Positions 1 through 64,000 of a stretch of DNA of 64,000 nucleotides are shown here, piece by piece (within the stretch, counting starts at the first letter, position 1; every line of letters starts with the position of its first letter). The stretch is from the NCBI GenBank assembly GCA_020631905.1, contig JACKGQ010000001.1, positions 690,165 through 754,164 on the forward strand. Direction: 5' to 3'. This stretch comes from Candidatus Nomurabacteria bacterium (GTDB lineage Bacteria; Patescibacteriota; Saccharimonadia; Saccharimonadales; VXPC01). Both the position numbers and the translations under genes were made by a program. Under the pieces are notes generated by a model that saw only the letters and a list, made by a program, of their open reading frames with translations, searched no databases and was not told the DNA's origin.

Positions 1-1986
1 GCTAAAGTAATAACAGACCGCGACCAGTTTGAAGGAATTATCGCTCCACACTTCGTCTTAGAGGTTGAAAAGCGCTTAATTGCCGAATACGGCGAAGAAG
101 TACGCAAACTAGGCTTTAAAGTCTACACAACCCTCGACTTAGACGCGCAAGCACTCGCCCAAAAAAGTGTTGATGCTGCTATACCAATGCTCGAATCTAG
201 AGGCATGGACAACGCCGCTGCCGTGGCGGTAGATGTTGAAACAGGCAAAGTTATTGCTCATGTAGGTAGTCGTGACTTCCGATACCCGGAATTCGGACAG
301 ACAAATACAGTTACTACACCGCGCGATCCAGGTTCGGCATTTAAAATATTCGATTATTCCAGTGTAATCGAGAACACTACTGATTGGGGTGCCGGAAGTA
401 CTTTTTACGACTATCGGACTACCTTTGCTCCTGGTTACACACCAAAGAATTATGACGGTGGACACCGTGGTCCGGTTAGCATGCGATACGCTTTTGGTCA
501 GTCGCTAAATATTCCCGCCATTAAAGCCATGTATATTGCTGGAATCGAAAAAACTCACGACATTGCGTATAAAGCGGGTCTTCGATCTGGCGTAAATTGT
601 GGCGGATATTGTGGCTTAGCGAGTGCTATTGGTAGTGGCGTGGAGCTAAGACTCGACGAAATGGCTAATTCATACGCAACCTTCGGTCGACTCGGCAACT
701 ACCAACCTTTAACGTATATCGACAAGATATACGACAGCAACGATCAGCTAATTTCTGAGTGGACACCTGGGCCTGGAGAAGATGTAATAAATCCCGAAAC
801 AGCATATATCATCAATAATATTTTGTCTGACCCAAGTGTCAGATTTACCCAGGGCTTCAATATTAGTGGGGTCAAAATGGCGATCAAGACTGGAACAACA
901 GATAACTTTAAGAACAACACTGTTTTTGGTTATACGAAAAAAGTAGCCTTTGGCGCGTGGATGGGCCATCATGATGTGACTCGCAGTTTCAACGAGTCGT
1001 ACACAACCGCCATCAAAACCACCATGATTCAAGCCTTTATGAAGGACTTCAATTCAAAATTGCCCGAAGAACAGCGTAACGACTGGGAAAAACCAGAAGG
1101 TGTTAAATACGTTCGTATCGACAGAACTAGCGGCTACCAGTCAGACTCAGGACAGGCTGATCTCTTCCCATCATGGTACGTACCAAAACGCCAAGATAAG
1201 TCTCAGACAGCAGAGATTGACGTAGTTACCGGTTTACGTGCCACCGAATGTACGCCTGACCGCGCACGCCAGGTAGTTAACGGCGGCAATCTACTCGCAG
1301 AACTCCCAGAATCTGACCCAAATTATAGTGCCTGGATGAAACCAATTATTGCCGCACTCGGACCAGTAGTCGGGGGTGAAATTCCTAAAGATGAAGATGA
1401 TCTGCATAACTGCGACGACATTAGACCAAGTATTAGTTTTGTCAGCTCACCGGCCTCGTGTGACGGAAGTTGCGTAATTACTGTCAAAGTCACCAAAGGT
1501 ACGCACCCACTCGATACTGTAAACCTAAAAGTTGATGGTCAAATTATTCCAGGCGGTTCAAAAAATGTTACGAGTAATGGCAATGTCGACTTCTACTATA
1601 CTGTTGCAGTCGATGGTAATAAACGTGTAACAGCCGAGGTTGTCGACAGCGCGTTGTATGACGCTTCGATAGATACGAACATAAATTTCTCAATCAGTGA
1701 GCCAGTACTTTTCGACCCAATTGGCAACGGGGTGAGTTTTACTGGTGGTCCTGGACCAACCTACGAAGTGACCGTCAACTGGTCGAAAGAGAGTTCTAAT
1801 TTAAGCATTCAGTTTAGTGGTGACTGTTCGGGTAATGTCACCCTGCCCAGCGCTGGCACCAGCAGCAGCTTTAATTCTTCTGGAAAAGTAAACATCGGCT
1901 CAGAAGGAAACTATTGTTCGGCCAACCTATACGACGACGGTATTTTGGTTGATCAAGACAACTCGATATATATCCCAGCTACTTAG
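1..1986 (+). CDS. Class A penicillin-binding protein (transpeptidase domain plus C-terminal Ig-like extension); 5'-truncated at the window edge
   Basis: Frame 1 is open from nt 1. The ORF track starts at the internal Met at 187. The transpeptidase motifs SAFK (SxxK), SLN (SxN) and KTGTT (KTG) are present. The C-terminal ~170 aa is beta-rich and S/T/N/G-rich. Confidence 0.85.
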   Translation, partial: AKVITDRDQFEGIIAPHFVLEVEKRLIAEYGEEVRKLGFKVYTTLDLDAQALAQKSVDAAIPMLESRGMDNAAAVAVDVETGKVIAHVGSRDFRYPEFGQTNTVTTPRDPGSAFKIFDYSSVIENTTDWGAGSTFYDYRTTFAPGYTPKNYDGGHRGPVSMRYAFGQSLNIPAIKAMYIAGIEKTHDIAYKAGLRSGVNCGGYCGLASAIGSGVELRLDEMANSYATFGRLGNYQPLTYIDKIYDSNDQLISEWTPGPGEDVINPETAYIINNILSDPSVRFTQGFNISGVKMAIKTGTTDNFKNNTVFGYTKKVAFGAWMGHHDVTRSFNESYTTAIKTTMIQAFMKDFNSKLPEEQRNDWEKPEGVKYVRIDRTSGYQSDSGQADLFPSWYVPKRQDKSQTAEIDVVTGLRATECTPDRARQVVNGGNLLAELPESDPNYSAWMKPIIAALGPVVGGEIPKDEDDLHNCDDIRPSISFVSSPASCDGSCVITVKVTKGTHPLDTVNLKVDGQIIPGGSKNVTSNGNVDFYYTVAVDGNKRVTAEVVDSALYDASIDTNINFSISEPVLFDPIGNGVSFTGGPGPTYEVTVNWSKESSNLSIQFSGDCSGNVTLPSAGTSSSFNSSGKVNIGSEGNYCSANLYDDGILVDQDNSIYIPAT

Positions 1987-3316
1987 GTTTGGTAGATTTA
2001 AGGTGAGTATTTAGTGCCGAACGTAATTCGAGTATCTCACCTCGAACAGGACCGATGATAGTACTAAAACCAAGCTTCTTGGCCTCTTTGTTACGTTTAT
2101 CTGCATATGTCACACTACGTACCTCACCACCCAGACCAACTTCACCATAGACAACCGTATCAGGATTAAGCGCTAAGCCCTTTACCGAACTAGCGATTGC
2201 CATGCATACGGCAAGGTCGGCGGCCGGATCGGTCAAATTTATGCCACTAGCAACGGATACATAGATGTCCGTTTTTGCTAAGGATAATTTCGTTCTTTTT
2301 TCTAGAACAGCCACTAGTAAATTCAGGCGATTTTGATTAATACCAACGGCAGTTCGTTTTGGATACCCAAACTCACTTGGATTTGTAAGTGCCTGTATCT
2401 CTACCAGCAGCGGGCGATTTCCCTCGACTGCCGCAAAAATTACAGATCCATCAACTAATATACGCTCAGCTAGCAATGCCTTCGAAGGATTATCTACAGC
2501 CACCAAACCGATTGGAGACATCTCTAATACGGCAACTTCATCGATGGAACCATAGCGATTCTTATTTGCGCGTAATAACTTAAATCCGGCGAACTTATCT
2601 CCTTCTAGTTGCATGACTACATCAACTATATGCTCAAGTATTTTAGGGCCAGCAATCGAACCTTCTTTTGTTACATGACCAACCAAAATTATACTTGTCT
2701 GAGTTTGTTTGGCTGCCGCGATAAGCATCTGTGCCGAACTAACAATTTGAGACACCCCACCTTGCGAACCAGTAACTGCGTTAGTAGATATAGTTTGGAT
2801 TGAATCGACAACTACTAGTTTATAGTCAGAAGACTTGATTGTGACCGTAATATCATCAGTGCTATTCGTACTGACTATATCGAGTTGATTTTTATCTAGT
2901 TTCAGACGTGCTGCCCGGGCAGCTACCTGATGCTCCGATTCTTCGCCGCTGACATATAACACCTTTGAATCCCTCGATACTCCAGCCGCTAACTGCATTA
3001 ATAGCGTACTTTTACCTATACCTGGTTGACCAGCTAATAGAATCACTGAACCTGCGACGATACCACCGCCAAGCACTTGATCAAGCTCTTCGAACTTTGT
3101 GGTTAACCGAGTAGTTTCGATCTGGGTTTTAGCTTCCGAGAGTTTGCTAACTTGAAGCGTTTTGCCAGACACTTGCTTGCCAGCCAGTACAAGATCAGAC
3201 GTTTCAAGTTTGTCTAAAGTACCCCACTCACCGCAATCAAAACACTTACCGCTCCAAGTACTAGATTGTGAACCACAATTTGTGCAAATATATGTTGTTT
3301 TTGGTTGCCTGGCCAT
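1979..3316 (-). CDS. radA: DNA repair protein RadA/Sms
   Basis: N-terminal C4 zinc ribbon (CTNCGSQSSTWSGKCFDCGEWGT), RecA-like Walker A (GQPGIGKST) and a Lon-like C-terminal domain. Length 445 aa. Confidence 0.93.
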   Translation of the reverse strand: MARQPKTTYICTNCGSQSSTWSGKCFDCGEWGTLDKLETSDLVLAGKQVSGKTLQVSKLSEAKTQIETTRLTTKFEELDQVLGGGIVAGSVILLAGQPGIGKSTLLMQLAAGVSRDSKVLYVSGEESEHQVAARAARLKLDKNQLDIVSTNSTDDITVTIKSSDYKLVVVDSIQTISTNAVTGSQGGVSQIVSSAQMLIAAAKQTQTSIILVGHVTKEGSIAGPKILEHIVDVVMQLEGDKFAGFKLLRANKNRYGSIDEVAVLEMSPIGLVAVDNPSKALLAERILVDGSVIFAAVEGNRPLLVEIQALTNPSEFGYPKRTAVGINQNRLNLLVAVLEKRTKLSLAKTDIYVSVASGINLTDPAADLAVCMAIASSVKGLALNPDTVVYGEVGLGGEVRSVTYADKRNKEAKKLGFSTIIGPVRGEILELRSALNTHLKSTKPK

Positions 3317-4281
3317 TACTTGGTCTCCAGTGATTTATAGTGACTATCTAAACTCTGGGCTAAGTTATTCTGTTGTACACCCAAAAGATTTCGCGCGTTA
3401 ACAATGTCATTATAATCCGAGATTAGTTGTTTTAAATTTTCGACAGCCTGATTATATATCTCTACAAGCCGATTATACTCAGGAACAGAATCGTTATATT
3501 TGCCGTACTCTTCAGATGCATAAAACAGATCAAGTTTTTGGCGTTTCTGATCTAGCACCTCAACCTGGTTTTCTATCGTGGCTTCTACTGATCTAATATT
3601 CAGAGATAGACTAACTAGTTGTTCATCATACTGAGCTATTTGTTTCTCTAGTTTAAGAAACACACCCTCATATCTTTGACTAGCTGCGACAACCTCCGAC
3701 CGATCGACAAAGTATTTAGAATAATAATCTTCCAGAAAGCTTGGCAAGTTCGCAACTTCTGTCCCAATAATTGAGTGTAGCTCATTAAAACGCGCCTCAT
3801 CCGAAAGATCACCATAGCTCTTGATAATTTGTGTGATTCTAGAGTTTACAATATTTGCTTCGGCGACTTTTAGCCAATCGTTTACTGATTGCTTTTCATC
3901 ACCACTGAGCCGAGCATAGGCAGCATGGAGCATTTCATGAGCTGCAGTTATTTGCTTTACATCTGAAAGTTCTGTCGCATCGACATTATATAGATAGATA
4001 TTTGTCCCATTATAGCAACCTAGAACCACCGACTTTTCTTTTTCGGGGCAATGCAGGTTAAATTCATCGGCCGTTAAGAGTTCAGGATGATTTACATAAA
4101 AAAGCTTACGGCCATAATCGTTCAAGCTAGCTTTATCTGCTAAATCAACAATCTCTGATCCAGGCTGGTATCCGCGCAATCTATACCAATCACCTATCTG
4201 ATATCTAAAAACGTAAATAATAAACGACAAAGTCAATGTCGTAATTAAACTAAATACGAATGCCAACCTCTTCATTAACAA
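3316..4281 (-). CDS. Hypothetical membrane-anchored protein with an HExxH motif (HEMLH) and a long C-terminal coiled coil; possible zincin-like metalloprotein
   Basis: N-terminal TM helix (FVFSLITTLTLSFIIYVF), then AAHEMLHAAY, then a heptad-rich C-terminus. No family recognised. Confidence 0.55.
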   Translation of the reverse strand: MLMKRLAFVFSLITTLTLSFIIYVFRYQIGDWYRLRGYQPGSEIVDLADKASLNDYGRKLFYVNHPELLTADEFNLHCPEKEKSVVLGCYNGTNIYLYNVDATELSDVKQITAAHEMLHAAYARLSGDEKQSVNDWLKVAEANIVNSRITQIIKSYGDLSDEARFNELHSIIGTEVANLPSFLEDYYSKYFVDRSEVVAASQRYEGVFLKLEKQIAQYDEQLVSLSLNIRSVEATIENQVEVLDQKRQKLDLFYASEEYGKYNDSVPEYNRLVEIYNQAVENLKQLISDYNDIVNARNLLGVQQNNLAQSLDSHYKSLETK

Positions 4282-4293
4282 ATATATTATACT

Positions 4294-6765
4294 CTATTCT
4301 GAGAGCTTCTCGAGAGTCGGTTTACCTAGCTTAAGGGTAGCTTTTAATACAGAATTCTCTTCGATATTACCTGCCAGTAGACCTTCTGCTATTAAGTCTT
4401 CGAGTTCTTCTTGGATTAAACGTCGCAGTGGTCGCACACCATTTTTGATATCAAACCCTTTGTCTACTAGCCAATGCTTAAGACTGGTAGTTGGTTTAAT
4501 GGCTAGCCTTCTTGCTAGTAGTCTCTGATTTAGGTTGTCTAGTTGAACATTAACTATCCTAGATACGTCTTTCTTTGTGAGTGCCCTGAATACAATGGTT
4601 TTATCAAACCTGTTTAATAACTCAGGTCTCATAAAACGTTTTAGTTCATCTTTAACTTTCGTCTGGTTTAGTTCGTGGAGTTTCTGAGACTCATCTAGTT
4701 CGCTTTTTGAATCAGCCGAGAAACCTAATGATACTTCTTTTTGTAATTTTTCCGCTCCAATATTGCTGGTTAATATGATTACTGTATTACTAAAATCTAC
4801 AACCCGACCCTTAGCATCAGTTAAGCGTCCGTCTTCCAAGATTTGTAATAGCACATTAAAGACATCTGGATGTGCCTTTTCGATTTCGTCGAACAGAACC
4901 AAACTATACGGCTGTCGCCTAATTTTTTCTGTCAATTGACCAGACTCTTCATAACCAACATACCCTGCCGGCGCTCCGACAAGTCTAGCGACCGTATGCC
5001 GCTCGCCAAACTCACTCATATCAATTTTTATCAAGGACTCCTCTCGACCATAAAATTCTTTAGCCAACGCCCTTGCAAGCTCAGTTTTGCCAACTCCGGT
5101 TGGCCCCAAGAACATAAAGCTACCGATTGGTCTACCCGACGAAGCGATACCACTTCGGCTACGACGAATAGCTTTGGCGACTGCTTCGAGTGCTTCAGTC
5201 TGGCCTATCACATGTTTTTCTAATCTTTTCTCGAGGCTTAACAAACTTTTAGCTTCGGACTTGACTACTTGTGAAACCGGAACTTGTGTCCATAAAGAAA
5301 TAACCGCAGCCAGATCATCAGAACTAAGCTGAAGTCGTTTACTTGATGGTTGTTGCCGCCGAGCGACCTGTAATGCCTCTTGGAGGTCTTTTATCTTCTG
5401 TTTGTAGCGAGCGGCCTTTTCGTAATCTTCTGAAGCGGCTGCTTCGTCCATGCGCATCGTCATTAGATGCAGATCTTTTAGTAGCTTGCGCTGTTTCGGA
5501 TCAGATTTACCGCGATCAACGCGAAGATGCGCTGCCGACTCATCTAGCAAGTCGATCGCCTTATCGGGCATGTATCGGTCATTTATATACCGATCACTTA
5601 ATGTAACTGCATCTTGTAAAACCTCATCACTCACGCTTATACCATGATAATCTTCATACTTGTGCTTCAGGCCACGGAGTATCGCCAAAGTTTCTTGCTT
5701 GTTGGTTTCGGGCACCATAATTGGCTGAAAACGTCTTTCAAGTGCAGCATCTTTTTCAATATGTTTTGTGTACTCATCAGTAGTGGTCGCACCAATTACC
5801 TGAATTTTGCCTCGGGCTAAAGCTGGTTTAAGAATATTGCCTGCATCGATGGCACCTTCAGCTGCACCAGCTCCGACAAGCAAATGCAGTTCGTCAATGA
5901 ATGCAATTGTACGGTCATCACTAGTCAACTCTTCTATGACTTTTTTTAATCTTTCTTCGAATTCACCACGATATTTTGTACCAGCGATCATCCCAGGAAG
6001 ATCGAGTAAGACTATTCTCTTGTCCAATAAACTATCAGGTACATCTTCTGTAATTATTTTTTGGGCTAGACCTTCAACGATTGCCGTCTTACCAACACCT
6101 GGCTCACCGATCAAAACTGGATTATTTTTGTTGCGTCGATTTAAGATTGTAATTGCTCGACGTATTTGTGATTCTCGTCCCACTACCGGATCTAGCTCGT
6201 TGGCTCTAGCTTTTGCAGTTAAGTCTGTGCCAAAGATATCTAAAGCAGTTTTTCCTTTTTTACTTTTTGAACTTTGGATTCCAGCCCTTTCGATTGTTTC
6301 AACACCTTGTTTGCCTAATAAACTTTCTACTACACTATTCAGACGATTTAAGTCGACATTCATGTCTTTTAGTAATAAGGACGCCCGTGCGTTTTTTTGA
6401 CTAATAAGACTATACAAGATATGTTCTGTGCCACACATATCTTGGTTAAACTCTTGAGCTATATCCCAACTCATCTTTAAGGTCAGCTTGGCTGTTTCAC
6501 TCAAACCCTTACTGCCAAGATTAATAACTAGTGTCCTAGGCGTTAAGTTAAGCGCCAATCTGGCACGATCATAAGTTACCCCGACATCGGATAGTAACTT
6601 GGCTCCGACCGACCCTCCTTGCCTTAACACACCCAGTAAGATATGTTCTGTACCTACATAAGCAGAACCAAGCTCAGTAGCAATTGCGTCAGCAAATCTC
6701 AAGCTCTTAAGCGCGTTATCGGTGAAGTTATTCAAAAACTCTTCGAAATCTGGATTAAACTGCAT
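4294..6765 (-). CDS. clpC: ATP-dependent Clp protease ATP-binding subunit ClpC (two AAA+ domains)
   Basis: Clp_N repeats, two Walker A motifs (GEPGVGKT, GPTGVGKT) and a UVR-like middle motif. Length 823 aa. Confidence 0.92.
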   Translation of the reverse strand: MQFNPDFEEFLNNFTDNALKSLRFADAIATELGSAYVGTEHILLGVLRQGGSVGAKLLSDVGVTYDRARLALNLTPRTLVINLGSKGLSETAKLTLKMSWDIAQEFNQDMCGTEHILYSLISQKNARASLLLKDMNVDLNRLNSVVESLLGKQGVETIERAGIQSSKSKKGKTALDIFGTDLTAKARANELDPVVGRESQIRRAITILNRRNKNNPVLIGEPGVGKTAIVEGLAQKIITEDVPDSLLDKRIVLLDLPGMIAGTKYRGEFEERLKKVIEELTSDDRTIAFIDELHLLVGAGAAEGAIDAGNILKPALARGKIQVIGATTTDEYTKHIEKDAALERRFQPIMVPETNKQETLAILRGLKHKYEDYHGISVSDEVLQDAVTLSDRYINDRYMPDKAIDLLDESAAHLRVDRGKSDPKQRKLLKDLHLMTMRMDEAAASEDYEKAARYKQKIKDLQEALQVARRQQPSSKRLQLSSDDLAAVISLWTQVPVSQVVKSEAKSLLSLEKRLEKHVIGQTEALEAVAKAIRRSRSGIASSGRPIGSFMFLGPTGVGKTELARALAKEFYGREESLIKIDMSEFGERHTVARLVGAPAGYVGYEESGQLTEKIRRQPYSLVLFDEIEKAHPDVFNVLLQILEDGRLTDAKGRVVDFSNTVIILTSNIGAEKLQKEVSLGFSADSKSELDESQKLHELNQTKVKDELKRFMRPELLNRFDKTIVFRALTKKDVSRIVNVQLDNLNQRLLARRLAIKPTTSLKHWLVDKGFDIKNGVRPLRRLIQEELEDLIAEGLLAGNIEENSVLKATLKLGKPTLEKLSE

Positions 6766-6798
6766 GTATATTTCGTACCCTTATCTATTGGTAGTTCA

Positions 6799-6828
6799 AG
6801 TATAGCTTAATTTAGCACTCATAGTCAA
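6799..6828 (-). promoter_or_regulatory. Putative sigma70-type promoter of clpC (-35 TTGACT, 18-nt spacer, -10 TATACT) overlapping CIRCE
   Basis: Read by eye on the minus strand. The -35 lies inside the CIRCE spacer, a typical arrangement for HrcA repression. Confidence 0.55.
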
Positions 6829-6838
6829 TGAGTGCTAA
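6812..6838 (-). promoter_or_regulatory. CIRCE element (HrcA operator) TTAGCACTC-N9-GAGTGCTAA upstream of clpC
   Basis: Exact match to the CIRCE consensus arms with a 9-nt spacer, 47 nt upstream of the clpC start. Confidence 0.8.
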
Positions 6839-6861
6839 GTAGTTTTATTTTTTCGTTAGTA

Positions 6862-7578
6862 TTAATTTGTTGTTTGGTACCTAAAATTGATAGCCAATGC
6901 AGCTAGTTTGGCTAACTCAGAGTTATCACCAAGATGGTCTAATGCGTAATCGACAGCCTCAGCACCAGGAAATGTCCACCGTGCGTAACCATAAATTGCA
7001 CCAGTAACTCCTAAACCGAGTATGCCCATGTTAGGGTACAAAGACATTAGTGCTATTGAGCCGACTCCAGTTAGTAGTGCAGACCGTTTATCTTGTCTTA
7101 ATTGCTCACGAAGTTCTGGCATTGCCGCCACACCAAACCTCCGATAATATCCCAGATACATGGCTCGAAGTAGTTCAAATCTTACCGCTCCTTGGTAAAT
7201 TTGTTTCGGGCTAACTCTCTCGGTATCCCTATTAGGAGTTAAACCATTAAATAAAGTCATCCCTATAAAACTAGGATTACTAGCTGACTCTAACTGAAAC
7301 CTTAGATCCCAGAACCTACCCCAGAAGTTTGTTAGAATTGTGGGTTTAGAATCTAATGGTTTCTGATTGAATTTTTTTGTTTTACGCTGACTATCATCTA
7401 CGATCCAGAGTGTCTGATCAGCCCGAACCAAGTTCATAGCTTGACCAAGTTTATGTACGTAATATTCATCATACACAACTAGACCGTGGCCGGGAATAAT
7501 TAGTTCAAGCTGTTGACCAGGATGTTCGGGTTGTCCATCTACATAGTCGTACCAACCCGTTCCGGTTCGGCTACTCAT
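6862..7578 (-). CDS. Hypothetical protein with a C-terminal TM region; overlaps the nusA start by 8 nt
   Basis: ORF of 238 aa with no recognisable motif. Probably co-transcribed with nusA. Confidence 0.5.
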   Translation of the reverse strand: MSSRTGTGWYDYVDGQPEHPGQQLELIIPGHGLVVYDEYYVHKLGQAMNLVRADQTLWIVDDSQRKTKKFNQKPLDSKPTILTNFWGRFWDLRFQLESASNPSFIGMTLFNGLTPNRDTERVSPKQIYQGAVRFELLRAMYLGYYRRFGVAAMPELREQLRQDKRSALLTGVGSIALMSLYPNMGILGLGVTGAIYGYARWTFPGAEAVDYALDHLGDNSELAKLAALAINFRYQTTN

Positions 7579-8713
7579 CTGCTTTGGAATTAGACTCCAA
7601 GGCTTCGATCAAACTTTCCTCAAGTTCTTCTTTGCGCTTGAGCTTAGGTGCTTGAGCTTTAGGTACTTCATTCTCATCAATGATGTCTATTTCATAGCCG
7701 GTCAACTTACCAGCTAACCTAACGTTTTGACCAGCACGACCAATCGCTACACTCAGCTGCTCATGAGCCACCACTACCCTGGCTCGTTTATCGCTATCGT
7801 TTAAGGTCACACTCAGAACTTCTGTCGGACTTAGTGCGTTTGTAATATATTCCTTGATTTCACCCGACCAGACAATAATATCGATCTTTTCCTGATCGCC
7901 AATTTCAGAGTTAACTGACTGTACCCGAGTTCCATGACCGCCTACAAAAGTTCCTACTGGATCAATATTTGGCACATTACTAGCGACTGCCAGCTTGGTG
8001 CGAACGCCTGCTTCACGAGCAACATTCTTTATTTCAACAGATCCATTTTCCATTTCTGGAACTTCGGCCGCAAACAACAGCTTAATAAATTCAATTGATC
8101 CACGGCTTAAGACTAGTTGTGGGCCCTTAAAGCCTTTCTCAACGTCTTTTAGATATGCCTTGAGGCGTTGTCCCGGATAATACCGCTCACCTTGAATCTG
8201 TTCACTCTGAGGCATTATGCCCTGAGCCCTACCAAGTTCTAATCGAATAACTTTCGGCTCGACCCGAGTCACGACAGCGTTAACAATTTGGCCGATCTTG
8301 TTCTCGAACTCTGCCATTACAATCTCGCGCTCTGCTTCACGTAGACGTTGAAGGATGACTTGTTTTGCAGTCTGAGCCGCGACTCGACCAAAAGTTTCGG
8401 CTTTGTGGTGTGTTTCTAAAATATCACCAACTTTGGCGTCTTTTTTTCGTTCCTTGGCCTCGGCAAGAGTTATTTGATTGACTTCATCTTCAACTTCGTC
8501 GACTACTTCTGTAATTTCATAAACGTCAACCTCTCCAGTATTTAAGTTTATGCTAGCACGCACATTCTGATCGCGAACTCCGTAGTCGCGTCGCCATGCT
8601 GCGGCTAATGCTTGTTCTACAGCATCTTGAACTACCTCTTCGGGTAGATTTTTTTCTTCGGCAAGCGTGTGCAGTGCAAGTACCATTTGTTTAACATCTA
8701 AGTTCATTTTCAC
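7571..8713 (-). CDS. nusA: Transcription termination/antitermination factor NusA
   Basis: NusA N-terminal domain, an S1 domain and two KH domains (IGRAGQNVRLA). RBS GAGGTGA 4 nt upstream of ATG. Confidence 0.92.
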   Translation of the reverse strand: MKMNLDVKQMVLALHTLAEEKNLPEEVVQDAVEQALAAAWRRDYGVRDQNVRASINLNTGEVDVYEITEVVDEVEDEVNQITLAEAKERKKDAKVGDILETHHKAETFGRVAAQTAKQVILQRLREAEREIVMAEFENKIGQIVNAVVTRVEPKVIRLELGRAQGIMPQSEQIQGERYYPGQRLKAYLKDVEKGFKGPQLVLSRGSIEFIKLLFAAEVPEMENGSVEIKNVAREAGVRTKLAVASNVPNIDPVGTFVGGHGTRVQSVNSEIGDQEKIDIIVWSGEIKEYITNALSPTEVLSVTLNDSDKRARVVVAHEQLSVAIGRAGQNVRLAGKLTGYEIDIIDENEVPKAQAPKLKRKEELEESLIEALESNSKADE

Positions 8714-8727
8714 CTCATCTTTGATTA

Positions 8728-8752
8728 AAAAACCCGGGCCAATCGGTCCGGT
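8728..8752 (-). terminator. Intrinsic-terminator-like hairpin plus U-run inside the nusA 5' leader (candidate attenuator)
   Basis: On the minus strand: CCGGACC-GAUU-GGCCCGG followed by UUUUUU, immediately upstream of the nusA RBS and downstream of the predicted promoter. Confidence 0.5.
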
Positions 8753-8764
8753 TCTGATGAGCGT

Positions 8765-8793
8765 ATTTTAGCAAATATGCTATCCTTTGTAAA
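8765..8793 (-). promoter_or_regulatory. Putative nusA promoter (-35 TTTACA, 17-nt spacer, -10 TAAAAT)
   Basis: Read on the minus strand, in the divergent intergenic region between nusA and the M13 peptidase gene. Confidence 0.5.
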
Positions 8794-8799
8794 TCCTAT

Positions 8800-10737
8800 A
8801 TGAATTTAATCTACCAATTAGACAATAAAATCCTGCCAGGTGACGACTTATATCACCATGTAAATAACAATTGGCTTCATAAAAATCCACTGCCACCAAG
8901 TGAATCACGTTGGGGAACTTTTAGCGAACTCCGCGAAAAATCATTCAAAGACCTCAAAAAAATCATTGAGGAGCTCAAAAATGAAGGTCCAAAAAATTCT
9001 AAACAACAGAAAATCATAGATTTTTACATCTCTGGGGAAACTCGCGATAAATACCACCAAAAGTCTGTAGAGAAGATTAACGAATTAATTAATATTATCC
9101 AAAAAGCAGAAAACCCGAATCAACTTGGTCAAATCCTTGGGACTCTCCATCGTTACGGTATTAACCCTTTTTGGAATCTATTCGTAGATTTAGATGACAA
9201 AAATTCTCGCGTACAGGTTCTCAGATTGGACCAAGGTGGCTTAACCTTGCCAAGTAGAGATTATTATCTAGAAGATTCTACACACATGGCCAAAGTTCGC
9301 AACCAATACTCCATATTCGCACACAAACTATTAGAAAAACGAGATTTTACACCATTAAACTTTGAACCAATTTTCGAAATTGAACAGAGACTGGCTGAGT
9401 ACAGCTGGACACCAGCAGCTTGTCGAGACTCAGTTAGAATGTATAACCCGTTCAATCTGAATCAGTTAGCTCAAACAATACCTTCATTTAATTGGATAGA
9501 TTATTTTCAGGCAATTGGCTTACCTCGAACGGATCATTTAGTCCTCGACCAGCCAGATTTTTTCGAAAAAACTATCCAATTCGTAATCACTTCAGATTGG
9601 GGCGAGATCCAAGCTTACTTAATTTGGTCCGTGCTAATGTCTTACGCAGGTAAAATAAATACCGAATACTCCAACCTATTCTTTGAATTCTTTGGCAAGG
9701 TTGTGTCTGGCCAAGTAAAGCAGAAGCCCCTTTGGAAGCGTCTGTTGATAGCTGCAGACTCTGCTGTAGGTGAACTGCTCGGCGAGATGTATGTAGCAAG
9801 TGTTTTTCCGGAAACTAGCAAGCACACCATACTCGAGATGGTCGAAAAAATTAGAGATGTGTATTCCAAAAGAATTTCAAATTTAGATTGGATGTCACCT
9901 AAATCGCAGAAAATTGCAATCAGTAAACTTAATAACATTAAGGTCAGAGTCGGTTACCCAGACAAATGGCGAGATTACAGTCATCTAAAAATAGATCGAT
10001 ATAACTTTATAGGCAACTTACTCGCAGCCGCAGAACACGATACTAAATATAGCTTAGATAAAGTTGGTAAGCGGCCTCCGATCGAAGAGTGGCACATGAC
10101 CCCACAAACTGTTAACGCATATCACGATCCAAATCGTCTAGAAATAGTTTTCCCGGCAGCAATTTTACAATATCCATTTTTTGATCCGAACTCTCACTAC
10201 GCCGCAAACTTGGCAGGAATAGGCTACGTTATTGGTCACGAGTTCACACATGGATTCGATGATCAAGGTTCTTTGTTCGATGCTAACGGTGAGTTAAAAC
10301 CATGGATGACAAAATCCGAAAAGCAGAGTTTTCATCTACGCTCAAAATATATCCGAGAATCAGCCAACAATTTTGAAGTTATCGATGGTGTCTTTATGAT
10401 TGGAGATTTAGTTATTGGCGAAGCAATTGCTGATCTTGGTGGAGCAGAGCTTGCGTGGCAAGTGTTGCAGAATGAGTTAAGTGCTGGGGCAATCAGTCAT
10501 ACTGATTCAAATGGATTAGACGCAGAGCATGTTTTTTTCTACGCCCTCGCCACCGTCGAAAGACAAAACGAATCGGCAGAATCGGCGCTACAAGCCGCCA
10601 AGTCTGATCCACATCCAGATCCTAGATTTCGAGTTAACGGCATCGTACCTCATATGGACGCTTTTTATAACGTCTTCGAAATTAGCCCAAATGATCGACT
10701 TTATCGAGCCCCAAAGACTCGTTCAAAAATCTGGTAG
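8800..10737 (+). CDS. pepO: M13 family zinc metallopeptidase (neprilysin/PepO-like endopeptidase)
   Basis: HEFTHGFD (HExxH), a downstream E-containing motif and VNAYH. Length 645 aa. Confidence 0.88.
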   Translation: MNLIYQLDNKILPGDDLYHHVNNNWLHKNPLPPSESRWGTFSELREKSFKDLKKIIEELKNEGPKNSKQQKIIDFYISGETRDKYHQKSVEKINELINIIQKAENPNQLGQILGTLHRYGINPFWNLFVDLDDKNSRVQVLRLDQGGLTLPSRDYYLEDSTHMAKVRNQYSIFAHKLLEKRDFTPLNFEPIFEIEQRLAEYSWTPAACRDSVRMYNPFNLNQLAQTIPSFNWIDYFQAIGLPRTDHLVLDQPDFFEKTIQFVITSDWGEIQAYLIWSVLMSYAGKINTEYSNLFFEFFGKVVSGQVKQKPLWKRLLIAADSAVGELLGEMYVASVFPETSKHTILEMVEKIRDVYSKRISNLDWMSPKSQKIAISKLNNIKVRVGYPDKWRDYSHLKIDRYNFIGNLLAAAEHDTKYSLDKVGKRPPIEEWHMTPQTVNAYHDPNRLEIVFPAAILQYPFFDPNSHYAANLAGIGYVIGHEFTHGFDDQGSLFDANGELKPWMTKSEKQSFHLRSKYIRESANNFEVIDGVFMIGDLVIGEAIADLGGAELAWQVLQNELSAGAISHTDSNGLDAEHVFFYALATVERQNESAESALQAAKSDPHPDPRFRVNGIVPHMDAFYNVFEISPNDRLYRAPKTRSKIW

Positions 10738-10738
10738 T

Positions 10739-11071
10739 TTAACACTCCACCAAATTTATATAACCCGAAGAGTTAACTTCAGCCGCCAATAACTCGATCT
10801 TACCAGGCCACTTATTAACACTTAGCCAAATTTCGACAGATCGCTGCATCTGCTTAAGTTTTGCAGGTGTTATTGCCTCGAGTCCGCCGCCGCCTATACT
10901 GTTTTTACGATATTTTACTTCGACAAAATATATCGATTTTTTCTTTTTTGCGATTATGTCTATCTCGCAAGCCTTAGTTCGCCAGTTTTGCTTTAATATT
11001 TGGTAGCCAGACTCAATCAAATATTCGGCCACTAAATTCTCGGCTGATCTACCTTTATCGCTAGTGTTCAT
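10739..11071 (-). CDS. yraN: YraN family endonuclease (UPF0102)
   Basis: ENLVAEYL...GYQILKQNWR...EIDIIA...FVEVKYR, the classic YraN signature. Length 110 aa. Confidence 0.85.
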   Translation of the reverse strand: MNTSDKGRSAENLVAEYLIESGYQILKQNWRTKACEIDIIAKKKKSIYFVEVKYRKNSIGGGGLEAITPAKLKQMQRSVEIWLSVNKWPGKIELLAAEVNSSGYINLVEC

Positions 11072-11655
11072 AACAACTTCTTAATTGGTGAGAACGATTT
11101 ACGATGAATATCACTGATGCCATATCTACTTAAAGCATCTCGATGAGCTTTTGTCCCGTATCCGACGTGTTTTTCGAAACCATAGTTTTTATATGCGTTT
11201 GCAAGCTGACGCATACGCATATCCCGTTCAACTTTTGCTAGTATGCTTGCCGCCATTACTTCTGCAAAAATGGAATCAGCCTTGGCAATAACTCTAGTCT
11301 CCCATGCGTCACTCTGGCCAAGATAGTTTACGTTACCATCGATTATTAACTCTACTTCATCCGCCGAGCCAGGGTTAAGTGATTCTAAAACTTGTTTAAC
11401 AGCTAATCCCATTGAGTATGTTTGTGCCCAAGTTAAGCCATATTTGTCGATGTCACAAGATTCTACAAAAACTACTGCTTTATGATCTTGGCGTTCGATT
11501 ATCGTTTTATAGGCTGCTTGACGTTGATCAGAAGTCAGTTTTTTAGAGTCGTTAAGCCCAGCCGGTATGCTACCAACAAAACATATCGCCGCCGCCGTAA
11601 ATGGACCTGCCCAGGCTCCGCGACCAGCTTCATCTACACCAATTACATATTTCAT
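11068..11655 (-). CDS. rnhB: Ribonuclease HII
   Basis: GVDEAGRGAWAGP with a DEAGRG catalytic motif. Length 195 aa. 4-nt overlap with yraN. Confidence 0.92.
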   Translation of the reverse strand: MKYVIGVDEAGRGAWAGPFTAAAICFVGSIPAGLNDSKKLTSDQRQAAYKTIIERQDHKAVVFVESCDIDKYGLTWAQTYSMGLAVKQVLESLNPGSADEVELIIDGNVNYLGQSDAWETRVIAKADSIFAEVMAASILAKVERDMRMRQLANAYKNYGFEKHVGYGTKAHRDALSRYGISDIHRKSFSPIKKLL

Positions 11656-11674
11656 ATGAATGTATTATATCGTA

Positions 11675-11705
11675 CAAAAAAGACCTATATTGATAGGTCC
11701 TTTTT
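11675..11705 (-). terminator. Rho-independent terminator downstream of rplS (bidirectional: A-run, 7-bp stem GACCTAT/ATAGGTC, T-run)
   Basis: Perfect hairpin flanked by A6 and T5 between the rplS stop and the rnhB start. Confidence 0.75.
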
Positions 11706-11722
11706 AGTGTCCTGCAGTATTT

Positions 11723-12187
11723 CTAGGCGGCTTGACTATCGGCAGTATCAGTAGTATCTACATCATCGCTAGCAGAATCTTCGGCTTGCTCTTCAGCTAC
11801 GACCACATCTTCTTCTACGGTGTTAACTGCTATTTGATCAAAGTCGACACTAGACAAACGGGCCGATTTACCAGTAAGTTCACGGATATAAGTTAGGTAA
11901 TTGCGGCGAACTTTGCTTCGCTTGACTACTTCAACTTTGACGATGCTTGGGCTATGCATCATAAAACCTTTTTCGACTCCAACGCCACTAGCAATTTTAC
12001 GAACTGTAATGCGATAGGTAGGTGAGTTTTTTCGATCGACTCTAATTACTAGGCCTTCAAAAACCTGAACACGTTCTTTGTTGCCTTCTTTAATTTTCTG
12101 ATGGACACGCACAACATCACCGCTACGTACTAGCACTACTGATTTTTTTGCATGCTTGGCACCAATTTGCTTAACAAGTTCACTCAT
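11723..12187 (-). CDS. rplS: 50S ribosomal protein L19 with a C-terminal acidic extension
   Basis: VRVHQKIKEG...RVQVFEG core of bL19. The C-terminal ~30 aa are D/E-rich. Confidence 0.92.
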   Translation of the reverse strand: MSELVKQIGAKHAKKSVVLVRSGDVVRVHQKIKEGNKERVQVFEGLVIRVDRKNSPTYRITVRKIASGVGVEKGFMMHSPSIVKVEVVKRSKVRRNYLTYIRELTGKSARLSSVDFDQIAVNTVEEDVVVAEEQAEDSASDDVDTTDTADSQAA

Positions 12188-12260
12188 AACCGGTTGATTT
12201 TACCAGACTACCTCTTATAAATCAACACTTTATATTCTCTGGTACGAATCGTGCTGGCAA

Positions 12261-13859
12261 CTAGCCGACTACCCGATAGATCTCTTCGATTGTGGTCTCT
12301 CCAGCAATGGCCTTTAAGACCCCATCTTGCAGCATGGTCAACATGCCACCGTGTCTGATAGCCTCAGTTTCAATAGATTGTGAGGTGATATCGGTGTGTG
12401 ATGCAAGCATAGCCTGTAAGCTGTCATTCATGACTAACATCTCACGAATTGCAATCTGACCAGAGTAGCCAAATGGATTTTCATCCGAGGCACCAGGATG
12501 GTATAGCGTAAGATTGTTGATATCTGGTTTCTGAACATTGTCTGGCAAACTTTCAAGCACATTTCTAATCTGTTCAACCACCGCCGGCTCGGGTTGATAT
12601 GCTTGCTTCGTACTGTCATCGAGTCGCCGAACAAGTCGTTGTGCCTGGATGAGTCTGATCGAGCTCAAAAATAACGGATTTTCATTGGTCGCGTCCATGA
12701 TTCTCGTCATCGCTGTAGCAGCCGAACTAGCGTGATAGGTGCTCAACACCAAGTGTCCGGTTAACGCAGCTTGTAGAGCTGTTTTGGCTGTGTCATCATC
12801 ACGAATTTCTCCAACCATAATCACATCTGGATCAAGACGCAGTACTGCCCGTAAGCCCTCGTTGAACGATGCGCCACCTTGAGTGTTGATCGGAATCTGG
12901 GTTATACCTGGTATTTGGTATTCTACGGGATCTTCAAGTGTAATCAGTTTTCGTTCGGGATTAATTAATTCATTAAGTATGCTATAGAGTGTCGTACTCT
13001 TGCCGGAGCCGGTTGGTCCGACAATCATAACTAAACCTGATGGTTTATTAATAATATCGCGCAGGACACTTTCTTCGTATTCGTCTAGGCCTAGTTTTTC
13101 GAGATGCAGCATATCAGGATTGAAGTTAAATAAACGCATAACTACATTCATTCCATATATGCCTTGCACTGTTTCAATCCGCAGGTTAACTTTTACTTCC
13201 GATCCATCTTCCATGTGATATGTCTTACCAATGTGCCCTGTCTGTGGATCTGGTGAACTAGTCGACAAATTAGCCGCACTCGCTATTGCACTAATCAACA
13301 TTCGATGTCTTTCGAGAGGCAGTTCTGCAATTGGATGTAAAACTCCATGAACACGGATTCGAATCCGCATAAACTTTTCTTCAACTTCTAAATGAATATC
13401 GCTAGCCCGTAACCGAAAGGCTTGTTGAACAATATAGGCAAGCATGTCGTCTGCCTTAACCTTTAAAAGTGTCTGGCTAATCTGCTCAATCCCGACTGCC
13501 CCAACGGCTTTTTCGAGCTTTATATCCTGATAGACCACTTCTTCTGGAGGGTCATAAAGTTTCATATATTCGCTATAAGCACTATCGGAGATAAGTACAA
13601 AATCGACTCGATGTTCGTTAAATCTGTTCCTAACTTCGTCGCGAACTCTCGGTGGAGTATTGGTGGTTATTGCAAATGTAATCCCATCTTTAGAAGAAAC
13701 AATTGGAACCGTTCTAGTCCTGTACATCTCTTCGTTCGTTAGCAAGTCTTGATACAAGGGCTTTGACTGTAGGCTACGTACATCTAAATAGCGTAACCCG
13801 AGAATATTGGCTCTTCTAAGGGTGTTCGCTTCTTCAATTGATCTCGCATCTTGTGACAT
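12261..13859 (-). CDS. pilB: Type II/IV secretion ATPase, PilB/GspE family (type IV pilus assembly ATPase)
   Basis: Walker A VGPTGSGKSTT plus Asp and His boxes. Length 532 aa. No other pilus genes in the window. Confidence 0.85.
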   Translation of the reverse strand: MSQDARSIEEANTLRRANILGLRYLDVRSLQSKPLYQDLLTNEEMYRTRTVPIVSSKDGITFAITTNTPPRVRDEVRNRFNEHRVDFVLISDSAYSEYMKLYDPPEEVVYQDIKLEKAVGAVGIEQISQTLLKVKADDMLAYIVQQAFRLRASDIHLEVEEKFMRIRIRVHGVLHPIAELPLERHRMLISAIASAANLSTSSPDPQTGHIGKTYHMEDGSEVKVNLRIETVQGIYGMNVVMRLFNFNPDMLHLEKLGLDEYEESVLRDIINKPSGLVMIVGPTGSGKSTTLYSILNELINPERKLITLEDPVEYQIPGITQIPINTQGGASFNEGLRAVLRLDPDVIMVGEIRDDDTAKTALQAALTGHLVLSTYHASSAATAMTRIMDATNENPLFLSSIRLIQAQRLVRRLDDSTKQAYQPEPAVVEQIRNVLESLPDNVQKPDINNLTLYHPGASDENPFGYSGQIAIREMLVMNDSLQAMLASHTDITSQSIETEAIRHGGMLTMLQDGVLKAIAGETTIEEIYRVVG

Positions 13860-13911
13860 TATTTTAGATTTCCCACATTTATCTCGGACTATTATACTAT
13901 GTGCTCGAAAG

Positions 13912-14406
13912 ATGAGTAAGCCTAAAATTATATTAGTTATGGAAAACTTGCGTAGTATCTACAATGTAGGTGCTTTACTACGAACTTGCGAAGGTTTGGG
14001 AGTGAACCAGGTAGTCTACATCGGAACAACCCCTCACCCAATTGTGCAAGATGATCAGCGGCTACCATTTAAGGCCAAACAGCAAACAAATCAAATCGCC
14101 AAAACTGCTCTTGGTGCAGAAAACTCAGTCAGCGGTGATTACTATCGATACAGTAAAGATTTTTTAGAATCGAGAGACCAGAGCAAGCTTCTGCTAACGC
14201 TGGAGCAAAATAAGAAAAGCGTTCTTTTAGACGGGTTTTGCCTCTCAGAAGATGCCTATCTTGTAGTTGGGAACGAAGTCGACGGAGTGTCCAAATTACT
14301 AATTGAGGCAAGTGATGGTGTTTTAGAGATACCGATGCTTGGCCATAAAGAATCTTTAAACGTCGAGGTGGCTGGAGCGATCGCCATTTACAGTTTGCTA
14401 CATTAG
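13912..14406 (+). CDS. SpoU/TrmH family RNA 2'-O-methyltransferase
   Basis: ENLRSIYNVGALLRTCEG...VVGNEVDGVS...EIPMLGHKESLNVEVAGAIAIY. Start moved to the internal ATG at 13912 to avoid overlapping the pilB start. Confidence 0.8.
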   Translation: MSKPKIILVMENLRSIYNVGALLRTCEGLGVNQVVYIGTTPHPIVQDDQRLPFKAKQQTNQIAKTALGAENSVSGDYYRYSKDFLESRDQSKLLLTLEQNKKSVLLDGFCLSEDAYLVVGNEVDGVSKLLIEASDGVLEIPMLGHKESLNVEVAGAIAIYSLLH

Positions 14407-15320
14407 ATGTGGATGTGCGGTAAGTGCATATCTAGATGGGCATGATGCCGGATATACCGAACCTCTAATAGCACACCTGCAGCCACAACACCAGCAGCAA
14501 CTGTTGCCAATAATACCGCTAACCAAGGTTCCACGAGTGGCTTATCAACCTCGGCTACACTGGCCAGCGGAAAACCGCTAGCTTGTTCAGATAGGTCGGG
14601 TTCAGTCGATGATAACGCAGCTTGCTCAGTTTCAGTCTTAGGTGTATCTGAAACCTCAGCCTCTACACCTGTATCTGTCTCTGGAGTTGTATTGTTAGCA
14701 CTTGACGGGCTCGAAGATGTGCTCGTAGGTTCGGTCGCAGACTGCTGCGCTGAATCGTTTGGCTCGGGGTTACTGGCTTGCGCCGTGCTAGCGGTTGGGG
14801 CAGCGTAGTGAGCAACCACAAAGTAAGTATTTGAATAAGTTACACCTTGGTAATTCCACTCGCCCACATAGACAACTCCATAGCCAACTTCTGTATAAGT
14901 CTTGCTTAGCAAATTAGCACGATGCCCGCTACTGTTCATCCAGCCTTGGACAATTGCATCTGCACCTTGGTTGCCAGCCGCCAAGTTTTCGCCTGCTCCG
15001 GCGTAGCTATAGCCGGCATTCACAATGAACGACCAAGGTGTCGTGCCATCAGGGGCTGTGTGCGCAAAATAACCATTAGCTAACATATGGTTTGCCTTGG
15101 CTTGAGCAGAGCTCGATAATTTACTATTGCTTCTATAAGCTACTAGACCGTTATTCAATCTTTCCTGATTAGATAAGCTAAAAAGTTCTCCGCTCGATAC
15201 CGCAAAAGCTTTGCCTGGGACAAAATTTACCACGACTGCCAGAACAAGCCAGACATATACGCCTGCGGCTATCAAGTGGTGTCCGATACGCTTTTTCGGC
15301 AAATTCATATCTTCAAGCAT
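14403..15320 (-). CDS. CAP/SCP/PR-1-like domain protein with an N-terminal signal/TM segment, an S/T/P-rich linker and a C-terminal TM anchor
   Basis: HTAPDGTTPW...GENLAAG...GWMNSSGHRANLL...YFVVAHYA resembles the CAP superfamily. Hydrophobic segments at both ends. Confidence 0.65.
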   Translation of the reverse strand: MLEDMNLPKKRIGHHLIAAGVYVWLVLAVVVNFVPGKAFAVSSGELFSLSNQERLNNGLVAYRSNSKLSSSAQAKANHMLANGYFAHTAPDGTTPWSFIVNAGYSYAGAGENLAAGNQGADAIVQGWMNSSGHRANLLSKTYTEVGYGVVYVGEWNYQGVTYSNTYFVVAHYAAPTASTAQASNPEPNDSAQQSATEPTSTSSSPSSANNTTPETDTGVEAEVSDTPKTETEQAALSSTEPDLSEQASGFPLASVAEVDKPLVEPWLAVLLATVAAGVVAAGVLLEVRYIRHHAHLDMHLPHIHI

Positions 15321-15361
15321 TATATCAAACCATAACCAGCATGTTTAAAGATTCAGAACTA

Positions 15362-16036
15362 CTATTTCTTGCGCGAAGTTTTGGTTTTGCGAGCTTTAAC
15401 TGCCTCGCTTCCACCCAAGACATACCACATTGCTCCGATTGCCCCGCCACCGACAAACCACCAATACCAAGCTGCTGACTGGTCGGTACCTGCCACATCA
15501 TCGGCAGATTCCTGAGTGCTTGCTTGATCACTACTAGTATTGTTATCAGAACTTGTATCAGCAGGATTTTCCGTATTTGGATTGCTTGTCTCGGTCTGAA
15601 CATATGATGGCGCGCTTACTGGCGATATATCGACGAGATTACGCTTAATCGGCCCATACGCGTTCCAGCGTTGTTCGGCTGCCGTACTCAATAGTTTGGC
15701 AGATTCGACAGCTGTCATGACTGCCTGTTCGTCGATATCGACAGTTTGACCAATATTTAATTCATAAGCCCCCATGGCCTGAACAACTTCAGTTTCGGCA
15801 GCGATTGCTTGACCCTGGCTCAGGCTAATATCGGCATTTCCCGCATAAAGTTCGATGCTTCTTCTGACTAGCTTGGTTAGGTTATCGCCTGCCTTTACGC
15901 TATAGCTAAATCTAGCCTGAGGCTGATCGGCACCTGCTGCAGCATCCTGGGCGGAAACCCTACCACCAAACAATGCACATAAAACTAAAGTTAACAATAT
16001 CCCCACATTGAGCTTTTTACTGATTGCATAGCTCAC
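15362..16036 (-). CDS. Secreted or membrane-anchored protein with a LysM-like segment (YSVKAGDNLTKL), an S/T/D-rich linker and a C-terminal TM helix
   Basis: Signal peptide ending VSAQD, a LysM-like motif and a terminal WYWWFVGGGAIGAMWYVLGG TM segment. Confidence 0.55.
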   Translation of the reverse strand: MSYAISKKLNVGILLTLVLCALFGGRVSAQDAAAGADQPQARFSYSVKAGDNLTKLVRRSIELYAGNADISLSQGQAIAAETEVVQAMGAYELNIGQTVDIDEQAVMTAVESAKLLSTAAEQRWNAYGPIKRNLVDISPVSAPSYVQTETSNPNTENPADTSSDNNTSSDQASTQESADDVAGTDQSAAWYWWFVGGGAIGAMWYVLGGSEAVKARKTKTSRKK

Positions 16037-16122
16037 TGTTTTCCCTCCGAAATTATAGCCAAATCATACTATAAGTATGCATTCGTAACAACAAGCTTGT
16101 GTGAATAACACATCAGTCTTAA

Positions 16123-19100
16123 CTAGCCAAACCTGACATTCGTCTTGCCAACGCTTTCGCCAAGAGCTTCGAGCAACGGTTCGGCAGGTTCAATCATTTG
16201 CGGCAAACGTAATATTTGCTTCTGTGTATCTTTACCGATCACTAGAACTACCTCAGTCTTACCTGGGTATTTATCTATCAGAAGTTTTATTGCAGTCAGT
16301 TGATCGGCATTATTGGTACTATCCAACCGAATGAATAGACGTCGAGTGCTATCATCTCGAGTTTGCGGAGTTGATTTGGATGTTGTTGTCTTTTTTGAGT
16401 TTGTTTTTTTGGTAAGGCTCAGTTTCTTACCCTTCGGACGGTACTCAAGCGCCTTATCATGCGAAATTTCCTTGATACTCGAAGCCATAATTTTTGCTGT
16501 TTCTTGTAGGTTACCAATTTGGTCGGTGCCAGATACTTTGCCCTTAACTTCGACTATTTTATCTACTTGCCAATTATCTGAAGTCTCCTTATAGGTGTTT
16601 GGAAAGACGATTACTTCAATATCGCCAGAAAAGTCTTCAATTTTGACAAAAGCCATCATTTGGCCATTCTTTGTAGTTATTGTTCGTACATCTTGAATAA
16701 CTCCGCCAATTACTGCCCCACGACCATCATCTTGAGGTCTGATTTCTTGGCTAGGTATTGTATTTTCTTCGAGATATGCCCGATAGTCTTCTAGAGGGTG
16801 TTCGCTAAGGTAGAGACCCAGGAGTTCACGCTCCCAAGCCAGTACTTCGGACTTGCTAATCTCAGGCCCCTGACTCAAAGTGACGCTTATCTGCGAAGCT
16901 ACTGCGGCTTTATCGTTAGCGTCTAGCGCGCCAAAGAGATCTGTCTGCCCGCTTGCGGCTTCTTTCTGTAGTCGGTGCGCAACATGAATAATATCATCCA
17001 GACTAGCCAGCAAATCTGTCCGTGAGCCCAGGGCATCAAACGCCCCAGCCTTAATTAGGCTTTCCCAAGATTTACGGTTTACAATACTACTGTTAACCCT
17101 AGCGACGAAATCATTAACATCTGCGAATGGCCCAGCTTCATCACGAGCTCGAATTATCTCTGCAACAGCACCATGGCCGACGTTCTTGACTGCATCCATG
17201 CCGAAACGAATTTCGTTCTGGCCGCCAATAATTGCAAATTCATGATACGAACTATTTATGTCTGGCGGCAATACTTTTATACCATGCTGTGAACACTCTG
17301 CTATTTCGATACCTAAACGATCTAAGTTATCAGCATCACTGGTCATTAGCGCAGCCATAAAGGCGTCAGGGTAGTGAGCCTTAAGATAGGCAGTCTGGTA
17401 GGCAATTAGTCCATAACAAACCGAGTGCGACTTATTGAAAGCATAGTCAGCAAACCCCATCAGGTCATCCCAAAACTTCTGCATTACTTCTTTGGGAACA
17501 CCCGAATGTTCAATACCGCCTTCCACAAACCGCTTTTCCATTTTTTGCATAACTTCGCGGATTTTTTTACCAATAGCCTTACGTAATGTATCCGATTCAC
17601 CACCAGTAAATCCACATACTTCACGACTAATCTGCATCACCTGTTCTTGGTAGACTAGAGTGCCATAAGTACTTGACAAGGCCGCCTCGAATGCCGGATG
17701 CGGTACCTTAACCTCTTCCTTGCCATTCTTACGATTTATAAAGGCGTCGGTTAGTCCAGCTCCAAGTGGACCCGGGCGATACAAGGCCGTCATTGCAGCA
17801 ATATCTTCGAAAGTAGTTGGCTTGAGTCGTTTAAGGTACTGTTTCATGCCACTAGATTCCAATTGAAATACGCCTGTTGTATCGGCGTTCTGCAATAGCT
17901 CAAAAGTGGCTTGGTCGTCTAGCGGAATTGTGTCGATGTCAATCTCCTGGCCATAGACTTTGCGAATAATCCTCTGTGCATTGCGAATTATCGTTAAGTT
18001 AGATAGGCCTAAGAAGTCCATTTTCAGCAGACCTAGTTCTTCGACTGGACCCATCGGATACTGAGTTGCAACTACACCCTTCTGTGCCATTTCTAAAGGT
18101 GCAAACTTAACTAGTTCATCGGGTGCAATCACTACTCCGGCAGCATGGACACCATGACTCCTAATTGTACCCTCTAGGCGCACAGCCAAATCAAACACTC
18201 GTTTAGATTGAGGGCTACTACCATATTCTGTTTTTAGATCAGAATTATCTTCTAGACTCTTTTTTAATGGTATATGACGACCTTGGACTGGTGGCGGAAT
18301 CAACTTGGCCATACGATCGGCATCTGCGTAAGGTACTTGGAGTACTCGCGCCACATCACGCACAGCGTTTCGGGCGGCCATCCGGCCAAATGTCACAATA
18401 TTGGCTACTCTGTCGGCACCATACTTTTCGGTGACATATTTGATCACTTCGTCACGGCGAGAATCTTGTATATCGATGTCGATATCTGGCATGCTAATTC
18501 GGTCTGGATTTAAAAATCGCTCAAACAGTAAGTCATATCTGAGCGGTTCAACTGTAGTTATCTTTAGGGCGTAAGCAACAATCGACCCAGCCGCCGAGCC
18601 TCGCCCTGGCCCGAAAACTATTCCCTGTTCCTTGCCCCATTTTATAAAGTCCCAAACTATCAAAAAGTAGCCGTTAAAACCCATGCTATCAATCACGGCC
18701 AGCTCGTACTCGGCGCGTTCAAGCACCTGTTTCTCTAAAAGTTTTTTTGCCGACTCAACATCCAGCTTGGAGGCTTCTTGTTTGGTAAGGTTGGCATAAT
18801 TAACACACAAGCCCTGGTAAACAAGTCGTTGTAGATAGCTTTTTTCATCGTCTTTACCTGGTGTAGGAAACTTAGGAATCAAAATTTTTCCAAGTTCGAT
18901 ATCAACATTACAAGAGTCGGCAATCTTACGAGTATTACTAATTGCATCTGGTCGGTGCTGCCAGCGTTCGATCACGTCTTTTGGGTCGGACACAAACAAG
19001 TGCCAACCCGAAAGACTCATCCTGTCGGTATCACTTAAAAACGAGCTGGTTTGAACACACAAGAGAATTTCGTGAACTTCGGCATCTTCTTCTTTTAAAT

Positions 19101-19764
19101 AATGAGCGTCAGCGGAAACAACTACAGGAATATCTAGCTTATCAGCTAATTGGATTAATTTTTTATTAAGTTCTGCCTGCTTGGGTTGGGTATGGCTGTG
19201 GTCTTGAAGCTCGATGTAATATCTACCCGGGAAAGTTTGTTTATACCAACTAGCAACTTCTTCAGCCTTATCAACTTGATCTGCCAATATAAATTCACTT
19301 ACCTCACCACCCATGCAACCAGAAAGAACTACTAATCCTTGGCCATACTGTTCTAGTAAATCGTGGTCAATCCGAGGTTTATAGTAAGTACCTTGAAGAT
19401 TCGCAATCGTCGACAAACGCATTAAGTTTTCATAACCAACATTATCTTGGGCTAATAAGATAAGGTGATACCGGCCTTTGTCTAACTGCGGGTCGCGGTC
19501 GGTATGCTTCCGGGATGCGACATATGTTTCCATGCCAATAATCGGTTTTATGCCGACATCTTTGGCGGCTTTATAAAATTCTATTGTCCCACTTAAGGTG
19601 CCGTGATCGGTCTTGGCGATCGCATCCATACCAAGATTTTTGGCATGCTCAACCATCTCGGGAATCTTTTGCAATCCATCAAGCAAGCTATGATGCGTAT
19701 GGTTGTGCAGATGCACAAAATCAGAACTAGACAGTTTACCTGCCACTGTGTAACTACCCTCCAA
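16123..19764 (-). CDS. dnaE: DNA polymerase III alpha subunit
   Basis: PHP domain (HLHNHTHHSLLDG), a pol III alpha core and a C-terminal OB/tau-binding region. Length 1213 aa. Confidence 0.95.
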   Translation of the reverse strand: MEGSYTVAGKLSSSDFVHLHNHTHHSLLDGLQKIPEMVEHAKNLGMDAIAKTDHGTLSGTIEFYKAAKDVGIKPIIGMETYVASRKHTDRDPQLDKGRYHLILLAQDNVGYENLMRLSTIANLQGTYYKPRIDHDLLEQYGQGLVVLSGCMGGEVSEFILADQVDKAEEVASWYKQTFPGRYYIELQDHSHTQPKQAELNKKLIQLADKLDIPVVVSADAHYLKEEDAEVHEILLCVQTSSFLSDTDRMSLSGWHLFVSDPKDVIERWQHRPDAISNTRKIADSCNVDIELGKILIPKFPTPGKDDEKSYLQRLVYQGLCVNYANLTKQEASKLDVESAKKLLEKQVLERAEYELAVIDSMGFNGYFLIVWDFIKWGKEQGIVFGPGRGSAAGSIVAYALKITTVEPLRYDLLFERFLNPDRISMPDIDIDIQDSRRDEVIKYVTEKYGADRVANIVTFGRMAARNAVRDVARVLQVPYADADRMAKLIPPPVQGRHIPLKKSLEDNSDLKTEYGSSPQSKRVFDLAVRLEGTIRSHGVHAAGVVIAPDELVKFAPLEMAQKGVVATQYPMGPVEELGLLKMDFLGLSNLTIIRNAQRIIRKVYGQEIDIDTIPLDDQATFELLQNADTTGVFQLESSGMKQYLKRLKPTTFEDIAAMTALYRPGPLGAGLTDAFINRKNGKEEVKVPHPAFEAALSSTYGTLVYQEQVMQISREVCGFTGGESDTLRKAIGKKIREVMQKMEKRFVEGGIEHSGVPKEVMQKFWDDLMGFADYAFNKSHSVCYGLIAYQTAYLKAHYPDAFMAALMTSDADNLDRLGIEIAECSQHGIKVLPPDINSSYHEFAIIGGQNEIRFGMDAVKNVGHGAVAEIIRARDEAGPFADVNDFVARVNSSIVNRKSWESLIKAGAFDALGSRTDLLASLDDIIHVAHRLQKEAASGQTDLFGALDANDKAAVASQISVTLSQGPEISKSEVLAWERELLGLYLSEHPLEDYRAYLEENTIPSQEIRPQDDGRGAVIGGVIQDVRTITTKNGQMMAFVKIEDFSGDIEVIVFPNTYKETSDNWQVDKIVEVKGKVSGTDQIGNLQETAKIMASSIKEISHDKALEYRPKGKKLSLTKKTNSKKTTTSKSTPQTRDDSTRRLFIRLDSTNNADQLTAIKLLIDKYPGKTEVVLVIGKDTQKQILRLPQMIEPAEPLLEALGESVGKTNVRFG

Positions 19765-19820
19765 ATTTAATCCATATTATACGTTAAATCGTGTTTGTAT
19801 TTTGCTGTAAAAATTACGAG

Positions 19821-20069
19821 TTAGTTTGCGAGTGAGTTACGAATGGCGTCGATCAAGCCACCTAAAATCCACATATTATTAAACCAAGATAAAATCCAAG
19901 CGACCAAAGCAACAAGTACAGTCGCGCCGAGCACGCTCCCGAAACCAAACGATAAACCTCTTAAAAAGTTAACCTTAAATATGCTTTTATAGCTAACAAG
20001 TCCAGACTCAATAATTTTCTGAAGAGTTTGTTCGGCCTGGTCTTGCTGCTTAGTCTTTGTTTTTGGCAT
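19821..20069 (-). CDS. Small hypothetical membrane protein (single TM)
   Basis: Start placed at the internal Met (MPKTK...). Basic N-terminus then a hydrophobic helix. Confidence 0.4.
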   Translation of the reverse strand: MPKTKTKQQDQAEQTLQKIIESGLVSYKSIFKVNFLRGLSFGFGSVLGATVLVALVAWILSWFNNMWILGGLIDAIRNSLAN

Positions 20070-20316
20070 TATTTTCCTTTCGTCCGAAATGTTCAGCAGT
20101 AGCTTTGACAATTTTTGAAATTGCCAGTGGTACACTCATTGCGCTAGCAACTTTACTAACGCTAGTAAGGTTACTGGCGGCGTCCTCTGCCTTGTCGACA
20201 ACATGTTGCACTTTCTTAAGAATCTTATAGATAGTCACGGCAATTACAATATCGATAATTAATAATATCGATACGATTACAAACAGAACTGTTACGAGTA
20301 GACTGCCGTCATTCAT
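20050..20316 (-). CDS. Small hypothetical membrane protein (N-terminal TM)
   Basis: 88 aa. Hydrophobic residues 5-30 then an amphipathic tail. Confidence 0.45.
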   Translation of the reverse strand: MNDGSLLVTVLFVIVSILLIIDIVIAVTIYKILKKVQHVVDKAEDAASNLTSVSKVASAMSVPLAISKIVKATAEHFGRKENNAKNKD

Positions 20317-20346
20317 GATATTAATTATAGCTTAGTTGCCAATACC

Positions 20347-20808
20347 TTACACTGCAAGACCTGCTAGCAACCAAGTATACCCTCCGGGTATCTGTTTGCG
20401 GGCAGTAGTTTTAAAACCAGCGTTTTCGACAGCGTACCAGTAAGCAGTAAGGTCTGGCCGCAATGCCCCCGAATCATAAAATACGCCACTATCTTCTTGT
20501 TTCCTTAAGTCATCCCAAAATGCTGTTTCAGTAACCACACCTTCGGCTGTTCCTCGAACGCGAGTTAACCCTAGTCGTATTACCCAAATTCCAATCTTAG
20601 TGATGTCGGCCTCGTTGTTATGTCTTAGTTGCTGTTCGTAAACATGCCGAACTGCAGCCCCAACTATCGATTTAGTGCTGTCTAAGCTCATCATTTCATT
20701 AAGTCCGTCAGGCGATATACCGCGAGGCGTTAAAATCTGACCACCATCTAGCATAATCCCATCTTTGACCAACAATTCGCCCATAATAACATTATTATAG
20801 CATAACAA
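20347..20808 (-). CDS. Hypothetical protein
   Basis: 153-aa ORF between gatB and the small TM genes. No motif recognised. Confidence 0.45.
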   Translation of the reverse strand: MLCYNNVIMGELLVKDGIMLDGGQILTPRGISPDGLNEMMSLDSTKSIVGAAVRHVYEQQLRHNNEADITKIGIWVIRLGLTRVRGTAEGVVTETAFWDDLRKQEDSGVFYDSGALRPDLTAYWYAVENAGFKTTARKQIPGGYTWLLAGLAV

Positions 20809-20846
20809 TTATGCTTTGTCTATGAGTAAAAGCCGCTTGTGTATTT

Positions 20847-22304
20847 CTAAATATGCTCGCGCAGGATGTCGGAGACTACCTTAGGGTTGGCTTTGCCACC
20901 GGTTGCTTTCATAACTTGCCCCACCAGAAAACCGATAGCTTTCGGGTCGGCTTGGGCATCGGCAACCGCCTTAGGGTTCTCGGCAATTACCTGTTCGACA
21001 GCTAATATTAATTCGCTTTCGTCGGATACTTGCAGTAAATTGCGAGCTTCGGCAAGGCTCTGAGGGTCTTGGTTATCGTTTATGATTGGCTCGATCAATT
21101 CCTTGGCAGCAGTTGAGCTTAGCTGACTAGCGTCGTACATGCTAGCCAATTTGACTAGATTCTGAGCAGAATCTCCTAAACGGGCAAAGTCAAATCTGTT
21201 TTCCTTAACTAGGCGCAGAATTTCGCCAGTTATCCAGTTGGCGATCGTGTTTAGGGTCTTCTGATCGTGTTGATCGGCAACTTGCAGCAAATATTTGGCG
21301 GCTTCGGGATAGTCGAGGATTGTTTCGATTGTATCGTGGTTCAAGCCTGCCCCGCTCAAAACTTGACGAATTTCGGATGGACCGGCTGGCATATTTTTGG
21401 CAATTTCCTCGACAAGTTTTCGGTCGATTTCGAGTGGTGGAATGTCTGGATCGGGCATGTAACGATAATCGTGAGCGTTTTCTTTGCTGCGCTGCGAAAA
21501 AGTTTTCTGCTTTGTATCATCCCAGCCGCGTGTTTCTTGGACGATTACTTGGCCTTTTTCAATTTGGTCGATTTGACGCTCAATTTCAAAGGCAACCGCC
21601 CGCTCGACATTACGGAAGCTATTGAGGTTTTTTGTCTCGGTTCGAGTGCCTAAGGTAGCGGGATCTTTACTAACACTTACGTTGACATCAAATCTAATGT
21701 TGCCGTGGAACAGGTCGCAGTCAGACACTCCAGCGTAAAGCATGCGCAAGTAAAGTTCCTGGGCATAGGCCTTTGCCTCGGCAGCAGAATGCATGTCTGG
21801 GCGACTAACGATCTCTAAGAGTGGGGTGCCAGCTCGGTTGTAATCAATTAAGCTATAGTCTTTACCTACGGGGTGAGTTAGTTTACCGGCATCTGCCTCG
21901 AGATGAGCGCGTTCGATTCTAACACTCGTTTTTTGGCCATTAACCACAATTGGAATTTCGCCATCTAGTACTATTGGCTTGTCAAACTGTGAAATCTGAT
22001 ATCCCAACGGAAGGTCAGGATAAAAATAATGTTTGCGGTCGAATTTTGTAAATTCTGCAATTTTTGCGTTTAGGGCTATGCCAGCTCTAATCGCTTTCTC
22101 GACTGCAGCTTCGTTCAGTACCGGCAAGGTACCTGGCAAACCAACACACAGCGGACCAATCAGGCTATTTGGCAAAGCGTCTTTTGCATCGTTTAGAACA
22201 CCGGTGAATAATTTGGTTTTGGTATTGAACTGTACGTGGCATTCAATTCCAATGGTTGGTAGATACCCGTTGACTAGATAGTCTTTTGTTGACAAGTTTG
22301 CCAC
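20847..22304 (-). CDS. gatB: Asp/Glu-tRNA amidotransferase subunit B
   Basis: IGIECHVQ...conserved GatB N-terminus and a C-terminal YqeY-like domain. Length 485 aa. Confidence 0.93.
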   Translation of the reverse strand: MANLSTKDYLVNGYLPTIGIECHVQFNTKTKLFTGVLNDAKDALPNSLIGPLCVGLPGTLPVLNEAAVEKAIRAGIALNAKIAEFTKFDRKHYFYPDLPLGYQISQFDKPIVLDGEIPIVVNGQKTSVRIERAHLEADAGKLTHPVGKDYSLIDYNRAGTPLLEIVSRPDMHSAAEAKAYAQELYLRMLYAGVSDCDLFHGNIRFDVNVSVSKDPATLGTRTETKNLNSFRNVERAVAFEIERQIDQIEKGQVIVQETRGWDDTKQKTFSQRSKENAHDYRYMPDPDIPPLEIDRKLVEEIAKNMPAGPSEIRQVLSGAGLNHDTIETILDYPEAAKYLLQVADQHDQKTLNTIANWITGEILRLVKENRFDFARLGDSAQNLVKLASMYDASQLSSTAAKELIEPIINDNQDPQSLAEARNLLQVSDESELILAVEQVIAENPKAVADAQADPKAIGFLVGQVMKATGGKANPKVVSDILREHI

Positions 22305-22708
22305 TAGATCGCTCCTAGATCTTTTAGCGCCCGATGATAAGCTCCCAAAGCGATCTGAGTTTGTCGTTTGTTAACTTTAGTATCTGTCTCGTGAGCGATC
22401 TTATTACGTAACTTATGCGCCAACCAAACGTGATCTCGCTTACTAAAAACTTTTTTAGCCGACACCATTCTTTCGGCCATAGTAGCGCCTTTAAAGCGAA
22501 GTTCTTTCAGGGCCTTATCTAGTAATTTATCTGCTTCGATGATCGCTATACTGTATGTATCTTCACTGGCTAAATATGTGACGATTTTTTCCCATCTTTC
22601 GCGATACTCAGTAATTTTGAGCTTAGAGGTTCGCCTACTCAGTAATGAAACAAAAGTTAAAATTGCAATCCCAAAAACTACTGCAATAATTAACCAAGCA
22701 ATTGTCAT
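22304..22708 (-). CDS. Hypothetical membrane protein (N-terminal TM) embedded between gatA and gatB
   Basis: 134 aa with 4-nt overlaps to both neighbours (gatA and gatB). Confidence 0.6.
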   Translation of the reverse strand: MTIAWLIIAVVFGIAILTFVSLLSRRTSKLKITEYRERWEKIVTYLASEDTYSIAIIEADKLLDKALKELRFKGATMAERMVSAKKVFSKRDHVWLAHKLRNKIAHETDTKVNKRQTQIALGAYHRALKDLGAI

Positions 22709-24120
22709 AACTTCTCCTCTAGGCTAGCAGCCAATGACATTATTAAACCATCCTCTTTATGGCCAGAAATTAATTGCAAGCCATACGGCAACTGATTAAC
22801 AGATTTTCCCGGCAAGCTAATAGCAGGCGCACCAACTAAGTTTGCGAGTACTGTCATTATATCGGCCAAATACATCTGAACTGGATCGTCAATTTTGGCA
22901 CCCAGATCGAAGGCTGCAAACGGGGCCACCGGACAAACAAGTACATTTGCCTGCTCTAAAGCTGTCTTAAATTCTTCGATTAGTTTCGTGCGTAATTGTT
23001 GGGCTTTTTTGTAATATGCATCGTAATATCCGGAGCTTAACACGTAAGTACCAATCATAATTCGACGTTTATTTTCTGCACCAAAACCTGCCGATCGAGA
23101 CAAACTAATTGCCTCGTCGAGCTTCTTCGAATCTTTTGATTTATGACCATAAACTACTCCGTCGTACCGCGACAAGTTACTGCTCACTTCTGCTGGAACA
23201 AGTATGTAATAGCAAGCAAGGGCTAGCTCGATGCTTGGGATACTTACTTCGACTAGTTCGTGCCCGAGACTTTTAATTACATCAAGATACTCGTTAAAAG
23301 CCTTCTTGGCGGCAGGCTCTAGGTCGTATTCGGCAAACTCTTTAATGACACCTATATTTAGCTTAGTTTGCCGACTTGGTGTTAAATCGATCTCTGAAGA
23401 ATCGATGGTTGTACCGTCAAATTCGTCTTGTCCTTTTATGATATTCATAACTGTTGCGGTATTTTCGACTGAATTACCAAGGACACCGATGCAGTCAGTA
23501 CTGCTGGCCATGGCGACAACTCCATAGCGCGAGACCAAGCCGTAACTTGGTTTATAGCCAACAACTCCGCAAAAACTTGCTGGTAAGCGAATTGAGCCAC
23601 CTGTGTCACTGCCGAGAGCAAATGGGACAATATCTAAAGCCACAGCTGCAGCGCTTCCTCCACTACTGCCACCGGGCACTTTCGTTGGATCGTGTGGATT
23701 TTTGGTCTGGCCAAAATCACTATTCTCGGTAGTGGTGCCATGTGCAAAAGCATCTAAGTTAACTTTGCCGATTAAGACACCGCCCGCATCGAGTACTTTT
23801 TGAACAGCGGTTGCAGTGTACGGCGAGCTAAAGCCTTTAAGCATATTACTGGCGGCAGTTGTGTGGCCAAAGTTCACTAGAAAATTATCTTTGATGGCAA
23901 AGGGTACACCGGCTAACTCGCCAGGATCTTTACCAGCTTCGATCATCGTGTCAATTTCGGCGGCTCTTTTTAGTGCGTCTGCTTCGCATATTTCTAAGAA
24001 CACGTTGTAGTCTTGGCTATTTTTTGCTTTTTCTAGAGCTACTTTTGCTAAATCTACGGCTTTTAACTGCCCAGATTGAACCTGATAAACAATTTCTTTA
24101 ATAGCTTGTGGACGGTTCAT
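22705..24120 (-). CDS. gatA: Asp/Glu-tRNA amidotransferase subunit A (amidase signature family)
   Basis: Amidase signature GGSSGGSAAAVA with Ser-cisSer-Lys triad context. Length 471 aa. Confidence 0.93.
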   Translation of the reverse strand: MNRPQAIKEIVYQVQSGQLKAVDLAKVALEKAKNSQDYNVFLEICEADALKRAAEIDTMIEAGKDPGELAGVPFAIKDNFLVNFGHTTAASNMLKGFSSPYTATAVQKVLDAGGVLIGKVNLDAFAHGTTTENSDFGQTKNPHDPTKVPGGSSGGSAAAVALDIVPFALGSDTGGSIRLPASFCGVVGYKPSYGLVSRYGVVAMASSTDCIGVLGNSVENTATVMNIIKGQDEFDGTTIDSSEIDLTPSRQTKLNIGVIKEFAEYDLEPAAKKAFNEYLDVIKSLGHELVEVSIPSIELALACYYILVPAEVSSNLSRYDGVVYGHKSKDSKKLDEAISLSRSAGFGAENKRRIMIGTYVLSSGYYDAYYKKAQQLRTKLIEEFKTALEQANVLVCPVAPFAAFDLGAKIDDPVQMYLADIMTVLANLVGAPAISLPGKSVNQLPYGLQLISGHKEDGLIMSLAASLEEKL

Positions 24121-24407
24121 TCGATAACTCTCTCTACAATGAACTGATTATCTTCTATCCGACCACCCTTAAGTAGTCCAGCAGCATCAACTCCAAAATC
24201 TTGAGGCTGATCATTTCTGGTTATATTCTTGAGACCACTCACTTGGTCTGTTGGTTCGTAATCTGACACGTCAACTGATTGTAGTTGATCAACAAACTCA
24301 AATATTGCCTCAATCTCTGACTGGAATTTTTTTATCTCAATATCCGTTAAGCTCAGCCTCGCTAGTTTGGCGAGATGAGCCACATCACTCGCAGTTATTT
24401 TTGACAT
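24117..24407 (-). CDS. gatC: Asp/Glu-tRNA amidotransferase subunit C
   Basis: MSKITASDVAHLAKLARLSLTD... GatC N-terminus. Start placed at the internal Met, not the upstream ATG at 24443. Confidence 0.85.
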   Translation of the reverse strand: MSKITASDVAHLAKLARLSLTDIEIKKFQSEIEAIFEFVDQLQSVDVSDYEPTDQVSGLKNITRNDQPQDFGVDAAGLLKGGRIEDNQFIVERVIE

Positions 24408-24466
24408 GGTTAAAGTATATTGTAGCAAACAACTCGCCGACATTGAAGTAATTGAACATAAGCAAT

Positions 24467-26452
24467 TTATTTTGTTGCTTTTGATTCTAGTTCTGTGATG
24501 TAGTCGCGAATCTCTGCGGCTTTTTCGAATTCAAGATTAGCGGCATGTAGATGCATCTGAGCATTTAGCTGTTTAATTAAACTTGGTATTTCATCTAGCG
24601 GCACGCCTTTGAGATCGCGTTTTGCCTGCTTTTTGTGCTTATCTTCTTTCGACTCGCCGCGTGGCATGGAATCTTGAACTTGTTTGCTAACAGATTTGGG
24701 AACAATCTTATGCTGACGGTTATAGGCCTCCTGCACTTTCCGACGACGATCAGTTTCATCGATTGCCCGGCGCATACTGCCCGTTATCTGATCGGCATAC
24801 ATAATCACCCTACCTTCTTGGTGCCTGGCGGCTCGTCCGATAGTTTGGATTAGGGCTTGATCGCTGCGCAAAAATCCTTCTTTGTCGGCGTCGATAATCG
24901 CGACTAAGCTGACTTCTGGCAAATCGAGTCCTTCACGTAGTAAGTTTATGCCCACCAGCACATCGTAAACCCCGAGGCGCAGATCACGTAAAATATCACT
25001 TCGCTCTAGTGTATCGACTTCGCTATGCAAGTACTGTACCTTGATGTCGATATCTTTTAGGTAATCAGTTAGATCTTCAGCCATTCGCTTTGTGAGTGTG
25101 GTTACCAGCACACGCTGGTTTTTCTTGACAGTGTCTCTAATCTCGGCGATTAAATCATCAATTTGGCCAGCAATTGGTCGGACTTCGACAATCGGATCGA
25201 GTAAGCCTGTCGGTCGGATGATTTGTTCGACCGGCTTTGGTGAGCGGGCCAGCTCGTATTCGGCCGGCGTAGCAGATACATAAACAACTTGATTAACATG
25301 CTTTTCGAATTCAACAAAATTTAGTGGACGGTTATCGAGTGCACTCGGTAACCTAAAGCCATAGTCAACTAACACTTGTTTCCGAGCCCGGTCTCCGTTG
25401 TACATGCCCCGAACTTGGGGAATTGTCATGTGGCTTTCGTCGATCATCAACAAAAAGTCGTCTGGAAAATAGTCGAGCAGAGTTGCCGGCTGTTCGCCTT
25501 CTTCCCGATTTGTCAGGTAGCGGCTGTAGTTCTCAATCCCTTTTACAAATCCAGTCTCTTCAAGCATTTCCAAGTCGAACTTCGTTCTCTGAGAAAGCCG
25601 CTGGCTCTCTAGAATCATGTTGCGACTCTCAAACCAATTAGTGCGCTGATCGAGTTCTTGCTCTATTTTGCCCAGAGCACCTTTAAGTTTTTCTTGTGGG
25701 GTTACGAAGTGACTGCTCGGAAAAATAGTTATCGATTGCCTCTGGCCTTCGATTTCTCCAGTTAGCGGGTTTATCTGTGAAATTCTCTCAACTTCGTCTC
25801 CAAAAAACTCTATCCGGTATGCTGTTTCCTCTCCAGCTGGAAAAACATCGATTACATCACCTTTAACTCGAAAAGCACTTCGGGTAAAGTCGATATCATT
25901 TCGTCGATACTGGATATCTGTCAGATGTCGGATAAATTTGTCACGAACTTTACGTTCACCGATGGTTACAGTTTCGCTTAAGCCGCCATAGTCTTCGACT
26001 GATCCAATGCCATATATGCAGCTAACACTGGCTACGATTAACACGTCCCGTCTAGACAAAAGTGCATCGGTCGCCGCGTGGCGTAAACGGTCGATCTCTT
26101 CATTGATATCGCTGTCTTTTTCGATATAAGTATCACTCCGAGGTATGTATGCTTCTGGCTGATAATAGTCGAAATAACTTACAAAGTAGTGTACGGCGTT
26201 GTTAGGGAAGAAGTTTTTGAACTCGTTGTATAACTGAGCCGCCAAAGTTTTGTTGTGGACCAAAACCAGAGTAGGTTTCTGGACTGCTTGAACCACATTG
26301 GCCATTGTAAAAGTCTTGCCAGTACCCGTTGCACCTAGGAGCACCTGCTCTTTTACTCCATTGGAAACACCCCTAACTAAAGCCTGAATGGCCGTTGGTT
26401 GGTCGCCCGCAGGCTCATAACTCGAACTTAACTCAAACTTGTCAGACATCAA
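24467..26452 (-). CDS. uvrB: Excinuclease ABC subunit B
   Basis: Walker A GATGTGKT, a helicase core, a UvrB interaction domain and a C-terminal UVR motif. Length 661 aa. Confidence 0.95.
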
Positions 26453-26847
26453 GTTATTTTACTACATATTAGGTATTTCTTGTAAATTATGTGGCATTAA
26501 GATAAAGTTGGAATTATGAAAATAAATATAGAGTCGTTCGACCCCCGACCCCATCTAAGCCCCGAAGCACGTACCTGCGCTTCAAGATATAGCACATCTA
26601 CAGATGCCGGGCAAAACCCACCCCCAATCCACTGCTGCAATTGCATGCGGCGACCGTACGATAAGTTACAATTTACTGCATAGTTCAACAGAGCCTAGTG
26701 AAGTTATGCGTCAGTTATCGGCATCTGTAGGTAATATGGTAAGTGGCCTATGTATTGATTGTCCAAGAAACCTTGCACATAAAGCTAAGCAGCAAGATCC
26801 TGCGTAGTAACATTACATCATTAAATTTTGATAACTACACAAATAAT

Positions 26848-27486
26848 TTAGCCAGCGCGGTTTTTGTGGTGATTTTCACTCGCACTACATGTTAGGGCGT
26901 CAAAGGTGGCCTCGTACTTTTTGAGCTGCTCGATATTAATATCTTTATATTCTTCTTCCATCATGGCGATGACTTGCTTAACTAGCCGGACAGGATCGTT
27001 ATCGAAAACCACTCGTGTACCATTTGGCTCTTCAAGTTTTTCTAGCAAATGTGGAATGATATCAGCCGTACCACCGGATTCTAGTAATACACCACAGGGC
27101 ATACGAGCTTCGATGGCGGTAGTAAACTCGTGCAGACTGCCCATCCGTCCACCGATAGTAATAACCGCGTCACTACTCTGAACAAGATGAATATCACGGC
27201 CTACATAGTGCATACCAGTAAAGTTTATGTAGTCGAACACGCCTACTGGTAGCCTATATTTACGAACGTGTTCGCGCAAGCTTGAAGCCGGACTAAAACC
27301 AATACTCCGGCCACCAGCCTCGTAAGCTCCTCGAGCTCCGAAATATGGCAGGCCCACTGTCGCACCTGTCGTTACAATATGGCCAGCCTCGGCAATTGCT
27401 TTACCTATTTCGTAAGCCATACTACACGCATTATCAACCGTATCACCACTCGCGGCACCGGATATACATATACTAAATCTAAGCAT
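26848..27486 (-). CDS. LOG/TIGR00725-like Rossmann-fold protein (SLOG superfamily)
   Basis: ISGAASGD...GHIVTTGATVGLPYFGARGAYEAGG...VITIGGRMGSLHEF resembles LOG-family nucleotide-binding proteins. Confidence 0.65.
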   Translation of the reverse strand: MLRFSICISGAASGDTVDNACSMAYEIGKAIAEAGHIVTTGATVGLPYFGARGAYEAGGRSIGFSPASSLREHVRKYRLPVGVFDYINFTGMHYVGRDIHLVQSSDAVITIGGRMGSLHEFTTAIEARMPCGVLLESGGTADIIPHLLEKLEEPNGTRVVFDNDPVRLVKQVIAMMEEEYKDINIEQLKKYEATFDALTCSASENHHKNRAG

Positions 27487-27488
27487 GT

Positions 27489-28727
27489 TTATTGAACCTC
27501 CAATTTTTCGGGTGCGATCATACTATTGTCTAGTTGTTTAAGAATCTGCTGTTCGAGCACTGGTTCACCCATGTAACGGATAAATATCTCGTTCCACAAG
27601 GCCTCGCGGAAGTGATAAATTTCGCGTTTTCCGTACGGTGTTTTATTAGTATAACTTGCGGCTACATCCATCATGTTGAAGGCGATCGGTCGTTTGCCGT
27701 ACATTATGCCAACATAGTCTAGGTCACGCCAAAATTCTAATTCTGGAGCAATTTCATACAAAATACTCTCGGCATGTCGCCAGTGTAAGTCTTCTGGTTG
27801 AACATGTGGCTGAAAGATTTCGGGATGAACCTCGTTCTCAAGTTTACCAAAATAGCGCTGGATGACTCTCCAATGAACATTGTGTCCGGCCATAATTGCC
27901 CCTTGTGCAGGATCGGCAATTAAGGTATTTACAAATATCTCGCCAAAATCAGAGCGAACTTGCTTGAGTTTAAAGAAAGAGCTATAAAGTCGAATTTCGT
28001 TAATATAATGAAATAACAAGCTGAGTGCCCAGATAGATATACCTGGCATATGATCGAGCTTGACCGGCAACATAATCACCACGCCCATTTCTTTGCTATG
28101 AGTAATATTGTGCTTCTTCTTGTGAATAAAGCTCTCGGCCATATCTGCCCAGCGATCCGGCATAACAACAATCTCAACTTTGCGGGTTTCAAAATCACGT
28201 GGGGTAAGGGTTTTGTATTTTTCGTTAAAAGCATTTAGCCAGTCACTGCCTTCGCTAAAGCGTAAGGCACCAAAAATTTCGAAAATATTTTCTTGTTTGA
28301 GCATGCTGTCGATACTGGAATAGCCAAGTAGTTGCATCATATTTGGTGGCGGAGTTTCTTTTAAGAATCGCTTGGCCACACTCTTTTTGAGCACCCAACA
28401 ATCTCGTGGAATATCAACTCGCTCACAAGCAGCTTTTATCTTTGGGATCAAATCGGCTGGATGATCCTTATCCGTGCCTCCAATTGCATGACGTAAATGA
28501 TTATTATGCTCGTGTATCTTGTTAATCAGGGCTTTATAGAGTTCTGGCCCTTTTGTGTCGTCTGGGTCTAGGCCGAGCGACTTTAGCGTCATACGAACCT
28601 TACCGATAATCTCGGCAGTTAGCCGTACATCGACCGCCGGGTTTCCAGAAGATTTTTCGAGCTGTCTCAGGCTGATCGAGAACAACGGCTCATCAGCACC
28701 CAAAAGATCAGATATTAATTTCGACAT
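27489..28727 (-). CDS. Hypothetical protein (412 aa); 2-nt gap to the LOG-like gene
   Basis: Long ORF with no recognisable motif; His/Trp-rich C-terminal half. Confidence 0.55.
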   Translation of the reverse strand: MSKLISDLLGADEPLFSISLRQLEKSSGNPAVDVRLTAEIIGKVRMTLKSLGLDPDDTKGPELYKALINKIHEHNNHLRHAIGGTDKDHPADLIPKIKAACERVDIPRDCWVLKKSVAKRFLKETPPPNMMQLLGYSSIDSMLKQENIFEIFGALRFSEGSDWLNAFNEKYKTLTPRDFETRKVEIVVMPDRWADMAESFIHKKKHNITHSKEMGVVIMLPVKLDHMPGISIWALSLLFHYINEIRLYSSFFKLKQVRSDFGEIFVNTLIADPAQGAIMAGHNVHWRVIQRYFGKLENEVHPEIFQPHVQPEDLHWRHAESILYEIAPELEFWRDLDYVGIMYGKRPIAFNMMDVAASYTNKTPYGKREIYHFREALWNEIFIRYMGEPVLEQQILKQLDNSMIAPEKLEVQ

Positions 28728-28813
28728 ACTTGATTAAAATTTTACCACAAGCATTAACATGGATAAACATATTGTTTTATATATTATTCTTTGTGCTTAG
28801 AACACAGTTATTC

Positions 28814-29182
28814 TTAACCAGCAATTTTTTGCGATGCATTGTGATTAAGTATGAATGGGTTGGTAGGGGCAGATCGGCAATATGGTACCCATAAACCGTC
28901 ATGAAACAAAAATTCTATTGTACCGTCAGTAGCTAGTTTTACTTCTTCAATCATAACGCATTTACATGGATCTTCTTCTGCAGCCTCTACTAGCAGATCT
29001 AGCTCAGTATCTTCCACAACTACTAGACCGTTTAACATTTCTCCGAATATATGACTGTTCCGATGTGCGTAGGTACGCCCATCTCTAAGCATCATGAACA
29101 GACTTGGTGCTATTTCTTCGATTAAGCCACTCCCAGTATCTTTCTGCTGATCTACCCATGTTCCATATATTTTCTCTGACAT
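28814..29182 (-). CDS. Hypothetical protein (122 aa)
   Basis: ORF only. Confidence 0.4.
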   Translation of the reverse strand: MSEKIYGTWVDQQKDTGSGLIEEIAPSLFMMLRDGRTYAHRNSHIFGEMLNGLVVVEDTELDLLVEAAEEDPCKCVMIEEVKLATDGTIEFLFHDGLWVPYCRSAPTNPFILNHNASQKIAG

Positions 29183-29197
29183 GCTTTAGTCGCTGTT

Positions 29198-30178
29198 CTA
29201 TAAATCCTTAACTTCGAGTGGCATGTCGTGCAGCACGGTATCTTCGTGCAAGATACCTGTCTTAGCGCCCATTTTTGTAACTACACTGGTGCTATTGGCT
29301 GCCGCAAATTTTACAGCCTCCACTAACCCCTCTCCTTGCGCAATCCGGCATGTGAAGCCACTACTAAAGGCGTCGCCTGCCCCAAGTCTGTCGACAACGG
29401 GCACATCCTCGTACATTCCACCAACGACCAGTTTTCCTTCAAGGCGGCTAGCAGCCACTTCGCCATTTGGGCCATCAGTAACTATCACTACTGGACAATC
29501 CTTGATAGCCGCTCGAACAAGCTCTTCTGGGGTACTACCTTCATAAAGCTGCTGCATCTCTTCTTTGTTTAGACTCACCAGATCTACTTCGCCGATAATA
29601 TAGCGCATTCGATCGACATCGGTTAGTTCACCCTTACCGGGGTTTATGGCAACTTTTATTCCATGTTCGTGGGCGTACATAATTACTTTGTCGATAATTT
29701 CATAATGACCAGACAAGCTGCTGATATATATCCAGTCTGGAATATTATGCAGCTCGCTGAAGTCGAACTTATCGGAATCGAGATAATGTGAGGCTCCTCT
29801 GTATGTGAGTACCGTTCGCTCACCTTTTGGACTGACTAAGATTACAGAATAGCCGGTGCTTTTGTCGTCGACCATTATAATCGAGCCGGTATCGACTTGC
29901 TCACGATGAAGATCATCCAGAACGGCCCTTCCCGGTGCATCATCTGCAATTTGGCCCATAAAGCTAGCATGGAGACCTTGACGGGCAAATGTGACCGCTG
30001 CATTAGTGGCACCACCACCTGTAGAAAATGTCACACCATCAATTTCGAGCTTTTCACCCAAGATAAACTCTTCAACTAGTTGACCATCTTCTTGCTTTGC
30101 ACGAAAAACTTCACCATGGAGCAAGACATCTTGAACGGCAGCCCCGACACATAAGATATGAATATCTTTTTTCATCAA
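29198..30178 (-). CDS. PfkB-family carbohydrate kinase (ribokinase/fructokinase/6-phosphofructokinase-like)
   Basis: N-terminal GG motif (GGGATNAAV) and C-terminal DRLGAGDAFSSGF anion-hole motif. Confidence 0.85.
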   Translation of the reverse strand: MMKKDIHILCVGAAVQDVLLHGEVFRAKQEDGQLVEEFILGEKLEIDGVTFSTGGGATNAAVTFARQGLHASFMGQIADDAPGRAVLDDLHREQVDTGSIIMVDDKSTGYSVILVSPKGERTVLTYRGASHYLDSDKFDFSELHNIPDWIYISSLSGHYEIIDKVIMYAHEHGIKVAINPGKGELTDVDRMRYIIGEVDLVSLNKEEMQQLYEGSTPEELVRAAIKDCPVVIVTDGPNGEVAASRLEGKLVVGGMYEDVPVVDRLGAGDAFSSGFTCRIAQGEGLVEAVKFAAANSTSVVTKMGAKTGILHEDTVLHDMPLEVKDL

Positions 30179-31098
30179 ACCTCGGCCTTACCAATGGAAT
30201 TGAAGGCTTTTAGCTTATCTTCAACTACTGCTTGAACTGCCAATTTAACCTCGTCCATTAGTTTCATAACAGCAAACTCATCGGGATGCTTGGCAAGCTC
30301 GCGCTCGAGGACGGTTCGGAAGGCAAAGCGCATATCGCTGTTGATGTTGATTTTGGTCACACCAATTCGTACAGCTTCTTCAAAAAAGTGTAGTGGTGTC
30401 CCGCTACCTCCATGTAAGCTAATATTGACATCCTTTGGTAGTGCTTCACGAATGCGTTCGAGTAGTTTCAGATCAAGTATCTTTGGAACAGGATATTTAC
30501 CGTGTAAGTTCCCAATCGCGGCCGCGAATGTGTCGATTCCAGTGTCTTTGACAAATTTTTTGCTACCAGCTGGGGTACTAAAAGTTTTCTTGATTTGCGC
30601 ATAATCTATACTTTCGTGATGAACATTGCTCGATCCACCAAAGTAGTGCGGCTCACTTTCGACAAGCGCACCGGTAAATTTAGCATATTCGACTACTTCT
30701 TTGGTCGCCTCCACAATCGCTTTATCTGATATATGGTCATCTTTGTGGGCTTGTGATACGTCGATGTGAATAAACTCAAAACCAGCATCAATTCCTGCCT
30801 TGGCAGCCTCTACTGATGGTGAATGATCGAGATTAATGTAAATCTCTATCCCATATTCAATTTTGTAGTTATCAACCATATCACGTAAGTTATCTAAGCC
30901 GATTACTTCGACTTCTCCGTGACTAACTTCGACCAGCAACGGTGCACGTGTTTTTTTAGCCGCCCTAGCAATCGCGATTAGCGTTTCTTGGTTGTCGATA
31001 TTAAAAGCTCCCAAGGCAAACTTCTGCTTACGTGCCCGCTCCATGGTTGCTCTAGCTTTTAGACAATTTGCTCGAATCTGAGCAATGGTTAAACTCAT
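30175..31098 (-). CDS. fba: Class II fructose/tagatose-bisphosphate aldolase
   Basis: LGAFNI...LLVEVSHG...HLDHS...HGGSG, the class II aldolase zinc-site pattern. Confidence 0.88.
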   Translation of the reverse strand: MSLTIAQIRANCLKARATMERARKQKFALGAFNIDNQETLIAIARAAKKTRAPLLVEVSHGEVEVIGLDNLRDMVDNYKIEYGIEIYINLDHSPSVEAAKAGIDAGFEFIHIDVSQAHKDDHISDKAIVEATKEVVEYAKFTGALVESEPHYFGGSSNVHHESIDYAQIKKTFSTPAGSKKFVKDTGIDTFAAAIGNLHGKYPVPKILDLKLLERIREALPKDVNISLHGGSGTPLHFFEEAVRIGVTKININSDMRFAFRTVLERELAKHPDEFAVMKLMDEVKLAVQAVVEDKLKAFNSIGKAEV

Positions 31099-31159
31099 AG
31101 GATATATTGTTGCATAAAAGCATAAGCTTTTAAAGCATATCTACTTATATGCTAGCAAT

Positions 31160-32143
31160 CTAAACTTTTTGAGTAGCTTTGAGTACATCATGAACAGCTA
31201 GCTGAATGTGTTTACTTGTTAGGCCAAAATGTTCCATGAGCTCATCTGGGGTTCCGCTTTCGCCAAATCTATCTTTAACCCCAATTCTACGCATAGGTAC
31301 AGGTAGGTGTTCGATCAATAGTTCGGCAACCGCCCCACCTAAGCCACCTGTAATCTGGTGCTCTTCGGCGGTTACTACGCAACCTGTTTTCTGGACACTT
31401 GAAAGTATCGTAACAGCATCTAGAGGCTTAATTGTTGGGCAGTGGATTACTTCGACATCAATCCCGTCATTAAACATACTGGCTGCTGCTTTGAGGGCAT
31501 GATAGGTCATCGTGCCGGTTGCAATAATTGTTACATCCGAACCAGGGGTTAAAACTAGCGCTTTACCAATTTCGAACGGGGTTTTGTCGGTCGTGAACGC
31601 TGGCACAGCCTCACGTGCTAAGCGGATATAGTTTGGTCGAGAATCACCAGCCATTGCCAAAGTAGCTTTGCGGGCCTCCTCGTAATCTGCTGGGGCAATC
31701 ACCACCATATTCGGGAGTGTCCGCATAATTGCTAAATCTTCGAGGGCTTGATGGGTTGCACCATCTGGACCAACACTAATTCCGGCATGTGCACCGACAA
31801 TTTTCACAGGCTGATTGTTTAAGCAAGCTGTGGTCCGGATTTGCTCCCAGTTACGACCAGGGCTAAAAGCCGCATAGCTGGCCGCAAACGGCACAAGCCC
31901 CTGCGATGCCAGTCCACTAGCTACGGTCGCTAAGTTTTGTTCTGCAATGCCAATTTCAAAGAATCTGTCAGGATGCGCTTCGGCAAATACATGCATATTT
32001 GTAGACTCAGTTAAGTCGGCGCATAATCCAACGACTTTGTCGCTTTTGTCGCCAGCTTGCTTTAAGCCGTCACCAAAGCCTGCTCGAATCTTCTTTGCTT
32101 CTAGATCGCCAGTTACATCTAATATGTGATGGTGCCAGATCAT
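31160..32143 (-). CDS. Transketolase, C-terminal (pyrimidine-binding) subunit
   Basis: Split-type transketolase second half: FEIGIAEQN...transketolase C domain. Confidence 0.88.
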   Translation of the reverse strand: MIWHHHILDVTGDLEAKKIRAGFGDGLKQAGDKSDKVVGLCADLTESTNMHVFAEAHPDRFFEIGIAEQNLATVASGLASQGLVPFAASYAAFSPGRNWEQIRTTACLNNQPVKIVGAHAGISVGPDGATHQALEDLAIMRTLPNMVVIAPADYEEARKATLAMAGDSRPNYIRLAREAVPAFTTDKTPFEIGKALVLTPGSDVTIIATGTMTYHALKAAASMFNDGIDVEVIHCPTIKPLDAVTILSSVQKTGCVVTAEEHQITGGLGGAVAELLIEHLPVPMRRIGVKDRFGESGTPDELMEHFGLTSKHIQLAVHDVLKATQKV

Positions 32144-33030
32144 TATTGATGTTCCCCAGTTATTTTGCCGCCCAAGGTCCGAAGCTCATGCAGTGCCAAC
32201 TTGGCTTCCTGGTGATTTGGTGGTTTGCCATGCCAATGGAAGTCATACTCCATAAAATCTACACCCTTTCCAGCTATCGTATGGGCAATGATTATAATCG
32301 GCTTATCTTTAATCGCTCGAGCCATTGCGCAGGCATCAATTACTGCTTCAATGTTGTTGCCATCGATTTCGATCACATGCCAACCAAACGCCTCCCACTT
32401 GGCGCTTAAATCTTCGAGAGGCATCACATCTTCGGTTGCTCCATCGATCTGAATGTAGTTGCGGTCGATAATCCCGACGATGTTACTCAGTTGATACTTG
32501 CCAGCTAGCATGGCGGCTTCCCAAACATTGCCTTCGTCGAGCTCACCATCGCCCATCACGGTATAAATCCAGCGATGTTTGATATCGTGCATACGCCAAG
32601 CTAACGCCATACCACAAGCCTGGCTTAGCCCACAGCCTAATGGGCCGCTTGTATGCTCAAGACCGGGTAGCTTGGTTCGCTCAGGATGGCCTTGGAGTCG
32701 ACTACCAAATTTACGCAGAGTTTTTAGCTCTTTCTTGCTAAAGTAACCCGTCTCGGCCATGGTTGCATAGCGCACTGGCACAGTGTGGCCATTACTTAAA
32801 ATCAAGACATCCCGCTCTTCCCAGTCTGGGTTGTCTGGGTCGTGCTTCATGACATCAAAATATAATGCTGCAAAAATATCGGCCAGACCCAAAGGTCCGG
32901 CGCTGTGGCCGCTACCAGCTTCTTCGAGCATGCTGATAATACTGACACGGATATTATTTGCGAGCTTTTCTAGCTCCAGCACAGACTTTTTTTTAGCTGT
33001 GAAATTTTTTGCTTGTTTGCTTGTGGCCAT
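32143..33030 (-). CDS. Transketolase, N-terminal (TPP-binding) subunit
   Basis: GHSAGPLG...MGDGELDEGNVWEA TPP-binding motif. 1-nt overlap with the C-terminal subunit gene. Confidence 0.88.
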   Translation of the reverse strand: MATSKQAKNFTAKKKSVLELEKLANNIRVSIISMLEEAGSGHSAGPLGLADIFAALYFDVMKHDPDNPDWEERDVLILSNGHTVPVRYATMAETGYFSKKELKTLRKFGSRLQGHPERTKLPGLEHTSGPLGCGLSQACGMALAWRMHDIKHRWIYTVMGDGELDEGNVWEAAMLAGKYQLSNIVGIIDRNYIQIDGATEDVMPLEDLSAKWEAFGWHVIEIDGNNIEAVIDACAMARAIKDKPIIIIAHTIAGKGVDFMEYDFHWHGKPPNHQEAKLALHELRTLGGKITGEHQ

Positions 33031-33035
33031 ATTGC

Positions 33036-33668
33036 TTATGATTTTACCAGATTTACAAGTGAATCATAAGCTTTTTGCGGATCTTCGGCCTGTTGGATAC
33101 AGCCACCCGCATTTAGCACTTGAACTCCTCCGTCTTTGAGCTGTTTGGCGTTTGACTCGTTAATTCCACCATCCCAGCTAATCTCGATATTTGGGTTTAT
33201 CTGTCGGATTTGTTCGACTTTCGATAGCAAACTTAAGTCTACTTGACCCCCGTGGTGCCCAAGATGGCCACTAAATATTAATGCGTGCTCACACTCTTGA
33301 ATAAGTTCCACGAAATCGAGTGGGTTTGTGGCCTGCAAGAATGCCACGCCGGGTATAATCCCATAATGTTTAAGATTTCGGGCAAACTCAACCAGATTAT
33401 CCTCGGCTTCGGCATGGAAGATAACTCTGTCGGGAAGCATACTTTTAAGTGTGTCTAGGTGTAGATCTGGATACTTATACATGATATGAATATCGATTAT
33501 TTTGCCTTGATCCCACCATGCTTGTGGCAGTGTGACCGAATGTACCCCGGTAAATTCTTCGTCCATTAAGTCAATATGAATCCGCTCGGCAAAACCACTC
33601 ACAGTCTCCATCTCTTGTCGATAATCGTGAGGGTTATAAGCTGTTACTGTCGGGCAAATAACACACAT
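33036..33668 (-). CDS. rpe: Ribulose-phosphate 3-epimerase (divergent)
   Basis: Aligns by eye to Rpe blocks: HIDLMDEEF ~ HFDVMDNHY, IDIHIM ~ IDVHLM, FHAEA ~ FHPEA, WDGGIN ~ VDGGVK. Confidence 0.7.
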   Translation of the reverse strand: MCVICPTVTAYNPHDYRQEMETVSGFAERIHIDLMDEEFTGVHSVTLPQAWWDQGKIIDIHIMYKYPDLHLDTLKSMLPDRVIFHAEAEDNLVEFARNLKHYGIIPGVAFLQATNPLDFVELIQECEHALIFSGHLGHHGGQVDLSLLSKVEQIRQINPNIEISWDGGINESNAKQLKDGGVQVLNAGGCIQQAEDPQKAYDSLVNLVKS

Positions 33669-33690
33669 AGGCTTATGTTAGCATAAGCCT

Positions 33691-34161
33691 TTAATTGAGT
33701 TCGTCTAAAAGTTTATTGCGCCGCAAGCGTTTAGGGATAGACTCAAACGGAGTTGCCAAATACGTATCGACGATATCACGCATAAGTTGGGGATTATCAT
33801 TCAGTTTTATGGCTGGCAAGGCCAAGACGTTGATATCGTCGTCATTTCTGGCAAGCCTAGCTTCCTCTACAGTGTCTAATACTGCTGCTCGGATACCCTT
33901 AAACCGATTAGCTGCAATCGCCATACCTTGCCCACTACCACAAATCAGTATACCTTTTGCTTCACGATCACGATCGGCAAACAAGGCATGAACTAGCTTG
34001 CTGGCAAAAACTGGAAAATCGTCTTCTGGGTTTAGGGCTGTATCACCTGTATCAATAACTTCGAATCCAGCCGACTCTAAATACTCCTTTAACTTGGCTT
34101 TAAGCCTAAAGCCTTGATGGTCGGCACCTATATAAACTATCCCATGTTTGTTCATAAACAA
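33691..34161 (-). CDS. rpiB: Ribose-5-phosphate isomerase B
   Basis: IGADHQGF...ICGSGQGMAIAANR, the RpiB/LacAB signature. Confidence 0.88.
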   Translation of the reverse strand: MFMNKHGIVYIGADHQGFRLKAKLKEYLESAGFEVIDTGDTALNPEDDFPVFASKLVHALFADRDREAKGILICGSGQGMAIAANRFKGIRAAVLDTVEEARLARNDDDINVLALPAIKLNDNPQLMRDIVDTYLATPFESIPKRLRRNKLLDELN

Positions 34162-34164
34162 TGT

Positions 34165-35538
34165 CTAGTAATTTTGGTGTTCTTGGTCTTGTTGATGATT
34201 CTGCTCTGCCGCTACCTGAGCTTGGTCTGGATATGCTGGCTGTGCTGCTTGGTCTTGAGAGACTTGCGGTTCGGATGGTAGATCTGTTTGTACTTCGTCT
34301 GCAGGTTGAGACTGTACCTGGCCATAATCAGCATTATTAAATCCGCTCGGTTCAGAATTCATCTCTGGCTCAGTATGAACATTTTCTTCTGGCTGCCAGC
34401 TGCCAGTGTTTTCCATGGCCTCAACTTCGGCCACACCCGCATCTAGATCGTTGACAGTATCTTCGCTGACTTCAACTACAGGCACATCTGCATCTTGTTC
34501 TTCGGCCCGACGTCCATGCAAACTATTGCCAACATCAGCCACAAGTTCGACTAAACGGTTGCTGTAGCCCCATTCGTTGTCGTACCAAACTACAACCTTT
34601 AGCATGTTTCCGTCGACTACATTTGTTAATGCGCCGTCAACTGTGCCGCTATGGCTATTGCCAATATAGTCGCTACTAACTAGTTCTTCGTCGGTGTAAT
34701 CGACAATACCTTGGTAATATAGATCTTTGCTGGCTTTTTTGAGGGTGGCGTTGACTTCTTCGGCAGTTACATCGCGCTTCATAAGCATCGTCACATCACT
34801 CAAAGACACTACGCTAGTCGGTACACGAACCGACATGCCATCAAACTTACCTAGCAAACTTGGCACCGTTTTAGCCACAGCAATTGCTGCACCTGTCGTG
34901 CTCGGTACAATATTCTGAGCAGCCGCCCGTGATTCACGCATTGCCTTGGCTGGGCCATCCTGAAGTACCTGACTAGCGGTGTAGCTATGTACAGTTGTTA
35001 GCATCGCTTTTTCAATCCCATATTCTTGATCGAGAATGTCCATAACCGCCGCCAGGCTGTTGGTGGTACAGCTGGCGTTACTAATAATGTCACCCTGATA
35101 ACTTTCTAGATCATGTTCGTTGGCACCGAGTACAATTGTCTGAGTTTCATCGTCTTTAGCGGGGGCACTAATCACGACTTTTTTTGCTCCAGCTTTAATA
35201 TGCGCAGAGGCTTTTTCGGCTGTCACAAACAGACCAGTCGACTCGATTACTACATCTACTTGGCGGTCTGCCCACGGTAAATTTGCGGGGTCCTTTTCGG
35301 CACTAACAGGCACTTTTTTGCCGTCTACGACAATACAGCCTTCTTCGAAGCTAACCTCGTGGTGATAGGCACCATAATTAGTGTCGTACTTCAGTAAATA
35401 GGCCAACATTTCGTTGTTTGTTAAGTCGTTGATAGCTACAATCTCGATATCGTCACGATCAAACGCCACCCTAAAAGCATTGCGCCCAATCCGTCCAAAC
35501 CCATTAATTGCCACCCTTGTCTTCATATTCCCCCTCAA
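34165..35538 (-). CDS. gap: Glyceraldehyde-3-phosphate dehydrogenase with a ~120-aa acidic/Q-rich C-terminal extension
   Basis: NGFGRIGR NAD-binding motif and SNASCTTNSLAAV active site. The core ends near residue 335, followed by a D/E/Q/P low-complexity tail. Confidence 0.9.
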   Translation of the reverse strand: MRGNMKTRVAINGFGRIGRNAFRVAFDRDDIEIVAINDLTNNEMLAYLLKYDTNYGAYHHEVSFEEGCIVVDGKKVPVSAEKDPANLPWADRQVDVVIESTGLFVTAEKASAHIKAGAKKVVISAPAKDDETQTIVLGANEHDLESYQGDIISNASCTTNSLAAVMDILDQEYGIEKAMLTTVHSYTASQVLQDGPAKAMRESRAAAQNIVPSTTGAAIAVAKTVPSLLGKFDGMSVRVPTSVVSLSDVTMLMKRDVTAEEVNATLKKASKDLYYQGIVDYTDEELVSSDYIGNSHSGTVDGALTNVVDGNMLKVVVWYDNEWGYSNRLVELVADVGNSLHGRRAEEQDADVPVVEVSEDTVNDLDAGVAEVEAMENTGSWQPEENVHTEPEMNSEPSGFNNADYGQVQSQPADEVQTDLPSEPQVSQDQAAQPAYPDQAQVAAEQNHQQDQEHQNY

Positions 35539-35631
35539 GTTTATCTTGCTTACGCTAATTATAACCTAGACAGGTACGAGCACCAATACAAAAGTTAGCG
35601 CCCCCGGCCCTTTCACATTTTAATGTCTTTT

Positions 35632-36162
35632 CTACCACCAAGGGTTGGCTTGGGCGCGTTCCTTGCATTCGCCGATTATCTTCCAGGCATCTTCCACACT
35701 GCCAAAACCAAGGACTTTGGTTGAGCCAGGCTTTTTGAGATCTTTGTAGTGATTAAAATGGTGCTCAATCTGTTTTTTCCAGGGCTCGCCAAGCTCATCG
35801 ATATTATTGATTGGTCCGTAATGTCGATCATCGGCCGGCACGCAGACGACTTTGTGATCCATCTCGGCATCGTCTTCGAAATTAAGAATTCCGATAACCT
35901 TACACTCAACTACCACTCCCATTGGCAACGGCTCCCCAGTTACAACTAGCGTATCTAGTTCGTCACCGTCTTCGTCGAGAGTTTGGGGTATGAATCCATA
36001 ATTTACTGGCTTAGCAAAAATACCGGGCTCTACTCGATCGAGTGCAAAATACTCATTTTTTCGATCCCACTCCACTTTGAGCATGCTGCCTTTTGGAATT
36101 TCAATAACTGTTGTGATGTTTGTGCCGTCATCGGCGCTCAACTGATTAAATGGATAACCCAT
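35632..36162 (-). CDS. ppa: Inorganic pyrophosphatase (family I)
   Basis: VIEIPKGS...DHKVVCVPADD pattern. Length 176 aa. Confidence 0.9.
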   Translation of the reverse strand: MGYPFNQLSADDGTNITTVIEIPKGSMLKVEWDRKNEYFALDRVEPGIFAKPVNYGFIPQTLDEDGDELDTLVVTGEPLPMGVVVECKVIGILNFEDDAEMDHKVVCVPADDRHYGPINNIDELGEPWKKQIEHHFNHYKDLKKPGSTKVLGFGSVEDAWKIIGECKERAQANPWW

Positions 36163-36236
36163 TCGCTATACCTCACTTATCTTTTTTCTATACTAAACAG
36201 TATTATACCAAACGTTACAGCGATAAAGATATGGGA

Positions 36237-37175
36237 CTAGGCTGCGGGCTTTTCGAGGTACTCACGAATCGACAGAGCCGCCGCTGCGCCTTCGCCAACT
36301 GCACTGGCAATCTGCATTGTCGCGCCACTGCGAACATCGCCAGCACAAAACATACCAGGAATATTAGTCGCCAGCTTAAGGTCGGTCATAACAAAACCGT
36401 AATCGTCAAGTTCAACACCGCTACCCGCTAGGAAATATGTGACCGGCTTTAAGCCGATAAACACAAAGACACCGTCGGTAGGAAAGTCTGTTCGCTGACC
36501 GTTTTTCGTTCCAACTACTTTGACTATTTTGTTGTCTTGGCCAACAATTTCGTCGGTAGTGGTATTAAAGTGAACGGTAATTTTATCGTTCTTGTCTATC
36601 TCGTGTTCGAGTACGTCGCTAGCTTTCCATTTATCTCCTCGGATCAAAATGTCGATATGGCTGGCAAACTTGGTCAAGAATAAAGCTTCTTGAGCTGCGC
36701 TGTTGCCACTGCCGACAACCACGAGTCGACGATCACGATAAAATGCACCGTCGCAAGTTGCGCAGTTGTGCACACCACGGCCATAAAATTCTTGCTCGCC
36801 CGGTATACCGAGTTTTTTCCATTCACTGCCCGTGCCAATCAGAACGGCCCGAGCTCGATAGCTATTCATACCACCCTCGACCTCGAAGATATCGCCATTT
36901 TTGTGGATATTTTTTACTTCGTCGAGCTCGATGACTGCCCCAAACCGCTTGGTCTGGGCTTCGAGCTGTTCGGCCAACCTTAGTCCCTCGATACCATCTG
37001 GAAAACCTGGGTAATTGTCGACCATATCGGTAATAGCTGCCAAACCACCAACAACTGCTTTCTCGATAATTAATGTCTCTAGGTCTTCGCGAGATGTATA
37101 TATGGCACTGGCTAGGCTAGCCGGGCCGGCACCAATCATGACTACATCCCAGACTTTTGTAGCTTGCTCTGTCAT
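36237..37175 (-). CDS. trxB: Thioredoxin-disulfide reductase
   Basis: GAGPASL FAD motif, CATCDG redox-active disulfide and GSGNSAAQEA NADPH motif. Confidence 0.92.
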   Translation of the reverse strand: MTEQATKVWDVVMIGAGPASLASAIYTSREDLETLIIEKAVVGGLAAITDMVDNYPGFPDGIEGLRLAEQLEAQTKRFGAVIELDEVKNIHKNGDIFEVEGGMNSYRARAVLIGTGSEWKKLGIPGEQEFYGRGVHNCATCDGAFYRDRRLVVVGSGNSAAQEALFLTKFASHIDILIRGDKWKASDVLEHEIDKNDKITVHFNTTTDEIVGQDNKIVKVVGTKNGQRTDFPTDGVFVFIGLKPVTYFLAGSGVELDDYGFVMTDLKLATNIPGMFCAGDVRSGATMQIASAVGEGAAAALSIREYLEKPAA

Positions 37176-37181
37176 CTTCGT

Positions 37182-37448
37182 TTACGCCAAACCTAACATT
37201 GAGCTAATTGCACTATAGTTTGGTCCAGTTACTGGAGGCATTTCAACACCTTGACCATCGGCTATAATAGTGACCGGGACGCTTAAAGTACCACTCTTTT
37301 CAAGCACCTCTTGCTGACGATCCGGGTTTTCATCTAGGTTAACACTCTCGTACGCCACACCCTTGGCATCTAGCCATTTTTTTAAGGCCGCACACGATGC
37401 ACAGTATGTTGTACTAAAGACTGTAACTTTATGAGTTTGTGTATCCAT
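37182..37448 (-). CDS. Glutaredoxin/NrdH-like small redox protein
   Basis: CASC (CxxC) at residues 16-19 and a thioredoxin-fold pattern. Length 88 aa. Confidence 0.7.
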   Translation of the reverse strand: MDTQTHKVTVFSTTYCASCAALKKWLDAKGVAYESVNLDENPDRQQEVLEKSGTLSVPVTIIADGQGVEMPPVTGPNYSAISSMLGLA

Positions 37449-37469
37449 ATTGGCCTTTCTTATTTAATT

Positions 37470-38003
37470 TTATTGGGTTATCCCAATTAGCTCGATATCA
37501 AAAACTAGGTCCGATTTGGCGGGAATGTTACTGTTGCCAGTTTCGCCGTATGCTAGCGAATACGGGATAACGAGTCGGCGTGTTCCGCCGACTTTCATAC
37601 CTGGAATTCCATCTTGCCAACCCTGAATTAAACCTTCTAATCCAAATGTAATCGGGCTACCACTGTCTAGGCTTGATTCAAAGATAATCCCATCTTTAAC
37701 AAATGCACCAGTGTAATTTACGGTTACTTGATCGCCAGCGACTACTTCGGTCCCATCGCCTTCGACCAAATCGATTATTTCGAGTTTTTCTACCTGACTT
37801 GTTCGTGGCTCAAATCCCTGTAATTTTGTACCTTTTAACACATCGGCCTCCTGATTATTATTTTGATTTGTAGTATCTTGCGTTGTTTGATCAGTATTTG
37901 AGCTTTCGTCTTTATTCGCCTGAATTACAACATAAGCACTAAAACCAATCGTACTAACAAAAAATGCAACTGCTAACATTAGAGATACAACTCTTGTTGT
38001 CAT
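37470..38003 (-). CDS. FKBP-type peptidyl-prolyl cis-trans isomerase, secreted or membrane-anchored
   Basis: N-terminal TM/signal segment. FKBP core VTVNYTG...GLIQGWQDGIPGMKVGGTRRLVIPYSLAYGE. Confidence 0.88.
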   Translation of the reverse strand: MTTRVVSLMLAVAFFVSTIGFSAYVVIQANKDESSNTDQTTQDTTNQNNNQEADVLKGTKLQGFEPRTSQVEKLEIIDLVEGDGTEVVAGDQVTVNYTGAFVKDGIIFESSLDSGSPITFGLEGLIQGWQDGIPGMKVGGTRRLVIPYSLAYGETGNSNIPAKSDLVFDIELIGITQ

Positions 38004-38156
38004 GGTACCCTCCTTAAAAAGTTTAGCGACACTCTACTGGGCTTGGCCAGACTGTGCGAAAGAAGTCGTCACTAAAGAATATATTATCAACCCTCCGCTG
38101 CTCGAAATATATTTTACCTCATGCTTAACCGAGATGAAACTAAAAGGTAATGTCTT

Positions 38157-39935
38157 TTAGGCAACGATACCAAATTTGTTTAACGCCTGCTTACGCTGTT
38201 CGGCACTTTTTGCGCTTTGAACTGCCAACAATTGAGCGTAGATGCCTTTGGTTTTTGCCAGCTTTGTTGGACTCCCGATCTCGTCTACCTGGCCATTCTT
38301 AAGGGTAACGATTACATCGACATTTTGGATGGTGCTCAGACGGTGTGCGATGATAATAGTTGTCCGGGCATGCATTAAATTCTCGAGCGCCTCATGGACT
38401 AATAGTTCACTTTTACTGTCTAGGCTACTCGTTGCCTCGTCGAGTATTAAGATTGGGGCGTCTTTTAAGATAGCTCGGGCAATTGCAATCCGTTGCTTTT
38501 GACCACCACTCAACTTCAGCCCTCTTTCACCAATCAAAGATTCGTAGCCGTCATCGAAGCTGTTAATAAAATCATCTGCGTTGGCAGCTTTGGCGGCAGC
38601 GATAATCTGCTGCTTAGTGGCGGCTGGTTTGCCGTAAGCTATGTTCTCGGCGATGGAACCAGAAAATAAGTTGGGTTCCTGAAACACAACGCCAATATTT
38701 TTACGTAAGCTATGTTGCTTGACACCGGCGATGTCTTGGCCATCTACCGCAATGTTACCCTGACTCGGCTGATATAGCCTCAGAAGCAAGTTGGCGATTG
38801 TCGACTTACCCTCGCCGCTCTCACCCACTAAAGCGATCTTGCTGCCTGGTTCGATCGAAAAGTTTAAGCCCTTGATAACTGGTTTTTTATCGTAAGCAAA
38901 GTGTACATCTCTGAACTCCACTTTGCCTTTAGCCACACGCAAGTTTTTTGCAGCTGGCACGTCTTCGATGGCTGGTACGGTATCGAGTGCCATAAAGTAA
39001 TCTTTACTATCTGCAACAGCTCTCTGGATATTCTCGACCAAAAAGCTAATTGTGAATACTGGCATACGGATCATCAGTGTTAACTGAAAAATCATAATTG
39101 TATCGGCTAGACTTAAACTGCCAGTTTTGGCCTGCCAAAACAGCAATAAGTAAACTATCCCAAAAATCACATTTAAGACAAGTTTGCGACGAAAATCCAT
39201 CGTGTGCCACAGCCGACTCTGGGGCTTGGTGAGTTTAAGTGTTTGTTTAAGATGTTTGCTAAAAAAGTTAAGCTCCGATTGCTCCCGCACAAAACTCTTT
39301 ACAGCCTTTACTTGTGAAATAGATTCTTGGAATCGGCCAAAAGCAATATCTTGGTTCTGGTTGATACCATCTTGATACTCAATCCATTTGCCGCTCGATC
39401 GAACAGTTAACCAGATAAAAATTGGGTATAGGCTAAAAAGGAGCAGAGCTATCAGCGGGCTAAAATAGGCCACAATTGCCAAACTAAAAACCGTCGTCAG
39501 TATAAAAGACGCAAAGTTGTTGCCCATCATCTTAACGAACTCAGTAATCTGAACTACGGAACGCGTCAGGCGAGCGGTAATTTTACCCGATAACTCTGTA
39601 TCAAAATAACTCTGGGGCAATTGTAAGATGTGTTCGTAATAACGGTTACTCAAAAATATTTTTAGTTTTACCGATAAAACATCGCCATGATACTGCATGA
39701 AATTTACCAAGACATTGCTAACGACATCTTGGGCAAACAGTAGTCCGACGATAATTAAAATTGCCTTATCACTAGCAGCTGCGCTACCAACATTTTGAAG
39801 CTCAGCGACTAGCTGTCGAATCAGAATCGGCTGGAGCTGAACCAGTAGCGAAACAACTGCCGTAAAAATAAACAGCAGTAAATAATATGGCCACAGGTGT
39901 TTTGTGAACCTAATAATTTTTAAGAGTGGCTTCAC
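38157..39935 (-). CDS. ABC transporter, fused permease/ATPase (MsbA/exporter type)
   Basis: Six-TM N-terminal domain. Walker A GESGEGKST, signature LSGGQKQR and Walker B ILILDEATS. Confidence 0.88.
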   Translation of the reverse strand: MKPLLKIIRFTKHLWPYYLLLFIFTAVVSLLVQLQPILIRQLVAELQNVGSAAASDKAILIIVGLLFAQDVVSNVLVNFMQYHGDVLSVKLKIFLSNRYYEHILQLPQSYFDTELSGKITARLTRSVVQITEFVKMMGNNFASFILTTVFSLAIVAYFSPLIALLLFSLYPIFIWLTVRSSGKWIEYQDGINQNQDIAFGRFQESISQVKAVKSFVREQSELNFFSKHLKQTLKLTKPQSRLWHTMDFRRKLVLNVIFGIVYLLLFWQAKTGSLSLADTIMIFQLTLMIRMPVFTISFLVENIQRAVADSKDYFMALDTVPAIEDVPAAKNLRVAKGKVEFRDVHFAYDKKPVIKGLNFSIEPGSKIALVGESGEGKSTIANLLLRLYQPSQGNIAVDGQDIAGVKQHSLRKNIGVVFQEPNLFSGSIAENIAYGKPAATKQQIIAAAKAANADDFINSFDDGYESLIGERGLKLSGGQKQRIAIARAILKDAPILILDEATSSLDSKSELLVHEALENLMHARTTIIIAHRLSTIQNVDVIVTLKNGQVDEIGSPTKLAKTKGIYAQLLAVQSAKSAEQRKQALNKFGIVA

Positions 39936-40570
39936 TATTCTTCGCTAGATTCAGATTTATCGGTTGTAGATTCGGTGGTTTCGGCATCTGCAGGAGCTTC
40001 TTCTTCGGTCTCTTCAACGACACGAGGTGTTTCGACTTTTACGATACTTGCTTCTGGATCGGCCATCAATACCACGCCTTCTGGCAAGACGATATCTTTG
40101 GTGTGTACGCTGTCGCCGTCCTCGGTAAGACCAGATATGTCGACATCAAGGTGTTCGGGGATACTAAGCGCACCGGCCTCTACTTCTAGCGTATCCAAGA
40201 TCTGCAACACAAGTAGGCCTTTGCTGGCAGCTGGAGCGTCACCAACAAGCACTAGTGGCACATTAGCATGTACTTTTTCACCTTTTTTAACTTCTTGGAA
40301 TGTAACATGCTCGACAGTGTTTTTGGCTGGAACAAATTTAACTTCTGTTACTAAAACTGTATGATCGCTATCGCCAGCTTTAATTAAAACAGGCTGTGTA
40401 TAGCCAACTTTTTGTAAAACCTTAAGCAGGTGATTGTACTCTGTTTGAATAGCCACCGACTCTTTGCCATGACTAACAATATTGGCAGGTACCAGCCCAG
40501 CTCTCCGCAAAGCTTTATTTTTTTTGCCAGCCGCCTGGCGAATTTCGACTGCAAGTTCAACAGCTTTCAC
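39935..40570 (-). CDS. rplY: 50S ribosomal protein L25/general stress protein Ctc with an acidic C-terminal tail
   Basis: bL25 N-terminal domain (RRAGLVPANIV) and Ctc-type beta domain. GTG start with AAGAGG RBS. Confidence 0.88.
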   Translation of the reverse strand: MKAVELAVEIRQAAGKKNKALRRAGLVPANIVSHGKESVAIQTEYNHLLKVLQKVGYTQPVLIKAGDSDHTVLVTEVKFVPAKNTVEHVTFQEVKKGEKVHANVPLVLVGDAPAASKGLLVLQILDTLEVEAGALSIPEHLDVDISGLTEDGDSVHTKDIVLPEGVVLMADPEASIVKVETPRVVEETEEEAPADAETTESTTDKSESSEE

Positions 40571-40613
40571 TCTAATTAACCTCTTATCTGATTATTGTCT
40601 AAAATAGGCTGGT

Positions 40614-40642
40614 AGTATACCAGATAACACCTCTAAGGACAA
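40614..40642 (-). promoter_or_regulatory. Putative rplY promoter (-35 TTGTCC, 17-nt spacer, -10 TATACT)
   Basis: Read on the minus strand about 45-75 nt upstream of the rplY start. Embedded in a palindromic leader. Confidence 0.5.
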
Positions 40643-40941
40643 GCCGAAATCACTATGGAACCCGGGCGTCTTTACCCGGGTTCTGGAAAGCGTTCCCTAG
40701 AGGTGTCCACCTCATCACTTCCGTAACTTAATTATACTCCCGATTGCAAGCCATGCCGTGATAAACAGCATAGCCATTTTATAATGATTGAGTTATTCCA
40801 CAAAAACCACTAAAACTTAATGAATTTTGGGGAATCGGTGTTGGAAACCGATACTAAAAGTGGCTCAATTGTGAGGGAGCTTTGGTAGCTCAACCTCAAA
40901 CAAGAACTCTACTTTTAGGAAGATTCATCCCCTTCACCTAC

Positions 40942-41091
40942 CTACATGTACCTCAGGTCCTTGGGACGCTGATTATGCGCCTCCATTGATCGGACGTAAG
41001 CACCGTAGGCCTTCTGGACGTCAGGGTGACTGCGATCACCACCACACTTCTGGAGTGCGCGCTTGACCGCCTCTTCCTGGTTTCCTGCCAT
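40942..41091 (-). CDS. Candidate small protein (49 aa, MAGNQEEAVKRALQKCGGDRSHPDVQKAYGAYVRSMEAHNQRPKDLRYM), GC-rich, strong RBS
   Basis: Below the ORF-track size cutoff. Found by reverse-complementing by hand. AAGGAGGTGA lies 5 nt upstream of ATG. TAG stop. About 58% GC against a 42-46% background. Confidence 0.4.
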   Translation of the reverse strand: MAGNQEEAVKRALQKCGGDRSHPDVQKAYGAYVRSMEAHNQRPKDLRYM

Positions 41092-41246
41092 TTTGCTCAC
41101 CTCCTTTCAAGAGGCTCGAGAAGTGCAGCTGGTTGCTGCATCTGGGGAAATGAATAAGAATCTTTGCCTAGAGAGCTGGCACCCGGTGCCAGTGATTGCC
41201 CGCTCGGGGCGCCAGCTCTACTAGGCTGTACGGCCGAAGCCATACG

Positions 41247-41417
41247 AGCCGCCGGGAGGAATCGAACCTCCGACTATCGGTCGATGTGTCCGCACGTGAT
41301 GCGGTATGAATTTCCGGCCTTCCGTCTGCTAGCCTCCGTGGACAAGCAGACATACTGCAGGAGTCCTAAGGTAACTACAACGATCGACCGAAACTCTACC
41401 GACTGAGTTACGACGGC
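41247..41417 (-). tRNA. tRNA-like gene whose anticodon arm is replaced by a ~100-nt structured insertion closed by a 9-bp helix; isotype unresolved
   Basis: Minus strand reads GCCGTCG-TA-ACTC-AGTCGGTA-GAGT-T-TCGGT...[insertion]...ACCGA-TAGTC-GGAGG-TTCGATT-CCTCC-CGGCGGC-T. The acceptor stem is 7 bp with one G-U. D-arm, variable loop and T-arm are canonical. CCA is not encoded. Confidence 0.5.
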
Positions 41418-41426
41418 GAGTATCAC

Positions 41427-41462
41427 GTGGTTGTGCCCGAGTGAACACCCGGGCACAACCAC
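41427..41462. repeat. 13-bp perfect inverted repeat (GTGGTTGTGCCCG...CGGGCACAACCAC) with a 10-nt loop, 10 nt upstream of the tRNA-like gene
   Basis: Verified by reverse complement. GC-rich stem with no U-run. Confidence 0.7.
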
Positions 41463-41574
41463 TTCGGGGCAGGCGCAAACCTTGCGAACGCAGAGCTGTG
41501 AAGGCGGTTAAACCTACTCTGTGAACTTGAATGAGGTCTGCATACGGGCGGAATCCGTTGCCATTGCACCCTAG

Positions 41575-41649
41575 CAGTCTCGACGGGATTTGAACCCGTG
41601 ACCTCTGGCGTGTGATGCCAGCGTGAACTCCAGACTTCACCACGAGACT
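41575..41649 (-). tRNA. tRNA-Val (anticodon CAC)
   Basis: Hand-folded cloverleaf: acceptor AGTCTCG/CGAGACT, D-stem GTGA/TCAC, anticodon stem CTGGC/GCCAG, loop AUCACAC, T-arm ACGGG-TTCAAAT-CCCGT, discriminator G. CCA not encoded. Confidence 0.8.
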
Positions 41650-41651
41650 GG

Positions 41652-41727
41652 TGGTCGAGGTGGGTATCGATCCCACATACCTCCAGCTTTTCAGGCTGGT
41701 ACTCTGAACCTCCTGAGCTACTCGACC
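41652..41727 (-). tRNA. tRNA-Phe (anticodon GAA)
   Basis: Acceptor GGTCGAG/CTCGACC, D-stem GCTC/GAGT, anticodon stem CCAGC/GCTGG, loop CUGAAAA, T-arm GTGGG-ATCGATA-CCCAC (A54), discriminator A. CC follows, and the terminal A is nt 1 of tRNA-Val. Confidence 0.75.
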
Positions 41728-41973
41728 GGGTGGAGTCTTACCGAACAACGCATGCATGCGGGTGTAACACCACAAGCCTGTACGGCGTCTCCGCCAGACA
41801 GTTGCGCCTTTCGGCAGTACTCCAATGGCGGTTACCCGCCACATTCAACTGGTACCACAAAGTGGGCCCAGCCGGAACATTTCCCAGTTCCTAACGTTTG
41901 ATTCGGTCTCCAGCTGTCTGGAATAACCGTATCGGCACGCTAACCTCCCCCACCGGTTTCTACGGCGAGGTAG
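41728..41973 (-). ncRNA. Unassigned GC-rich structured segment between tRNA-Phe and tRNA-Glu (candidate ncRNA or processed spacer)
   Basis: 246 nt with several short GC hairpins (GGCGGGTAACCGCC, GGCGGAGACGCC). No ORF with an RBS. No match recognised by eye to RNase P, SRP or tmRNA consensus motifs. Confidence 0.25.
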
Positions 41974-42047
41974 CACCCCTGACAGGATTCGAACCTGTGC
42001 TTACGCCTTGAGAGGGCGCTGTTTTAGACCAACTAAACTACAGGAGC
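41974..42047 (-). tRNA. tRNA-Glu (anticodon CUC)
   Basis: Acceptor GCTCCTG/CAGGGGT with two G-U pairs. D-stem GTTT/AAAC, anticodon stem GCGCC/GGCGT, loop CUCUCAA, T-arm ACAGG-TTCGAAT-CCTGT, discriminator G. Confidence 0.7.
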
Positions 42048-42108
42048 ATTGCTTGAGAGAACTGCGAAGCTAAACAACACATGTTGTATAGCTACAGCAA
42101 CCCCTCTG

Positions 42109-42181
42109 TCGGGCGACCCCGTTTCGATCGGGGGACCTTGCGAGTTGTACTCGCATGCTCTGCCGGCTGAGCTACCGCCCG
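42109..42181 (-). tRNA. tRNA with atypical anticodon ACA (nominally Cys-decoding); isotype uncertain
   Basis: Acceptor CGGGCGG/TCGCCCG (C1-G72), D-arm TA-GCTC-AGCCGGCA-GAGC, anticodon stem TGCGA/TCGCA, loop GUACAAC, T-arm CCCCG-ATCGAAA-CGGGG (A54), discriminator A. Confidence 0.55.
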
Positions 42182-42508
42182 GTAAGGCTTGCCGATTCTG
42201 CTAGTGAGCTATTCCGCACTCCAACGTGCACTACGATCTGCGCAGCACACCCTAGCTATCTTTACCGGCCAACCCGTTCATTTGGGGCGGCAACACCTTC
42301 CCCAAACTAATCCAAATCACTATGTGGTGATCTCGATTAGCCTGGAGAATGTTGGTATTAAAAAATTCTTATTCTTTAATTTTAATGAATCTTTTCTCGT
42401 CAAAAAAACGAGAAGTTTCCAACACCTTGTAAAAAAACACCTCACCAGGAGCAAAGGCTCCTCAACGAGGATGCCACTATTATACACTCACCAGGGGTTA
42501 AAATCAAG

Positions 42509-45052
42509 TTAGATTTGCCTAGCCTGATACTTTTGCGAGCCGACTTGAGCTATTGACTCGATCACATCTGTAACTTCTTGGGTCGTAAGTGTCTTGTCGA
42601 GTGAACTCAATCTAATTCTGAAACTCGTATTCTTTAAGCCTGCTTCTGGCTCAAAAATACTGACAGTAGACAGTGTATATTTATAACCTGTCTGCTCAAG
42701 TACTTCAACGACTGTCGACTGTAGATCGCCAAAACTAACACTGTTTGTAGTTTGTAAAGTGATGTCCTGAGCAGAACTTGGAAAGCGACTTAGCTCTGTG
42801 TAAGGACTCTTCGCTTGCCAATTGGCAAGCGCTTGGGTTTCGATCTCGAAGCCGGCACAAGCCCCTGGCAATCGAAAGGCACGTTCAACACCTGGCTTGA
42901 ACTCACCCACAATACCTAAGAAAGATCCATTTTTTATCGATATTAAACTCGACCGACTTAAATCGTATGGAGAAGTAATCGGAAAATCGGTTTCGGGAGG
43001 TACTGGTCGAAATTCTAGTTCGGCTCCAAAGGCATGCGCTAAGCGTCGCAAATACTCCTTTGCTTCGTAATATCCAGTGCCTGAACGTTGTTTCAATTTG
43101 CTGGCAAATACCAAGCCCGTAACTTCTATCTCGCCAGGCAATCCAGACTCGTCTAGTCCATGAACTTTATTATGGGTTTTCCCGACTTCGAACAGCGCGA
43201 ACTCCTCGTAGCCAGCCTTAATATTCTGATGCACGCTGTCGAGTAAACTTGGCATCAGGCTCTGGCGATAAAAATGCAAGTCTGGGCTAATCGCATTGCT
43301 TATAGCATAAGAATCTTCTGGTTTCTGGCCGGCCTTCTCGAGCAAACTCCGGTGGACAAAGCTATAGGTTAGTAGCTCGTTAGCACCGATAGTCGCCAAA
43401 CTTGAGCGAATCTTGGCTTTTGTTTTAAAAAGCTGGTTGACTTCGACTGGTTTGGTCGAGCGTTTTGGCAAACACAGGGCTAAATTATCGTAGCCATAGA
43501 GCCGACCAACTTCTTCGACAATGTCTTCTTTGATCTCGATATCGGTGCGCCAAAAGGGGGCGGTCACCGACAGCTCATCGGCCTCGGCTTCAACCACAAA
43601 TTCCACATTAGTTAAGAGTTGTTGAATTTCGGTGGCTGATAAGCTTGAGCCAAGTCGACTGTTTAAAAACTCCGAACTTATGCTGACTGGTTTGTTTGTA
43701 GCTAAATTGGATTTAACATCGTACCATTTGTCGTACGACATACCGCTTGAACTGCAAACCACCTCTCCCGCCGCTATCGAGGCGCAGGCCAATGTTTGCC
43801 AAGGGCTCTGACCTTTGTTGAAGCGACTAGCGGCATCACTGAATAGTCCGTAGTGCATGCTTGTTCGACGGATCGAGTACATATCAAAGTTTGCCGCCTC
43901 GAGAACCACTTTTGTAGTGGAGTTGTCGACTTCGGTATCGGCACCACCCATAACTCCACCAACACCTACGATTTCTTGGTCGGTCGCAATTACAATCGCT
44001 GGCTGATTAAACTCAATCGTTTTGCCATTGAGCAATTTAAGCTGCTCGCCACTCTGGCTAAGCCGAGCAACCAATGTTGGCGTACCAGAACTTCGAGCAG
44101 CTAACTTGGCATAATCATAGGCGTGGAGTGGTTGGCCATAGGCGTGCATAATGTAGTTTGTAATATCGACGATGTTATTGATCGGTCGATAGCCGGCTTT
44201 AGTAAGATTTATTTGTACATCGAGTGAAGATGGCCGAACCTCGACATCTTCAACTATTAATGCCGAAAAACGACTCACCAAATCTGTTTCGATTCTTACT
44301 ACCAGCTGTTCATCGGCAGTTATTGTCTGGCTAAACTCGGTTTGGTACCATTTAGGGCTTGTAAATTGTTTGCCAAATATTCCGGCCACTTCGCGAGCTA
44401 CACCCAGCTCGCCAAAACAATCAGGACGGTGCGTGAACATTTTGTTCTCGATCTCGATCACGTAATCGTTTAGATCGAAGACTTCGGCAAAACTATCGCC
44501 CGGTTTATATTTTTCGGTACGTCTAAAATTGGCTAAGGCCTCTACGTGAGGTACTTCGTTGGCTGGTTTGATAGCTTCGAGCCTGGTTGACTCGGGTAGC
44601 TCGACAATGCCATTATGATCATCGCCAATCGCCAACTCTTTAAGGCTAGCTAGCATGCCGTTACTGATAACCCCACGAATTTCACGAGACTCTAAAACAA
44701 ATGGTTCATCATCGGCAAAACTGGCCGGGACAGTTGCGCCAGGCTGTAGCCAAACTGCCCACATATCGGCATGAACATTTGGTGCTCCACAAACCACTTG
44801 AATGTAGCCATTTTCGTCTCGCTTTAGATCGGGGTTTTTGCCACCATCATCTACCGTGCATATACTAAGTTTATCGGCATCTGGGTGTTTTTCGCAGGTA
44901 ATAACTTTTACAATTAGAGCCCCTTTATATTTGGCACCCCAGTCCTCGACTGCCTCGACCTCACCCAAGCGCGAGCCAATACGTGCCACCATTTCTTCGA
45001 CACTTACATCTAGTCCTGTTAGGCGTTTGATTTCGTTATAACTTACCCTCAT
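42509..45052 (-). CDS. pheT: Phenylalanine--tRNA ligase beta subunit
   Basis: Start placed at MRVSYNEIKRLTG, the conserved PheT N-terminus, giving a 4-nt overlap with pheS. tRNA-binding, B3/4, B5 and FDX-ACB domains by length and pattern. The ORF track extends 33 codons further upstream. Confidence 0.9.
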   Translation of the reverse strand: MRVSYNEIKRLTGLDVSVEEMVARIGSRLGEVEAVEDWGAKYKGALIVKVITCEKHPDADKLSICTVDDGGKNPDLKRDENGYIQVVCGAPNVHADMWAVWLQPGATVPASFADDEPFVLESREIRGVISNGMLASLKELAIGDDHNGIVELPESTRLEAIKPANEVPHVEALANFRRTEKYKPGDSFAEVFDLNDYVIEIENKMFTHRPDCFGELGVAREVAGIFGKQFTSPKWYQTEFSQTITADEQLVVRIETDLVSRFSALIVEDVEVRPSSLDVQINLTKAGYRPINNIVDITNYIMHAYGQPLHAYDYAKLAARSSGTPTLVARLSQSGEQLKLLNGKTIEFNQPAIVIATDQEIVGVGGVMGGADTEVDNSTTKVVLEAANFDMYSIRRTSMHYGLFSDAASRFNKGQSPWQTLACASIAAGEVVCSSSGMSYDKWYDVKSNLATNKPVSISSEFLNSRLGSSLSATEIQQLLTNVEFVVEAEADELSVTAPFWRTDIEIKEDIVEEVGRLYGYDNLALCLPKRSTKPVEVNQLFKTKAKIRSSLATIGANELLTYSFVHRSLLEKAGQKPEDSYAISNAISPDLHFYRQSLMPSLLDSVHQNIKAGYEEFALFEVGKTHNKVHGLDESGLPGEIEVTGLVFASKLKQRSGTGYYEAKEYLRRLAHAFGAELEFRPVPPETDFPITSPYDLSRSSLISIKNGSFLGIVGEFKPGVERAFRLPGACAGFEIETQALANWQAKSPYTELSRFPSSAQDITLQTTNSVSFGDLQSTVVEVLEQTGYKYTLSTVSIFEPEAGLKNTSFRIRLSSLDKTLTTQEVTDVIESIAQVGSQKYQARQI

Positions 45053-46101
45053 GCGAACTGCCTCAAGAAATCTAGCTTGCCGCTCTGGAAATGGCGGATA
45101 TCTTCGATACCGTGCTTGATCATTACCATTCTCATAAAACCTATTCCCCATGCAAAACCAGTATATTTTTCGGGGTCGATACCTGCTTCGCTAAGCACAT
45201 TCGGATGAATCATGCCGCAACCAAGTAGTTCAATCCAGCCTTCACCACAGACTTTACAGCCCTGCTTGTCGCAGAATGGGCAAGAAATAGCAAACTCAAA
45301 CGATGGTTCGGTAAACGGAAAATAAAATGGCTGGGTTTTGATCTCGATCTCTTTCTGGTAGTACTCTTGCATAAACTCTTTGAGAGTCGCAATCAAGTGT
45401 GCAGTGGTTACACCCTCGGCTACATAAACTCCTTCGATCTGGTAGAAGGTGTGCTCGTGGCGAGCATCGAGATCTTCGTTACGAAAAACTCGGCCGGGCA
45501 CTACCACGGCAATTGGCTCACCGGCTTCTAACTGTGCCTTGCGAGCTTTAAGGACTCGATTCTGCATGTTACTGGTATGGGCTGGCGCCACAAGCGGTCG
45601 ACCATTTTTATCGACTTCGTCCAAAATAAAGGTGTCGTATTCGTCGCGAGCTGGGTGACCATCCGGGAAATTCAGGCTATCGAACATATAATATTGGTTA
45701 TCTAACTGGCGCGACTCAACCGAAGTAAAGCCCATTCGGTAAAAAATATCGAGCATTTCATCTTGTGCCTGCATAATCGGGTGTTGGCTCCCCAAGCGAC
45801 TATCGACTAAGGTTGGAGAATCATTTTCGCCGACGCTAAACGGAGCGGTTACATCGATCGGTTCCTTCTTCGGAGCGTCTTGCTCGGCTTGCCAATTGTC
45901 GACTTGTGCCTGGATTTCATTTTTTAGACGATTTAGCTCGGCCCCAAACTTACCACGCTCTTCTGGAGCACGATCTTTTATAGCTTTAAGCAGCTCACCT
46001 AATCGTCTATCTTTTAAGATGACTGTTTTATCTAGGCTAGACTCAAAATCTGCTTGCAGAGCAGTAGCCAGTTCGGCGATTTCAGAAAACTCATATTCCA
46101 T
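45049..46101 (-). CDS. pheS: Phenylalanine--tRNA ligase alpha subunit
   Basis: Class II motifs 2 and 3 (FRNEDLDARHEHTFYQIEG, GFAWGIGFMRMVMIKHGIEDIR). Length 350 aa. Confidence 0.93.
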   Translation of the reverse strand: MEYEFSEIAELATALQADFESSLDKTVILKDRRLGELLKAIKDRAPEERGKFGAELNRLKNEIQAQVDNWQAEQDAPKKEPIDVTAPFSVGENDSPTLVDSRLGSQHPIMQAQDEMLDIFYRMGFTSVESRQLDNQYYMFDSLNFPDGHPARDEYDTFILDEVDKNGRPLVAPAHTSNMQNRVLKARKAQLEAGEPIAVVVPGRVFRNEDLDARHEHTFYQIEGVYVAEGVTTAHLIATLKEFMQEYYQKEIEIKTQPFYFPFTEPSFEFAISCPFCDKQGCKVCGEGWIELLGCGMIHPNVLSEAGIDPEKYTGFAWGIGFMRMVMIKHGIEDIRHFQSGKLDFLRQFA

Positions 46102-46171
46102 TCGAGAATATTATAAGCATTTATAGGTGTAAGCTCAAGAAATGCAGATTATTTTTCGCGATCGACGATAA

Positions 46172-46786
46172 TCATTCGCGCACTGTAGTTGTGGCCATAT
46201 CCGAAACTACATCTCCGCAGCGAGCACATTCACAATGCTCACTACCCGGCATAACTGCGCCTTCGATGCCATGAGGTCGCTCGACAAGTCTGATGACCGG
46301 TGTTTCTGCCTCACACGATTGACAGTAGTGTTTAGTAGCTCCTGGTAGTCTGCCACCTTCAATATGTACTGCTAAACATGCCACGTACAGAACTCTTTCG
46401 GCTCGTCGAATAACTGCGTTATCTCGCTCGTATCTTTGTGGGTCAATGTCCAGTGGTTTACCGGCTGCGTATTTGATAGTGATGTAGTTAAGCGACCAAG
46501 GAATTCTTGGGTAGCCTGAATTCTTGTAGGGATGGTAGCCAACCCTGATATCTTCAATACCTTCTTGGCTCTGCCAGTCTCGACCCTTCACCCGCCAAGT
46601 ATTAGATCCAATTACAGCTACACCTGCTGCGTGACCCCACTCCAGATTACCTAAAGCTGTATTATCAATTACCCAGTCCAGCTCTTCGATCGGAGTTCCC
46701 TGTTGTCTAACTTCTGCCATATACAACCTCACTTTATGATTATGATCATAGCCAACCAGAACTTCACTAGGCAAGCGTAAGCTCAA
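46172..46786 (-). CDS. Hypothetical protein with a C-terminal Cys cluster (CQSCE...HCECARCG, zinc-ribbon-like); moderately GC-rich
   Basis: 204-aa ORF. About 52-55% GC. No family recognised. Confidence 0.5.
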   Translation of the reverse strand: MSLRLPSEVLVGYDHNHKVRLYMAEVRQQGTPIEELDWVIDNTALGNLEWGHAAGVAVIGSNTWRVKGRDWQSQEGIEDIRVGYHPYKNSGYPRIPWSLNYITIKYAAGKPLDIDPQRYERDNAVIRRAERVLYVACLAVHIEGGRLPGATKHYCQSCEAETPVIRLVERPHGIEGAVMPGSEHCECARCGDVVSDMATTTVRE

Positions 46787-46859
46787 ATTAATAGCCCTCG
46801 GATATACCGAGGGCTAAGTCTGCTGGTGGGCGGCGCCAGCACCGGCTAGAAAATTCTAG

Positions 46860-47549
46860 CTAGACGTAGATAACGTTGGCACGGGCCCACTCGAGGGCTG
46901 CTTGGGTGCGCTCGCGCGCCTCCAGCCACTTCTGCCCAGGCGAGCCGTCCCACCACCAGGCATTCCATGCCCAATCCGCTGGGTTAATGCACTCATAATG
47001 CATGTGGTGCAGAAACTGCCCTTGGTGCATGCCTTCGTTGCGGTTCACACCTGTCTGGACGTAGCCAACCTGCTCGAGCGCCTTAGCCGAGCCCTGATTG
47101 GGGCCGAAGACGCCGGAGTAGATGCAGCTGATGCCCAACTCGTCGAACGCATACATGGTGCGCGCTCGATGGCAGTGGCTAGCAATCCTCTTGCCCCAGT
47201 ATTCGGGGCGGAAGATCAAGAAGCCACTGGTTGCCCGGCGGAACATGGTGTTGGTAGCCACATTATTGAAGCCACTGTTACCGATCACCTGCCATGTGTC
47301 ACCCACCTTGACGTAAATGCCCCACCCAATCTGATCAGCAGCATTGCGCTGCTTGTCAAACCAGTCGTACTCATCTTCGAGCACAGGGGCAGTCTGCCTG
47401 CCAAGGTAGCGGTTCACAACACGGCTCTGCATCCCACCATTGAGAATGAACTCGGGCATATCCTCACGCCTGAGCGCAGCCATGCGGACCTCAATCGGAT
47501 CCTCATCACACTGCTCGACGCTGAATTCCATAACCGATCCAAACATCAC
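46860..47549 (-). CDS. GNAT family N-acetyltransferase (RimJ/RimL-like); ~62% GC outlier
   Basis: RPEYWGKRIASHCHRARTMYAFDELGISCIYSGVFGPNQGSAKALEQVGYVQTG matches GNAT motifs A and B. The antisense 243-aa ORF is a high-GC artefact. Confidence 0.7.
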   Translation of the reverse strand: MMFGSVMEFSVEQCDEDPIEVRMAALRREDMPEFILNGGMQSRVVNRYLGRQTAPVLEDEYDWFDKQRNAADQIGWGIYVKVGDTWQVIGNSGFNNVATNTMFRRATSGFLIFRPEYWGKRIASHCHRARTMYAFDELGISCIYSGVFGPNQGSAKALEQVGYVQTGVNRNEGMHQGQFLHHMHYECINPADWAWNAWWWDGSPGQKWLEARERTQAALEWARANVIYV

Positions 47550-47637
47550 TTCTCCTTAATGTACTTGGGCTGGACACCCATTTTGGCCTTGAGAGAATTC
47601 CCAAGACTCGGTTTACTCCCGAAGATTGATTGATAAC

Positions 47638-47661
47638 TTAAAAGCTCCCTGTTTCGGGAGC
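47638..47661 (-). terminator. Rho-independent terminator (GCTCCC-GAAACA-GGGAGC plus UUUU) between the AT-rich 213-aa gene and the GNAT gene
   Basis: 6-bp perfect GC stem followed by a T-run on the minus strand. Confidence 0.55.
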
Positions 47662-47822
47662 GTACCGCGACTTACGAATTGTCTAGATAATAGTTAACTC
47701 ATGACACCTGTACGCTCAATATCTGCCTTGCCATTAGCAAGGACACCGGTAGACACCGACATCTGATACATACAAATTGTTGAGTTAAATCTACTCATAA
47801 CCTTATTATAGCACATCTATGC

Positions 47823-48464
47823 TTATGCTTCAAGTACTTCTATGAACTTTGGAGCAATTTCGATCGCTGCTCGCTTGTTTGGATGATTGTCTAGCCAGAT
47901 TAATCTTCGGTATTCTCTCTTCAAATAATTTTGCTTGTTGGCTAACAGATCAAAAAAGTCGAAGACCCCGATATTCTTGCCAAATTTTTGCCCAGCCAAC
48001 CAGTTTGCCAATTTACGAGCGCGAGCAGCGTTTTCGGATGATGTAGAGCTGGGTCGTAAAGGTGGTGAAGTCATAATAATCAATTGCTTTTTGGTTTTAG
48101 TGAAATGCTTTTTAATTCGCAGGTAGTAATCTTTGATCTGCTGGAGTTCTTGGTCGTTCTTGATGTTTGAGTTTGGATAGCAAGATTTAATTATTATCCG
48201 GTCGTAACTCATGACAAGTTTATAGAGTTCGGAATACTCTTTAGCACCTAACTCCGAAAACAGCAGAGCATAATCGACTGGCCGAGTATTGTTATTAGGG
48301 AAACTTAGTCCCAACTTTAAACTGCTACTTATTGTACGTAAGATGCCCGTGTTGTTATCGTAGTCAGCGAATTGGCCAGCGTTTGATTTATATAATCGAT
48401 TATATAATCTACTGTCGTTGATAAGATTATTACCGACCGATCGATGAATGAACAAGGTTTTCAT
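47823..48464 (-). CDS. Hypothetical protein (AT-rich, ~33% GC)
   Basis: 213-aa ORF. N/K/Y-rich composition contrasts sharply with the adjacent GNAT gene. Confidence 0.5.
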   Translation of the reverse strand: MKTLFIHRSVGNNLINDSRLYNRLYKSNAGQFADYDNNTGILRTISSSLKLGLSFPNNNTRPVDYALLFSELGAKEYSELYKLVMSYDRIIIKSCYPNSNIKNDQELQQIKDYYLRIKKHFTKTKKQLIIMTSPPLRPSSTSSENAARARKLANWLAGQKFGKNIGVFDFFDLLANKQNYLKREYRRLIWLDNHPNKRAAIEIAPKFIEVLEA

Positions 48465-49273
48465 CGAAACACACGCTCTCGCACGACCATTGTGTACAGT
48501 TGGGAGTTATTGATATTCTCGTTGTCACAAAAGCCATATGCCATTTTTTGTAAACATTTGATGGTTTGATTATGACTTATGAGTAAAACCCTGTTATTGC
48601 ATAGTTCGTCTCTGCGCTCGAACAGAAAACTTCTTAGTCGCATCGATGTATCAACGTAACTTTCGATTTCTCCGCCAAAATCTAAATCAAGATAGGCATT
48701 CCAATCTAATTTATCCGAACCAAAATACCTATCCAGCTCTTCGATCGACCTCCCCTCCCACTTCTTAAAATCACCTTCGACAAGTCTTTTGTCTTGGTAT
48801 ATTTTTTTACCACCTAATTGTTGAGCAATTATTTCTGCAGTAGCAACCGCGCGAGCTATTGGTGAACAGATAATATAATCAAAGTCTTGTCCTTTTTCTT
48901 TCACATCTCTAGCTAGTTCGATTGCCTGCTGTACACCTTTATCGGTTAGTTTTGCTTGTGGGTAAGAGATTATCCCAGCTAGGTTATCGTCTGTTTGTCC
49001 ATGCCTAGCAATATTTATCACCAAGCAACTAAGTTTGTACTCATACCCAGATCGATCGCGCTGCATGTAGCCGCGGTCGACTAGTTCTCTACGCAGCAGT
49101 GGCCAATCGCTAAATGTATGCCATAGTTTTAAGATCTCGTTAACCTCAAGCTCTGTATAGGTTTTGTTGGCATCAAACTTGGTTGCAAGATAGTCTAACA
49201 CGAGCACTTTATCTGACTGCTTTTTTGGCCAGACTGTTACGCAACCATCTGTATCTAAAAATCTATTTATCAT
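48461..49273 (-). CDS. Fusion protein: N-terminal DUF2087-like domain plus C-terminal histidine phosphatase (phosphoglycerate mutase family)
   Basis: N-terminus VTVWPKKQSDKVLVLDYLATKF...EVNEILKLWH...LRRELVD fits the DUF2087 pattern. C-terminus ARHGQTDDN carries the RHG catalytic motif. Start taken at the second Met (49273). Confidence 0.6.
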   Translation of the reverse strand: MINRFLDTDGCVTVWPKKQSDKVLVLDYLATKFDANKTYTELEVNEILKLWHTFSDWPLLRRELVDRGYMQRDRSGYEYKLSCLVINIARHGQTDDNLAGIISYPQAKLTDKGVQQAIELARDVKEKGQDFDYIICSPIARAVATAEIIAQQLGGKKIYQDKRLVEGDFKKWEGRSIEELDRYFGSDKLDWNAYLDLDFGGEIESYVDTSMRLRSFLFERRDELCNNRVLLISHNQTIKCLQKMAYGFCDNENINNSQLYTMVVRERVFR

Positions 49274-49631
49274 GTTTAGTAAAGAATGAGATGTTATAAC
49301 CTTCTGGATCGATGATCCCAAAGGATCTGTCGCCCCATGGATTATTCCTTAATTCGTGCCCAATACTTACATCGTCTTTAAGCTTAAGATACAACGAATC
49401 GACATCCTCGACCTCCAATGAAAGACCACTGCCCGTTGCTATATCTTTTAAACCTTCTTCAACTGGCCACATAAATTCTAGGGTAGCGCCACCAATCTGG
49501 AACATTACACCCTTACTGTCTTGCCTGTCCCATTCATGAGTAATCTTAAATCCCAATGTATTTAAGTAATAATTTCTTTGTCTGTAATAATCTGCAGGAT
49601 ACAGCTTTAAACGAAATTCTTTGACTATCAT
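49263..49631 (-). CDS. VOC/glyoxalase-bleomycin-resistance family protein
   Basis: Glyoxalase-like beta-alpha-beta-beta-beta pattern. Start moved to the internal ATG at 49631 because the N-terminal extension overlaps the convincing yajQ gene on the other strand. Confidence 0.6.
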   Translation of the reverse strand: MIVKEFRLKLYPADYYRQRNYYLNTLGFKITHEWDRQDSKGVMFQIGGATLEFMWPVEEGLKDIATGSGLSLEVEDVDSLYLKLKDDVSIGHELRNNPWGDRSFGIIDPEGYNISFFTKHDK

Positions 49632-49652
49632 GGGTATAGTATACTTGAGTTT

Positions 49653-50147
49653 ATGGCTAACTTTAGTTTTGATATCGAGAGTACTTACGACGCCGGCGAG
49701 ATGAATAATGTTTTCGACCAAGTAAAGCGCGAGCTGGCTAGCCGTTACGACCTTAAAGGTACCAGCGCAAGTATTGATTGGCTCGACGATAAACAGGGTT
49801 TTAAGTTTACGGCCGACCAGCAGTTTCAACTCGATGCCCTTATAGATATGGTCCGTAAAGTGGCTGCCAAACGTGGCCTCAACCAAAAAACTTTCGACAC
49901 CAGTGCTGAACCGACCGAAACCAATCTGCAGATGTATTGGACTGTGCCGTTTAGAAGTGGCCTAAAGGGCGACGACGCCAAGAAGCTTACCAAGCTGTTT
50001 CGCGACGAAATGCCCAAGCTAAAAGTGATGATTCAGGGGGAAGCAGTGCGTGTAATGAGCCCTAAAAAAGATGAACTCCAAACAGCCATGCAGCTAGTCC
50101 GTAGTAAAGAGTTCGAGTTTCCTCTGAGCTTCAACAATTTCCGTTAG
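49653..50147 (+). CDS. yajQ: YajQ family (UPF0234) nucleotide/c-di-GMP-binding protein
   Basis: MANFSFDIES...VFDQVKRELASRYDLKG...IDW matches the YajQ N-terminal pattern. Length 164 aa. Confidence 0.8.
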   Translation: MANFSFDIESTYDAGEMNNVFDQVKRELASRYDLKGTSASIDWLDDKQGFKFTADQQFQLDALIDMVRKVAAKRGLNQKTFDTSAEPTETNLQMYWTVPFRSGLKGDDAKKLTKLFRDEMPKLKVMIQGEAVRVMSPKKDELQTAMQLVRSKEFEFPLSFNNFR

Positions 50148-51061
50148 TCCTGATAAATCGTGTACCGATCTATCTCACCACCGACCAAATCATATAAAGC
50201 GTTGAGCCCAGGTAGTCCCTGACATCTATTGAGGTCGTAGACGAATGTTTTGATCGACCCAAAACCTCGCCGAGCGAGTATATTCGGCGCACTAGATAAT
50301 AATTCCCAATTTTCATCATTAGCCTGAGTGAATTTGACATCAGCTCCAAACCAAGCAATAACTTCTTCTAAATTCAAAAATTCAAACTGCATATCGGCTG
50401 GGTACTCTTGTGGTGCCTCCGCGCTATACCATTCTGTATTAAAAACATTTAAGGCTTCGCGTATGGCGGCCCGGGAAGCTTCTCCAATTAATGGCTTACA
50501 CCTCCTGATATCTTGAGGTATATGCCTGGCAACCGAGTAGTGTAAGCCGTCTCGAGTTCCGTTATCAATAACCCTCGGCACCAACTCTGTGCGTGCCGGC
50601 TCGATATAATCCACTCTTAGTCTCGGAACTACTATTTTTGGTAAAACTTTGTCGCCAACCGATGGATTATCTAAGAAGCGTCGAATTCGCATCTCGTGAA
50701 TCTCAATCTCGCGCGATGAAGGTGGTGGACTTAGCTCGGGTAACTCGATCAAGGCGACCATCTGACTATTCTCCAAATTTATCCGACCATCGCTCGTAGA
50801 CTGCAGTAAGTGCAAGACGAGTCTAATCGGATTTCCCCACAAACGCTCCAGCCGATAGCGTGCCCTTTCGTCAATTCTAGCTAAATCGGGGCTGGAAAAT
50901 GTTCGACTTGCTTCGCCGGGTGCTATCGCTTGAAACATGTTTACAATCTGATGGTTTTGCCGGTGTTCCTCGACTAAATCGCGATAATACTGAAGACGAT
51001 CGAGTTCGGTCACGTTGGCCGGCATACTCGGCTTCTTTAGCCATGGCAAGCTTTCTTTCAT
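50144..51061 (-). CDS. Hypothetical protein (305 aa)
   Basis: ORF only. 4-nt overlap with the yajQ stop. Confidence 0.45.
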   Translation of the reverse strand: MKESLPWLKKPSMPANVTELDRLQYYRDLVEEHRQNHQIVNMFQAIAPGEASRTFSSPDLARIDERARYRLERLWGNPIRLVLHLLQSTSDGRINLENSQMVALIELPELSPPPSSREIEIHEMRIRRFLDNPSVGDKVLPKIVVPRLRVDYIEPARTELVPRVIDNGTRDGLHYSVARHIPQDIRRCKPLIGEASRAAIREALNVFNTEWYSAEAPQEYPADMQFEFLNLEEVIAWFGADVKFTQANDENWELLSSAPNILARRGFGSIKTFVYDLNRCQGLPGLNALYDLVGGEIDRYTIYQD

Positions 51062-51110
51062 CTAGTAATTTTATTTCTTAGCTGTGAATATATGCAAGCA
51101 GAAGCAATTT

Positions 51111-51869
51111 CTAAGCTAGCTGTGTCGCGATTAATTCAGCAAGACTGGCTCGACTCGAGCCCGTAAAATTGTGGTCACTAGCTTGGAGTGTTATCGCACC
51201 ACAAGCTGCAAGCATCTTGTCTTGGTCTGCTGTCCGCGCGTCGGACTCTGCCAAGATAATTGTATTATTTGGTTTATGTAGCTCTCGCTCATAGATTGTG
51301 TCCCAATCCCGGTCAAACTCTTGCATAAACCTGTTTGGCACCAGACTAATCGTGCCATCTTTACGATAAAACTTTAGCCCGTCTGCATCTTGCCAGGCAT
51401 TATGTTTTCTAGCCATGTAGTTCATAAAACCACCATGGCGCATACCTACTGCAGGAGCCAAGAAAAATGCTTTGTAAATTAGTCTTTCTAATTCGGGATA
51501 AAGTGAAGCCAATACCCGACAACCAAGGCTATGCGCAACAAATGCAATCTTTACTCCTGGATATATACTTTGGACTAGTCCAATCACTGCCCTCAGCCTA
51601 TCTTGCTGGTCTGTAAGCGGTAAAAACGTGGCGTTCCCTCCGGCATCAAAATCGCTCATATCAAATAATGCGCTAGTGTGGCCTTTTGTTGCCAAATAGC
51701 GCGCGATATCGACAAATAAACCCTTGCTCGGCCACTTGACTCCCCAACCATGGACGTACACTATTACTGTCTCTGGCTGTCCATCGGGATAATGAGCATC
51801 ATCATACCCAGGACCGAACCAGTGAATCTCAGGCAGCATCTTGTTCGTCGCTTTTTTCTGGTGCTGCAA
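51111..51869 (-). CDS. Alpha/beta hydrolase (lipase/esterase-like, GHSLG nucleophile elbow)
   Basis: VYVHGWG...AFVAHSLG. Length 252 aa. Confidence 0.75.
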   Translation of the reverse strand: MQHQKKATNKMLPEIHWFGPGYDDAHYPDGQPETVIVYVHGWGVKWPSKGLFVDIARYLATKGHTSALFDMSDFDAGGNATFLPLTDQQDRLRAVIGLVQSIYPGVKIAFVAHSLGCRVLASLYPELERLIYKAFFLAPAVGMRHGGFMNYMARKHNAWQDADGLKFYRKDGTISLVPNRFMQEFDRDWDTIYERELHKPNNTIILAESDARTADQDKMLAACGAITLQASDHNFTGSSRASLAELIATQLA

Positions 51870-52983
51870 TTCGCTGGACTTTGTTCAGCTTACCTTCTAT
51901 GTTCCGGCTCTTGGCAGTCGCTGAGTCAATTACGTTACTCGCTTCGACCAGTTTTTTCTTGGCTTTATCCATAAGATCGCCAAACTTACTGAACTCTTCT
52001 CTTGTAGCCGTAAGTACCTGCCAAACCTCACTAGTGCGTTTTTGAATCGCTAGGGTTCTATAACCCATCTGCACAAAGTTTAGGATTGGTAAGATAGTTG
52101 TGGGACCCGCAATCGCGACATTATATTTCTTGCGCAAACTATCAACCATGCCTGTCTGCTGGACAACTTCAGCATACAGACCTTCGATGGGTAGATACAT
52201 GACTGCGAAATCTGTTGTTGACGGAGGATCGATGTACTTCTCGCTAATCCGCTTTGCTTCTAACTTTATCTGATTCTCGAACGCTTTGAGTGCTTCACTA
52301 TGAGCGACTTTATCGGCTTGCTCCTGAGCTTTTAGGAGTGCCTCGTAGCGATCAAGAGGTAGCTTGGCGTCAATTGGCAACAGTAATACTTGACTGTCTT
52401 TACCAGGTATTTTTAGCGCAAATTCGACTGGATCGTTCGATCCCTGCTTGGTTACTACATTGGTTAAATACTGTTCGGGATTTAGTATTTCTTCGAGCAA
52501 TGCCCCTAACTGTGCTTCTCCCCAGGCACCGCGGGTTTTTACGTTACTTAAGACCCGTTGTAGATCTCCTACACCCGTAGCGAGTGTTTGCATTTCCCCA
52601 AGACCTTTATGAACGCTTTCGAGTTGTTTACCAACTTGCCTAAAACTTTCACCCAGACGTTTTTCTAGAGTACTTTGCAGCTTCTCATCGACAGTTTGAC
52701 GCATTCGATCGAGCTGTTTGTTGTTATCTTCCTGAAGCGACATCAAACGACGCTCAATCTGCTCACCTAACTTACTCAAAGCGTCACTTTGAATTTTTGT
52801 AACTCCCAGCAACTGTTTGTTGATGCTGTCGGAACTATCTTTGAGGCTAGAGGCCAACTCCTTGCGATTGTCTTTTAGCTCTTCGGCGATATCTGGACTA
52901 TTCGACTTTCTAGATGCCACAAAGAACGCCAGCAATATTAAGCCTGAGAGATTTGCAATTAGTAGCAAGCTAACACTGTCCAT
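51829..52983 (-). CDS. rmuC: DNA recombination protein RmuC
   Basis: N-terminal TM, a long coiled coil and a conserved RmuC C-domain (TRGAWGEAQLGALLEEIL...AVMYLPIEGLY). Confidence 0.8.
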   Translation of the reverse strand: MDSVSLLLIANLSGLILLAFFVASRKSNSPDIAEELKDNRKELASSLKDSSDSINKQLLGVTKIQSDALSKLGEQIERRLMSLQEDNNKQLDRMRQTVDEKLQSTLEKRLGESFRQVGKQLESVHKGLGEMQTLATGVGDLQRVLSNVKTRGAWGEAQLGALLEEILNPEQYLTNVVTKQGSNDPVEFALKIPGKDSQVLLLPIDAKLPLDRYEALLKAQEQADKVAHSEALKAFENQIKLEAKRISEKYIDPPSTTDFAVMYLPIEGLYAEVVQQTGMVDSLRKKYNVAIAGPTTILPILNFVQMGYRTLAIQKRTSEVWQVLTATREEFSKFGDLMDKAKKKLVEASNVIDSATAKSRNIEGKLNKVQRIAAPEKSDEQDAA

Positions 52984-52995
52984 ACTTAAACTATA

Positions 52996-53406
52996 TTATA
53001 GCTTAGCCTGTTTGTTGGCTTGTTGTAGTTTTGCCATGTCGTGATGGTTTAGTCCATAATAATGGGCAATCTCGTGCCATAATGTCTGTTTTATCTTTGC
53101 CTGGAGTTCGCTAGACGATTTAGAAACTTTTAGTAAGGGGATCCTGAACAAAGTAATTTTGTCCGGGAGGGCCATCGTAGTACCTGTACCGCGGCGGCTG
53201 AGCGGGATACCTTCGTATAAACCAAGTAGTAACTGGCCATTTTTTAAGCTCGATTTTTTAGTTTGGTAAACGTCAGGATAATCTGCTGTTGTAATAGCTA
53301 CATTATTTAAATTTGCTATATAGTCTTGCGGTAATTCGTCTAGGCTCTGTTTGATGTATAGTTCAAATAAGTCATCTAGTGGCTGATCAAGCTCAGTTTG
53401 GTTCAA
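52996..53406 (-). CDS. Zincin-like metallopeptidase-family small protein (HExxH: WHEIAHYYG)
   Basis: 136 aa with an HEIAH motif near the C-terminus, as in small predicted Zn-dependent proteases. Confidence 0.55.
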   Translation of the reverse strand: MNQTELDQPLDDLFELYIKQSLDELPQDYIANLNNVAITTADYPDVYQTKKSSLKNGQLLLGLYEGIPLSRRGTGTTMALPDKITLFRIPLLKVSKSSSELQAKIKQTLWHEIAHYYGLNHHDMAKLQQANKQAKL

Positions 53407-53425
53407 GATATATAGACCTTACAGC

Positions 53426-53716
53426 TTATATTCCCTGAAGTTCGGCGTCTAAGTCGCTAGTGTCTAATTGACTATTTAAATCGACCTTCTCGATATCTTG
53501 GATACCTTTATCTATATCTTCCGTCGACTTAACTGGCTCGGTATCTGCAGACTGATCACTTGTCTGGCTAGTATAATCTCCAGTATCGACTACCTCGGGG
53601 TCTTCTTGATAGAAAACTACATATCCTGCGTAACCTACTACCGCTACCAAAAGTACTAGTAATATTGCTACAAAATGCGCTGTGCCTTTGTTGTTAAATT
53701 TTATCATTTGTCCCAC
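53426..53716 (-). CDS. Small membrane protein with an acidic extracytoplasmic tail
   Basis: N-terminal TM (FVAILLVLLVAVVGYAGYVVF) then a D/E/T/S-rich tail. Confidence 0.45.
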   Translation of the reverse strand: MGQMIKFNNKGTAHFVAILLVLLVAVVGYAGYVVFYQEDPEVVDTGDYTSQTSDQSADTEPVKSTEDIDKGIQDIEKVDLNSQLDTSDLDAELQGI

Positions 53717-53722
53717 CTATAG

Positions 53723-54409
53723 CTAATTAGTTTCCGAATCGTTGTCGTCTGCGAGGTTTAACTGCTCTTGTGCCGCTTGTTTAACAGCGTTAGCAAGAGC
53801 TTTTACCTCACTAATTACTGCTTTGGCATCGAGTTTTACCTGCGCTAAAGCTGCTTTATAGGCATCGACATCATCGAGTGCCTCGTCGGGGTCTTCACAA
53901 CTAAAGCCCGTCCGTAGTTGTGCAGCAACCGTTAGCGATTCTGCCAATTTGGTCTGAGCCGACTCAACATTTGCCAGAAGTTGATCGTAGTTATCGACTA
54001 CTAGGTTATTTGTGGTCACGAAATTATCGATACGTTTTACAAACGAATCAACTTTTTGGCCAAATGCTACGCCACGACCATGAAGGCCATTCATCTTATC
54101 GGCGATTCGATCTTTACGTTCCTCGCACTTCGTTTTTCGCTCTAGCAATCTTGCCTCGGTCCGCTCGGAGTCGTCTTGTCGTTCATGTCGAGCTTCTGCG
54201 GCATGTTCCTGATAGTCGTGAAGTCGTCGCTCAACTTCGCCCTCATCGACCGCGTGTTCGGTCTCCGATTCTGATTCAGTTTTAGAGCTATCATTAGAGT
54301 TATCGGCTCCTCCGTTATGCGCTTCTACCTTGGTCAGAGATGGCAATATAAGCGCAAATATGATCACTACCCCGAGTACTAAACTCTTAGTTGATACAGA
54401 TTTGGTCAT
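53723..54409 (-). CDS. Secreted or membrane-anchored acidic coiled-coil protein
   Basis: Signal/TM segment, then highly charged heptad-rich sequence with two Cys. Confidence 0.45.
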   Translation of the reverse strand: MTKSVSTKSLVLGVVIIFALILPSLTKVEAHNGGADNSNDSSKTESESETEHAVDEGEVERRLHDYQEHAAEARHERQDDSERTEARLLERKTKCEERKDRIADKMNGLHGRGVAFGQKVDSFVKRIDNFVTTNNLVVDNYDQLLANVESAQTKLAESLTVAAQLRTGFSCEDPDEALDDVDAYKAALAQVKLDAKAVISEVKALANAVKQAAQEQLNLADDNDSETN

Positions 54410-54611
54410 AAAGAACTCGCCCTTTCTTTAGAGATTTACTAAGTGCTTATGGATTATAGCGCGTCTCAGTTTTGTTGCAAGCTGACATGCGCTATTAAAT
54501 GTTGTAAACTTAATCTGATGCAAACGTACCGAAACTCTTATCTAAACTATACCCCGTTGGGGTGACTAGAGATTTTTTTAGGGTTTTATTACGTAAATAA
54601 GGATATACAAA

Positions 54612-55862
54612 ATGACATTATCAGAAGAACTCCAATGGCGCGGATTTGTCCAAGACTCAACCTATAGCGACCTAAGCCAGCTAGACAATCAGACCGTCAC
54701 TTTCTATCATGGCTTCGATGCTTCTGCGCCTTCGCAAACCATCGGTAATTTAGCAGCTATGATGCTAGACCGAGCGATGATTAGACATGGCCATAAAGCC
54801 ATCATCTTAGCCGGTGGAGCTACAAGTTTAATTGGCGACCCAGGTGGCAAAGACAAAGAACGACCTATGCAAACTGTCGAAACCATCACTGCCAACGTCG
54901 AGGCTGCCAAAGTACAACTAGGGAAGATCTTTAGTGGCTTGGACTACACTCTAGTTAACAATTTAGACTGGACCAAAGACATGACTGTGCTCGAATTTCT
55001 GCGCGACATCGGCAAGCACTACTCGATGACCCCACTCGTGCAGCGCGATTACATCGCCAAGCGTATGGGTGAAGGTGGCGAAGGTATCAGCTATACCGAG
55101 TTTAGCTATACCCTGCTCCAAGGCATGGATTACCTGTACCTTTTCGATAACTACGGCTGTACCTTGCAACTTGGTGGAAGTGATCAGTGGGGTAACTGCT
55201 TGTCAGGAGTCGACCTAATTCGCCGGGCTCGTGGTAGCGAAGTTAATGTGATTACTAATAAGCTCGTTATAAACCAGGCTACTGGTAAAAAATTCGGTAA
55301 AAGCGAAGAGGGCGCAGTCTGGCTAGACCCCAACCTAACTAGCCCATACAAGTTCTACCAATTTTGGCTAAACCTCGACGACGAAGGGGTGGAATACTAC
55401 CTAAAGATTTACACCGAACTCGATAAAGAAACCATCGATCAGCTCATGGAACAACACCGAGCCGAACCTCACCTGCGCAAAGCTCAGAAACGCCTAGCCG
55501 AGGAAGTAACCCGGCTTGTGCACGGCCAAGATAACCTAGCAACTGTGCAGGCAGTAACTGGGATTATTTTTGCAGCAACTGAAACGGAAGTTAACGAAGA
55601 GATAGCTAATAGTCTTAAAACGGAACTCCCGGTTATCTTAAAAAACCGAAATCAGCTAAACGATATCCCCGGCTTGTTAACTGAGCTCGGCTTGGCAAGC
55701 AGTAAGTCTGAAGCCAGAACTTTTTTGGATACAGGGGCTATTAAAGCTGGCTTACGAGCAGAAAAACTAAACCTAGACTCCGACATCGCTAGGTTTGAGC
55801 AATATGGGTTTATTTTACTCCGCCGCGGTCGTAACAATGTGGCTATAGTCGAGCTTACTTAA
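54612..55862 (+). CDS. tyrS: Tyrosine--tRNA ligase with a C-terminal S4-like domain
   Basis: Block-for-block similarity to E. coli TyrRS: GGATSLIGDP, FLRDIGKHYS, ISYTEFSYTLLQGMDY, LQLGGSDQWGN and the KMSKS-equivalent KFGKS. The HIGH position reads TIGN. Confidence 0.93.
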   Translation: MTLSEELQWRGFVQDSTYSDLSQLDNQTVTFYHGFDASAPSQTIGNLAAMMLDRAMIRHGHKAIILAGGATSLIGDPGGKDKERPMQTVETITANVEAAKVQLGKIFSGLDYTLVNNLDWTKDMTVLEFLRDIGKHYSMTPLVQRDYIAKRMGEGGEGISYTEFSYTLLQGMDYLYLFDNYGCTLQLGGSDQWGNCLSGVDLIRRARGSEVNVITNKLVINQATGKKFGKSEEGAVWLDPNLTSPYKFYQFWLNLDDEGVEYYLKIYTELDKETIDQLMEQHRAEPHLRKAQKRLAEEVTRLVHGQDNLATVQAVTGIIFAATETEVNEEIANSLKTELPVILKNRNQLNDIPGLLTELGLASSKSEARTFLDTGAIKAGLRAEKLNLDSDIARFEQYGFILLRRGRNNVAIVELT

Positions 55863-56258
55863 ATCACGATCGTTTATATGTACAAAACTGTGTTTGATTG
55901 AAAGTCCTGAGCTTTCTATATATTGTTGCACCATATAGGCTGCATAATTACAGAAGGTCTTTGTTGGTCGTTTAGCGGCTGGAAACGACCAATCTAAACT
56001 AAGCGCTAGATCTTCGGCACCGTTTCGATTAATCTTACCCTTGTTAAACTGGTTTATCGCAACAGGCTCTGAGCGGCTATAAGTATTTGTTCTAGCTACT
56101 CCAACCACTTTGTTATAGTCTGGCAGCCTGTCAAACACGACCTTTAGATCTCGCTTGATTGCTCCAAGAATAACTACATCATCAAAAATACCCCCCAAAC
56201 TACTGATGTGCGGGTATGTTCTAAACGTGTAGCAAAGAACTTTTCGGTTGTTGTTCAA
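55815..56258 (-). CDS. Hypothetical protein (147 aa)
   Basis: ORF overlapping the tyrS 3' end by ~48 nt. The true start may be internal. Confidence 0.35.
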   Translation of the reverse strand: MNNNRKVLCYTFRTYPHISSLGGIFDDVVILGAIKRDLKVVFDRLPDYNKVVGVARTNTYSRSEPVAINQFNKGKINRNGAEDLALSLDWSFPAAKRPTKTFCNYAAYMVQQYIESSGLSIKHSFVHINDRDLSKLDYSHIVTTAAE

Positions 56259-56266
56259 GCGATTGC

Positions 56267-56689
56267 CTAGTGACTGTGTTCAGCATCCATGGCTTCGGCG
56301 TAGTCTTCGTGAACTGTGCCATGAGGGTGCTCTGGCTTGGCATATATGCTGTAAAGCTTGAGGTCTTCGTCGCCATCATTAATGATGTTGTGCCAGGTGC
56401 CGGCGGGAACAAAAATCGCCCAGTCATCTTCAGCTGTCCACTCTTTGTCTAGATTGTCTTCGCTTGGGCCCATCACAACCTTGGCTTTGCCTTGCTCGAG
56501 TCGCAAGAACTGATCGACATCGTGATGAACTTCTAGCCCAACTTCTTCGCCAGGCTTAATACTCATAACTGTCATTTGAAAGTACGTGCCGGTCCACTTT
56601 GCTACCCTAAACTTGTCGTTGCTAGTTGTTAACTCTTCGATATCGACGACCCAAGGGTTTGGGCCCATATCTGTAGTGTCAAATGCCAT
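56267..56689 (-). CDS. Cupin domain protein
   Basis: Two-motif cupin pattern (EVGLEVHHDVDQF... and FVPAGTWHNIINDGDEDLKL). Confidence 0.7.
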   Translation of the reverse strand: MAFDTTDMGPNPWVVDIEELTTSNDKFRVAKWTGTYFQMTVMSIKPGEEVGLEVHHDVDQFLRLEQGKAKVVMGPSEDNLDKEWTAEDDWAIFVPAGTWHNIINDGDEDLKLYSIYAKPEHPHGTVHEDYAEAMDAEHSH

Positions 56690-56716
56690 GCTTTCCTCCC
56701 TTGCTTAGTAGTTCTA

Positions 56717-57148
56717 TTATACACCCTCGGCGCAAGCGCTATCCCAAGTACCTTGGTGTTTAGCGCGTTGGTCGGCAACCCATTTTTTTTGAGCCGCTTG
56801 ACCCGCCTCAAATTTGCGCTCACCCTCTTTTTCCATAATTTCTAACGCAGTGTAGTAATCTACACGTTCAAGTAAATGTGCATATGCAATCCGACCACTC
56901 ACAACATAGTCATCATCATGGACTTTTGTATTTGGTCCATACTGATGACCGTGCTCCATTTCCTCTTTTATACCCTGTATGAACTGCCCAAGATCTACGA
57001 TCGACCAATCAACACCAATCTCATCGCCAATTTCTTTCGCGTGTTTATGGGTTAGTCCAGGCCATTTCTGGGTGTAGTCTTTTTCGTAAAATCTATCAGT
57101 CAGCGATTGCTGTTCTTGAGTGTCAACTAGATAACTAATATCCGACAT
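56717..57148 (-). CDS. Hypothetical protein (143 aa)
   Basis: ORF only. Confidence 0.4.
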   Translation of the reverse strand: MSDISYLVDTQEQQSLTDRFYEKDYTQKWPGLTHKHAKEIGDEIGVDWSIVDLGQFIQGIKEEMEHGHQYGPNTKVHDDDYVVSGRIAYAHLLERVDYYTALEIMEKEGERKFEAGQAAQKKWVADQRAKHQGTWDSACAEGV

Positions 57149-57241
57149 TTTCTCTCCTAATTATTGCCCAGCCAGTATAGCAGATAGCTAGCTCAAGCGT
57201 GGCCAAAGCGGTTTATCCCTGCTATACTTGATGCCAGAAAT

Positions 57242-58546
57242 ATGCGAGTTTATAACAAACATCGGGGGCTGTTGGTGCTGTTTGCGTTTCTTTCGGCAGC
57301 GATTGTTTTAGGTTTTAGTGATATCCCTAGCTACCAGGGTTTTAGTACAGTTGCTCTAAATGCATATATCGCATGGCTCGCTCAGGCGACAGGTTGGATT
57401 GGGTTATTTTTTTTATTTTGGCAAACTGTATTGAGTAATCGACTGATTGTTAGAAAATTCACAAGAGACCTAACTCTAACTCGTTCGATTACCACACAGC
57501 TCACTCTGCTTGCATCAGTATTGTTACTTATTCACCCAATAATCACTGCGTATACATATGGCTGGGAAATTTTAGCAACTATCTTACCGAGAATTGCTGG
57601 CTTCTCTTTGCCAGCAGTGATCATCGGCAAACTAGCGATACTAACTCTAGCTGTATTCTGGTTAGCGTACATCGTGAATAGATTTAAGCCCTCGGCAAGT
57701 TTACCTAGATATTTGCGGCTTACCTTACACTTAGCGCTCCCACTCGGGTTTGTGCACGCATACAGCTTGAGCCGAGTATTGTCTAATTCTGATCCAGCCT
57801 TAGTTGGTTTCTTCTTGATAGTATTTTTGTATCTAGTAACTATAGTATTGCAGACTATCCATTTCTTCGGTTTTGGCCAGATTTCTTATAAATTAATCGC
57901 AAAAAAAGAATTAAATCCAAAAATATACCGCTTTACATTCGAACCCATCAAAAAACCCTTAAAATCTTTGCCTGGTCAATATATATTTATCAAATCTAGA
58001 TTATTCCAGTATGGATACCCATTGACTGTATCTCAACAGATACGAAAAGATAAAACACTCAACTTAATCGTAAAGCTTCATGGATCATCTACCTCCAGAT
58101 TTAATAAACTGCAGATTGGACAAACGGTTAAGTTAGATGGGCCATATGGTAATTTTACTAAAAAGATTAGTGCCAAAAAACCAACCGTCTTAATCGCTGG
58201 CGGTATTGGAGTAATACCGTTTATTGAGCACGCTTTAGCCAGTAAAAATAAGCACATATTTCTATTCAACTGCAACCATAATCTTCAGAGCACCTTTATG
58301 CGTAAAGAGCTCAAACTCGCGCTTGGTCGCCGTTATGTAGATGTACTCAGCGAAAATTCTAAGGGTCGAAATATCGAGGTCGGCTTTATCACCCCGGATA
58401 TTATTCGAAAATACATCAGCAAGGACCTAGCAAAACTAGATTTTTATATCTGCGGACCGACACCAATGATGCAATCCGTAAGAGAGCAATTAATTAACTA
58501 CGGTGTGGGACGGGAAAATATAACGATAGAGATTTTTAGCTCTTAG
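57242..58546 (+). CDS. Ferric-reductase-like transmembrane domain fused to an FAD/NAD(P)-binding (FNR-like) domain; NOX-like
   Basis: Six predicted TM helices with four His inside helices. C-terminal PGQYIFIKS (FAD RxYS-like), LDGPYGNF and IAGGIGVIPF (NAD(P) GGxGxxP). Confidence 0.7.
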   Translation: MRVYNKHRGLLVLFAFLSAAIVLGFSDIPSYQGFSTVALNAYIAWLAQATGWIGLFFLFWQTVLSNRLIVRKFTRDLTLTRSITTQLTLLASVLLLIHPIITAYTYGWEILATILPRIAGFSLPAVIIGKLAILTLAVFWLAYIVNRFKPSASLPRYLRLTLHLALPLGFVHAYSLSRVLSNSDPALVGFFLIVFLYLVTIVLQTIHFFGFGQISYKLIAKKELNPKIYRFTFEPIKKPLKSLPGQYIFIKSRLFQYGYPLTVSQQIRKDKTLNLIVKLHGSSTSRFNKLQIGQTVKLDGPYGNFTKKISAKKPTVLIAGGIGVIPFIEHALASKNKHIFLFNCNHNLQSTFMRKELKLALGRRYVDVLSENSKGRNIEVGFITPDIIRKYISKDLAKLDFYICGPTPMMQSVREQLINYGVGRENITIEIFSS

Positions 58547-58793
58547 CTCGAGCAAAGTTATTAACTACTAGTAGCCTAAAGATAACAGCTACACCAACTA
58601 AACTAGCGAGTCTGACACAAACCATTACTGTATCTGCTCCTAGAAAAATCATCGCTACACCACTGGCGGCTGTGGCGACTAAACTTGAACTATAAACGTA
58701 ATAGGACTTTCGTTTAGAGAACATACTAAAGAAAATAGAGCCAACTGACGCACTAGCTGCAATAATATGTGCGATCAGAATGTATGTGTACAT
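58536..58793 (-). CDS. Small hypothetical membrane protein (2 TM)
   Basis: 85-aa hydrophobic ORF. Confidence 0.4.
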   Translation of the reverse strand: MYTYILIAHIIAASASVGSIFFSMFSKRKSYYVYSSSLVATAASGVAMIFLGADTVMVCVRLASLVGVAVIFRLLVVNNFARAKS

Positions 58794-58835
58794 GGCTAAG
58801 AAATATACATGAGCACTTTGTGAATGTCTAGTATT

Positions 58836-59924
58836 TTATCGGGGCACAACCTTAAACAATATTTCGCGTTTCGTAATTGTATAAAAAAACATAAGTCCGC
58901 AGGTATTTATTAACACGTTAAAGATGAATTGATTTCCTCTTGGCAAGAATAGATCGACAAAGAAAATTACTATACCTTGCATAATAAAAACGTAGAGTGA
59001 GTTTTGACCAAACAAAGTAAAAAAATCTTTAGTCTTATTGATTATTAAAGTTTCATAGCGGCGAGTTAAAACATACAACGCAGCAAACCATAGGCAGAAC
59101 ATCGCCAGACGTGGCAACTGTAATGAGATCCGCTCAAAATGGGCACCAAAAGTTTGATTAATTACCGCCTGACTTTCAACAAGCCAGTTTGGCACACTCA
59201 TATTCATGGTTTCTAATACGGTTCTTCCGTGGACCGCATATATACTAACAATCAACGAACCAATGGTCAGGCCATAAATTGCGTATAGCCACAGTCTTTG
59301 CCAATACTTCTTCCATCCGAGTACCGTTGACTCAATTTTATCCAAATAGTAACCAAGTATCGTGCCTCCGAAAAATAATATCTGCCAGCCCTGGTCATGA
59401 GCAATGCCACTTTGATACCAGATATAACCACTTGCAGCCAACACTAAATACCACATGTTTTTCCGTAGCAGCCAAATAGCAACAGGTGCAAACACCATAA
59501 ACTTGACGTATAAGGCCAGAAAATCTGTCCAGCCATAAGCATAGTTTAAGCTTAATGTATCTCTAAAGATTTGTATGTAATCGCGCGAGGCTGTTAAGCC
59601 CGGCTTAACTCCCTCGTGTCCAGATAGCATTATGCCAACTGCCGTAAACCCAAGCGTCAGCACGACACTCCATATGTAAAGCACCCAAGCCCTTGAAAGT
59701 ATCTTCTTGGCAACTTGCCGAAAAGGTTTATTGAGCGCCCTCTTACCTCTAACCAAGCCAATCATCATACCCGAAACAAAGAAGAATCCCTCGGCAGCAG
59801 ACACCCATAACTGTCCCTTCCCAGTGAATAATTCGAATAGCCCTGGAAATCTTCCTAAATGATCAATGATGATTACGAATATGAAATAACCACGCAGAAT
59901 ATCTACAGCTAGAATCCGATTCAA
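58836..59924 (-). CDS. Acyltransferase family 3 (OatA/DUF1624-like) integral membrane protein
   Basis: N-terminal VDILRGYFIFVIIIDHLG signature and about 10 TM helices. Confidence 0.65.
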   Translation of the reverse strand: MNRILAVDILRGYFIFVIIIDHLGRFPGLFELFTGKGQLWVSAAEGFFFVSGMMIGLVRGKRALNKPFRQVAKKILSRAWVLYIWSVVLTLGFTAVGIMLSGHEGVKPGLTASRDYIQIFRDTLSLNYAYGWTDFLALYVKFMVFAPVAIWLLRKNMWYLVLAASGYIWYQSGIAHDQGWQILFFGGTILGYYLDKIESTVLGWKKYWQRLWLYAIYGLTIGSLIVSIYAVHGRTVLETMNMSVPNWLVESQAVINQTFGAHFERISLQLPRLAMFCLWFAALYVLTRRYETLIINKTKDFFTLFGQNSLYVFIMQGIVIFFVDLFLPRGNQFIFNVLINTCGLMFFYTITKREILFKVVPR

Positions 59925-59982
59925 ACTTTTTTGCCTTGTTTATAAAGTAACAGACAGTATAGCAAACAAGAATTATTAACCT

Positions 59983-61779
59983 TTAACTATCTTGAGACAA
60001 AATCAAAATACAATTTTCCGGCAGATTGAAACATCCGCGCCCGTTGTCAACAAATACATCTGCAACCAAGATATCTGAAAAGTCATCCGAATATCCAGCC
60101 CAAGTACTATTAAATCTAACCCTCCACAAGCCGTTCCTTGGGAAACCAATCTCATAACTTTCAAACGATTGATTGCTGCAATTTATAACAACAACTACAT
60201 CATCGCCTGGGCCACCGTTATCCCAGCGATGATAGGCTACAACCTTATTGTTGTCATCAATGTGCGAGACATTCAAGTGCTCACCTAGAAGTCCACTGCT
60301 AACATTGGCTGTATTTTTACGTAGACTAATTAAATGTTGATGGGCTAAGACGATGCCTTGATGTTTATCTGATTTCCGCCAATCTAAAGATCGCCAGTCG
60401 TTAAAATCACCTGCTTCCATGAATTCTTGTCCCTGAAGCAGCATCGGCACAAGCGGGGCAGTCGTAATAATCCCAAAAGCAATCAGTTGCCTCTGCTTTG
60501 CAAACTTGCTCTCGGGGTCTTTTGGAGAGATGGCGTTGCTAAACCGTACCATCCCGTTGGCAGCCGAGTCGTGTGAGTCGACAAAACCTATGCGTTCGAA
60601 CGCCCTGTCATTAAACCTATGATTCAACAGATAGAGCAGCCCAGCTAAGTTTATCTCGCTTGCGTTCGAAGACCACAAAGTATCTCTTAACACATACGGG
60701 CACCCTAAGTCCCACTGTGCATCGAAGCCCGCACCACCTTGTGAGATTGGTTTTGTGATGTACTCATTATCGGCATGGTCTTCGGCAATGATGGTTTTAT
60801 GCTCGTCGATACTTTTTGCTAACTGGTTAAGCCCCTGCATAAAATTCCATGCTTCTGGCAAGTTATCGCCCATAAGCTGACTGTTGCCTTTTACATTGTG
60901 AAGGTAGTGAGTCGAATCAAGCCGTAACGAATCTACATGGCAGTCGCTCAAGAACATTAATGCATTATCTAAAAGATATTGTCGTACTTCAGGCCTGCCA
61001 AAATCTGGTCGAAGACCCCATGGAGTATTACCACGCCAATCATTATAGAAGTATATTCCACCCCCATCGTTCTCATACCACCCATCAAACCTCCAGAGTC
61101 CGTGTTCGATATCTTGATAGAAGTGGTTGTAAACTACATCCACGATTACACCGATCCCCCGCTTATGGGCTTCACGCACTAGAGTTTTGAACCCGAAGAG
61201 ACCGCCGTAAATACTTTCGATAGCGTGAATGTAGATAGGTGCATAACCCCAGCCCTGATCGTTATACATAGCGCTTATCGGCATGAGCTCAATCATATTA
61301 ATTCCAAGCTCGGCAAGATGATCGAGTTTCTCGATGACATTTTCGAAATTAGCTTGAGTAGATGGGTTTGGTCGATAAAACGTGCCGACATGTAATTCGT
61401 AGATTATTTGTTGATTTAAAGGTGGTGGCACAAAGCTGTCATCCTGCCAATCAAAACTTGTGTCTGGTATAACGGATGGACCTTTAGCGGTTGGCATATA
61501 CAGCGCCATTGGATCGTTCCGGTAGAATATCTGCTCGTTTCGATGAACAGCGTATTGATATTTCTGACCCACCATTGCTTGCTTAACAAGGCAATGCCAG
61601 TAGCCATCACCTTCCGATTTCATGGCGATTGGTTCGACGGTAAAGTCACCAACCACGTCTACGCTGTCCGCAAAAGGAGCCCAAACACGAAATGACACTC
61701 CCTTCGATACAACTACCGCTCCCACATTACGCTTATGCTCTGACATTAAGGCACATTGTAACATTTTAAGCATAGGCAT
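59983..61779 (-). CDS. GH13 alpha-glucan hydrolase with an N-terminal CBM48-like domain (malto-oligosyltrehalose trehalohydrolase/TreZ-like)
   Basis: FRVWAP...YELHVGTF, GH13 regions DVVYNHF, LRLDSTHY, EDHA. Length 598 aa. Confidence 0.75.
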   Translation of the reverse strand: MPMLKMLQCALMSEHKRNVGAVVVSKGVSFRVWAPFADSVDVVGDFTVEPIAMKSEGDGYWHCLVKQAMVGQKYQYAVHRNEQIFYRNDPMALYMPTAKGPSVIPDTSFDWQDDSFVPPPLNQQIIYELHVGTFYRPNPSTQANFENVIEKLDHLAELGINMIELMPISAMYNDQGWGYAPIYIHAIESIYGGLFGFKTLVREAHKRGIGVIVDVVYNHFYQDIEHGLWRFDGWYENDGGGIYFYNDWRGNTPWGLRPDFGRPEVRQYLLDNALMFLSDCHVDSLRLDSTHYLHNVKGNSQLMGDNLPEAWNFMQGLNQLAKSIDEHKTIIAEDHADNEYITKPISQGGAGFDAQWDLGCPYVLRDTLWSSNASEINLAGLLYLLNHRFNDRAFERIGFVDSHDSAANGMVRFSNAISPKDPESKFAKQRQLIAFGIITTAPLVPMLLQGQEFMEAGDFNDWRSLDWRKSDKHQGIVLAHQHLISLRKNTANVSSGLLGEHLNVSHIDDNNKVVAYHRWDNGGPGDDVVVVINCSNQSFESYEIGFPRNGLWRVRFNSTWAGYSDDFSDILVADVFVDNGRGCFNLPENCILILSQDS

Positions 61780-61793
61780 GATAAGATTAGTTT

Positions 61794-63407
61794 ATGTTCG
61801 AAAACAAAAATACCCCACTGCAGGGTGCCGGGGTCATGTATCAGATATACCCTCGGAGTTTTCAAGATATAGATGACGATGGCGTGGGCGACCTTCGCGG
61901 TATTACCAAGCGGCTCGACTATCTAAAAGATTTGGGCGTGAATAGTATCTGGCTTTCACCGATATATCCATCTCCAATGAAAGATTTTGGCTATGATATT
62001 TCAGACTATACGAGCATAGACTCGTTGTTTGGTAGCCTTGAAGATTTCGATGAACTCGTCAAGCAGGCCCATGCACGAGACATTAAAATCGTCATGGATT
62101 ATGTTATCAACCATACATCTGAGGAACATAAATGGTTTATCGAATCAAAGTCTAGTCGTGAAAACCCTAAAAGAAACTGGTATATCTGGCGCGACCCAAA
62201 ACCAAATGGAGAGCCGCCGAATAACTGGATTTCGATGTTTGGGGGCTCAGCCTGGAAATTGGATGAGACAACCAATCAGTTCTACCTGCATACCTTCCTA
62301 ACAGAGCAGCCAGACTTAAATTGGCGCAATCCAGAGGTTAAACAAGCCATGATTGATATCTTGCGCTTCTGGATCGATCGCGGTGTAGACGGCTTCCGCA
62401 CGGATGCTTTTGCGCATGTTTTTAAAGACCCTGAATTCCGCGATGAACCTCTAAACCCAGATTGGCGACCGGGTCGATGGGATTATACAAAGTTTATTCA
62501 TAGCCTCACTCAACACCACCCGGACTTGTATCTACTGTATGAGTACTTCGATCAAGTATTTAACGACTACCCAGACAGACAATTATTTATGATCTCCGAA
62601 GATTACGCCGGTCTCGACAATCTTCGTTGGCATCACGATCACAGCAATCCAGATCGCTTCGCACCAATCAATATCAGGTTTTCTCAACTTCATTGGGACG
62701 CCCAGACAATCCGTCAGTTTGTCGAAGAATACGAAACTAGGCTAAAACCACATGAATGGCCAAACCACGCCTTAAGTAATCACGATGTGGTTAGGATCTC
62801 CGACCGGGCTGGTAGCCATCAAATTCGAGTTGCTGCTATGCTTCAGATGACTCTTAGGGGCATGCCGATTATTTATTATGGCGACGAAATCGGTATGCAC
62901 GACACAGACATACCCCAAGCCCAAATCCACGACCCAGTAAGCAAACAGACAAATCGGCCTGGTCGCGATCCAGAACGAACCCCAATGCAGTGGGCCAATC
63001 AGCCAGGGGCAGGTTTCACAAATGGCGAACCATGGCTACCTATCGCTAAAGACTATAATGTATTTAATGTTGACATCGAACAACACGACCCAAGCTCTGT
63101 CTTGAGTCTTTACAAACGACTCATCCAACTTCGAGCTGAAATCCCCGCCTTAGTTTATGGTAGCTACGAATCGAATAATTTAAGCACTATCGACGTATAT
63201 TGCTATCACCGTAGGTTAGACGACCAAGAATTATTAATAGCCTTAAATATGTCATACAAAGATCAAACAATTAAGCTAGACGTGCATAATTACGACTGTG
63301 TTCTAAATACCGACAACAGCTTAAACTGTAGCGTTCGTAATGGCTATTTATTCTTAAAGCCACACGAAGGCGTTATTCTGCGCAAGGTATCGAGCGAACA
63401 GAATTAA
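61794..63407 (+). CDS. GH13 alpha-glucosidase (oligo-1,6-glucosidase/trehalose-6-P hydrolase-like)
   Basis: QIYPRSFQD...DLGVNSIWLSPIY...DYVINHTS, GFRTDA and YGDEIGM motifs. Length 537 aa. Confidence 0.85.
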   Translation: MFENKNTPLQGAGVMYQIYPRSFQDIDDDGVGDLRGITKRLDYLKDLGVNSIWLSPIYPSPMKDFGYDISDYTSIDSLFGSLEDFDELVKQAHARDIKIVMDYVINHTSEEHKWFIESKSSRENPKRNWYIWRDPKPNGEPPNNWISMFGGSAWKLDETTNQFYLHTFLTEQPDLNWRNPEVKQAMIDILRFWIDRGVDGFRTDAFAHVFKDPEFRDEPLNPDWRPGRWDYTKFIHSLTQHHPDLYLLYEYFDQVFNDYPDRQLFMISEDYAGLDNLRWHHDHSNPDRFAPINIRFSQLHWDAQTIRQFVEEYETRLKPHEWPNHALSNHDVVRISDRAGSHQIRVAAMLQMTLRGMPIIYYGDEIGMHDTDIPQAQIHDPVSKQTNRPGRDPERTPMQWANQPGAGFTNGEPWLPIAKDYNVFNVDIEQHDPSSVLSLYKRLIQLRAEIPALVYGSYESNNLSTIDVYCYHRRLDDQELLIALNMSYKDQTIKLDVHNYDCVLNTDNSLNCSVRNGYLFLKPHEGVILRKVSSEQN

Positions 63408-63661
63408 CGATGTTTGCAGCCTGCCCAGCAACAGGGGCGCCGCATACCTTTCTTCATCTTATCAAGTCCGACAATAATACGCTTTTGTCTAGTTTCGGCT
63501 TTTTTAGCATCTGTTACCCAACAGATCCATTCATTGCGAGCTAGTGGTGTGATATCTTGCCAAAGTTTAGTGGCAAAATCATGCCCAGCAATTGCATCTC
63601 GGAAATCTTTTGGCAGATCGTGAACAACTCCGCTAGCTAGTTTAGTGCCCGTTTTAGTCAT
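63404..63661 (-). CDS. Small protein, possibly YdeI/OmpD-associated family (C-terminal RPCCWAGC)
   Basis: 85 aa. Family assignment from memory of the motif only. Confidence 0.35.
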   Translation of the reverse strand: MTKTGTKLASGVVHDLPKDFRDAIAGHDFATKLWQDITPLARNEWICWVTDAKKAETRQKRIIVGLDKMKKGMRRPCCWAGCKHR

Positions 63662-63672
63662 TGTGATTGATA

Positions 63673-63936
63673 TTAATCATCCTCAGTTTCGTGCTCGTCT
63701 TCGTAGTCGTCGTGTCGAACATTTATGCGATTATCTGTATTTGCCTTTGGAGGTGGCAAATTATCCGGTACAGTTTGCTCGATTACTTCTGCTGGCTTTA
63801 AAACAACGAAATCCTGATATGGTAGGTCTGTACTATGATCGACCGCCATGACAACACGATACACTCCTGGATGATCAAATAAATCTGGCCAATCGTCGAA
63901 TGTATAGCTGCGGCTAGCTTCGGCTGCGATAGCCAC
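63673..63936 (-). CDS. Hypothetical small acidic protein
   Basis: 87-aa ORF with a D/E-rich C-terminus. Close to the window edge. Confidence 0.35.
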   Translation of the reverse strand: MAIAAEASRSYTFDDWPDLFDHPGVYRVVMAVDHSTDLPYQDFVVLKPAEVIEQTVPDNLPPPKANTDNRINVRHDDYEDEHETEDD

Positions 63937-64000
63937 ATTTCTAGGTTGCTTATAGCAATCGCTATCGCTCGAAACAGCCTTTGAGTGTAACTGTACCCAG

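Follow-up and report, generated by a model that had tools for sequence, protein, structure and literature searches.

In the analyzed window, a 64,000-nt stretch of the host genome (G000), a 1590-nt module was found on the minus strand (42426 to 40837), where it is bracketed by two complementary arms and has a GC-rich island as its interior. Modules with the same bracket, whose core approximates GGTG(T/A)TG, were identified 16 times in 15 genomes of two Saccharibacteria-like families, where they adjoin pheT and/or an ABC-transporter gene, and the two arms co-varied across lineages. Judged from these sequences, the chances appear about even that the module is a dedicated structured-RNA transcription unit composed of tRNA mimics and folded spacers, which would be transcribed as one precursor, processed, and functional through its RNA products.

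Read along its own strand, the module follows pheT and precedes rplY and the ABC-transporter gene. A GC-rich island at 40900-42300 between rplY and pheT had been reported in the preliminary description, and both its composition and its position were confirmed. The GC content was 0.53-0.60 in each 200-nt window of 40900-42299 and 0.36-0.51 on both sides (53-60% versus approximately 44%), with genome-wide values of 0.447 and 0.464 for the two contigs of the host. The flanking genes, both on the minus strand, were assigned by their Pfam domains, with L25p and TL5_C in rplY (39935-40570) and five PheT domains in pheT (42509-45151). An assembly artefact was excluded, as Logan contigs from four runs of four studies were letter-identical, with no differing letters among the pieces listed, and both island borders were spanned (X5 at 40808-40964 and 42169-42769, X7 at 42139-42360, and X6 at 40897-41431). 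The compared runs consist of DNA contigs, and none of the 24 runs listed as containing the stretch was an RNA run. A BLAST search found a single copy of the island in the host genome, and a metagenome scan with RplY returned no close strain, only three distant loci with identities of 26-28%. The earlier account did not include the bracket, the small ORF, the missing CCA ends, or the finding that the locus recurs.

Five tRNA-shaped units were found in the island, all on the minus strand. ARAGORN called all of the four tRNAs and the tRNA-like element listed earlier, while Rfam confirmed three: tRNA-Glu (CUC, approximately 41973-42047, 67.1 bits), tRNA-Phe (GAA, 41649-41727, 61.5 bits), and tRNA-Val (CAC, approximately 41574-41649, 57.4 bits), each exceeding the RF00005 gathering score of 29. 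The Rfam alignments of these three units showed an anticodon loop of 7 nt, a U33, and a usable anticodon. The final A of tRNA-Phe is the first base of tRNA-Val, and its T-loop is unusual (ATCGATA). The fourth unit, a tRNA-shaped "Cys" (ACA, 42108-42181, T-loop ATCGAAA), was a weaker call with A34 and, by eye, a possible 32-38 pair. The tRNA-like element (approximately 41246-41418) has intact acceptor, D, and T arms, while the anticodon arm consists of a 9-bp stem bearing a branched insert of about 98-110 nt in a minimum-energy fold that forms a cloverleaf; with introns allowed, ARAGORN labeled 41246-41417 as "Asp-atc, intron 98". Both the "Cys-ACA" and the insert-bearing unit were missing from the Rfam tRNA matches even at E<=10. 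A group I intron was rejected for the latter, with no Rfam Intron_gpI match at E<=10 and, by eye, no recognizable loop residues on either side of the insert on its 9-bp stem; an insert of approximately 100 nt is also below the usual size of group I introns.

Of the five units, only the Phe unit encodes a CCA end, whereas CCA is encoded in 36 of the 36 native tRNAs of the host genome. With its CCA, the Phe unit may be a working tRNA, and it is the sole tRNA-Phe in the assembly. The stronger claim, that it is the only tRNA-Phe of the host, was not adopted, as the assembly appears to be missing RNA genes: a native cluster of Leu-TAA, Cys-GCA, Gly-GCC, Phe-GAA, Leu-GAG, and Val-TAC is kept in relatives, the UUA, GAA, and GUA codons are used freely by the host, and no tmRNA was found.

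Two stretches of the island had initially been left unexplained, and both were found to fold strongly on the minus strand. The first is a 156-nt structured spacer (41419-41574), in which the inverted repeat noticed earlier proved to be real: its arms (41427-41443 and 41446-41462) are 17 nt long and 94% complementary, and in the minimum-energy structure they pair as a 16-bp stem, a hairpin that ends 8 nt before the next tRNA shape. Its folding energy on the minus strand was -68.2 kcal/mol (z -4.54, with 0 of 200 shuffles as good), compared to a z of -3.01 on the plus strand. The second, a 246-nt structured spacer (41728-41973), reached -116.8 kcal/mol on the minus strand (z -6.17, 0 of 200 shuffles as good) and -87.9 kcal/mol on the plus strand (z -2.64). 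The dinucleotide shuffles control for the folding expected from 57% GC, at which some fold stability is expected, and the strand-biased folding of both stretches suggests an RNA on the tRNA strand. Neither stretch was assigned to any Rfam family; the gathering score was reached in the whole 64-kb window by the three tRNAs only, and no RNase P, SRP, or tmRNA match was found in either stretch at E<=10, in agreement with the earlier inspection by eye. BLAST searches of 41 relatives and 401 genomes of the phylum returned no sequence relatives of either stretch, as only the tRNA parts were matched. Similarly, all 29 matches between phage records and the island were tRNA-sized and none involved either stretch, and three exact seeds taken from the spacers and the insert had 0 matches each in IMG/VR.

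These searches lend no support to the first of the three origins suggested earlier for the stretches, that of free-standing conserved noncoding RNA genes. The second, processed spacers, provided the best fit where the word spacer is concerned, since both stretches are inner segments of a bracketed module and related modules also carry hairpin-rich, non-homologous spacers between their tRNA-shaped units; their processing is conjectural. The third, remnants of degraded tRNAs, is possible for parts of the sequence, such as 41724-41798, where ARAGORN made a poor "Cys" call once its threshold was set to 70%. The 246-nt stretch was not significantly similar to its tRNA-like neighbor. A search for hidden tRNAs or a tmRNA in the spacers with ARAGORN at lowered thresholds gave only poor and mutually conflicting calls. 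An internal duplication with a tandem unit of 550 nt, suggested by two short motifs common to the 246-nt stretch and the tRNA-like unit, was dropped because the local alignment score was 33 compared to a shuffle mean of 29.4 (sd 5.9).

The remaining parts of the module are also on the minus strand. A promoter-like site (42479..42507) is located directly past the pheT stop and matches 10 of 12 consensus positions (TTGATT, 17 nt, TATAAT); it is considered a promoter candidate, and by eye a TGnTATA -10-like box occupies the same place, approximately 45-60 nt ahead of the 5' arm, in most related loci. The hairpin that follows, with its U run (42431..42470), was read from the sequence and may terminate pheT, serve the module as a leader element, or do both; a hairpin is also present at this position in related loci. 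The 5' arm of the bracket (GGTGTTGGAAAC, 42415..42426) forms a perfect 12-nt inverted repeat with the 3' arm (GTTTCCAACACC, 40837..40848), which was identified by an inverted-repeat search and a comparison of cores. Between the arms, the module includes a GC-rich structured leader with a D-arm-like remnant seen by eye (42182..42305, -46.7 kcal/mol, z -2.30), a 60-nt hairpin spacer (42048..42107, -23.4 kcal/mol, z -4.41, 0 of 200 shuffles as good), and a 145-nt structured leader ahead of a small ORF (41101..41245, -68.8 kcal/mol, z -6.13), the last of which contains a long hairpin (41172-41219) and ends in a GGAGGTG ribosome-binding site. All folded non-coding segments beat the shuffles on this strand (z -2.3, -4.4, -6.2, -4.5, -2.7, -6.1, and -3.1), a list that leaves out an AT-rich piece of approximately 110 nt (42306-42414).

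The small ORF (40942..41091) encodes 49 amino acids (MAGNQEEAVKRA...), and its RNA fold was not unusual (z -1.66). Relatives of the protein were found and aligned, and it is predicted to form a two-helix hairpin (AlphaFold model, mean pLDDT 86.9). The protein had no Pfam or PHROG family, no usable Atlas match, and no fold match to its model in the PDB at E<=0.001, while a word-index search returned the protein itself alone and viral scans were empty. The N-terminal extension translated from the region upstream of P0004 did not convincingly resemble the island outside the ribosome-binding region.

The occurrence of the bracket varied among related genomes. The 5'-arm core of the window is common to the 15 other modules. 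In the family f32, the bracket was found in 12 of 23 genomes, beginning 77-101 nt past the pheT stop and enclosing 456-1117 nt between the arm ends. The 3' arm was situated approximately 85-95 nt ahead of the aligned start of the ABC-transporter gene. In the window's own family, it was present in G004, with an identical 3' arm and identical neighboring letters. The bracket was beside the ABC-transporter gene instead of pheT in G546 (once) and G666 (twice, on two short contigs), and pheT and rplY were direct neighbors in G003, G020, G026, and G030, with neither a tRNA nor a bracket between them. The arm 10-mer was too short to infer a distribution, as it occurred in 251 of 301 genomes of the order and controls were not much lower; it served only to find additional paired sites in G546, G666, G591, and G342, among 150 of 664 places listed. 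The tallies of the island BLAST search (41 relatives), PF01743 (41 relatives), and the arm 10-mer (301 genomes) include the unpublished genomes G037 and G659.

The perfect inverted repeats at the brackets were 8-14 nt long. In all four ORF-bearing modules, the bracket exceeded in length every other perfect inverted repeat joining the upstream region to the 250 nt past the ORF, and it was reached by 6 of 300 shuffles in the window and by 12, 0, and 3 of 300 in the other three. Across the 16 modules, positions -3 to +8 around GGTG were paired in 13-16 of 16, and five bracket columns showed more than one pair type. A total of 220 paired cells was observed, compared to 201.2 +/- 5.0 when the 3' arms were dealt to other genomes, and 220 was reached in one of 1000 deals. 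Hence, complementary flanks were kept by compensatory change across lineages, as is characteristic of a long-range helix, although co-varying inverted repeats can also arise at the DNA level, for example at recombination sites or through gene conversion. The pairing of arm to arm in minimum-energy folds is a weak test, as the RNAs were trimmed at the arms.

The cargo of 13 modules comprised 22 tRNA-shaped genes, from zero to five in each, and sometimes the 49-aa ORF. All 22 genes are on the pheT strand and only two encode CCA, while many of those called by ARAGORN have abnormal anticodon loops, with either 2-18 extra nt or a loop of 6 nt. The GC content of the modules was 0.44-0.58, compared to 0.30-0.42 in their flanks, in 12 of the 13; in the remaining one (G608) it was 0.52 in both. 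In the congeneric G035 and G688, 430 of 519 positions of the module were identical, compared to 649 of 900 at the pheT end, and none of 87 predicted pairs was broken. Both partners had been replaced in six pairs and one partner in ten, the latter through G-U; such compensatory changes occurred in the leader hairpins as well as in the tRNA-like cloverleaf and are consistent with selection for structure. In G570 and G751, also of one genus, only 476 of 950 aligned columns were common, below the 549 of 900 at the pheT end, and one tRNA of G570 had visibly decayed in G751, where its D arm was lost. This fast turnover is as compatible with neutral decay or replacement as with function.

The maturation enzymes of the host were also surveyed. 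The CCA-adding enzyme domain PF01743 was absent from the host genome and present in three of 41 relatives, and the RNase Z equivalog reached a best score of 21 bits compared to a cut-off of 293, absences that were judged on a 95%-complete assembly, itself without a tmRNA and at least three needed tRNAs. RNase III and the RNase P RNA are present, the latter outside the island (C1:336502-336854, 231 bits). Most of the tRNA-shaped units are probably not decoders, and a role in translation seems improbable, because they are devoid of CCA in a lineage that encodes CCA natively and has no detectable CCA-adding enzyme or RNase Z, and because many of their anticodon loops are of the wrong size. The "tRNAs" called here by tRNA finders, some with odd anticodons such as ACA, AGT, and AAG, should be excluded from the decoding set.

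As a structured-RNA transcription unit, the module would be built like a small rRNA operon. Transcription would start just past pheT and proceed through the leader hairpin, and the conserved 5' arm would pair with its complement at the far end into a helix that closes the whole RNA and is likely an RNase III site. Within the bracket, tRNA-shaped units would be parted by stable hairpin spacers, with the small ORF in some genomes. The tRNA shapes would most likely be structural or processing elements, for example RNase P sites at which the precursor is cut, or tRNA mimics, and the spacers would be pieces released or retained from the precursor and outside known RNA families. An rRNA operon similarly includes a leader, a long-range processing stem cut by RNase III, and embedded tRNAs. 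The resemblance extends to the promoter (here a candidate), the leader hairpin, the long-range helix formed from the flanks of GC-rich structured RNA, and the tRNA units inside. In contrast to rRNA operons, the module contains no rRNA-like sequence according to Rfam, its cargo is hypervariable and not ultra-conserved, and cleavage of the bracket is only proposed. A broader proposal should be regarded as tentative and is rather unlikely to hold in full: at least two Saccharibacteria families would keep a promoter-driven, bracketed cassette of fast-evolving, non-decoding tRNA mimics, folded spacers, and sometimes a two-helix protein, after the loss of maturation enzymes, which would constitute a new class of structured-RNA operon.

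The most probable alternative, although considered unlikely, is a decaying array of foreign tRNAs. According to this scenario, a conserved intergenic hairpin between pheT and the ABC-transporter gene, such as a terminator or a regulatory stem, repeatedly took up foreign and perhaps phage tRNAs in its loop. The tRNA shapes would then be passengers that are dead or dying, and the two stretches would be junk or eroded tRNAs whose good folding reflects GC content alone. The scarcity of CCA in the cargo compared to the native tRNAs would be expected of such passengers, as would a cargo that differs between families and even inside one genus, the lost D arm in G751, and the four relatives whose pheT-rplY interval has no island. 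The spread of tRNA arrays by horizontal transfer has been described (Santamaria-Gomez et al., 2021, PMC8421152, in its account of such arrays). Additionally, the unusual T-arm of the island Phe was found at 16 places in IMG/VR, seven of them inside viral tRNA genes called by ARAGORN, a lead drawn from viral data only. However, an empty bracket with its arms side by side did not occur among the 16 modules, where the shortest span was 456 nt, and all cargo genes share a single orientation. Moreover, the G035/G688 module was better kept than the adjoining pheT coding sequence and had no broken pairs, strand-biased folding of the spacers is unexpected for junk, and no donor of the spacers was found in phage records, the 401 phylum genomes, or with the IMG/VR seeds. 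If the locus were nevertheless a graveyard of captured tRNA genes, it would mark a hot spot of recombination and document gene flow into these epibionts.

It is improbable that both stretches are new small-RNA genes in their own right, for example divergent housekeeping RNAs invisible to Rfam, that just happen to lie between tRNAs. Their strong and strand-biased folding is compatible with such genes, and the host assembly leaves some RNA genes unaccounted for, as a tmRNA was not found and the Rfam models of the small SRP RNA and 6S RNA matched nothing genome-wide. However, the host genome, the island included, had no match at E<=10 to a tmRNA profile derived from five relatives, and the missing SRP match is uninformative on the island because the small-SRP model matches none of five relatives either. 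The lack of any relative in 401 phylum genomes is unexpected for a housekeeping RNA, and the scan detected no separate promoter-like or terminator-like site for either stretch. A DNA-level element, in which the inverted repeats are the ends of a non-autonomous mobile element or the sites of a recombinase (an inverton or cassette exchanger) with the RNA genes as cargo, is very improbable: it would explain perfect repeats with a conserved core around variable cargo, the two copies in G666, and brackets away from pheT, but the neighborhood is the same in two families with steady arm distances, the cargo orientation is constant, the island is single-copy in the host, no target-site duplication was seen beside the arms by eye, no transposase or recombinase gene is in or next to the module, and the contigs of the four runs contained no strand-changing joint at the arms, a weak test at low depth and with contigs only. 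A transposable element with terminal inverted repeats was rejected given the fixed locus across the 16 modules and the lack of both a duplication and a transposase.

Two known systems are partly comparable with the structured-RNA transcription unit proposed here. The tRNA-Other of Bacillus cereus is characterized as a pseudo-tRNA within a larger regulatory RNA (Rogers et al., 2012, PMC3399842). As far as it is described there, it shares with the present units a tRNA shape, a non-translational role (here presumed), a position in a longer transcript (here inferred) with 5' and 3' extensions, and foreign-looking DNA alongside, but it occurs alone, at the border of a genomic island, whereas the locus in this study, known from sequence alone and in a different phylum, holds zero to five shapes within a conserved bracket helix at a fixed place. 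L-arrays are outlined as sets of 20-43 mostly functional, horizontally spread tRNAs (Santamaria-Gomez et al., 2021, PMC8421152). In the features given there, the module resembles L-arrays and phage tRNA clusters in its clustered extra tRNA genes with short spacers, some pseudogenes, foreign-looking composition, and patchy distribution, while it differs from L-arrays in its small number of shapes, mostly abnormal anticodon loops, missing CCA ends, a host without a detectable CCA-adding enzyme, and a fixed bracketed locus. No such locus was described in the main texts found by literature searches on tRNAs and noncoding RNAs of Patescibacteria and Saccharibacteria, CCA addition, tRNA arrays, and pseudo-tRNAs.

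Tiny CPR genomes have little spare DNA, and yet several families' worth of divergence has left 0.5-1.6 kb of GC-rich non-coding sequence in place at one locus, where the ends and the promoter region are conserved and the tRNA-like content is hypervariable. If transcribed, the module would provide a concrete RNA locus in organisms with almost no known noncoding RNA biology, and it would put tRNA shapes to use beyond decoding in a lineage unable to finish CCA-less tRNAs. If the broader cassette proposal were true, the products might divert tRNA-targeting nucleases, whether from phages, rivals, or the host bacterium, by acting as decoys or baits, or they might be RNAs that act on the host cell carrying these epibionts. 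Two minor observations on the arms are recorded as leads only. The letters just ahead of the 5' arm (for example CTTTAACA in G035) resemble the rRNA antitermination box, and the arm 10-mer of the family f32 also occurs inside the 16S rRNA of G000.

The GC-rich island between rplY (39935-40570, minus strand) and pheT (42509-45151, minus strand) is a recurrent, bracketed, hypervariable tRNA-like locus. The source genome, in which the window occupies positions 690165-754164 of contig 1, spans 835 kb in two contigs with GC contents of 44.7 and 46.4%, and GC reaches 0.53-0.60 across 40900-42299, compared with 0.36-0.51 on either side. Four minus-strand tRNAs were identified by ARAGORN (Val-CAC, Phe-GAA, Glu-CUC, and 'Cys-ACA'), of which the first three were borne out by Rfam, and a fifth tRNA-shaped unit (41246-41417) was called once introns were permitted. 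The predicted fold of this unit is a cloverleaf whose anticodon arm forms a 9-bp stem carrying a branched insertion roughly 100 nt long. The island, which occurs once in the genome, is genuine DNA of the strain: contigs from four runs, each belonging to a different study (activated sludge or wastewater according to their records), were identical to it and spanned both borders.

The preliminary description had singled out a structured, GC-rich island with two unexplained stretches, and this was confirmed by the GC profile, the ARAGORN and Rfam calls, and strong predicted folds. By eye, it had matched neither stretch to RNase P, SRP, or tmRNA motifs; an Rfam scan of the whole window assigned neither, returned no family besides the Val-CAC, Phe-GAA, and Glu-CUC tRNAs, and at E<=10 gave only chance-level rows in the island. 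The 246-nt stretch (41728-41973) folded at -116.8 kcal/mol on the minus strand (z -6.17) and -87.9 kcal/mol on the plus strand (z -2.64), and the 156-nt stretch (41419-41574) at -68.2 kcal/mol (z -4.54) and -62.6 kcal/mol (z -3.01), respectively. On the minus strand, the remaining folded non-coding segments of the island also surpassed shuffled sequences (z -2.30, -4.41, -6.13, and -3.05), while the RNA of a small ORF, by contrast, did not (z -1.66). Only tRNA-sized parts of the island were matched in a BLAST-type search of 41 relatives, in 401 genomes of the phylum, and in phage records, and three exact seeds yielded zero matches in IMG/VR. A suspected internal duplication in the island was not significant.

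The small ORF (41091-40942, minus strand) encodes 49 amino acids behind a strong ribosome-binding site. The protein was predicted to form a two-helix hairpin (mean pLDDT 86.9), for which no known family or fold match was found. An exhaustive HMMER search identified three true relatives of the protein; counting the source genome, relatives of the ORF were present in 7 of 401 order genomes (one weak) and 11 of 401 class genomes. In the families f4 and f38 the ORF was solitary, for example behind hsp20 with its own terminator. In three genomes of the family f32 (G570, G035, and G688), pheS-pheT lies upstream of the ORF, which was located 150-300 nt 3' of a tRNA-shaped gene whose anticodon arm is abnormal; downstream of the ORF is the ABC-transporter gene that, in the window, comes after rplY. 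The search for the ORF thus led to relatives of the island locus. Separately, four or five small membrane proteins with a common GGFxYxxSxGD motif, pilin- or TrbC-like by eye, are encoded in tandem beside a lone copy of the ORF on a Saccharibacteria contig (L063, 5295-7279). Additionally, at alignment columns ~790-890, where G570 has its MAGNQE small ORF, its sister genome G751 (L132) carries a differing short frame with two CxxC pairs that appears zinc-ribbon-like by eye.

In the window, G570, G035, and G688, a bracket is formed by the longest perfect inverted repeat that joins the upstream region to the 250 nt past the ORF; one arm precedes the first tRNA shape, and its partner lies 50-93 nt past the small-ORF stop. 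The arm sequences are related (window, GGTGTTGGAAAC; G570, ACAGGTGTTGTC; G035, AACAGGTGATGTAA), and the bracket length was matched by 6, 12, 0, and 3 of 300 shuffles in the four modules. When the region following pheT was taken from all 23 f32 genomes, 12 carried a 5' arm 77-101 nt past the pheT stop together with a downstream complement; the arms lay 456-1117 nt apart, with or without a small ORF. The 5' motif stood alone within the DNA examined in G759, and the arm pair adjoined the ABC-transporter gene instead of pheT in G546 and G666 (two copies). Within the window's own family, G004 has the bracket, and the letters of its 3' arm equal those of the window, while none was found in the pheT-rplY gaps of G003, G020, G026, and G030.

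In the 16 modules compared, positions -3 to +8 around GGTG were paired in 13-16 cases, and five columns included several pair types. A total of 220 paired cells were observed, compared with 201.2 +/- 5.0 after 3' arms were dealt to other genomes, and 220 was reached in only 1 of 1000 deals; complementarity of the arms is therefore maintained within each genome separately. Conservation also extends to the DNA immediately outside the arms. Between G570 and G751, identity was 64/82 from the pheT stop to the 5' arm, 73/91 over the 90 nt past the 3' arm, and 549/900 over the end of pheT; the corresponding values between G035 and G688 were 64/80, 83/91, and 649/900. A -10-like box occupies a constant position ahead of the 5' arm in the window and, as judged by eye, in most related loci. 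The f32 5'-arm 10-mer ACAGGTGTTG recurs inside the 16S rRNA gene of the source genome (contig 1, 352964-352994), which makes the 3' arm of f32 modules complementary to that stretch of rRNA; the match was noticed post hoc and may have arisen by chance.

The cargo between the arms included 22 tRNA-shaped genes in thirteen modules, all on the pheT strand and only two with an encoded CCA. Many of their loops were explained by ARAGORN solely through 'introns' of 2-98 nt or two-letter anticodons, and several shapes had A34 anticodons. In 12 of the 13 modules, GC was 0.44-0.58, compared with 0.30-0.42 in the flanks. Between the congeneric G035 and G688, whose modules are identical at 430/519 positions, none of 87 predicted pairs in the tRNA-like unit and leader hairpins was broken, six had changed on both sides, and ten had changed via G-U, so that selection keeps the RNA structure on the pheT strand. 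Between G570 and G751, the cargo has turned over (476/950 columns identical), with one tRNA lacking a D arm and the small ORF swapped for another; some cargo is therefore expendable.

The island tRNAs differ in kind from those native to the host. CCA is encoded at the 3' end of all 36 native tRNAs in the source genome, while in the island it is encoded only in Phe, one of the five units. A CCA-adding enzyme domain was not found in this genome; it was present in 3 of 41 genomes sampled from the order, the complete single-contig G007 being among those without it, and in all ten bacterial controls. This rarity agrees with the encoding of CCA on every native tRNA. An RNase Z equivalog was not found either (top score 21 bits, cut-off 293), and RNase III and RNase P RNA were present. 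Hence, four of the five island units cannot be completed along the canonical pathway in this host. At 95% completeness, the assembly has no gene for tRNA-Leu-UAA, Glu-UUC, Val-UAC, Cys-GCA, or Leu-GAG, although the matching codons are in use, and the missing decoders include those for the commonly used UUA, GAA, and GUA. The missing tRNAs form a single native cluster in relatives. Moreover, no tmRNA was detected, although all five relatives examined encode one and a profile of their copies was used for the search. These gaps in the assembly call for caution on absences, and no claim is made that the island Phe is essential to the host. The Rfam small-SRP model had no match in this genome or in five relatives, and the SRP RNA of the group is therefore divergent or of another type.

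We read the two stretches as spacers inside a minus-strand module extending from 42426 to 40837. The preliminary interpretation holds in part: among its options, structured spacers of no known family were retained, within a recurrent bracketed locus wider than had been described. The best mechanism, to which we assign about an even chance, is a dedicated structured-RNA unit that would be transcribed from the minus strand and processed; its tRNA shapes would serve in processing or as mimics, and the spacers would be parts of the precursor RNA. Its layout may be likened to that of rRNA operons. The fixed locus, conserved promoter region, co-varying bracket, single orientation, strand-biased folds, and missing maturation enzymes make it the simplest model. 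As the main rival, foreign tRNA genes may have gathered in a conserved intergenic hairpin and later decayed there. A mobile or invertible element acting at the DNA level agrees poorly with the fixed position and the constant orientation. Independent housekeeping RNAs are unlikely because no relative of either stretch was found among the genomes and viral records searched.

Searches of published article text turned up no account of a tRNA-like locus closed by such a bracket in these bacteria. The nearest described case to the module is tRNA-Other of Bacillus cereus, a pseudo-tRNA that forms a tRNA-like element inside larger regulatory RNAs (PMC3399842), and the nearest gene-cluster analogue is the horizontally spread tRNA array (PMC8421152).

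Several further observations were made. The unusual T-arm of the island tRNA-Phe (T-loop ATCGATA) was found in IMG/VR sequences L107, L109, L110, L111, L115, L117, and L121, in tRNA-His, Glu-UUC, and Asn genes of large tRNA arrays; among viral contigs, 7 of its 16 exact matches lay inside called tRNAs. On contig 2 of the source genome (42577-42826), a duplicate of the initial 25 nt of tRNA-Gly(GCC) lies 173 nt ahead of the intact gene and is followed by about 150 nt closing in a degenerate anticodon-arm copy; the arrangement resembles a second, disrupted tRNA-Gly that carries an insert. Upstream of rplY (40609-40720, minus strand), an extended, imperfect hairpin with arms at 40627-40639 and 40694-40706 precedes a terminator-like hairpin (40623-40609) directly ahead of the gene. 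This leader had no Rfam match and may be an L25 autoregulatory leader; its start, acggaagtgatgaggtgga, was found again before rplY of G020 (L041).

Follow-up and report, generated by a model that had tools for sequence, protein, structure and literature searches.

Can a gene that has the cloverleaf of a tRNA but no anticodon loop still be a tRNA, and if not, what is it? The question is raised by a tRNA-like gene on the minus strand (41247-41417) of a 64-kb stretch of DNA, hereafter the window. The gene is delimited by its sequence, its predicted fold, the intron mode of ARAGORN and a homologue in a related genome, L074. In this candidate gene a stretch of 105 nt, instead of a 7-nt loop, lies between the strands of the 5-bp anticodon stem. 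A preliminary description made from the sequence alone had proposed three explanations: a new class of bacterial tRNA intron similar to the bulge-helix-bulge type, a tRNA-like non-coding RNA whose long arm is specialised, or a tRNA that has been disrupted. Saccharibacteria, and Patescibacteria in general, have tiny genomes yet unusual RNA features, including insertions in rRNA and tRNAs that contain group I introns.

Host and genomic setting

The window is part of the chromosome of a member of Candidatus Saccharibacteria (TM7), not of a phage. The relatives of its PheT all belong to Candidatus Saccharibacteria/Saccharimonadales, at identities of at most 49%. The eight flanking proteins that were scanned are PheS, PheT, L25, an ABC transporter, an FKBP isomerase, a thioredoxin-reductase-like protein and two without a family match. 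Phage origin was considered and rejected: the 1.6-kb cluster that contains the candidate has no phage match except one generic tRNA, and a viral scan with the 22-nt block described below returned no match.

The candidate is the last of five genes on the same strand between pheT and the L25 gene. It is preceded, in order, by a tRNA-like ‘Cys(ACA)’ gene with a 6-bp stem and 5-nt loop (42108-42181), tRNA-Glu(CUC) (41973-42047), tRNA-Phe(GAA) (41649-41727) and tRNA-Val(CAC) (41574-41649), which together occupy 41574-42181 of the minus strand. The genes are separated by structured spacers of 60-245 nt (245 nt between tRNA-Glu and tRNA-Phe), except for tRNA-Phe and tRNA-Val, which overlap by one base. 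The G+C content of the cluster is 0.51, versus ~0.44 in its surroundings. Directly upstream of the candidate, also on the minus strand, lies a long hairpin (GGUUGUGCCCGGG...CUCGGGCACAACC, 41427-41462), and L074 has a hairpin of other sequence at the same place. One annotation pipeline calls a 171-aa hypothetical protein across the cluster.

A cloverleaf with a long arm

Read on the minus strand from G1 (41417) to the discriminator U73 (41247), with CCA not encoded, the gene forms a complete cloverleaf: GCCGUCG-UA-ACUC-AGUCGGUA-GAGU-U-UCGGU-[105 nt]-ACCGA-UAGUC-GGAGG-UUCGAUU-CCUCC-CGGCGGC-U. The 5' half (41387-41417) supplies the 5' strand of the acceptor stem, U8 and A9, the D arm ACUC-AGUCGGUA-GAGU (with A14, G15, G18, G19 and A21), U26 and the anticodon-stem strand UCGGU, whose partner is ACCGA. 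The 3' part of the body (41247-41276) supplies the variable loop UAGUC (with G46 and C48), the T arm GGAGG-UUCGAUU-CCUCC, the 3' strand of the acceptor stem and U73. The acceptor stem, GCCGUCG/CGGCGGC, is 7 bp long, with one U.G among its pairs. Read from the sequence, the nucleotides that make tertiary contacts in tRNA are all canonical (U8, A14, G15:C48, G18, G19, A21, G46, U54-U55-C56 and A58), and G15:C48 is an R15:Y48 Levitt pair. The candidate thus has the four-stem cloverleaf and the conserved tertiary nucleotides of a tRNA.

The minimum-free-energy structure from ViennaRNA is this cloverleaf plus the arm, at -68.6 kcal/mol (z = -3.4), and none of 200 shuffled sequences folds equally well. 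Sequence and fold bear out the acceptor stem, D arm, 5-nt variable loop and T arm of the preliminary description at their coordinates. The anticodon stem is continued by CGAU/AUCG into a perfect 9-bp helix (UCGGUCGAU/AUCGACCGA), its 3' strand (AUCG plus ACCGA, 41277-41285) pairing with 41391-41383. This is the helix that had been described as closing an insert of ~100 nt; in the predicted fold it encloses 97 nt. The two internal hairpins that had been noted, GUCUGCU...AGCAGAC and CCGCA...UGCGG, also appear in the minimum-free-energy fold.

What standard tools make of the gene

ARAGORN in its default mode does not call the candidate, nor does its tmRNA search. Rfam was run with all families, for the window at the gathering threshold and for two shorter stretches, of 1.3 kb and 196 nt, at E <= 10. 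The tRNA family RF00005, with a gathering threshold of 29 bits, had no hit to the candidate in any of these runs. No Rfam family covers the insert, whether group I intron, tmRNA, Y RNA or small ribozyme; the preliminary description had named such a match as an outcome that would count against it. The gene matches no curated RNA family; it is tRNA-derived and most likely of a kind not yet catalogued.

When introns are allowed, ARAGORN reports 41246-41417 as ‘tRNA-Asp(atc) i(39,98)’. That call alone is weak evidence, because 20 dinucleotide shuffles of the 64-kb window yielded three intron-type calls, or ~0.15 false calls per shuffled window. The strong evidence for a gene is its place at the end of a same-strand tRNA cluster together with a homologue that differs from it by compensatory changes.

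A homologue with compensatory changes

The clear homologue, L074:2358-2475, shares the architecture of the candidate, with an insert of 52 nt, and comes from a genome with an L25 of 67% identity. RF00005, which has no hit to the candidate against its threshold of 29 bits, scores the homologue at 56.8 bits in an alignment that spans the whole model and has 52 nt where the 7-nt loop belongs.

Comparison of the 21 stem pairs in these two copies shows 12 unchanged, one with a one-sided change, eight changed on both sides and none broken. The double compensatory changes are spread over the acceptor stem (three), D stem (one), anticodon stem (two) and T stem (two). The unpaired parts are close to invariant: U8 and A9 are identical, as are 7/8 positions of the D loop, 7/7 of the T loop and 4/5 of the variable loop. 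This pattern, which agrees with the retention in relatives that the preliminary description had proposed to look for, points to selection on a folded, tRNA-shaped RNA and argues strongly against a decaying pseudogene. Judged by the two aligned copies, the candidate is a real gene under selection. Recent horizontal transfer of the two copies is unlikely, because 9/21 stem pairs differ.

Could it nevertheless be a dead tRNA gene, disrupted by the remnant of a mobile element or a degenerate intron and now drifting? The thought is prompted by an accessory island with several aberrant tRNA-like members, by the escape of the candidate from Rfam and by the lack of the island in some relatives. However, eight compensatory double substitutions with no broken pair, and D, T and variable loops that are near-invariant at an L25 identity of 67%, are at odds with drift, as is the invariant block in the arm. 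The 64-kb window holds no second copy of the insert, and no target-site duplication is visible in the sequence around it. We consider a dead gene very improbable, and the disrupted tRNA of the preliminary description is disfavoured by the covariation between the candidate and L074. A repeat or MITE-like mobile insertion was likewise rejected: the window has no further copy of the insert, and the viral and metagenome scans gave no true homologue, the sole match of a metagenome scan with GTTGTAGTTACCTTAGGAC being a chance match to a tandem repeat of an unrelated contig.

The L074 body is closest to annotated phage tRNA-Gly genes, and its G1-C72, C2-G71, G3-C70 and U73 make up the acceptor set of tRNA-Gly. 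The candidate body is less diagnostic of tRNA identity than that of L074. Charging of such a tRNA-like body with an amino acid is conceivable.

So, is it a tRNA with an intron?

In its 7-bp acceptor stem, D and T arms, 5-nt variable loop, tertiary nucleotides and position in a tRNA cluster, the candidate resembles a canonical bacterial tRNA of the RF00005 type. It differs, as does L074, in having no 7-nt loop with U33 and a purine at 37 and no readable anticodon, with 105 and 52 nt, respectively, in their place. A decoding tRNA could be recovered if the arm were a new small intron, removed by unknown protein machinery or a trans-acting ribozyme, with the halves then re-ligated. We enumerated the splice points by hand, for every split of the seven loop positions into x bases of the 5' flank and 7-x of the 3' flank. 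No combination gives a legal loop with U33/R37: position 33 becomes A or G in the candidate, and in L074 it becomes G or C. The earlier statement that no such loop can be rebuilt from the flanks therefore holds, in the homologue as well. The intron readings of ARAGORN, which accepts both copies, conflict with each other: Asp-AUC with G33 for the candidate and Ile-GAU with C33 for L074.

Nor does the insert resemble known introns. A group I catalytic core is typically at least 200 nt long. A group I intron was rejected, since there is no core and the 52-nt insert of the homologue is far too short; the group I core (P3-P9; RF00028) has no match at E <= 10 in the candidate or at E <= 0.1 in relatives. 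The preliminary description had already judged the insert too short for a group I intron, and at 105 and 52 nt, with no RF00028 match, that judgement stands. A bulge-helix-bulge consists of two 3-nt bulges with a 4-bp helix between them, at the exon-intron junctions. The candidate shares with archaeal and eukaryal bulge-helix-bulge introns and split tRNAs a helix that prolongs the anticodon stem around an insert. It differs from them in lacking the two 3-nt bulges, in having exons that give no legal loop and in its bacterial host, and we know of no splicing endonuclease in bacteria. The suggested new bulge-helix-bulge-like intron is not borne out, and such an intron was rejected: the 9-bp helix of the candidate is perfect and unbroken, the sole bulge in L074, 4 nt long, is confined to the 5' strand, and neither ARAGORN reading has U33.

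In Patescibacteria, the anticodon loops of tRNAs harbour introns unusually often (PMC13011429), which, together with an intact tRNA body under selection, gives the small-intron reading some appeal. A further point for it is a tRNA-Gly(GCC)-like gene in the island of a relative, which carries a 15-nt hairpin exactly at 37/38 and would have a legal loop were the hairpin removed. The known Patescibacteria introns are full self-splicing group I ribozymes at sites from 33/34 to 36/37, at 35/36 in the case of tRNA-Asn and of tRNA-Asp, with a U as the last base of the 5' exon and a terminal G, and their removal restores a legal anticodon (PMC13011429). The candidate resembles these genes in its phylum, in having an insertion in the anticodon loop and in being missed or mis-called by standard finders (PMC13011429). 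It differs in having no ribozyme core, inserts of 52-105 nt, the shorter far below ribozyme size, and no restorable loop. The exon-end U and terminal G do not fit here, and by the published criteria no consistent exon/intron boundary can be placed in the two copies (PMC13011429). With no Rfam match and no bulge-helix-bulge to set beside these points, a decoding tRNA with a new small intron is quite unlikely. As its sequence is written, the candidate is unable to read codons.

A different fate for the arm would be that of the intervening sequences of rRNA, in which a double-strand-specific RNase would excise the arm and leave two halves, not re-ligated, held together by the stems. Insertions in rRNA are common in Patescibacteria, and the insert of the candidate is closed by a perfect 9-bp helix. 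Nine base pairs are, however, short for RNase III, the helix is broken by the 4-nt bulge in L074, and excision would throw away the only invariant part of the insert. The likelihood of such an excision seems to us slight indeed.

Other RNAs that join a tRNA-like acceptor/T/D module to a long helical arm and do not decode, among them YrlA, tmRNA, mascRNA and viral tRNA-like structures, also offer a comparison. In YrlA the ends of the RNA lie within the long stem and the acceptor is closed, a permuted topology, whereas the acceptor stem of the candidate is the open end. YrlA and other bacterial Y RNAs were rejected on that ground, the predicted topology being unpermuted, and there is no Rfam match to YrlA or Y RNA. 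As had been concluded from the normal D stem and the lack of a tag ORF, the gene is not a tmRNA: the ARAGORN tmRNA search finds nothing, and the Rfam model matches only the T arm, at 8.2 bits.

The arm and its invariant block

From its base, the arm of the candidate would consist of the closing helix that continues the anticodon stem, a mostly single-stranded 22-nt block, a hairpin region that varies and a small hairpin at the end. The block, AUCGUUGUAGUUACCUUAGGAC (41363-41384, minus strand), lies on the 5' side of the insert and is identical in the candidate and L074, although their tRNA bodies have diverged. The extension helix takes in its first bases, AU for the candidate and AUC for L074; weak pairing or none is predicted for the remainder. 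The block carries no covariation information, because there are only two independent sequences, the candidate and the single lineage L074-76. It is followed on the same strand by a hairpin of ~50 nt (UCC UG ... GUCUGCU-UGUCCACGGAGGCU-AGCAGAC ... GGA, 41313-41362), which is present in the candidate only and missing in the L074 homologue. The small terminal hairpin, CCGCA-UCACG-UGCGG (41290-41304, minus strand), directly precedes the 3' strand of the closing helix and has the counterpart CUGC-UUCGU-GCAG in L074. There, a 4-nt bulge on the 5' strand is followed by the extension helix GUAUC/GAUAC. The length of the insert is therefore not kept (105 versus 52 nt), whereas the extension helix and terminal hairpin are retained in both copies, with different sequences.

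The core of the block, ACCTTAGGAC, is restricted to loci that bear an island, and is on the tRNA strand every time. A 10-nt core, ACCUUAGGAC, shows the same distribution and strand, and occurs in the relative L077 within an ordinary hairpin outside any tRNA. Because of this setting, the block looks like a module able to exist without a tRNA body, and the distribution suggests that the insert element is separable.

We searched for a partner of the block within the islands and in rRNA. For targets inside the island, the best duplex energies of AUCGUUGUAGUUACCUUAGGAC are no better than those of shuffled blocks, and its exact complements of at least 6 nt in the islands are not at homologous places. 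Against the sequence of 23S rRNA helix 69-71, for which we used that of E. coli at the I-CeuI site, the block can form 13 pairs, including one G-U, and in a second register, found by hand, 14 pairs, including two G-U. This complementarity is not significant, because runs of at least 13 with G-U allowed occur for 13% of shuffled blocks against 4.5 kb of random sequence; we regard it as a lead, not as evidence. By eye, the block also resembles loop E of 5S rRNA and the L25 leader, a likeness too loose to count.

An RNA island between pheT and the L25 gene

Inverted repeats bound the cluster, a discrete RNA island of ~1.6 kb that lies between pheT and the L25 gene. A promoter-like site, TTGATT-17-TATAAT, occurs just after the pheT stop and is followed by a hairpin with a U-run and then by the left inverted repeat, AAGGUGUUGGAAA (42416-42428); the right repeat is UUUCCAACACCGA (40835-40847), both given on the minus strand. 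This bounding pair, AAGGUGUUGGAAAC ... GUUUCCAACACCGA, is an inverted repeat of 12-14 bp whose inner part covaries, with the compensatory variants GGAUAC/GUAUCC in L077 and GGAAAUC/GAUUUCC in L080. In L085 two island units lie side by side, and L079, which has no island, has no copy of the repeat at the empty site. Hence the repeats are part of a discrete unit, which a genome has or lacks in its entirety.

The island carries at its 3' end a conserved ORF of 49 aa (MAGNQ..., 40942-41091, minus strand) preceded by GAAAGGAGGUGA. A conserved ORF of ~45-50 aa (MSGNQW...) closes the island in the window, L074, L077 and the first unit of L085, and GAAAGGAGGUGA(UC) precedes it in all four. In L080 the small ORF is a different one, and the second unit of L085 showed none. 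A family search with the small ORF returned only the protein itself and that of L077. A tRNA or tRNA-like gene is found ~170-200 nt upstream of the small ORF in L074, L077 and the first unit of L085, and its type differs. The spacer between tRNA-Glu and tRNA-Phe aligns too poorly across four islands for a consensus fold.

Most relatives lack the cluster, but something comparable occurs in four other lineages (L074-76, L077, L080-82 and L085-86). Besides L079, the island is absent from L083/84, L087 and L089-91. In the region around pheT of 72 Saccharibacteria species representatives, none (0/72) has the cluster or an intron-type tRNA call, and there are no tRNAs downstream of pheT. In L077, a more distant relative than L074, the slot of the candidate holds an uninterrupted tRNA-Asp(GUC)-like gene. 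The preliminary description would have taken ordinary, uninterrupted tRNAs at homologous loci as counting against it; L077 does have one in the slot, but its body is not clearly orthologous, and L074 keeps the insert. Given this unclear orthology, we read the insert as specific to one lineage.

Other members of the islands are also aberrant at the anticodon end. A family with C1-G72, A73, an anticodon stem of 6-7 bp and a loop of 4-6 nt cannot decode; its members are the ‘Cys(ACA)’ gene at 42108-42181 of the window and genes at 1726-1800 of L074, 358-434 of L077 and 3401-3475 of L085. Further island members that cannot decode are a Glu-like gene with an oversized loop and the tRNA-Gly(GCC)-like gene with its 15-nt hairpin, and one body carries different anticodons, Val-CAC in the window and Glu-CUC in L074. 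Since other members also cannot decode, the candidate is the most extreme of a set of tRNA-shaped RNAs in which the anticodon end varies freely.

Accessory tRNA arrays, such as the long ones of cyanobacteria (PMC8421152) and those on phages and mobile elements, are similarly dense and variable between relatives, with non-standard members and anticodon switches. The present island differs in being small, in its covarying inverted repeat of 12-14 bp, its long structured spacers, its terminal small ORF and its members without a usable anticodon loop.

A scaffold or a processing signal?

What, then, might the gene do? Of the explanations first proposed, a tRNA-like non-coding RNA with a specialised long arm is the best fit, as the cloverleaf and tertiary nucleotides are kept, the 22-nt block is invariant and no legal loop can be formed. 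We give about an even chance to the reading that the candidate is a functional, non-decoding, tRNA-like RNA gene in which a specialised arm replaces the anticodon loop. Transcription of the island would start from the promoter-like site just downstream of pheT. The tRNA-shaped body would be recognised by RNase P at its 5' end, by a 3' endonuclease or exonuclease and by the CCA-adding enzyme, and processing would both release the tRNA-like RNA and set the 5' end of the mRNA for the downstream small ORF. The body, L-shaped and in L074 Gly-like, would be retained by selection since the tRNA fold is required, and may serve as a stable scaffold that presents the invariant AUCGUUGUAGUUACCUUAGGAC to a partner RNA or protein.

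Processing alone could be the point: the gene might be a tRNA-shaped punctuation signal whose body attracts RNase P and the 3'-processing enzymes for cleavage of a polycistronic island transcript, its arm being an expansion segment that is tolerated and has no function. The island does alternate tRNA and tRNA-like genes with structured spacers and has the small ORF last, the type of tRNA in the slot upstream of that ORF changes from genome to genome, the anticodon arms of many island members are defective or dispensable, and the insert varies in length between copies. A functionless arm sits uneasily, however, with a 22-nt block that is identical where 9/21 stem pairs differ, and the recurrence of its core in a third genome, in another context, is a poor fit with neutral expansion. 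RNase P and RNase Z require only the acceptor and T arms. A role in processing therefore leaves the retention of the D and anticodon stems unexplained, and these stems also show compensatory changes. On balance we think a pure processing signal unlikely.

Our reading of the candidate as a functional RNA that does not decode can be extended, with considerable doubt, to the whole locus. The candidate may be part of an undescribed, Saccharibacteria-specific RNA island in which tRNA bodies are reused as scaffolds for effector modules, the block being one such module that pairs with or binds a cellular partner. On this tentative extension, the island would comprise a promoter, a hairpin resembling an attenuator, a long-range inverted repeat that covaries, canonical tRNAs, a family of tRNA-shaped RNAs without an anticodon, conserved structured spacers and a tiny ORF, the last with an exceptionally strong ribosome-binding site. 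Leads to the partner would be the region of 23S helix 69-71, with its 13-14 complementary nt, and L25, a 5S-binding protein encoded, with a 5S-like leader, next to the island.

Should the scaffold or the processing reading hold, the candidate would represent a new bacterial reuse of the tRNA fold, in which the fold is not an adaptor but a scaffold or a handle for processing. It would also draw attention to an entire island of structured RNA that current annotation misses or mis-calls. Censuses of tRNAs in the phylum can miss such genes or mis-assign them, as the Asp-AUC and Ile-GAU labels illustrate. The gene adds a new form to the repertoire of tRNA-like RNAs and points to an unannotated RNA island in Saccharibacteria.

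Boundaries and possible control of the island

The tRNA cluster between pheT and the L25 gene is enclosed by a 12-14-bp inverted repeat (GGUGUUGGAAAC / GUUUCCAACACC), which makes it a discrete island (window 40835-42428, minus strand). Comparable units occur in the relatives L074 (1453-2908), L077 (42-1523) and L080 (1665-2489), and one genome, L085, carries a tandem pair (1482-2027 and 2483-4096). Between genomes, the inner bases of the repeat show compensating changes, and neither the island nor the repeat is present in close relatives. The repeat may act as a processing stem in the RNA or at the level of the DNA.

Immediately 3' of the pheT stop codon is a promoter-like site (TTGATT-17-TATAAT). 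Between it and the left repeat are an inner hairpin and a terminator-like hairpin that carries a U7 run (window 42432-42507, minus strand, for the site and hairpins together). The inner hairpin, GAGC-nnnn-GCUC, is kept in L074, L077 and L080 as well as in the window. This arrangement could constitute an attenuator that controls the island.

tRNA and tRNA-like genes

One tRNA body (GUGGUGAAGUnUGGAGUUCACG...) carries two different anticodons in orthologous island genes: CAC (Val) in the window (41574-41649, minus strand) and CUC (Glu) in its L074 counterpart (1801-1876). This is an anticodon switch. The window tRNA-Phe has an encoded CCA whose final A doubles as the first base of tRNA-Val, so that the two genes overlap by a single base (window 41649).

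A family of tRNA-like genes, present in the window (42108-42181, minus strand), L074 (1726-1800), L077 (358-434) and L085 (3401-3475), combines C1-G72 and A73 with an anticodon stem of 6-7 bp and a loop of just 4-6 nt. Position 54 of the T-loop is A in the window and L085 copies. ARAGORN gives these genes the forced labels ‘Cys(ACA)’, ‘Val(AAC)’ or ‘???’, and with Rfam the L074, L077 and L085 copies score 48-50 bits while the window copy is uncalled. Members of this family look like anticodon-less tRNA mimics.

L085 also encodes a tRNA-Gly(GCC)-like gene with an insertion in its loop (3283-3371; Rfam tRNA score, 49.4 bits). In this loop, A-U-G-C-C-A is followed by a 15-nt hairpin (CCGGAUGCAUCCGGG) and then by U. 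The hairpin is thus inserted, in a bacterium, exactly at the 37/38 position that archaeal and eukaryal introns occupy.

Spacers, a possible precursor element and open reading frames

Two island tRNAs are separated by a long spacer (window 41728-41972, minus strand; L074 1877-2142; L085 ~2892-3282; L077 ~435-672) that looks structured. Motifs common to it across genomes are GGRACUGGGWAAUGUUCC and AUGUGGCnGG...CCnGCCAYUGG, and a shared terminal CCACCC immediately precedes the next tRNA. The spacer matches no Rfam family, and its automatic alignment across genomes was of too poor a quality for covariation testing. A long hairpin that lacks a U-run is found a few bases 5' of the tRNA-like gene with the ~100-nt arm (window 41427-41462, minus strand; L074 ~2286-2345). 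Its position is the same in the two genomes despite different sequences, which suggests that the precursor contains this hairpin as a conserved structural element.

Among the genes called in the public assembly is a 171-aa protein gene (window 41329-41844, minus strand; 2727-3242 of the matching public sequence, L001) that runs through tRNA-Phe and tRNA-Val and into the tRNA-like gene. This ORF has no family match and is almost certainly spurious. The final element of the island is a conserved ORF of 45-50 aa, MSGNQW.aY.RA... (window 40942-41091, minus strand; L074 2646-2786; L077 1273-1410; L085 1838-1990), whose ribosome-binding site (GAAAGGAGGUGAUC) has at least 12 bases complementary to the 16S 3' end. 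It belongs to no Pfam or PHROG family, and only two matches were found in a collection of 5.8 billion proteins.

An element upstream of the L25 gene

Genomes with and without the island share a conserved ~70-nt element 5' of the L25 gene (window ~40657-40724, minus strand; L074 ~3047-3111; L077 ~1667-1734; L085 ~4237-4300; and, in loci without the island, L079 ~5843-5910 and L084 ~4346-4410). It consists of GGAAGUGAUGAGGUGGAnnnCUCUAGGnAACnnUUUCC followed by a G+C-rich hairpin, after which some genomes have a U-run. A whole-window Rfam search placed no family at gathering score over the element. By eye, it resembles loop E and helix IV of 5S rRNA, the binding site of L25, so that it may function as a small RNA or as a leader for autoregulation.
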